Shown: positions 1-25,094, counted from the first letter of the stretch. The stretch is DNA of 25,094 nucleotides from a virus (IMGVR_UViG_3300030330_000417:1-25094), one strand, 5' to 3'. Numbers and translations are program-made. Notes: a model not told the origin generated them from the letters alone.

Positions 1-753
1 TCATTGCCTTTATGGACTGACGCTTACCTTGGCGATACAACCCATTTAACAACGTTAGAGCATGGGGCTTATTTATTGTTATTAATTGCAGCTTGGCGTA
101 GCCCAAATTGTCGATTGCCTAATGATGACAAAATGCTTGCAAGGTATACTAAGCTAACACCAACACAATGGAAGCGAATTAAACCTATGATTTTAAGCTT
201 TTTTGATGAGAAAGATAATTGGCTTTATCAAGGAAGATTGTCTGATGAAAGCAGTTTCGTCAAACAGAAAAGCAAAAGACAATCAGACAAAGCAAAGGCT
301 AGATGGTTGAAATATAAAGAAACACCTGATGCCGTGGCATCTTCTGGGGATAGCCGTGGCAATGCCCCCACACCCACACCCACACCCACACCCACAGTTA
401 TTAAAGATACTAACGTATCTTTATATAAAACGAGGAAATCAAATAATGGAAAGTTCAAACTTAAAGACGATTGGAGACCTAACGGAAAATCTGACCAAAT
501 CGGTGCAAGTGAAGGATACACTGCACAAGAAATCGAATGGGCATCAATCGGATTTAAAGACTACTGGATTGCAGAAGGCAAGCTCAAAACCAAAACAGGC
601 TGGGACAGAAGTTTCTATAACTGGTTACGATCTAGCATCACACGCAAAGCAATACTCGAAAAACGTAAATCCATTAGCGGTAACGATGGCCGTAGAGGAT
701 TTGGTGAAATCGCACACGACACTATTGCAGAAATGGAGCGACAAGGCACATGA
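1..753 (+). CDS. DUF1376/YdaU-family phage replication initiator-like protein, 5'-truncated by the window edge
   Basis: N-terminus (S)LPLWTDAYLGDTTHLTTLEHGAYLLLL..W..LPNDDKMLAR matches the DUF1376 pattern. A low-complexity linker follows, then a C-terminal F.DYW...K..W...F.NW helical domain. The frame is open to base 1, so the true start is probably upstream. Confidence 0.8.
   Translation, partial: SLPLWTDAYLGDTTHLTTLEHGAYLLLLIAAWRSPNCRLPNDDKMLARYTKLTPTQWKRIKPMILSFFDEKDNWLYQGRLSDESSFVKQKSKRQSDKAKARWLKYKETPDAVASSGDSRGNAPTPTPTPTPTVIKDTNVSLYKTRKSNNGKFKLKDDWRPNGKSDQIGASEGYTAQEIEWASIGFKDYWIAEGKLKTKTGWDRSFYNWLRSSITRKAILEKRKSISGNDGRRGFGEIAHDTIAEMERQGT
367..396 (+). repeat. Perfect hexamer tandem repeat (CCCACA)x5 encoding PTPTPTPTPT
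   Basis: Read directly at 367-396, inside the initiator linker. Confidence 0.95.
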
Positions 754-1111
754 GCCAATTGGCTACGAGGTTGGTGAGGTGACAGATGAGCTTAAAGATT
801 TTGTTGCCAAGCAATGTCTACCACTAACGGCAAAGGAGATGAGCTACGAACTTACTACCTTGGCAGCATTAACTAAGCGCAGGGACAATGGCGAAATAGA
901 TACAAAGACTTTTGTGCAAGCCTACGTTACTAAGCTGGCTGATTATCCTGCTGACGTTGTGAAGTATGTGCTGGCAAATGCTGCAAAGGATAGCAAGTTT
1001 TTTCCAGCATGGGCAGAGTTGTATGACGAGCTTGAATACTGGGGCAGAAGCAGATTGAGATTAAAAAACGCAATAATTAAAATAGGAGAAAAAGATGGCA
1101 GATCGTTATGA
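686..1111 (+). CDS. Probable helicase loader/replication accessory protein
   Basis: 3' part of track ORF 329..1111. Likely start is ATG 686, or GTG 704 after AGAGGA. Motif L.DYPADVV..VL......KFFPAWAEL is typical of the gene following phage initiators. Function is inferred from motif and position. Confidence 0.55.
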   Translation: MAVEDLVKSHTTLLQKWSDKAHEPIGYEVGEVTDELKDFVAKQCLPLTAKEMSYELTTLAALTKRRDNGEIDTKTFVQAYVTKLADYPADVVKYVLANAAKDSKFFPAWAELYDELEYWGRSRLRLKNAIIKIGEKDGRSL

Positions 1112-1340
1112 GTTGAAGACACCACGCAAGGGTAAAGATGGAAAAGTTTTCTGGACTAAAGTAGGTGTGGCATTTCCGCAAAAGAATGGTACAGGTTTTA
1201 ACATACAGCTAGAAGCGTTGCCCTTGCCACAATTAAACGACAATGGTCAGGTTGAGGTGTTTATTTCAATGATGCCACCATTTGAAAAAAATGGTGTTGC
1301 ACAGAGGGATGCGTCAACAGATGATCATATACCATTTTAA
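1095..1340 (+). CDS. Small putative single-stranded DNA-binding protein with SSB-type acidic tail
   Basis: AGGAG SD at 1084-1088. Beta-rich core (WTKVGVAF..GFNIQLEALP) and C-terminus DDHIPF, resembling the bacterial SSB tip DDDIPF. Confidence 0.6.
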   Translation: MADRYELKTPRKGKDGKVFWTKVGVAFPQKNGTGFNIQLEALPLPQLNDNGQVEVFISMMPPFEKNGVAQRDASTDDHIPF

Positions 1341-2020
1341 TGGTTGAGGAAGATTATCAAGCGTGGGAAGCCTACCCACAATATCGCTGGATATACAACA
1401 AGTTGGAGCTTTCTTTAGAATTAGGCTATGAGGCTGGACCAGCTTGTGTTCCTGTAAACAAGACAGGTGATTATATTGTGCGCCCTATTTATAATCTGTA
1501 TGGCATGGGCATAGGTGCAGTCAAAAAATATTTTGATCGTTATAAGGATACAGAGGATTTAATCAATCATAAACATATACCCCCAGGGTATTTCTGGTGT
1601 GAGTGGTTTGATGGCAAGCACCAAAGCGTTGACTTTATCAAAGAGGGCAACGAGTGGGTGGCATTTCATGCTATGATTGGCAAACACGAAAGCAAAGATA
1701 ACTTAACAAAATTTATAGAGTGGGAAGTAACAAAGCCAGACATTGAACTGCCAGATTGGCTACACAACATTACAACAGAAAAATATTTGAATGTTGAAAC
1801 AATTGGAGATAAGATCATTGAAATACATCTGCGAAGTGGTAATGATGTTGGCTGGGACTATAATATTGGCACAAAGATAATACCAGCGTGGAAAAACAAC
1901 AATAATGAAAAATATAAATATATGAATTTTATTTCTAATTTACATAACGACATGGAAAAGTATGAAGCGAATGGCCAATTGCGAGACGTGCGAATTGGCT
2001 ATTATGTGGATGAAAGCTAA
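1340..2020 (+). CDS. ATP-grasp-like protein
   Basis: TAATG-coupled to the previous gene. Motifs YIVRPIYNLYGMGIGA, FWCEWFDGKHQSVD and LNVETIGDKIIEIHLR parallel the ATP-grasp K-P..GxG, E-f-x-G and E-x-N-x-R motifs in order. Confidence 0.55.
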   Translation: MVEEDYQAWEAYPQYRWIYNKLELSLELGYEAGPACVPVNKTGDYIVRPIYNLYGMGIGAVKKYFDRYKDTEDLINHKHIPPGYFWCEWFDGKHQSVDFIKEGNEWVAFHAMIGKHESKDNLTKFIEWEVTKPDIELPDWLHNITTEKYLNVETIGDKIIEIHLRSGNDVGWDYNIGTKIIPAWKNNNNEKYKYMNFISNLHNDMEKYEANGQLRDVRIGYYVDES

Positions 2021-2023
2021 AAA

Positions 2024-2596
2024 ATGGTTTTATTAAACAGCAAAAAAAAAGAAAAAACTGGTCTTTTACAAGTTGAAAAAACAACAGTAAAAAAATTTCC
2101 TAAAGCTCTTTTTGGAGAATGGAAATACGAAGAGCCAAAAAAATTTGTTTTAAAATTAGTAAAAGAATTTGGGTTGCCAGACTTTATTGAAAAAAATCAT
2201 CGAACAAATGAGGGCTATGCCGTAGTTTTTAAAGACATTGATGGTTTTGATTTTGTTCGTGTCGTTGACTCAAACACAAATAAATTACATCCATACCCAG
2301 CCAAAATTTTTGTAGAGGGTGGTTTATATTTTAAAGTGCCTCAAAATCTTGTTGGAGATTTAAAAGAGGCAAGTCCGACAATTATGATTGATGAATTAAA
2401 TGGATATGTAATCGGTAAGTGTGCAAGTCTAAGCATTGCAGCAGCAACCATTCAGTTTGTAATTGATGTAGTAAATGGCAACGCTCCTGCCACTAGAGAA
2501 GAATATGACAAGCGATTATTAAAAATTATTGATGATGGTGTGCTTGACCCAGATATTCCGTGGTGGGAGGACACCACAGAAGAAATGAAAAGTTAG
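2024..2596 (+). CDS. Hypothetical protein (AT-rich accessory gene)
   Basis: 190-aa ORF starting 3 nt after the previous stop. No function recognised with confidence. Confidence 0.7.
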   Translation: MVLLNSKKKEKTGLLQVEKTTVKKFPKALFGEWKYEEPKKFVLKLVKEFGLPDFIEKNHRTNEGYAVVFKDIDGFDFVRVVDSNTNKLHPYPAKIFVEGGLYFKVPQNLVGDLKEASPTIMIDELNGYVIGKCASLSIAAATIQFVIDVVNGNAPATREEYDKRLLKIIDDGVLDPDIPWWEDTTEEMKS

Positions 2597-2667
2597 AATT
2601 GGGTGTTATGTAGCATGATATTAGAAAACAAAAAATTGCCTGATATGGTGGTGGTTACATTTAGAAG

Positions 2668-3063
2668 ATGAAAGACAAGCTAACACCAAAACAAAAGGCT
2701 TTTATTAAAGAATACTTGATAGACAGGAATGGAAAACAAGCTGCTATTCGTGTGGGTTACTCACCAGCAACAGCAGAAAATCAAGCCTCTCGGTTGTTAA
2801 GTAAAGATAAGGTTAGGTTAGTTGTTGAAAAAGAAATGCAGAAACACGCAGATAAGTGTGAAATAACGAGAGATGCCATACGCAAAGAATATGAGCGTGA
2901 CAGGGAAACAGCACGATCTTTAGAGCATCCACAGCTAAACGTAAGCGTGGCAGCTACAGAAAAGATAGCCAAGATGTATGGTTTAGATGGTGTGACTAAG
3001 GTTGAGCATAGTGGACAAGACGGAGGGCCGATATTGTTATGGGGCAAGAAGCCTACGCAGTAG
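2668..3063 (+). CDS. terS: Terminase small subunit
   Basis: LTPKQKAFIKEYLID.NGKQAAIRVGYS..TA..QASRLL is the Terminase_2 HTH signature. C-terminal KVEHSG.DGGPI is also typical. Lies directly before TerL. Confidence 0.92.
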   Translation: MKDKLTPKQKAFIKEYLIDRNGKQAAIRVGYSPATAENQASRLLSKDKVRLVVEKEMQKHADKCEITRDAIRKEYERDRETARSLEHPQLNVSVAATEKIAKMYGLDGVTKVEHSGQDGGPILLWGKKPTQ

Positions 3064-4289
3064 GAGCAGCATCCAGCGTCTTTAATGACTTCTTTGTGCC
3101 GAGCCGTTACAAAGCGTTATATGGGGGCAGGGCTAGCGCGAAGTCTCATTTTTTTGCAGAGTGCATGATAGCCAACGCTGCTATGAACTCTGGCTTCCGT
3201 GGGCTGTGTGTTCGTGAGGTGCAAAAATCACTTAAGGAAAGTGCTAAACGATTACTGGAGGATAAGATCAATGTCATGGGCTATGGTTCTAAATTTAATA
3301 TCAAGCATGACGAAATAGGAACACCAGGTGGCGGTGTAATAAGTTTCGCTGGCATGAACCAACAAAATAGCGAAAGCATCAAGTCGTATGAAAATTACAG
3401 CGTATGTTGGGTGGAGGAGGCTAGTGTTTTTAGTGCGAGGTCATTGGAGCTAATACGCCCAACTATTCGTGCGCCACAGTCAGAGTTATGGTTTAGCTGG
3501 AACCCACACCACGCTTCTGACCCTGTAGACAAATTTTTTAGAGGCTTGACGCCACCAGATAACGCAATCATCCGCAAAGTAACTTATGAGGATAACGATT
3601 TCTTGCCAGATGAGATGTTAGAAGAAATGGAAATAGATCGTGAGAATAACCCTGATAGATTTGCCCATATATGGTTAGGTGAGTATGCACCACAAGCGGT
3701 TGGTGCTATCTGGAACATGACAAATATACATGAAAACAGACAACACGATATTCCAATGTTGAGGCGTATTCTCGTGAGTGTTGACCCAGCCATTAGTAAT
3801 ACAGACCAAAGTGACGAGCATGGTATTATCTGTGGTGGCATAGGCGAGGATAACAGAGGCTACATTATAGACGATGTATCAATGAGAGGCAGTCCACAAC
3901 AATGGGCAGAAAGAGCCGTGGCAACTTATGACAAGTATGAGGCTGATGCTATTGTAGTTGAGCGTAATCAAGGTGGTGACATGGTGCGTCACACAATTAA
4001 AACAGTAAGGCCACAAATAAAGATAGTTGAGGTAACTGCAACGAGGGGCAAGCACGTTAGGGCAGAGCCAATAAGCGCATTATACGCAACCAATCAAGTA
4101 AGTCATGTTGGAAGTTACCCAGAATTAGAGGCGCAAATGTGTCGCATGACAAGCGCAGGCTATGAAGGCGATGGTAGTCCAGACCGCTGTGATGCGTTAG
4201 TTTGGCTATTAACAGAGCTATTTCCATCTATAATTAAACGCCCAAAAAGACGAAATTATGCACCAAAAGCGTCAAGTTGGATGGGGTAA
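3039..4289 (+). CDS. terL: Terminase large subunit
   Basis: Walker A-like RYKALYGGRASAKS, motif CVREVQKSLKES, Walker B CWVEEA and coupling motif SWNP. RNase H-like nuclease with VSVDPA and SPDRCDALVW. Confidence 0.95.
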   Translation: MGQEAYAVGAASSVFNDFFVPSRYKALYGGRASAKSHFFAECMIANAAMNSGFRGLCVREVQKSLKESAKRLLEDKINVMGYGSKFNIKHDEIGTPGGGVISFAGMNQQNSESIKSYENYSVCWVEEASVFSARSLELIRPTIRAPQSELWFSWNPHHASDPVDKFFRGLTPPDNAIIRKVTYEDNDFLPDEMLEEMEIDRENNPDRFAHIWLGEYAPQAVGAIWNMTNIHENRQHDIPMLRRILVSVDPAISNTDQSDEHGIICGGIGEDNRGYIIDDVSMRGSPQQWAERAVATYDKYEADAIVVERNQGGDMVRHTIKTVRPQIKIVEVTATRGKHVRAEPISALYATNQVSHVGSYPELEAQMCRMTSAGYEGDGSPDRCDALVWLLTELFPSIIKRPKRRNYAPKASSWMG

Positions 4290-4293
4290 TTGA

Positions 4294-4322
4294 TTGTCAA
4301 GATAATTTTTTAGTGGTAGCTT
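4294..4322 (+). promoter_or_regulatory. Putative sigma70-type promoter upstream of portal
   Basis: TTGTCA (4294-4299), 17-nt spacer, TAGCTT (4317-4322), with TG at the extended -10 position. Lies in the 60-nt terL-portal gap. Confidence 0.4.
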
Positions 4323-4349
4323 GATGCAAAATTAGGATAGGGTAGGCGC

Positions 4350-6566
4350 ATGGCAGAACAAGATAATGAGCTTATAGAGCTTGCAAAAGAACAGTTTGCA
4401 CAGGCACTTGATGCTTTTGAGGCGAACCAGACACGTTATGAAAAGGACGTAAAGTTCGGGCGCATGGGCGAACAATGGAATGCTGATGATATTGAGGAGC
4501 GTAAAAACCAAGGCAGGCCAAGCCTCACTATTAACAGGATGCCCAGTTTTATTCGTCAAGTGGTCAATGACGCTAGACAAAACAAACCATCTATTAAAGT
4601 CCACCCATTTGACGATACAGCAGACCCAGACACAGCAGAAGTAATAAACGGCATTATTCGCAACATAGAACAAGTATCAAAAGCAGACTTGGCATACGAC
4701 ACAGCCATAGACTGCGCCACAAGTGGTGGTTTTGGTTATTTTCGTATTGACCTTGATTATGCTGATGACGATACCTTTGATTTAGACATACGCATTAATC
4801 GTATACTCAATCCTTTGACAATATATCCAGACGCAGCATCCACGAGCGCAGATAGTAGCGATTGGAATTATTGCTTTGTTACGGAAATGATGCCTAGAGA
4901 TGAGTTTGAAGATCAATACCCAGACGCAGAGGCTATAGATTGGTCGCCAACACATTTAGACGATAATGACCAAGCGTGGTACGATAAGGATCAGGTGCGA
5001 GTTGCAGAGTATTGGGTACGTGAGCCAATCAATAAAACCATTTACCTGATGTCAACTGGCGATGTAGTAAGCGAAGAAATATACAATGAGTTGCAAGCAG
5101 AGTATGAAGCAACTGGCATAGAGTTGTTGAACACAAGGGAAACAACAAGCCACAAGGTAACTCAGTACATAATGAATGGTCAGGAAGTTTTAGAAACAAA
5201 CGAATGGCCTGGCAAGTATATCCCGATAGTGCCGTTGTATGGTGAGGAAATATTTATAGATGGCGAAAGGCATTTCTTCAGCCTCATTCATTTTGCTAAA
5301 GACGCGCAAACTATTTACAACTACTGGCGCACGACTACAACAGAGCTTGTGGCAATGGCTCCGAAGACACCTTGGATTGGGCCAGCAGGGGCATTTGATA
5401 CTGATTTAGACCGCTGGCAAAATGCGAATACTGAAACATACAGCTACTTAGAATATGATGGTGAAGTACCACCACAACGCCAACCCTTTGCTGGACCGCC
5501 TGCTGGGGCATTGCAAGAAGCACTAAACGCTAGTGATGATATGAAGTCTGTTATGGGCTTGCACGATGCAAGTATGGGAGCGCAGTCTAATGAAATTAGT
5601 GGTGTTGCCATAAGCAAGCGAGTTCGTGAGAGCGATACATCTACCTATCATTTCATTGATAATATGGCGAGAGCGATAAGACACGCTGGCGTAATTATAG
5701 TTGATTTAATACCTATGATATACAGCAAGCCAAGAATGATGCGAGTGCTTGGTGAGGATGGTATGGCGCAAACAGTTGCAATAAATCAGCCTATTACAGA
5801 AGAGCAACAAATGTTGCAAGGTCAGCAGATGATGGAAAGATTTGAGGCCATGTCTGCTATTTATGATCTTACAGTTGGCAAGTATGACGTTACAGTAAAA
5901 GCTGGTCCTAGCTATACAACGCAACGCGAGGAAGCAAGGGAAAGCATGATTGCTTTGTTGCAAGCCTTTCCACAAGCTGCGAGTGTTACAGGTGATCTTG
6001 TTGTTGATGCTATGGATTGGCCTAACAGCGATGTTTTTGCAAAGCGATTAAAGGCATTGTTGCCACCTGGTGTTGCTGATGATCGTGATGACCCACGAAT
6101 AGCACAAATGGCACAACAGATGCAGGGCATGGAGCAAGTTATAAATCAATTAATGGCTGATCGTGAAGGTAAACAGGCTGCGATACAAGTTGATCGTGAA
6201 AAGCTAATAATAGACAGCCGTAAGGTAGATATTGACTATATGCAAGCTGAAACAAAGCGCATGGAGGCAGAAATTAAGAACAAAGAGGCTGACATAAAGG
6301 CAGCAGAGGCCATGCAAGAAGACAGTCCCAACAACACGCCCATTATGGTCAAGCAAATGGACAACGCTATGAAAGAGGTTGCGCTAACGCAAGAGGCGCA
6401 AATAGCAACTGACAAACTAGACATAGAAAGAGAAAAGTTAGATTTAGAGCGTGATAAGCTCAACTTAGAGAAATACAAAGCTGATATGGATGCCTCTGTC
6501 AAAATGGCAGGCAAGACAGACGTTGATGTAACCATTAACGACATAGAGGTATCGCCAGCAGAGTAA
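4350..6566 (+). CDS. P22-like portal protein with long C-terminal coiled-coil barrel
   Basis: G.QW, RP.LTIN, GGFGYFRI, VRVAEYW, WPGKYIPIVP, KDAQ..YNYW, SGVAI..R and GKYDVTV..GPSY.TQR motifs of P22 gp1-type portals. Q/E/K-rich heptad C-terminus. Confidence 0.95.
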   Translation: MAEQDNELIELAKEQFAQALDAFEANQTRYEKDVKFGRMGEQWNADDIEERKNQGRPSLTINRMPSFIRQVVNDARQNKPSIKVHPFDDTADPDTAEVINGIIRNIEQVSKADLAYDTAIDCATSGGFGYFRIDLDYADDDTFDLDIRINRILNPLTIYPDAASTSADSSDWNYCFVTEMMPRDEFEDQYPDAEAIDWSPTHLDDNDQAWYDKDQVRVAEYWVREPINKTIYLMSTGDVVSEEIYNELQAEYEATGIELLNTRETTSHKVTQYIMNGQEVLETNEWPGKYIPIVPLYGEEIFIDGERHFFSLIHFAKDAQTIYNYWRTTTTELVAMAPKTPWIGPAGAFDTDLDRWQNANTETYSYLEYDGEVPPQRQPFAGPPAGALQEALNASDDMKSVMGLHDASMGAQSNEISGVAISKRVRESDTSTYHFIDNMARAIRHAGVIIVDLIPMIYSKPRMMRVLGEDGMAQTVAINQPITEEQQMLQGQQMMERFEAMSAIYDLTVGKYDVTVKAGPSYTTQREEARESMIALLQAFPQAASVTGDLVVDAMDWPNSDVFAKRLKALLPPGVADDRDDPRIAQMAQQMQGMEQVINQLMADREGKQAAIQVDREKLIIDSRKVDIDYMQAETKRMEAEIKNKEADIKAAEAMQEDSPNNTPIMVKQMDNAMKEVALTQEAQIATDKLDIEREKLDLERDKLNLEKYKADMDASVKMAGKTDVDVTINDIEVSPAE

Positions 6567-6571
6567 TTGTG

Positions 6572-6605
6572 CAGAGTAGATTACAGCATGGTGTTGTAAT
6601 TTCTG
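6572..6605 (+). promoter_or_regulatory. RNA hairpin in the portal-scaffold intergenic region
   Basis: AUUACAGCA-UGG-UGUUGUAAU gives 9 bp including one G-U, extendable with AG/UU and CAG/CUG. It sits just upstream of the scaffold SD. Confidence 0.5.
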
Positions 6606-6630
6606 TTTGATTATCGTGGAGAGCAAGGAT

Positions 6631-7572
6631 ATGATTATAGATGACCAAGTGGGTAGCGTAGCAGAAACGTCCACGCCCGAAGCCGAAGAAGTCGTAACAG
6701 ACCAGCCGGAAGCTGAAGACCAAGATTCTGAGAGTGTTACCCAAAAAGGTGACTACGAAGAACCCGAAGAAGCCAAAGAAAGCGAAGAATCGGAGACAGA
6801 AGACGAGCAGCCCCCTGAGGGTTCATTTTCTGAAACTGTTGAAGTCGAATATGATGGCGAGGTGTATGAAGTACCGAAACGTCTAAAAGACGCTGTGATG
6901 GCTACAAAAGATTACACCGAAAAAACCCAATCGCTTGCTGATGAGCGTAGGAACTACGAGGCCGAAAAGGCAGACTTCACACAGTATATGGAGGCATCAA
7001 AAGCGCAGTCAGAGCAGATAGCTAATTTAGCTGCCATAGATCAGCAGTTAAAACAATTTGAAACTGTTGATATGAACCAGCTTATTGATACCGACATAAC
7101 ATCAGCCAATAAGTTGCAATATCAGAAACAGCAACTTTTGGTACAACGTGACCAACTTGTAGGAGCTATCCAACAAGGCGAGGCAGAGCGACAACGGCTA
7201 CAGCACGAAAGTATGGTGCGAATAGCTGAAAAGACAGACGCAAAGTTAAGCAAGGAAGTTACAGGTTGGGGCGATGAGATGAAGGCTGATTTAGGCAAGT
7301 TTGCCGTTGATATGGGTTTGCCAGCCGACATGGTTAGTCGTGCTGTTACTTACCCAGAAATCAACATATTAAGACTAGCTCAAATTGGTTATAAAACAGA
7401 AAATCAGGTGAAGGCAGCCGTGAAGTCAAAGGATAATAGAGTGGTACGTGTAAAACCCTCAAAAAATCTAAAGCCTAAACGACAGTCTGCGCCTAAATCA
7501 CTCTCAAACGTGACTGACCCTGTTGCCTATCGGGAACTAAGGTTGGCACAAAAAAGGAAAGCGAAAGGCTAA
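6631..7572 (+). CDS. Capsid scaffolding protein
   Basis: Lies between portal and coat. Acidic disordered N-terminus, V..DGE.YEV and DYTEKTQSLA motifs, coiled coil and basic C-terminus. ATG 6631 follows GGAGAG/AAGGA and is preferred over the track's TTG 6607. Confidence 0.85.
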   Translation: MIIDDQVGSVAETSTPEAEEVVTDQPEAEDQDSESVTQKGDYEEPEEAKESEESETEDEQPPEGSFSETVEVEYDGEVYEVPKRLKDAVMATKDYTEKTQSLADERRNYEAEKADFTQYMEASKAQSEQIANLAAIDQQLKQFETVDMNQLIDTDITSANKLQYQKQQLLVQRDQLVGAIQQGEAERQRLQHESMVRIAEKTDAKLSKEVTGWGDEMKADLGKFAVDMGLPADMVSRAVTYPEINILRLAQIGYKTENQVKAAVKSKDNRVVRVKPSKNLKPKRQSAPKSLSNVTDPVAYRELRLAQKRKAKG

Positions 7573-7575
7573 ATT

Positions 7576-8769
7576 ATGGCTAATACAAACCTAACTATTG
7601 ATCAGATCACCAACGAGGCGTTGATGATTTTGCATCAAGAACTAAACTTTGTTGGTACGATTAACCGACAATATGATGACAGTTATGCAAAGGCTGGAGC
7701 TAAAATTGGCGATAGCTTGCGGATACGTCTACCAAATCAGTATACTGTAAGGAGCGGTGCATCTTTGAGTACACAAGACACGACAGAGCAAAGCACAACT
7801 TTACAGGTAAGCACTCAAAAAGGTGTAGACGTTAATTTTACATCTGAAGAACTTACAATGGATATTGATAGTTTTGCAGATCGTATTCTTAAACCAGCTA
7901 TGTCTGTGCTTGCTGCTAACATTGAGTCAGACGTTATGAACGTGGTCTTGGATGTTCCAAACCAAGTAAACAACGTAGGCTCTGCCTTTTCATTTGCAAA
8001 GGCGTTAGCTGGCAACAAAACTTTAACTGACAACCTTGCACCATACACGGATCGTTGCCTTAACATGGCAACTCAGGACAATGTTGATTTGGTTGATGCT
8101 CTTAAAGGGTTGTTTAATGCACAAGATGGCTTGTCAAGCAACTACAAAAAGGGACGTTTAGCTGGCCCATTTGCTGGCTTTGATGGCATCTACGAGAACA
8201 CCTTGTGGCCTACATTGACCACAGGTTCGGACGATGGCACAGGCGATCACCTTGTAAATGGTGCTGGTCAAACTGGTGCATCTATCACACACTCAAGTAA
8301 TGGTAGTGGAACTTTTGTAAAAGGTGACATTATTACTTTTGCTGGTGTGAATGACGTACACCCTGAGACTAAAGCCGATACTGGTAGTTTAAAGCAATTT
8401 GTTGTGACTGCTGCTATGTCAGCAACAGATACAACAGTAGCTATTAGTCCTTCTATCGTAACAAGTGGCGCATTGCAAAATTGCAGTGGTTCACCGACTA
8501 ATACTGGTGCAATTACTAAAGTCGGTGGTGCATCTGCTGTACACAACATTTCATTAGGTTATCACAAAGACGCTGTTGCCTTCGCAACTGCTGACCTTGT
8601 TATGCCTACTGGTTGTGACATGGCTGCTCGTAAAAACATGGACGGCATCTCAATGCGGATTGTTCGTGACTATGACATTAACAACGACAAGTTTCCTTGC
8701 CGTATTGATGTTCTGTATGGTTACAAGCTCATTCGCCCTGAGTTGGCTGTTCGTTACGCAAACAACTAA
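7576..8769 (+). CDS. Major capsid protein, P22 coat (gp5) family
   Basis: MAN..LT...IT.EAL..L...L, KIGDSLRIRLP, RILKPAM..LA..I and RIDVLYG....RPELAVR are characteristic of P22-type coat proteins. Confidence 0.95.
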   Translation: MANTNLTIDQITNEALMILHQELNFVGTINRQYDDSYAKAGAKIGDSLRIRLPNQYTVRSGASLSTQDTTEQSTTLQVSTQKGVDVNFTSEELTMDIDSFADRILKPAMSVLAANIESDVMNVVLDVPNQVNNVGSAFSFAKALAGNKTLTDNLAPYTDRCLNMATQDNVDLVDALKGLFNAQDGLSSNYKKGRLAGPFAGFDGIYENTLWPTLTTGSDDGTGDHLVNGAGQTGASITHSSNGSGTFVKGDIITFAGVNDVHPETKADTGSLKQFVVTAAMSATDTTVAISPSIVTSGALQNCSGSPTNTGAITKVGGASAVHNISLGYHKDAVAFATADLVMPTGCDMAARKNMDGISMRIVRDYDINNDKFPCRIDVLYGYKLIRPELAVRYANN

Positions 8770-8813
8770 AAAAAAGAAGTGGGTGGTGGATTATCTGCCA
8801 CCCACAAATCTTT
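8768..8813. terminator. Stem-loop after the coat gene; intrinsic terminator, possibly bidirectional
   Basis: GTGGGTGG(TGGA)-TTA-(TCTG)CCACCCAC at 8779-8805. Preceded by an A-tract (8768-8775), which is a U-tract on the minus strand. Only AAATCTTT follows on the plus strand. Confidence 0.7.
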
Positions 8814-8829
8814 AGAGTAGGAACTTTGT

Positions 8830-8958
8830 ATGGTTACAAAACGCAATGCAAAAAAAATTAAAAAAGTTGTAAAAAGTCTAAAGAAAGCGTCAAAGGCTCA
8901 TGCAAGCCAAGCAAAAAGCTTAAGTAAAGTAATTAAACCCAAAGGCAAGAAAAGGTAA
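8830..8958 (+). CDS. Small lysine-rich basic protein (42 aa, not in ORF track)
   Basis: AGGA SD. Translated by hand: MVTKRNAKKIKKVVKSLKKASKAHASQAKSLSKVIKPKGKKR. Fills the gap after the coat terminator. Confidence 0.75.
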   Translation: MVTKRNAKKIKKVVKSLKKASKAHASQAKSLSKVIKPKGKKR

Positions 8959-8962
8959 AATT

Positions 8963-9136
8963 ATGAAATATTATATACGTGACTTGGAAGATGGCACAGT
9001 GCAAAGGGTTGCGTTTGCAGAAGACCCTGGCAAATCAATACCACAATGGCGATTAGATGACACGCCACGAAACGCACCAGAAAAGAAAACAAAAGCAGTT
9101 AAAAAAACAACGGCAAAAAAGAAAGCTAAAAAGTAA
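8963..9136 (+). CDS. Small protein with basic tail (57 aa, not in ORF track)
   Basis: AAGGT SD. MKYYIRDLEDGTVQRVAFAEDPGKSIPQWRLDDTPRNAPEKKTKAVKKTTAKKKAKK. Its TAA overlaps the next ATG (TAATG). Confidence 0.75.
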   Translation: MKYYIRDLEDGTVQRVAFAEDPGKSIPQWRLDDTPRNAPEKKTKAVKKTTAKKKAKK

Positions 9137-9783
9137 TGGCTATTACGGATTACGCTAGTCTCAAGACCACTATTGCAGACTATCTGCATCGTAGTGATTT
9201 GTCTGATTCCATTATTGCTAATTTTATACAATTAGGTGAGGTAAGGCTAAATAGAAACTTGCGAGTTTTACAGCAAGAAGCAACTGCAACTTTAACTCTA
9301 AGTGCAGACGCTTCAAGCGTTAGTTTGCCTAGTGATTGGATAGAAACAATTGATGTAATTTACAGTGATGACAAGCGTAACATACAGCCACAAAACATAC
9401 GCAATTTAAACTCGCAACGCACGACAGATACAACTAAGGGCAGACCTCACTTGTACGCTACAACTAATGGCACAATGATTTTTGAGCTTATTGCTGACCA
9501 AACTTACAGCATTTTGTTAAATTACTTTAAAAAGTTTGACGTTGCATCCGATAGTACAAACTGGCTTTTAACTAATGCGCCAGACGCTTACTTGTACTCT
9601 GCGCTCATTGAGGCAAAAGGGTATATTAAAAACTTGCAAGATTTGTCTTTGTGGGCTGATGGCTTAACTGTGGCAATAAATGATCTCAACAGGTTGGATA
9701 ACAGGACAAGGCGTAACGCTACTATGAGGCTAGATAGTGCGCTAGTCAGAACAGGACGATTTGATATTAACAGAGGCTTCTGA
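9136..9783 (+). CDS. Head-to-tail adaptor (tail tubular protein A-like)
   Basis: MAIT.Y..LK..IADYL.RSDL, FIQLGE.RLNR.LR and TNWLL..APDAYLY.AL motifs of podovirus adaptors. Positioned after coat. Confidence 0.8.
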   Translation: MAITDYASLKTTIADYLHRSDLSDSIIANFIQLGEVRLNRNLRVLQQEATATLTLSADASSVSLPSDWIETIDVIYSDDKRNIQPQNIRNLNSQRTTDTTKGRPHLYATTNGTMIFELIADQTYSILLNYFKKFDVASDSTNWLLTNAPDAYLYSALIEAKGYIKNLQDLSLWADGLTVAINDLNRLDNRTRRNATMRLDSALVRTGRFDINRGF

Positions 9784-11288
9784 TGTTGCAATTTGGCGAG
9801 TTTTTACCAGATCAGTCTGATTATACAAATGTTGGCGCAACAGATGCCAAGAACTGCATACCATTAACTAATAAAAGCTATGCGCCCTTGCGAGATTTGT
9901 CGCCTGTTATAGATGCTTTGACAAATCGCATACAAGGTGCTGTTTCAATGCAAGAGTCAGATGGAACACAGCACACGTTCTGTGGAGACAATCAGAACTT
10001 GTTTTTATTAGGCTCAAGTGCCTTTGCTGAAATATCCAAATCAACTAACGCCTATACTTGCGCTACAGACGATCATTGGGACTTTGTGCAGTATGGAGAT
10101 AGGGCAATTGCTGTCAATGGTCACACAGACGCTCCACAAAGTTTTGTAATGGGAACATCAAGCGACTTTGCTGATCTAGGAGGTAGTCCACCACAGGCGA
10201 AGCATTGTGGCGTTGTTGGCGAGTTCGTTATGTTTGGCAACATTGACGATGCAACAGATGGAGTAGTACCGAACAGAGTTCACTGGTGTGCTATTAATGA
10301 CCCAACAGACTGGCCTACGATCGGCAGTAGTGACGCAGCACAAAAGCAAAGTGACAGGCAAGACCTCAAAAGTGGCTTGAGTGTGCAAGCTATTATAGGG
10401 GCAGTTGGTGGTGCTGATGGTGCTATATTTATGCGGAATAGTGTGTTTCGAGTGTCATACGTAGGTGCGCCTCTTGTGTTTGAGTTTAAAGAGGTGGAAA
10501 GAGGACGAGGAACTATTGCATCACAGTCTGTTGTCAATGTCGGAGCTTTTGCGTTTTATTTAGCAGAACAAGGATTTTTTGTCTTTAACGGCTCAACCTC
10601 ACAAGCGATTGGCAACCAAAAAGTTGATAAATTCTTTTTTGCTGACTTGGATTTTAACTTTATACACCGCATAACAGCAGCACAAGACCCAGTAAACAAG
10701 TTAGTTTATTGGAGTTATCCTGGTGCTGACAACATAGATGGCAGGCCAAATAAGGTCATTATATACAACTGGGAAATAGGGCGTTGGTCGTATGGCGAAA
10801 TAACGGCTGATTTAATTTTCACTGACACCTCACCTGGCTACACAATGGACAACATTGATGGTTTTGGCAACATTGACGCTATTGACACAACCTTTGATGA
10901 CAGGTTCTGGGTTGGTGGCTTGTCTTCATTGTCAGCGTTTAACAGCGCACATCGGTTGTCTACTTTTACAGGCTCTGCATTGGCTACAACCTTAACAACA
11001 ACAGAGTTTGGGGGCATGGAATTGTTTAGCAAGCCTAATGAGCGATTGTATGTTAATGGAGTTAGACCCTATGTTGATGGTGGCACAATAACAGTTGAAC
11101 TAGATTATCGTGATAGCCCTAGCGGTTCTGTAACTACAGACGGACCGAATAGCGTAGATGCTAATGGCACAGCCCACTTTACACGTTCTTGTCGTTATGC
11201 AAGGGCAACAATAAAAGTAGCAGCTGGTGGCACATGGACACACGCACAAGGTGTAGATTTAGACGTTAGTGAGGATGGCACAAGTTAG
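9783..11288 (+). CDS. Tail nozzle/head-stabilisation protein (P22 gp10 / tubular protein B-like)
   Basis: FGEFLPDQ start and repeated beta-propeller-like blades (WDFVQYGD, RVHWCAINDPTDW, FYLAEQGFFVFNG, IIYNW...RWSY). TGATG-coupled to the adaptor. Confidence 0.8.
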   Translation: MLQFGEFLPDQSDYTNVGATDAKNCIPLTNKSYAPLRDLSPVIDALTNRIQGAVSMQESDGTQHTFCGDNQNLFLLGSSAFAEISKSTNAYTCATDDHWDFVQYGDRAIAVNGHTDAPQSFVMGTSSDFADLGGSPPQAKHCGVVGEFVMFGNIDDATDGVVPNRVHWCAINDPTDWPTIGSSDAAQKQSDRQDLKSGLSVQAIIGAVGGADGAIFMRNSVFRVSYVGAPLVFEFKEVERGRGTIASQSVVNVGAFAFYLAEQGFFVFNGSTSQAIGNQKVDKFFFADLDFNFIHRITAAQDPVNKLVYWSYPGADNIDGRPNKVIIYNWEIGRWSYGEITADLIFTDTSPGYTMDNIDGFGNIDAIDTTFDDRFWVGGLSSLSAFNSAHRLSTFTGSALATTLTTTEFGGMELFSKPNERLYVNGVRPYVDGGTITVELDYRDSPSGSVTTDGPNSVDANGTAHFTRSCRYARATIKVAAGGTWTHAQGVDLDVSEDGTS

Positions 11289-11629
11289 TGACAGTAACAG
11301 AATTTAACACACCACCTAGTGACTTAGACGATCAAAAGAAACTTGCACGTTTGCAAAGTCAAAGCATTGCTGGCTTGATGTTTGGTCGTAGCAACAACGT
11401 AATAGATTTTACTGCAACAGAAAACGCTGCCACGACTACAATAACTGACTCTAGGCTAGGCGTGAATACAGCCTTGTTCTTTATGCCAACAACGGCTAAT
11501 GCAAGTGCTGAAATAGGGGCAGGCACAATTTATGTAGGTCAGTCAAACAGGGTGAATGGTTCTGTTGTAGTTACTCATGCGAACAATTCACAGACAGATA
11601 GAACGTTCAAGGTAGTAATGGTGGGATAA
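11288..11629 (+). CDS. Small putative tail component (needle/plug position)
   Basis: GTG start overlapping the previous TAG. Short helix then beta-rich domain. Occupies the P22 gp26 position; function is from synteny only. Confidence 0.55.
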   Translation: MTVTEFNTPPSDLDDQKKLARLQSQSIAGLMFGRSNNVIDFTATENAATTTITDSRLGVNTALFFMPTTANASAEIGAGTIYVGQSNRVNGSVVVTHANNSQTDRTFKVVMVG

Positions 11630-12009
11630 TGCTGGATCATGTATTAGTTCTGTTGGCACATTCGCCAACGCATCATTATTGGACGATAAAGGAAGTAGCA
11701 AAACGCATAATACCACCTGTAAATCTTAATCAAAATGTGGGCATAATAGAAGATGGTTATTTAAAGGCATGGGCAAGTTGGGGCTTCCTTTCTGAAGAAA
11801 AGAGTGATAAGTTTTTAGATGGTGAGTACGAGTTGATGCCAGAAGATTGGAGAAGCGGCAACGTTCTGGTCTTTATGGATTTTGTAGCCCCTTATGGGCA
11901 TACAAGAAAATTGTATAGAATGTGTCGCAATCTATTCCCAAAATACCCAAAAGCTGAGTGGAGGCGACACCTTAAAAACAAGAGGGTAGGAGTGGCGTTA
12001 AATGTCTAG
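11629..12009 (+). CDS. HlyC/CyaC/RtxC-family toxin-activating lysine acyltransferase (TAAT) homolog
   Basis: Colinear HlyC motifs: SPTHHYW (HlyC SPLHRNW), IIPPVNLNQ (VLPAIQANQ), AWASWGFLSEE (AYCSWANLSLE), LMPEDWRSGN (LVAEDWTSGD) and FMDFVAPYG (FIDWIAPFG). The catalytic Ser/His/Asp equivalents S12, H15 and D84 are present. Confidence 0.9.
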   Translation: MLDHVLVLLAHSPTHHYWTIKEVAKRIIPPVNLNQNVGIIEDGYLKAWASWGFLSEEKSDKFLDGEYELMPEDWRSGNVLVFMDFVAPYGHTRKLYRMCRNLFPKYPKAEWRRHLKNKRVGVALNV

Positions 12010-12769
12010 TGGTACAAGTGGTGGTGGCATGAGTGGGGATGACCCCAATGACCCAAATTCACCAACCTATGGTGGAATAGCTGCTCCTGCTTCTAGAGGA
12101 GATGACGCAGACGATCCAAGTTCACCTAATTATGGTGGAATGGCTGATCTATATGCTGCTGATGCTGCGTTGCAATTTGACGGAACTTATCCAGAAGTTA
12201 CTGAGTTGGATGATTTTGCAGAACAACTTAGACCAGCAGAATTGCAACAACCACAAACTTTCATGGATAAAGTTGTTAAAGAGGTAGAGGACAAAACAGC
12301 AGGGGAAGTACTTTTTAGTCTTGCTAATGCTTTAGCACCACCGATCATAAGTATACCTGCAATGGGTCTTAATGCTTTAGCTAATGCAATGTATGATCCA
12401 ACAAGGGCAGGAAGAGGACCAGTTGACGGATATTATACAAACATGATGCCAAGGCCCGATTATACTTTAGGTAATATGTTTGGGTTAGGGTCAAAAGGTG
12501 CATTTCCTAACAATGAAATGGATTACGAATTTGATCCAACTTATACAAGAAATGTCTTTACTGATCGTAGTGAGATATTCGATGACCCATTAGAGGGAGG
12601 AAACCAAGACCCTGACCCTTATGGAAGGCGTTATTTGTTGCCAACACCACAAACAACAGCACCTGTAGAGCCAATGGTAAACAATCCTTTGCCATTGACC
12701 CCTTATGATTACCAAAAACAAAAGTGGATGGGTAATCAGTTTATATTAGCACCTATTAGGAGAACATAG
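12002..12769 (+). CDS. Acidic Pro/Gly/Asp-rich protein, candidate internal virion/ejection protein
   Basis: Overlaps the TAAT gene by 8 nt, with AGGAG SD. Has an N-terminal 16-aa duplication and a central hydrophobic stretch (VLFSLANALAPPIISIPAMGLNALANAM). Confidence 0.55.
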   Translation: MSSGTSGGGMSGDDPNDPNSPTYGGIAAPASRGDDADDPSSPNYGGMADLYAADAALQFDGTYPEVTELDDFAEQLRPAELQQPQTFMDKVVKEVEDKTAGEVLFSLANALAPPIISIPAMGLNALANAMYDPTRAGRGPVDGYYTNMMPRPDYTLGNMFGLGSKGAFPNNEMDYEFDPTYTRNVFTDRSEIFDDPLEGGNQDPDPYGRRYLLPTPQTTAPVEPMVNNPLPLTPYDYQKQKWMGNQFILAPIRRT

Positions 12770-12771
12770 CT

Positions 12772-13608
12772 ATGAGTAGCGGTAGCAAGCCAGCCACTTA
12801 CCAGACAACTACAACAAGTGCTGCACCTTGGTCTGGACAGCAAGAATATCTTACAACTGGCTATCAAAGGGCGAGAGATGATATTTTAAACAGGCCAACA
12901 GAATTTTATCCTAATTCTACAGTCGTGCCGTTTTCGCCTGTAACAGAACAGGCATTGACAATGCAAGAGCAAAGGGCATTAGCTGGCTCACCTGTTACGC
13001 AAGCTGCTCAGTCTCAAGTTCAAAGCACAATACAAGGAGATTTTCTTAATGCTAACCCTTATTTGTCACAAGCTATTACAGACGCTACGCAGCCTGCTAT
13101 AGAGAGATTTCAAGAAGATATTGTGCCAAGCATACAATCAGCATACAGCAGTGCTGGTAGATATGGATCAGGGTTACAGCAAAGAGGCGAAGAAAGAGCA
13201 GCGCAAGCTGCTTTAGATCAAGCCTCAAAAATTGCTTCCGATATGTCATATCGTAATTTTGCTGATGAAAGAGCAAGGCAGTTGGCAGCGTCTGCATTAG
13301 CTCCAGAGATGGCAAGACAGGATTATGTAGACTTGCAAGCCTTAAAAGGAGTTGGCGTAGAGCGTGAGGGCATGGCTGGCGCACAACTACAAGAAGACAT
13401 ACAAAGGTTTGCACAGCAACAGCAAGCACCTAAAGACGCATTGTCACAGTATATGGCACTCGTTGGAGGTGGTGGTTACACAGACACAACGCAGACAACG
13501 CCTTTATATAGAAACTTAGCCGGTGATATATTAGGTGGTGCAGCAACAACGGCTGGAATAGCAGGGCAGTTATTTGGTCGTCAAGGCATCTTTCCGTATG
13601 GGGGTTAA
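12772..13608 (+). CDS. Candidate DNA ejection (internal virion) protein
   Basis: AGGAG SD. MSSGSK..TTTT..PW..Q..YL start, NPYL and SAGRYGSG motifs, Q/A-rich helices, and a Gly-rich hydrophobic C-terminus. These match the podovirus pilot/ejection protein pattern and position. Confidence 0.7.
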   Translation: MSSGSKPATYQTTTTSAAPWSGQQEYLTTGYQRARDDILNRPTEFYPNSTVVPFSPVTEQALTMQEQRALAGSPVTQAAQSQVQSTIQGDFLNANPYLSQAITDATQPAIERFQEDIVPSIQSAYSSAGRYGSGLQQRGEERAAQAALDQASKIASDMSYRNFADERARQLAASALAPEMARQDYVDLQALKGVGVEREGMAGAQLQEDIQRFAQQQQAPKDALSQYMALVGGGGYTDTTQTTPLYRNLAGDILGGAATTAGIAGQLFGRQGIFPYGG

Positions 13609-13612
13609 TTAA

Positions 13613-14809
13613 ATGATTATGAACAAAAGATTTCCTGGTTTACTTGTTACCCCTGCTGACAAGGAGCAAGCCCTTTATAGTGGATTAATGGGACTAGGCT
13701 CACAACTTGCACAAGGCTACACGAAACAGCCATCATCATTTTTGCAAAGATTAACACAAGGTGGTCAGGCATTTCAAAAAGCCTATGGTGACAAGATAGC
13801 CACAACGAAGGCAGAGCAATTGCAAAATATGCAAGCTCAATCTGCACAGGCACAATTAGAAGCGCAAATGATGAAGATAGCAGAAGCTGCAAAATTAAAG
13901 AAACTACAAGAAGACCGAGAGCAAGCAGCAATGAGATATTTTGGCTCACAAGGTCAGTACTCACCCAACATGATGGATGCTAGTGGCATTGAACAAACAA
14001 TGGACACAAGAAATGTAAGTGGCTCAATGCCTTTATCTGTATACGACAAAGTGAGAATGAATACAGGGCAATCATACGATGTGCTTAAAGATATAGACAC
14101 AAGAAGACAAAAAGAAGAAGAAGCAATTGCTAAATTTGAGCGTGACTTACTGTTGGAAAAAATAAAAAAGCAAGGGTCAAAAGGCCTAAATCTAGAAAAA
14201 ATTATGCAGCTTGAAAGAGATTTAGCAAAAGATGTACAAACTTCGTTAAAACCTCAAATAGAAAGGGTAAGAAATTATAGGGCTATCGAAGCAATATATG
14301 ATGATCCAGCTACATTAGAAGCTGCGAAAAATAAATTTGGTGGTCGTGTAGAAATAGATGGAAAAGTTTTCCAACTTACGGGGCAAGGCGCAGCAGATAT
14401 GGCCTTAATTTTTGCTTTTATGAAAATGAATGACCCAGGTTCAGTTGTTAGGGAAAGTGAATTTGATATGGCAGCAGAAACTGGAGGAACAACGCAAGCT
14501 GCTGTAAACTTTATTGGTAAAGTGTTAAAAGGTGATAGGTTAAGTAGTAAAGAAAGAAGAAAGTTATTGCGACAAGCACGAAATCAATTTAACGCAGCTA
14601 AAGAAGAAATTGACTTACGACTACAATCAGAAACTGCCAGATTTAAAGAATATGATGACCCAGGCTTAAGTGCAGAACGAGCTTTAAGATCAGTTTATAC
14701 ACCTTACACACCAAGAATTTCAGCAGATTTATTAAGGCGTAATATAACAGGAAGAGCAGGTTCTATTACAGAGGACGAGCTACCATTTGACGCCGTTAAA
14801 GTAGGTTAG
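13613..14809 (+). CDS. Candidate DNA ejection (internal virion) protein
   Basis: Helical Q/A/K-rich protein containing D.ALIFAFMK..DPGSVVRESEF, a motif I recall from podovirus DNA-transfer proteins. Position fits. Confidence 0.65.
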   Translation: MIMNKRFPGLLVTPADKEQALYSGLMGLGSQLAQGYTKQPSSFLQRLTQGGQAFQKAYGDKIATTKAEQLQNMQAQSAQAQLEAQMMKIAEAAKLKKLQEDREQAAMRYFGSQGQYSPNMMDASGIEQTMDTRNVSGSMPLSVYDKVRMNTGQSYDVLKDIDTRRQKEEEAIAKFERDLLLEKIKKQGSKGLNLEKIMQLERDLAKDVQTSLKPQIERVRNYRAIEAIYDDPATLEAAKNKFGGRVEIDGKVFQLTGQGAADMALIFAFMKMNDPGSVVRESEFDMAAETGGTTQAAVNFIGKVLKGDRLSSKERRKLLRQARNQFNAAKEEIDLRLQSETARFKEYDDPGLSAERALRSVYTPYTPRISADLLRRNITGRAGSITEDELPFDAVKVG

Positions 14810-14819
14810 GAATAAAATT

Positions 14820-16847
14820 GTGACAGACATTCTATATAGTAAAGAAAAAAACCAATACTATTTAAAAGATGCTGATGGCATTACACCTGTTGATGATGTC
14901 AAACAAACAGATAAAGGTGAATATATTGTTGATTATGGAGATGGCAATTATGTCAATCTTGAAAAAGAATATGAGCCTAGTTTCTACGATTACGCACAAC
15001 AAGTTGTAGGACAAGGCACACTTATGGGTATCGGAGACGAAATTGCAGGAACAGTAAAAGGTTTATATGAAGGATTAACAACAGATAAAAGTGTTGGAGA
15101 CGCAATAAATCAAAACATAGATGCAGAACGTGAAAGAATGGCAAAAACAGAAGCATCATTAGGTATGCCAGCAACATTAGCTTTGCAAGGTGGTGGGGGC
15201 TTGCTTACTGGTGGTTTAGGTCTTGGTAGGGCGTTAGCAAGGCAAGGGCTTTCTAAAACACAACAAGTATTACGAGGTTCGGGCATAGGTGGAGTACAGG
15301 GCGGTGTGACAGGGGCAGGAATGGCTGAAGGAAATTTGCTTGACCCAGAAGGTTTAGCAAGTCGTGGGATTGGGCTTGGCATAGGAACAGTAGGAGGAGC
15401 TATAGGGGGTGGACTTTTAACTGGGTTAGGACAACAAGTTGGAAAAGTGTTAAGCGCAACAGAACGAAAGTTGCCAGGTGGCGCAGATAGACAAACAGCA
15501 AGAGTTTTACAGCAAGTAATACCTAGAAAAGCTGTGCCTCGAATGGAAAGAGAGTTAGGAAAAATGTCTAGAGGTGTGCCTATGGACGTTGCTCCACTTG
15601 ATGCTCAAAGATTAGCAGGGGCAGCAATTAGGTCAATTGGAGGTGGTAGACAGCAAGAAATTTTAAAAGCAAGACAAAAAGGGCAAGCAAGTAGGTTTGA
15701 CAATATAATTGATAAAATTGTTTCACCTCAATCAGGTGCAGAAATGTTGGAAACATTAGCAAAAGACCGACAATTAAACGCTAACAAGCAATATTCAAAA
15801 GTCTACGAACAAGAAGTACCACTTACAAAAGAATTAAAAAATTTATACAAAACAAACGCAGTAAAAAAATCTTTTAGAATGGCTAAAATGATAGCAGATG
15901 ATGAAAACGTTAACTTGCCAAACCTTGTTACAAAAACAAAAGAAGGCGAGGCTTTTGTTAAGCCAACTGCACGGATGTTAGATTATATGAAGCAAGGGCT
16001 AGACGCTTATGTAGACGCTCAATATAGAATAAGCGGACCGTTAGGGAGAAGCGCACAAAATGTAAGAAATAGATTTAGAGATCATTTAGACGCAATAATA
16101 CCAGGATATAAGGATGCACGTTCTACCTATGCTGGATTTTCTGCAGCAATAGAAGCTCTTGAAAATGGCGTTAATTATATGAGGTCTAGCCTTGGTGATG
16201 AGCTATCAAGTATAAAAGATTTAGTAAGCAAATCTGATATAGAAAAATTAAAATTAAACGATCACGAATATCAATCGTTTCGTTCTGGAATTGCTGCTGT
16301 CTTAAAGGACAAAGTTAAAGGAAAACCTTTTGAAGCAGATGTAACAAAGATTTTTAACACGCCAAAAATATTAGAAAAATTAAATATAGCATTAGGGAAA
16401 AAAGATGCAAAAGCGTTAATAAACGAAATTCGCAAAGAAGCTAAACAAGCTCAATCTTTTGCAGAAACACAAGGTTCAGCATCGGGACAAAGAATAAGCG
16501 CACAACAAAGTTTAGAAAAACCAATGAACGTAATGGCGTTAGGTGGCGATCCTACATTGATAGCAGCTAATGCTATGGCACAAACTCTTAACAGATTAAA
16601 CCCACCACCCGAAGTAATTGCTAGAAATATATCTAGGCTAATGGCTTCACCTAAAATAGAAGACCAAATGCAAGCATTTAGGCTGTTAAAAAATAGAGAC
16701 AAATTTGAGCCTATGTTAAAAGTAGCTAATAGGGTTGTAGGCACAAAACCACGAAGTGTAATTCTTGACAGCTTGGCAGGCGGTGGAGGTTACTTAGGAG
16801 GTTACTTAGGAGGTAATGTAGGTGGACAATTAGGAACAGGACAATAA
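14820..16847 (+). CDS. Large candidate DNA ejection protein
   Basis: GTG start. GQG.LMG.GDEI.G motif, Gly-rich hydrophobic segments, and LDYMKQGLD / PGYKDARS.YA helical motifs. Last gene before the tail fibre. Confidence 0.7.
   Translation: MTDILYSKEKNQYYLKDADGITPVDDVKQTDKGEYIVDYGDGNYVNLEKEYEPSFYDYAQQVVGQGTLMGIGDEIAGTVKGLYEGLTTDKSVGDAINQNIDAERERMAKTEASLGMPATLALQGGGGLLTGGLGLGRALARQGLSKTQQVLRGSGIGGVQGGVTGAGMAEGNLLDPEGLASRGIGLGIGTVGGAIGGGLLTGLGQQVGKVLSATERKLPGGADRQTARVLQQVIPRKAVPRMERELGKMSRGVPMDVAPLDAQRLAGAAIRSIGGGRQQEILKARQKGQASRFDNIIDKIVSPQSGAEMLETLAKDRQLNANKQYSKVYEQEVPLTKELKNLYKTNAVKKSFRMAKMIADDENVNLPNLVTKTKEGEAFVKPTARMLDYMKQGLDAYVDAQYRISGPLGRSAQNVRNRFRDHLDAIIPGYKDARSTYAGFSAAIEALENGVNYMRSSLGDELSSIKDLVSKSDIEKLKLNDHEYQSFRSGIAAVLKDKVKGKPFEADVTKIFNTPKILEKLNIALGKKDAKALINEIRKEAKQAQSFAETQGSASGQRISAQQSLEKPMNVMALGGDPTLIAANAMAQTLNRLNPPPEVIARNISRLMASPKIEDQMQAFRLLKNRDKFEPMLKVANRVVGTKPRSVILDSLAGGGGYLGGYLGGNVGGQLGTGQ
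16785..16814 (+). repeat. 12-nt tandem repeat (GGAGGTTACTTA)x2 + GGAGGT
   Basis: Read directly. Encodes GGYLGGYLGG at the end of the large ejection protein. Confidence 0.9.
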
Positions 16848-16848
16848 C

Positions 16849-19338
16849 ATGGCTGAAATAAAAGACTTATCCGCAACAGACGCAAGCAATACCGCAAGAT
16901 TTCCTGAGTCTATGCTACCTAGTGCTGTTAACAATGGTGCTAGAGCCTTGGAAGGCATGATAGCTCGATTTAATCAGGACACCAACGGAAGCGTAACGTC
17001 AAGTGGAACAAACACAATAACATTAACTGCATCTTCGACATTGACAGCCTATGCTCAAGGTGATCGCTTTATGTTTAAAGCTGGTGGCACGAACACAGGA
17101 GCGGTTACGCTTAACGTGGATAGTGTAGGTGCGAAGGCTGTTCAAAAGAACCAAGCTGCATTAGTTGCTGGCGATATAACGCAAAATGATATTGTCCACG
17201 TTGTTTATGACGGCACACAGTTTCAAATGGTATCGCCACCAAAAGTACCAGTTGGATTTGGCACAGGTGACAGTCCTCAATTTACAGGCATTGAGCTAGG
17301 TCATGCTAGTGATACTACACTAACAAGAACAAGTGCAGGCGATGTAGATATTGAAGGCAATATTATTTATCGGGCTGGTGGGACTGATGTCCCGGTTGCT
17401 GATGGGGGTACTGGCGTATCATCGCTAACAGATGGGGGGGTATTACTAGGATCAGGCACAGGCGCAATAACAGCCATGTCTGTATTGGCAGATGGTGAAA
17501 TGATTGTTGGCGATGGTTCTGGTGACCCTGTAGCTGAGTCAGGAGCAACTTTGCGGACTTCTATAGGTTTGGGTACTGGTGACAACGTACAATTTACTAA
17601 CTGCGTTTTAACAGGCAATTTGGACGTTCAAGGCACTACGACAACTATTGACAGCACTAACACAACAATCAAAGACCCACTTATTGAGTTAAATACAGGG
17701 GCTAGTTCAAATGCGAATGATTTAGGGATAATTGCTGAACGGGGTAGCACGGGAGCCAATTCTTGTTTAATTTGGGATGAATCAGAGGACGCTTGGATTG
17801 CTGGAACTACCACCGCTACTGGGTCATCCTCTGGAAACCTTACAATAACTGCTGCACCCTTTACTTGTTCAGCACTTACAGCCACAACTATAACAGGCTC
17901 TACAAGCCTAGCCTTAGCATCTGGTGCTACTGTTACAGGCATTAACGACACAGATAATATGAGCGATGCAAGCGCAACTACCCTAGCCACAAGTGAAAGT
18001 ATCAAAGCATATAGTGACGCAAATGTAAAAGCTCCTGGTATTCAAATGACCTTTGAGACTAACACGGCAGATGCAGATCAAGGTCAGGGTAAGGTTCATG
18101 CAAATAATTCAACTTTATCAAGTGCCACAGTATTATATATTGATGACCTTGCTAACGATGGCACATCAATCAATAGCTTTATAGACACGCTTGATGATCC
18201 CACAGCACCCAACTCTGCTTTAATTTATATACAAGAGGCAGGGACAGGCACGGCAGGCGTTATCTATCAAGTAAATGGCGATGTGGTTTCGGCCAGCACA
18301 TATAGTAAAGTTCCTGTATCTCATGTGGCTACATTTGGCACTTTATCTGATGGCGATATTATAGGCGTTGTAGTGGCTTATAGCGGCAACAATGGCGCAG
18401 GAGATTTAACAGCGGCAAATAATCTATCAGATGTTGCAAGTGCAACAACATCCAGAACTAACTTAGGAGTTGGCACAGGCGATAGCCCGCAGTTCACTGG
18501 TGTAAATATAGGGCATGCCAGCGATACAACTTTAACTCGCGCAAGCGCAGGAGATTTAGCGGTAGAGGGTAATGCTATCTACCGTGCGGGTGGACAAGAT
18601 GTGCCTGTTGCTGATGGGGGTACTGGAGCCAGTAGCCTGACTGACGGGGGTATACTCCTAGGTTCTGGCACGGATGCTGTAACAGCCATGGATGCTCTAG
18701 CAAAGGGCAGTATAGTTGTAGGTGATGGGGCAACTGATCCTGTCGCACTTGCAGTAGGTGCTAACAATACTGTATTGACAGCCGATTCTTCTGAAGCATC
18801 TGGCCTAAAATGGGCTGCTGTTGGAGGTGGGGGTTATGAACTTTTATCCGCTACAACCTGTAGTGGGACTGCTAGTGTAGCTTTGGAAAGCATGGAAGCT
18901 GGGTATCACTATCGATTAATTGGCAGTAATTTAATTCCTGCGAGTAATAATAATGACCTTCACGTACAAATAGGCACTTCTGGACCAAGTTACGCAACAT
19001 CTGGTTATCAGTACATAGTTGGCGGATACTTGGGAACGTCGCACACGAAAGAAGCATCAACTTCTGCAAGCCAATTTCGTGTAGTTGGTCAAGGTGGTGG
19101 AACTGCAACGGGTGAGCAATATTTTGTTGATATACACATATTGAACCCTGCGCTTTCTACAGCCCGCACTCACCTTTACGGGAACGTGGGCGGCAAGGCC
19201 CATGATGGCAATATGATCGAGCAGAATTTTGTTGGCTTTCGATCTACGGCAGAGGCTAATACCGCCGTGAAAATATTTTTTGCTAGTACAAATATTGCCA
19301 GTGGAACGGTTTATTTTTACAGAATTGCAGATGCGTAA
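16849..19338 (+). CDS. Tail fibre / receptor-binding protein
   Basis: G/T/S/A/D-rich modular protein. N-terminal PSAVNNGARA and NTGAVTLNVD..GAK anchor motifs, VADGGTG repeats, GNLDVQGTTTTIDS..IKDPLIEL and NNLSDVASA..RTNLG fibre motifs. Followed by a chaperone. Confidence 0.9.
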   Translation: MAEIKDLSATDASNTARFPESMLPSAVNNGARALEGMIARFNQDTNGSVTSSGTNTITLTASSTLTAYAQGDRFMFKAGGTNTGAVTLNVDSVGAKAVQKNQAALVAGDITQNDIVHVVYDGTQFQMVSPPKVPVGFGTGDSPQFTGIELGHASDTTLTRTSAGDVDIEGNIIYRAGGTDVPVADGGTGVSSLTDGGVLLGSGTGAITAMSVLADGEMIVGDGSGDPVAESGATLRTSIGLGTGDNVQFTNCVLTGNLDVQGTTTTIDSTNTTIKDPLIELNTGASSNANDLGIIAERGSTGANSCLIWDESEDAWIAGTTTATGSSSGNLTITAAPFTCSALTATTITGSTSLALASGATVTGINDTDNMSDASATTLATSESIKAYSDANVKAPGIQMTFETNTADADQGQGKVHANNSTLSSATVLYIDDLANDGTSINSFIDTLDDPTAPNSALIYIQEAGTGTAGVIYQVNGDVVSASTYSKVPVSHVATFGTLSDGDIIGVVVAYSGNNGAGDLTAANNLSDVASATTSRTNLGVGTGDSPQFTGVNIGHASDTTLTRASAGDLAVEGNAIYRAGGQDVPVADGGTGASSLTDGGILLGSGTDAVTAMDALAKGSIVVGDGATDPVALAVGANNTVLTADSSEASGLKWAAVGGGGYELLSATTCSGTASVALESMEAGYHYRLIGSNLIPASNNNDLHVQIGTSGPSYATSGYQYIVGGYLGTSHTKEASTSASQFRVVGQGGGTATGEQYFVDIHILNPALSTARTHLYGNVGGKAHDGNMIEQNFVGFRSTAEANTAVKIFFASTNIASGTVYFYRIADA
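17254..18747 (+). repeat. Two 282-nt (94-aa) copies of a fibre module at 17254-17535 and 18466-18747
   Basis: Ungapped alignment by hand gives 72/94 identical residues, with many synonymous third-position differences. Confidence 0.9.
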
Positions 19339-19347
19339 GGAGTTGGC

Positions 19348-19653
19348 ATGGCAAATGATAAAAAAGTTGTAAATGGCGTTGAAGTAGAATTAACAGATGC
19401 AGAACAAGCCGCTCGTGACGCGGAGATAAAATCGTATAATGATTCTGCCCACACAAGAGCGTGGGTTTCACTTCGCACAAAAAGAAACGAACTTCTAGCT
19501 GAATGCGACTGGACAGTTGCAAGCGATACTGCGTTGTCTGACAGTAAGAAAACTGAGTGGATTAATTATCGTAAATTGTTACGCGATTTTCCTGCAACGC
19601 TTAATGATACTACAGTTAAAGGCACAATTACGTGGCCTACAAAACCAAGTTAA
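19348..19653 (+). CDS. Tail fibre assembly chaperone
   Basis: AAGGAG SD. LR.KRN.LL.ECDWT...D......W..YR..LRD.P......WP.KP signature, immediately after the fibre. Confidence 0.85.
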   Translation: MANDKKVVNGVEVELTDAEQAARDAEIKSYNDSAHTRAWVSLRTKRNELLAECDWTVASDTALSDSKKTEWINYRKLLRDFPATLNDTTVKGTITWPTKPS

Positions 19654-19664
19654 AGGAGATAGGC

Positions 19665-19853
19665 ATGGCAAAAAAAATGACAAAACAACAAAAGATAAAA
19701 AGGTTAAAAGCACAGAAGCCAGGATTGTATCGCAACATTAATTTAAAAAAACTAGGTGCTGGAAAAACAAAGACAACACGCAAGGTTGGCAGCAAAGGCG
19801 CACCAACAGCCTCTGCTTTCAAAAGAGCTGCCAAGACTGCTAAAAAGAGATAG
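19665..19853 (+). CDS. Small basic protein (62 aa)
   Basis: ATG 19665 follows AAGGAG and is preferred over the track's 19632 start. KPGLY.NI..K..GSKGAPTA.AFKRAAKTAKK. Very K/R-rich. Confidence 0.75.
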   Translation: MAKKMTKQQKIKRLKAQKPGLYRNINLKKLGAGKTKTTRKVGSKGAPTASAFKRAAKTAKKR

Positions 19854-19858
19854 CTCTT

Positions 19859-20152
19859 ATGGCTAAATCAAAGCCAATACGAAGGACTACGACAGGAAAA
19901 GGTGCTAACTATCGCCCAACTAAAAGTGGTGCTGGCATGACCAAAAAGGGCGTGGCAGCTTACCGCAGAGCAAATCCTGGGTCTAAACTACAAACAGCCG
20001 TAACAGGCAAAGTAAAGGCAGGGAGCAAAGCAGCCAAGCGCAGAAAATCTTATTGCGCTAGATCACTAGGTCAATTAAAAAAAAGTTCTGCTAAAACAAG
20101 AAACGATCCTAATTCAAGAATAAGGCAGGCGCGTAGACGTTGGAAGTGCTGA
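19859..20152 (+). CDS. Basic protein, DUF6321-like
   Basis: GAGMT.KGV.AYRR.NPGSKL.TAVT, RRKSYCARS.GQ and DPNSR..QARRRWKC match a family I recall from marine phages. Confidence 0.7.
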   Translation: MAKSKPIRRTTTGKGANYRPTKSGAGMTKKGVAAYRRANPGSKLQTAVTGKVKAGSKAAKRRKSYCARSLGQLKKSSAKTRNDPNSRIRQARRRWKC

Positions 20153-20153
20153 C

Positions 20154-20717
20154 ATGATTGTTGCTGAATCCCTTGCCGTATTTGCATTAGCAAAAAAAAC
20201 TATTGATGTAGTAAGCTCCGCAGTAGACACGGCTGAGTCTGCTACGTCCCTGTATCAAGGGCTTGACAAGCTGTTTCATGTTAAGGACCAAGTTGCACGG
20301 GAAGTAAACAAGCGACAGCCTAAAAAACCAAAATCAAAACTCCACAATATATTTAACAGAGTAACTAAAGAAGATGCAGACGATGATCTAAGTGTTGGTT
20401 CCGTTGCTGCTATGGTTCTTGAACAAAAGAAACTTGACCGAAAAATATTAAATTTGGGAATTCGCATAGATAATAAGTTTGGTGAAGGAACTTGGGACGA
20501 GATATTAGAAACTCGTGAGAAAATGATAGCCGAACGAAAAGAAAAAAAACGAAAAGCAAAACAGAAACAAAAACAACTTGAAGAAGAACAAGAAGAACGT
20601 TGGGAAAAAGTTTGGAGAGCTTTAATTGAGTTATTAAAACTTATTATTGTTGGGATAGCTGCTGGTGGAATTGGCTATTTAATTTGGATTAATCGTTGTA
20701 TGTCAGGAAATTGTTGA
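20154..20717 (+). CDS. Coiled-coil protein with C-terminal transmembrane helix
   Basis: K/E-rich coil followed by LLKLIIVGIAAGGIGYLIWI. Confidence 0.75.
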   Translation: MIVAESLAVFALAKKTIDVVSSAVDTAESATSLYQGLDKLFHVKDQVAREVNKRQPKKPKSKLHNIFNRVTKEDADDDLSVGSVAAMVLEQKKLDRKILNLGIRIDNKFGEGTWDEILETREKMIAERKEKKRKAKQKQKQLEEEQEERWEKVWRALIELLKLIIVGIAAGGIGYLIWINRCMSGNC

Positions 20718-20947
20718 TGAGTGACTATGAGATAGGCGTGTATAACCGCAAAGTTCGTGAAACAATACGAAATGGTGACGAATGGAATGAAGATACAGGC
20801 ATAAGCGCAGATTATGAAAACACCTTATATTTTCCTATACGAAACGCTGCTTCTATTGAAGAAGTAGAAAGGCGAGCGGCAAAATCTTTTCCACCAGAAA
20901 AGGGTTACGTTATAGATTACATTAAACTGGTTGGGCGCACACAATAA
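20717..20947 (+). CDS. Hypothetical protein (76 aa)
   Basis: ATG 20717 overlaps the previous TGA (TGATG) with AGGA upstream, and is preferred over 20696. YEIGVYN..VR...FPPEKGYVI. Confidence 0.7.
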   Translation: MSDYEIGVYNRKVRETIRNGDEWNEDTGISADYENTLYFPIRNAASIEEVERRAAKSFPPEKGYVIDYIKLVGRTQ

Positions 20948-21285
20948 TGGACGGCTCTGTTGATATTAAATTATTAGTGACACTTGGTGGCATTATTGTT
21001 TCTATGGCTGGTGCTGCTGCTGTTGCAAAAAATCAAATCCAACGTCTGACGGAAATGATTAAAGATATGGAAGGACGTATGCGTAATTTTGATGGTCGTG
21101 CTGATAAGCTAGAAAATACGCAAAGCACAACTCAGCAAAGGCTTGACGTGATTGCAAAAATGATGTCGCCTGAGACGATGGAGAGGAGAGCGAGGGAAGC
21201 AGCTACGGTCTTGGCGAGGCTCGAAGTGCTAGAGCGTACTCAGCATAAGATTGAAAATAGAGTTGGATTAAACGGAGAAAAATAA
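20947..21285 (+). CDS. N-terminal TM plus coiled-coil protein
   Basis: LLVTLGGIIVSMAGAAAVA followed by heptad helix. TAATG-coupled. Confidence 0.75.
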   Translation: MDGSVDIKLLVTLGGIIVSMAGAAAVAKNQIQRLTEMIKDMEGRMRNFDGRADKLENTQSTTQQRLDVIAKMMSPETMERRAREAATVLARLEVLERTQHKIENRVGLNGEK

Positions 21286-21286
21286 A

Positions 21287-21394
21287 ATGAAATTTATATT
21301 TCAGAATAAATTTATGAGAGAGGTAGCTTCATGGATCAGCACATTAGATGCTTGGCTGTGGCGAAAATGTTGGAGTTCTAAAAAAAGAAAATGA
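21287..21394 (+). CDS. 35-aa cationic Trp-rich peptide (not in ORF track)
   Basis: GGAG SD. MKFIFQNKFMREVASWISTLDAWLWRKCWSSKKRK. Fills the gap exactly and its stop overlaps the next ATG (ATGA). Confidence 0.65.
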   Translation: MKFIFQNKFMREVASWISTLDAWLWRKCWSSKKRK

Positions 21395-21696
21395 AAAAAC
21401 TTTTTCTATTGTTATTTCTTGTTGGTTGTCAAACTACTGACAAAACGATAGAGACAGCAAATCCATTGATATTGCGTTGTGACGATGCAGAAGAACTCAG
21501 CACATACTTGGAAACTAAATATAAAGAAGTGCCACAATATGCTGGCATACTTAATCAATACAATACAGTCATGATCTTATATGTAAGCAAAAATCAAACA
21601 TGGACAATTGTACACACTTTAGGAGGGAAGGCTTGCATAGTAAGCTCTGGAACTAATTGGAACAAAGTGAATTGGCAAGAGTATAAAAAAATATGA
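21391..21696 (+). CDS. Putative lipoprotein
   Basis: MKKLFLLLFLVG-C signal peptide II with lipobox. Two further Cys could form a disulfide. Confidence 0.75.
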   Translation: MKKLFLLLFLVGCQTTDKTIETANPLILRCDDAEELSTYLETKYKEVPQYAGILNQYNTVMILYVSKNQTWTIVHTLGGKACIVSSGTNWNKVNWQEYKKI

Positions 21697-22052
21697 AAGT
21701 AAGCTCAGAAACCAGCGTATCCATGCCTATTAAAAATATGCTCGCTATTCTCTTTGCATTTTGTGCAGGCATTTTTGGCTATACGGAGTTGACATCAAGA
21801 CTAACAAGTTTAGAAACTAGCCGTGAGCTGATGTTAAATGATTTGCTAAAGGCTTCAGATCAGAAACCTATCGATCAAGAGCAATTTCTAATTCAAGAAA
21901 GTCTTGCTAGTGATTTAGAAAAAACAATCATCCGAGTGGACGAAATGATGCACAACGGAGTGAACATAGAAAGAATGATGAAAGATATTAATAGACTGCG
22001 AAATGACGTTGAAATGCTAAAAGACAAGCTAAGAGAATCTAATGAACATTGA
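21693..22052 (+). CDS. TM plus coiled-coil protein
   Basis: MLAILFAFCAGIFGY hydrophobic segment then coiled coil. ATGA-coupled. Confidence 0.7.
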   Translation: MKVSSETSVSMPIKNMLAILFAFCAGIFGYTELTSRLTSLETSRELMLNDLLKASDQKPIDQEQFLIQESLASDLEKTIIRVDEMMHNGVNIERMMKDINRLRNDVEMLKDKLRESNEH

Positions 22053-22260
22053 ATTGGTGATAGCTCTTCTGCTTATAGTAAACAACCAGATTACAGAGCA
22101 TCGAATCCAGCCGTCTATGTCTGCCTGCCTAAAGGGTAAAAGGATTGCAATGAGACAGATAAAATCAAGTAGCAATACACGCTTTGAATGTTTAAAATCT
22201 AAAGCAGAATTAGAATTATATATGGGTGAAAAACATATTGTGAAGCTCATTTTAAAATAG
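22042..22260 (+). CDS. Small protein with hydrophobic N-terminus and Cys pair
   Basis: IELVIALLLIV...QPSMSACLKGKR.....FECL. Overlaps the previous gene by 11 nt. Confidence 0.7.
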   Translation: MNIELVIALLLIVNNQITEHRIQPSMSACLKGKRIAMRQIKSSSNTRFECLKSKAELELYMGEKHIVKLILK

Positions 22261-22268
22261 GAGTTATT

Positions 22269-22715
22269 ATGCTTAGTTTACTAGGATCACTAATGGGGTT
22301 TGGTACTTCTTTTCTCCCAAAGGTAATGGACTACTTCCAAGACAAACAAGACAAGGCACATGAACTGCGCTTGATGGACAAGCAACTAGAAAACCAGAAG
22401 GTGCTTGGAGCGCAGAAGTTACAAATGACGCACGTAGAAGCAGACATTCGTGAAAGCGAAGCGTTACTTAAACATGATGCAAAGCTACAAAATAAAGCAA
22501 GCCCTTGGGTTGTTAATCTAGCTGCTTCTGTGCGTCCAGTAGTGACATATTTACTGTTCCTTGAAATATTTGTTTTAACTTTTGCTGTGCAGTTTGATTG
22601 GATGGATCAGGAACAGTATCAACTTATCTGGAACAATGAGATGCAAGCTGTTTGGGCTGGCATTGTCTCATTCTGGTTTGGAAGCCGTACTATGGCTAGG
22701 AAACAGCAAACGTGA
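22269..22715 (+). CDS. Putative holin (GTA 3TM-holin-like)
   Basis: AGGAG SD. W...L..SVRPVVTY, TM segments and IVSFWFGSR C-terminal motif. Directly before, and GTGA-coupled to, the lysozyme. Confidence 0.7.
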   Translation: MLSLLGSLMGFGTSFLPKVMDYFQDKQDKAHELRLMDKQLENQKVLGAQKLQMTHVEADIRESEALLKHDAKLQNKASPWVVNLAASVRPVVTYLLFLEIFVLTFAVQFDWMDQEQYQLIWNNEMQAVWAGIVSFWFGSRTMARKQQT

Positions 22716-23161
22716 ACATCAACAAGGCTGGTTTGGAAATAATTAAGTCTTTTGAGGGTTGGTCTTCTGATCCGTATCTTTGCCCAGCTAATAGGTGGAC
22801 AATCGCCTACGGCTCAACCTGGGATATTGACGGACATCCTGTCACCGCTGACCATCCTAGCATTACGAAAGACCAAGGCGAGGCTTTGCTCCGAAAAGAA
22901 GTGCATCATATTGAAAATGCAGTTAGACGCCTTATCAAAACGCCATTAACTGTTAATCAGTTTTCTGCGCTTTGTAGCTGGGGTTTCAATGTTGGTAGTG
23001 GGAACGTACAAAATTCTACGTTAAGAATGAAGTTAAATCGTGGCGATGTTGAGGGTGCAGCAGATGAGCTTTTACGATGGAAGAAGGCTGGGGGTCGCAC
23101 TCTTGCTGGTTTAGTCAGGAGAAGGGTTGCTGAAAGGGCTTTGTTCCTCACGCCTGATTAA
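22712..23161 (+). CDS. Endolysin, GH24 phage lysozyme
   Basis: GLEIIKSFEG..PYLCPA..WTIAYG gives the catalytic triad E15-C24-T30. Also NQFSAL.SW.FNVG.G and GLVRRR.AERALF. Confidence 0.93.
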   Translation: MNINKAGLEIIKSFEGWSSDPYLCPANRWTIAYGSTWDIDGHPVTADHPSITKDQGEALLRKEVHHIENAVRRLIKTPLTVNQFSALCSWGFNVGSGNVQNSTLRMKLNRGDVEGAADELLRWKKAGGRTLAGLVRRRVAERALFLTPD

Positions 23162-23269
23162 TCTATGTAGCCACTTTGGTATTGAAAACACAGTTATGCG
23201 ATCAATGTTACTTTCGTACTCACGGCTGCCATCGTCATAAAGATACCAAACGCCAACCAGTTTTTTCAT
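23111..23269 (-). CDS. Hypothetical 52-aa protein overlapping the endolysin 3' end (not in ORF track)
   Basis: ATG directly abuts the previous TAA. MKKLVGVWYLYDDGSREYESNIDRITVFSIPKWLHRLIRREEQSPFSNPSPD. Confidence 0.5.
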   Translation of the reverse strand: MKKLVGVWYLYDDGSREYESNIDRITVFSIPKWLHRLIRREEQSPFSNPSPD

Positions 23270-23431
23270 TTAATCAACACCAAGGTTTTGCAACAGCCCT
23301 ACTTCAATACATACTGCACCATGCCCTAATGCTATCGCTGCCTTAGTGCAAATTTCTAAAGATGGATAGGTCTGGAATAGTTCAACGTAACCATCCAAAA
23401 ACATAACTAAGCTATAATATAAGTCACTCAT
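23270..23431 (-). CDS. Hypothetical 53-aa Cys-pair protein (not in ORF track)
   Basis: AAGGT SD. MSDLYYSLVMFLDGYVELFQTYPSLEICTKAAIALGHGAVCIEVGLLQNLGVD. Confidence 0.65.
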   Translation of the reverse strand: MSDLYYSLVMFLDGYVELFQTYPSLEICTKAAIALGHGAVCIEVGLLQNLGVD

Positions 23432-23478
23432 TCGTGTGCTTTACCTTCTGCACCAAATTCCAAGGAATTACGTTTTTA

Positions 23479-23700
23479 TCACTTTTTTACACAAAATATT
23501 TGTCCAACGGTTGCTTTACCATAATGAAAATCCTCGGTGTATTTTTTTAATTCGTCAAAATGTTCTGCAACGTGAATAAAACAATTTTTTTGATTGGCAA
23601 ATTGTAAGGGAACTCCATCGTAGTGAGTAATCTCTAAATTTTGAAAATCATTATTTGCTAAATCAAACCAAAAAAGTTGAATCAAAATAATATATTTCAC
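23479..23700 (-). CDS. Hypothetical 73-aa protein with hydrophobic N-terminus and Cys pair
   Basis: AGGA SD before GTG. MKYIILIQLFWF...FANQKNC.....IFCVKK. Confidence 0.7.
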   Translation of the reverse strand: MKYIILIQLFWFDLANNDFQNLEITHYDGVPLQFANQKNCFIHVAEHFDELKKYTEDFHYGKATVGQIFCVKK

Positions 23701-23711
23701 AACTTTGTCCT

Positions 23712-23746
23712 AAAAATCCCTGCTAGGCTACTTAACCTAGCAAGGA
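23712..23746 (-). terminator. Rho-independent terminator
   Basis: Minus strand UCCUUGCUAGGUU-AAGU-AGCCUAGCAGGGA-UUUUU: a 13-bp stem with 2 G-U pairs, followed by a U-tract. Confidence 0.85.
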
Positions 23747-23779
23747 ATAGTTTGCTTTGATCTGTGGGAGAAACAAATC
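23712..23779 (-). ncRNA. Candidate small RNA: anti-SD loop hairpin plus terminator
   Basis: GAUUUGU-UUCUCCC-ACAGAUC hairpin (23779-23759), 12 nt before the terminator, in the largest non-coding gap of the window. No expression evidence. Confidence 0.35.
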
Positions 23780-23800
23780 TATTAATTTTAATTTTTTTAT

Positions 23801-23989
23801 TCATAATTTTCTATAAGTTTTTTTTGTTTTTTTTGTTAAATTCCAATCTATTATATTTTTGCTATTCTTAAAAATAACATCAACAAATTGTTTTCCCTTC
23901 ATTTTTTTGGCAATCCTGCGTTCACGTTCAGTTGGATTTTTTTCATGTTTCGGCCAGCCAGCGTTGTCTTTTTTTGTGCGTATTGGCAT
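23801..23989 (-). CDS. Small basic hypothetical protein
   Basis: 62-aa K/R-rich ORF whose ATG abuts the previous TAG. Confidence 0.6.
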   Translation of the reverse strand: MPIRTKKDNAGWPKHEKNPTERERRIAKKMKGKQFVDVIFKNSKNIIDWNLTKKTKKTYRKL

Positions 23990-24133
23990 CTATTGGCTCT
24001 TTACAATAAATACTTCTTGGTAAGGGTCACGGTTTTTTACTCGCTTGCGCTTTGCATAAGCTGCAAATTCTAGACTAAATCCACCGTGGCAACTTAATTT
24101 GCCATTTCTTCTAACCATAACGTAATACATCAT
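23990..24133 (-). CDS. Hypothetical 47-aa protein (not in ORF track)
   Basis: AAGGAG SD. MMYYVMVRRNGKLSCHGGFSLEFAAYAKRKRVKNRDPYQEVFIVKSQ. Confidence 0.7.
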   Translation of the reverse strand: MMYYVMVRRNGKLSCHGGFSLEFAAYAKRKRVKNRDPYQEVFIVKSQ

Positions 24134-24201
24134 ACCCACTCCTTTTTATGCCTGATCCATATTCGTAGCTTGCGTGTTAATCTGTGATACAGCTTAATCA
24201 T
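24130..24201 (-). CDS. 23-aa cationic micro-protein (not in ORF track)
   Basis: ATGA overlaps at both ends, AAGGA SD. MIKLYHRLTRKLRIWIRHKKEWV. Confidence 0.55.
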   Translation of the reverse strand: MIKLYHRLTRKLRIWIRHKKEWV

Positions 24202-24389
24202 CCGTAATCCTTTCGATCGTCCTCGTTATCGTATGCCTCATTATAGGCATTGATTTGTGCCTGTGACATTTCTGACATAGGCACTCTAATACCAGTTATG
24301 CTACCGCCAATATAATAATGTGGTTCTCGCACTCGCCAATAATAGGCGTCTGCTGCCCCTCTGTCCTTTGGTGAGCCGTGTTTTTTCAT
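24198..24389 (-). CDS. Conserved phage hypothetical protein
   Basis: GAGGA SD. HGSP.DRG.ADAYY.R...PHYY matches a small-protein family I recall from aquatic phages. Confidence 0.75.
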   Translation of the reverse strand: MKKHGSPKDRGAADAYYWRVREPHYYIGGSITGIRVPMSEMSQAQINAYNEAYDNEDDRKDYG

Positions 24390-24396
24390 GCTGTCC

Positions 24397-24603
24397 TCAC
24401 TTTAACTTATAAATGATATAATCTTGACAATTGTCACAGTCTCGCAAAGGCAAAGATTTGCTGTTTTTATCCGTTGGTTGCATACCTACATAGTGCCACC
24501 GTTTGCCTTGTTCTATCTGAGACTTCGATGTTTTAAAAAAATCTTCGTTGCCAGAAATAAATAAGCTAACAAAAAAGATTGCTACACTTAATAAAAGTTC
24601 CAT
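24397..24603 (-). CDS. Small protein with N-terminal TM/signal segment
   Basis: GGGAG SD. MELLLSVAIFFVSLFISG. Contains a CxxC (CDNC). Confidence 0.7.
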   Translation of the reverse strand: MELLLSVAIFFVSLFISGNEDFFKTSKSQIEQGKRWHYVGMQPTDKNSKSLPLRDCDNCQDYIIYKLK

Positions 24604-24613
24604 TGATAACTCC

Positions 24614-24676
24614 CTAAAAAAGTAAGCTAATATAAAGCATTGCGAAAATTAAACTTGCAGATAAAAAATTTGCCAT
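24614..24676 (-). CDS. 20-aa hydrophobic micro-protein (not in ORF track)
   Basis: TAATG overlap with the upstream gene, AGGTG SD. MANFLSASLIFAMLYISLLF. Confidence 0.55.
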   Translation of the reverse strand: MANFLSASLIFAMLYISLLF

Positions 24677-24942
24677 TACGTTTCACCTAGAATAATAGCG
24701 TGGCATCCGCTCATGCCGTCACCATCTTGCGTGTAAGCCTGCAATTTTCTATCGGTATTAAAATTTTCCCAAACTCTGTGCGTAAAACGCTCCGCATATT
24801 TCCAATGCTCAATCTTGCGAATTGCTTCAACAGCACTTGTAGCCTTAATTTTAGTTTCTAGCTCTACAGGTGGCTGGCAGTTTAGGTAATATTCTGTGAC
24901 AAGAAATGTTTTTTGATTAGCTCTTTCTTTTAATTCTTTCAT
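24676..24942 (-). CDS. Hypothetical 88-aa protein, first gene of the leftward operon
   Basis: ATG 24942 with GAGGA SD (24955-24951) is preferred over the track's TTG 24975, which would lie at or upstream of the predicted transcription start. Confidence 0.7.
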   Translation of the reverse strand: MKELKERANQKTFLVTEYYLNCQPPVELETKIKATSAVEAIRKIEHWKYAERFTHRVWENFNTDRKLQAYTQDGDGMSGCHAIILGET

Positions 24943-24977
24943 AATCGTGTTCCTCGTTGCTTGTTTCCAATACAAGT

Positions 24978-25005
24978 ATTATAAGCATTTCTATGATATA
25001 GGCAA
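24978..25005 (-). promoter_or_regulatory. Sigma70-type promoter for the leftward small-gene operon
   Basis: TTGCCT (25005-25000), 16-nt spacer, perfect TATAAT (24983-24978), AT-rich upstream element and a correctly placed SD/ATG downstream. Confidence 0.7.
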
Positions 25006-25018
25006 GCCCTATTATTAA

Positions 25019-25093
25019 TTAAATGTAATTATTTTCATATGGCCTTGGTAACGCTATTCCCATCTCAGTAGCTGTGCGCTCAATGCCCTCTAA
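25019..25093 (-). CDS. 3' end of a gene entering from outside the window, possibly NinB-like
   Basis: ...LEGIERTATEMGIALPRPYENNYI* resembles the L..I...A.E.GI.LP.P C-terminus of NinB-like proteins. Only 24 codons are visible. Confidence 0.4.
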   Translation of the reverse strand, partial: LEGIERTATEMGIALPRPYENNYI

Positions 25094-25094
25094 G

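Follow-up and report, generated by a model that had tools for sequence, protein, structure and literature searches.

A short gene in the virion operon of a phage encodes a genuine acyltransferase of the type that activates RTX toxins (HlyC/ApxC), as judged by profile, fold and catalytic residues, with acyl transfer as its predicted activity. Across related loci, this toxin-activating acyltransferase (TAAT) goes with a single additional gene, p255, and not with ejection proteins in general (19/19 loci with TAAT versus 0/14 without it). The all-or-none pairing with p255, the GNAT-fold gene found in relatives lacking TAAT, and the desaturase gene located beside some TAAT genes are the new observations of this analysis. 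We lean, modestly, towards the reading that TAAT would draw on host acyl-ACP for its acyl chains and likely acylate a protein of the ejection module, most likely p255. At 25,094 bp, the virus record that forms the window (the whole stretch of DNA analysed) has an estimated completeness of 72%, and the absences reported for it apply to that fragment.

The identity of the enzyme is supported by several lines of comparison, which agree with the initial annotation of an HlyC-family protein having its motifs in order and S12, H15 and D84 intact. The Pfam HlyC profile (PF02794), whose curated cut-off is 25 bits, matches the 126-aa protein with an E-value of 4.6e-21 and 75.5 bits over profile positions 2-110 of 127, and a search of the whole record with the same profile gives it 74.7 bits. 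The sequence of ApxC (PDB 4WHN) matches with E 4.5e-17, and the HMMER alignment places H15 on the His of the ApxC motif SPLH and D84 on the Asp of FIDWIAP. The motifs follow one another as SPTH (12-15), AWASWGFLS (47-55), EDWRSG (72-77) and DFVAPYG (84-90). The structural comparison with ApxC, which had been proposed together with the Pfam search, points the same way: Foldseek ranks 4WHN first for the AF2 model (pLDDT 83.3; E 2.6e-9, TMq 0.79-0.81), and VIA-align yields Z 16.1 and an rmsd of 2.3 over 124 residues at 32% identity, the next match standing at Z 8.6. Below ApxC are GNAT and GNAT-like domains (Z 7-8.6; Foldseek E above 0.01), and the modelled protein has a GNAT-like core fold.

The protein covers residues 10-137 of the 169-residue ApxC chain, with about the last 35 residues of ApxC absent, and does not have the full-length HlyC-family architecture of ~170 aa. 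Such a short form is common: among the 149 best cluster representatives, 65 do not exceed 145 aa. When the window TAAT is aligned with these 149 representatives (150 rows), position 15 is His in 133 rows and Tyr in 10; 131 rows have Asp and 18 have Glu at position 84 (one or the other in 149), and 122 have Arg at position 113; the S-x-x-H motif is also strongly conserved. Tyr replaces the catalytic His in 3/25 close homologs, as well as in pelagiphage HTVC111P, in a Rhodospirillales MAG contig (L056) and in the desaturase-linked TAATs, which also carry Glu for Asp. Compared with ApxC, HlyC and CyaC (PF02794; 4WHN), the phage enzyme shares the profile, the fold, the His/Asp dyad and the conserved Arg, and just as hlyC precedes hlyA, its gene lies immediately upstream of the presumed substrate gene. 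In contrast, it lacks the C-terminal segment, sits in a virion operon, has neither an RTX substrate nor HlyB/HlyD, and has several relatives in which Tyr stands in place of His and Glu in place of Asp.

The genes surrounding TAAT are listed in Table 1, and their order places TAAT in the slot defined as IVP-A. The source is a marine P22-like phage, and TAAT heads its DNA-ejection genes. The stop codon of p113 overlaps the TAAT start as TAATG (GGATAATGCTGG), and the start of p255 at 12002 produces an 8-nt overlap with the end of TAAT (ATGTCTAG); both couplings had been read correctly in the initial annotation. Counterparts of the 501-aa protein are labelled 'stabilization protein' in phage Venkman and MW202462. 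Homologs of p113, a protein without a Pfam or PHROG family match, were detected by HMM in 31/33 loci, in phages with and without TAAT alike. A hydrophobic stretch is predicted by hydropathy at about residues 183-204 of p675, whose position is taken by unrelated proteins in some relatives.

Table 1. Genes of the tail and ejection region around the acyltransferase gene (window coordinates).
Feature	Position	Strand	Description
Head-tail adaptor, 215 aa	9136..9783	+	Pfam SU10_adaptor E 6.8e-28; phrog_2941 E 3.7e-39
501-aa virion structural protein	9783..11288	+	phrog_3287 E 8.9e-76; upstream neighbour conserved in relatives
p113, small conserved protein, 113 aa	11288..11629	+	Ends ...VVMVG; closes the tail-side genes, ahead of the ejection block
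TAAT gene, 126 aa	11629..12009	+	Short-form toxin-activating acyltransferase, HlyC family; S12, H15, D84, R113 present
p255, hypervariable, 255 aa	12002..12769	+	Overlaps TAAT by 8 nt; C-terminal-motif HMM
p278, ejection-type, 278 aa	12772..13608	+	phrog_4287 'DNA ejection protein' E 6e-15; homologs in 33/33 loci
p398, ejection-module, 398 aa	13613..14809	+	phrog_13634 E 1.4e-12; syntenic in relatives
p675, Gly-rich ejection-module, 675 aa	14820..16847	+	phrog_5880 E 9.9e-40; syntenic

Genes for a conventional substrate and its export were also sought. In all six frames of the window GGxGxD occurs once, inside the terminase, and the 31 window ORFs scanned gave no Pfam match to RTX-repeat, HlyB or HlyD families, as had been noted from the sequence at the outset. 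Five related viral records were covered, with an estimated completeness of 100% (two), 92-94% (two) and 83% (one): none has a HemolysinCabind match (0/5) and none a PP-binding carrier protein (0/5), so that any acyl donor would be the host's.

A neighbourhood survey of 33 loci, anchored on p278, pointed to p255 as the likely partner of the enzyme. TAAT is present in 19, and a p255-type protein lies directly downstream in each of these; an HMM of the p255 C-terminal motif hits all 19 TAAT-bearing loci and none of the 14 others, the matching ORF always starting within about 30 nt of the TAAT end. Because these loci are related, the number of independent TAAT lineages behind the co-occurrence is about four. 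The pair is kept under a different gene order (TerL-TAAT-p255 in two loci, L012 and L030), and in L056 a large ORF is followed by TAAT and then by a Gly/Ser/Asp-rich 258-aa protein, with no p278, p398 or p675 adjoining. The initial annotation had linked the enzyme to the ejection proteins collectively; TAAT does head their block, but the linkage is specific to p255.

The slot itself alternates between two kinds of gene within the phage group surveyed, an alternation that the initial annotation had proposed to test. A GNAT-fold gene stands in 13 of the 14 TAAT-less loci, its model (pLDDT 90) matching GNAT acetyltransferases at Z 13.8. TAAT and this local GNAT family show no sequence relation, with an hhalign probability of 0.35%. 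The proposal that TAAT fills a GNAT slot holds to this extent, but with both genes present in two loci (L040 and L041), TAAT cannot be viewed as a mere replacement.

The predicted partner protein p255 has a Gly/Asp/Ser-rich N-terminus, a single hydrophobic segment at ~100-129 by hydropathy, and a C-terminal motif, PY.F...W.GN.F..AP..R, conserved in homolog alignments. Its homologs, directly 3' of TAAT, are hypervariable and range from 199 to 341 aa. No Pfam or PHROG family matches p255, and the ESM Atlas returns viral hypothetical clusters only. Across the homologs there is no conserved lysine column, each protein having 3-8 lysines at shifting positions, with the exception of two N-extended homologs that have 14 each.

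A lipid context is provided by four contigs, representing two gene arrangements, in which a Pfam FA_desaturase gene adjoins TAAT inside the virion operon (E 6e-22 in L014/L015 and E 1.9e-17 in L040/L041). Since the substrates of such membrane desaturases are acyl-lipids or acyl-CoA and not acyl-ACP, their link to the donor pool of TAAT is indirect.

Two known systems frame these observations. In class IV contact-dependent inhibition loci, the TAAT CdiC lipidates CdiA, a non-RTX and envelope-targeting substrate encoded beside cdiC, with both the site (Lys1467) and the lipid (3-hydroxydecanoate) demonstrated (PMC8510554). As described there, the sequence around the acylated lysine of CdiA is poorly conserved. 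CdiC offers the case of a TAAT whose non-RTX substrate must engage the Gram-negative envelope, although it is bacterial and its substrate is shown, whereas that of the phage enzyme is only predicted. The initial annotation had foreseen a non-toxin TAAT system, but a non-RTX substrate for a TAAT is already on record in CdiA.

The second system is the IVP-A slot of podoviruses, where Hardies et al. 2016 place an acetyltransferase-family gene by HHpred (PMC4819975), in line with what the initial annotation states about P22 gp14 and T7 gp13. Its occupants include T7 gp13 (PF11090), P22 gp14 (PF11039, DUF2824) and the GNAT pc40 of SIO1 and cobaviruses (PMC6775973); like the phage TAAT, they are small and follow the last of the tail genes, ahead of the first gene for an internal virion or ejection protein. 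TAAT, however, matches HlyC only, belongs to neither PF11090 nor PF11039, and shows no BLASTP similarity to P22 gp14 or T7 gp13. Unlike them, it is accompanied by a further gene, p255, and shares L040/L041 with a GNAT gene.

According to the reading we favour, TAAT would be expressed late, together with the virion genes, and would use host acyl-ACP to N-acylate p255 covalently, with either a lysine or the small-residue N-terminus as the site. Such a lipid could assist p255, with its single hydrophobic segment, in entering the envelope of the host as DNA is ejected, much as acylation by HlyC activates HlyA and acylation by CdiC arms CdiA; in phages that have the desaturase, this enzyme may adjust the available acyl chains. 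This reading is favoured by the identity of the enzyme, its linkage to p255, the lipid context, the isolate phages described below, the precedents, and the absence, in the five related records, of an RTX-repeat or carrier protein that could serve as another substrate or donor. It is weakened by the absence of a conserved lysine in p255, the change of His to Tyr in several relatives and the missing C-terminus of ApxC, and relatives devoid of TAAT, which evidently infect without it, count against it. If true, p255 would be the first injection protein of a phage with a lipid tag.

A different target is unlikely, though it is the alternative that best survives: p113, p278, p398 or p675 would be acylated, and p255 would act as a co-factor, an adaptor or an unrelated passenger of the same cassette. 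These proteins, rather than p255, have lysines conserved in TAAT-bearing phages, namely p398 K66 (8/8), p675 K502 (7/8), p278 K221 (8/9) and p113 K108; K502 lies in a Gly-Lys motif, as do the acylated lysines of HlyA (PMC8510554). Two of them lean towards TAAT-bearing loci (p278 K221, 17/19 versus 1/14; p113 K108, 17/18 versus 2/13), but such lysines are not enriched, given that 16/110 conserved columns of p278 and 8/40 of p113 are equally clade-specific, and the pattern fails in L020 and L042. Moreover, the four proteins occur also in the 14 loci without TAAT, where p255 never does, and L056 keeps the TAAT pair away from p278, p398 and p675.

It is quite improbable that TAAT is a non-catalytic assembly chaperone for the ejection proteins, its fold serving only as a binding platform, like T7 gp13. 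Pfam names the T7 gp13 family a probable scaffold protein, and the replacement of His15 in several lineages and the lost C-terminal part would suit such a role, but the strong conservation of Asp/Glu84, Arg113 and S-x-x-H is unexpected for a mere scaffold. In classical GNATs, Tyr is the usual general acid, and an adjoining desaturase makes no sense for a scaffold. The IVP-A occupants discussed in PMC4819975 are described as required for morphogenesis, absent from virions and without demonstrated enzyme activity; on the other hand, His-to-Ala variants of CdiC and ApxC stay active (PMC8510554).

Very unlikely is a host-directed role, in auxiliary metabolism or exclusion and apart from the virion, in which TAAT would acylate a surface protein of the host, of RTX type or another kind, or would join the desaturase in remodelling host envelope lipids: cyanophages carry lipid desaturases as auxiliary genes, and the characterised TAATs covered in PMC8510554 all serve bacterial toxins or effectors, but the gene lies in a late structural operon with translational coupling to both neighbours, travels with p255 even when gene order changes, and has no RTX-repeat protein to act on in the five related phage records.

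A broader extension of the favoured reading is doubtful. It would have short-tailed phages activate their own membrane-penetrating proteins as bacteria activate RTX toxins, with the IVP-A enzymes (T7 gp13, P22 gp14, the marine podovirus GNATs and TAAT) all acylating an ejection protein, which here would involve a long host acyl-ACP chain, sometimes tuned by the desaturase, placed on a fast-evolving, envelope-inserting pilot protein that opens the DNA channel.

HlyC-type genes in pelagiphages and a roseophage are already labelled in GenBank and are not new. They occur in Pelagibacter phages HTVC111P and HTVC026P, HTVC023P-type, and in Roseobacter phage CRP-235, and the legend of a figure carries 'HlyC, toxin-activating lysine-acyltransferase' (bioRxiv 10.1101/2019.12.14.876532), a label that comes without functional discussion in the passages covered. 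These genes match Pfam HlyC and lie in structural modules, directly 5' of large tail or internal proteins, but their products are only 22-25% identical to the window TAAT and belong to other phage types with other downstream proteins. In HTVC111P, gp50 (HlyC E 2.1e-12) overlaps a 968-aa Phage-tail_3 protein. In CRP-235, 2 nt separate gp30 (HlyC E 1.6e-15) from a downstream 491-aa protein that begins with MGGGGGD, and a lysozyme and very large proteins come next.

A genuine toxin-activating acyltransferase (TAAT, HlyC family) in the IVP-A slot of this phage, between the last tail gene and the first ejection protein, is well supported, and the enzyme identity itself is secure. The 126-aa product scores 75.5 bits against Pfam PF02794 (cut-off 25) and matches ApxC (PDB 4WHN) at E 4.5e-17, H15 and D84 falling on the ApxC His and Asp, which bears out the HlyC-family assignment that the initial annotation had made from motifs. 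An AlphaFold model built with 25 homologs as input (pLDDT 83.3) has ApxC as its best structural match (Foldseek E 2.6e-9, TMq about 0.8), and VIA-align superposes the two with Z 16.1 and an rmsd of 2.3 Å over 124 residues, against Z 8.6 for the second-best match. Since the model spans ApxC residues 10-137, the protein is a short form lacking the ApxC C-terminal segment. The TAATG junction upstream and the 8-nt overlap downstream described earlier are both present, and the reported lack of an RTX system also holds: the single GGxGxD match across six frames lies within the terminase, and the 31 ORFs scanned in the window include no RTX, HlyB or HlyD family. In five related records, searches for RTX-repeat and carrier proteins were likewise negative.

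An exhaustive HMMER search of the TAAT family (E <= 0.001) recovered 770 cluster representatives, and 65 of the best 149 of these are no longer than 145 aa. Aligning the best 149 with the window protein gives 150 rows, of which 133 have His and 10 have Tyr at position 15, 131 have Asp and 18 have Glu at position 84, and 122 have Arg at position 113. Close homologs (56-96% identity) are metagenome-derived throughout; in an alignment of 25, D84 is invariant and Tyr replaces H15 in three. A tblastn search of the phage collection with the window TAAT gave no match at E 1e-3, while at E 10 three annotated TAAT genes appeared (E about 0.01-0.02). HlyC-type genes are already annotated in GenBank for Pelagibacter phages HTVC111P and HTVC026P and Roseobacter phage CRP-235, and the wording 'HlyC, toxin-activating lysine-acyltransferase' stands in a figure legend of a preprint on pelagiphages (bioRxiv 10.1101/2019.12.14.876532). 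An alignment of 53 diverse short TAATs was too divergent as a scan seed, so the survey is confined to three isolated phages and the phage group of the window.

The function of the gene that opens the ejection block of podoviruses (T7 gp13, P22 gp14) is a question decades old. Section 9 of Hardies et al. (2016; PMC4819975) describes this gene as required for infectious particles and absent from them; by HHpred, it assigns the small non-structural gene, located between the tail genes and that of internal virion protein B, to an acetyltransferase family. The same section is the source for P22 gp14 and T7 gp13 being GNAT-like. A paper on cobaviruses, in the relevant passage, equates a GNAT gene with T7 gp13 (PMC6775973). 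P22 gp14 corresponds to Pfam DUF2824 and T7 gp13 to PF11090, and by BLASTP the window TAAT resembles neither. A literature search conducted mostly outside subscription journals found no functional study of DUF2824 and no study of acylated or lipidated phage ejection or virion proteins.

The window (25,094 bp, estimated completeness 72%) carries a single, long, rightward late operon, whose portal has marine and freshwater podoviruses as relatives at below 50% identity. At its left end, the DUF1376 and DnaT domains of an open-ended ORF are joined by a (Pro-Thr)5 linker, and this ORF is probably a replication-initiation helper. Homologs of the 113-aa protein (p113) occur in 31 of 33 surveyed loci, each with a short hydrophobic C-terminal tail (...VVMVG, ...YIIVG); that of phage MW202462 is enlarged. 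Three contigs very closely related to the window (L025, L027, L028) encode an unrelated 570-aa protein in place of the 675-aa protein, which indicates that the last gene of the ejection block is exchangeable.

Features of the window and of related contigs (L-numbers)
Feature	Position	Strand	Match or remark
Open-ended ORF	1-753		DUF1376, E 3.5e-13; DnaT DNA-binding domain, E 9.5e-5
Small and large terminase	late operon start		
P22-type portal	after terminases		E 4e-192
Scaffold, then P22-type coat protein	after portal		
SU10-type adaptor	after coat protein		
501-aa virion protein	after adaptor		phrog_3287
113-aa protein (p113)	11288-11629, between 501-aa protein and TAAT		
TAAT	11629-12009	+	HlyC family
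255-, 278-, 398- and 675-aa proteins	four genes after TAAT		
829-aa fibre-like protein, tail-fibre chaperone, lysis genes, lysozyme	after 675-aa protein gene		
Membrane fatty-acid desaturase	L015:8392-9150 (also L014)		FA_desaturase, E 6e-22; virion operon, beside TAAT
Membrane fatty-acid desaturase	L040:2776-3549 (also L041)		FA_desaturase, E 1.9e-17; virion operon, beside TAAT
First TAAT subtype	L015:7974-8408		58% identical to window TAAT
Second TAAT subtype	L015:9135-9608		23% identical to window TAAT
p113 homolog of MW202462	L024:6107-6892		261 aa via inserted domain
570-aa protein	L025:3483-5195, L027:4712-6424, L028:6001-7713		replaces 675-aa protein
TAAT-partner pair directly after a large ORF	L012:1737-4295, L056:6691-9147		
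198-aa ORF	L044:4353-4949		before 278-aa protein gene
Extended p255 homologs	L016:8388-9413, L017:8388-9251		
Venkman gp46, p278 homolog	L023:6770-7678		

The neighbourhood survey was anchored on the 278-aa ejection-type protein (p278, phrog_4287) and comprised 32 viral contigs (24-99% identity) plus the window, giving 33 mutually related loci; plus-strand ORFs called by a custom script were scanned with HMMs built for this analysis, and key ORFs were checked with Pfam. In all 19 loci with a TAAT gene, the C-terminal motif of the 255-aa protein (p255) was detected and a p255-type ORF starts within about 30 nt of the end of a TAAT gene, whereas none of the 14 loci without TAAT has the motif, six of these (L048, L050-L054) being based on the in-house HMM and not on Pfam. 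About four TAAT lineages are represented: the window type, that of L042 (47% identity), that of L033 (27%) and that of L040/L041 (26%), to which the second copy in L014/L015 also belongs.

Immediately 5' of the p278 gene, 13 of the 14 loci without TAAT encode a GNAT-fold protein of 126-186 aa, as do two of the 19 with it (L040, L041). An acyltransferase-fold gene thus occupies the slot in 32 of the 33 loci. The members of this GNAT-fold family are mutually related and occur also in Methylophilales phage Venkman; a model of the protein (pLDDT 90) retrieves GNAT acetyltransferases in all 50 matches listed (Z 13.8-12.2). The suggestion that TAAT and GNAT genes alternate in this slot therefore largely stands, with p255 coming along with TAAT, but the alternation is not strict, as both occur together in L040 and L041. 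NCBIfam returned no name for either protein, and kinship between the GNAT-fold family and the TAAT profile was rejected by profile comparison (probability 0.35%). The sole locus with neither gene, L044, has an unrelated 198-aa ORF instead.

The pair also appears in other gene orders. A contig sampled twice (L012/L030) runs from the large terminase directly to TAAT, p255, p278 and the 398-aa protein gene, so TAAT tracks the ejection genes and not the tail genes; the large ORF upstream of this pair matches the window terminase. Bacterial genomes yielded one match, a Rhodospirillales MAG contig (L056) in which a large ORF likewise directly precedes the TAAT, which shows 33% identity and has Tyr in place of the His. 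A Gly/Ser/Asp-rich 258-aa protein comes next; its N-terminal stretch recurs in the L042 partner, but the C-terminal motif is missing and no p278 adjoins it. CRP-235 has its TAAT (gp30) 2 nt upstream of a 491-aa protein (gp29) that starts MGGGGGD and is followed by a lysozyme and very large proteins; the HTVC111P TAAT (gp50), downstream of the tape-measure gene, overlaps the gene of a 968-aa Phage-tail_3 protein (gp51) whose N-terminus is hydrophobic and Lys-rich.

A lipid connection is suggested by desaturases (PF00487) within the virion operon. In L014/L015 the order is 113-aa protein, TAAT, desaturase, second TAAT (HlyC E 3e-22), p255 and p278, so that two TAAT subtypes flank the desaturase; in L040/L041 it is 113-aa protein, desaturase, TAAT (E 4.9e-27), p255, GNAT-fold gene and p278. 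In the desaturase-linked TAATs (in L015, the second subtype) the catalytic His is replaced by Tyr and the Asp by Glu; according to passages of PMC8510554, His mutants of CdiC and ApxC retain activity. By NCBIfam, both desaturases are weakly related to DesA-type enzymes, scoring far under the model cut-off, and scanning with either the second TAAT type or the desaturase found no such cassette beyond the four known contigs. Beyond these, the scans yielded a desaturase homolog (33% identity to that of the phages) in a 342-kb viral contig, L063 (IMGVR_UViG_3300027757_000397).

From the coupling, the all-or-none pairing with p255, the desaturase neighbours and a gene order that parallels hlyC-hlyA and cdiC-cdiA, we infer that the TAAT has its substrate among the phage proteins of the ejection module. 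The predicted target is p255, and the predicted mark a fatty acyl chain from host acyl-ACP. The enzyme system is a known one, here with a new candidate substrate class and a putative mechanism; the same passages of PMC8510554 describe CdiC as a TAAT with an established non-RTX substrate. Matching no known family and only viral hypothetical clusters in the ESM Atlas, p255 begins with small residues and a Gly/Asp/Ser-rich sequence, has one hydrophobic segment (about residues 100-129 in the window protein) and combines a hypervariable middle (20-30% identity across clades, 69% to the closest relative) with its conserved C-terminal motif.

The main internal difficulty for p255 as target is that its few lysines form no conserved column among homologs. 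The acylation site may drift, as the sequence context does in CdiA (PMC8510554); it may be the N-terminal amine of p255; or a neighbouring protein may be modified instead. Conservation did not single out a site, those lysines of p113 and p278 that are specific to phages with a TAAT being indistinguishable from ordinary clade-specific residues.

If p255 acylation is true, p255 would be the first example in tailed phages of an injection protein carrying a covalent lipid, TAAT substrates would reach beyond toxins into viral entry machinery, and there would be grounds for seeking acetyl or acyl marks on T7 and P22 ejection proteins; if not, the gene is an already-annotated curiosity of marine phages. 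The slot here holds a member of an enzyme family with well-understood chemistry, and this gene is tied to a single partner, takes turns with a GNAT-fold gene and is occasionally joined by a desaturase, which together make the question of its role concretely testable.

A single GGxGxD, noticed by eye, occurs in the Gly/Asp-rich N-terminal regions of CRP-235 gp29 and some p255 homologs; it is compositionally expected and not a tandem nonapeptide repeat, and an RTX reading was rejected. Two p255 homologs (L016, L017) bear an N-terminal extension with the motif ELA(H/Y)(V/I)..(E/K).(A/E).LLK...(GG).G...(P/L) followed by poly-Gly, and the p278 homolog gp46 of Venkman has an extension with the same motif, again followed by poly-Gly.
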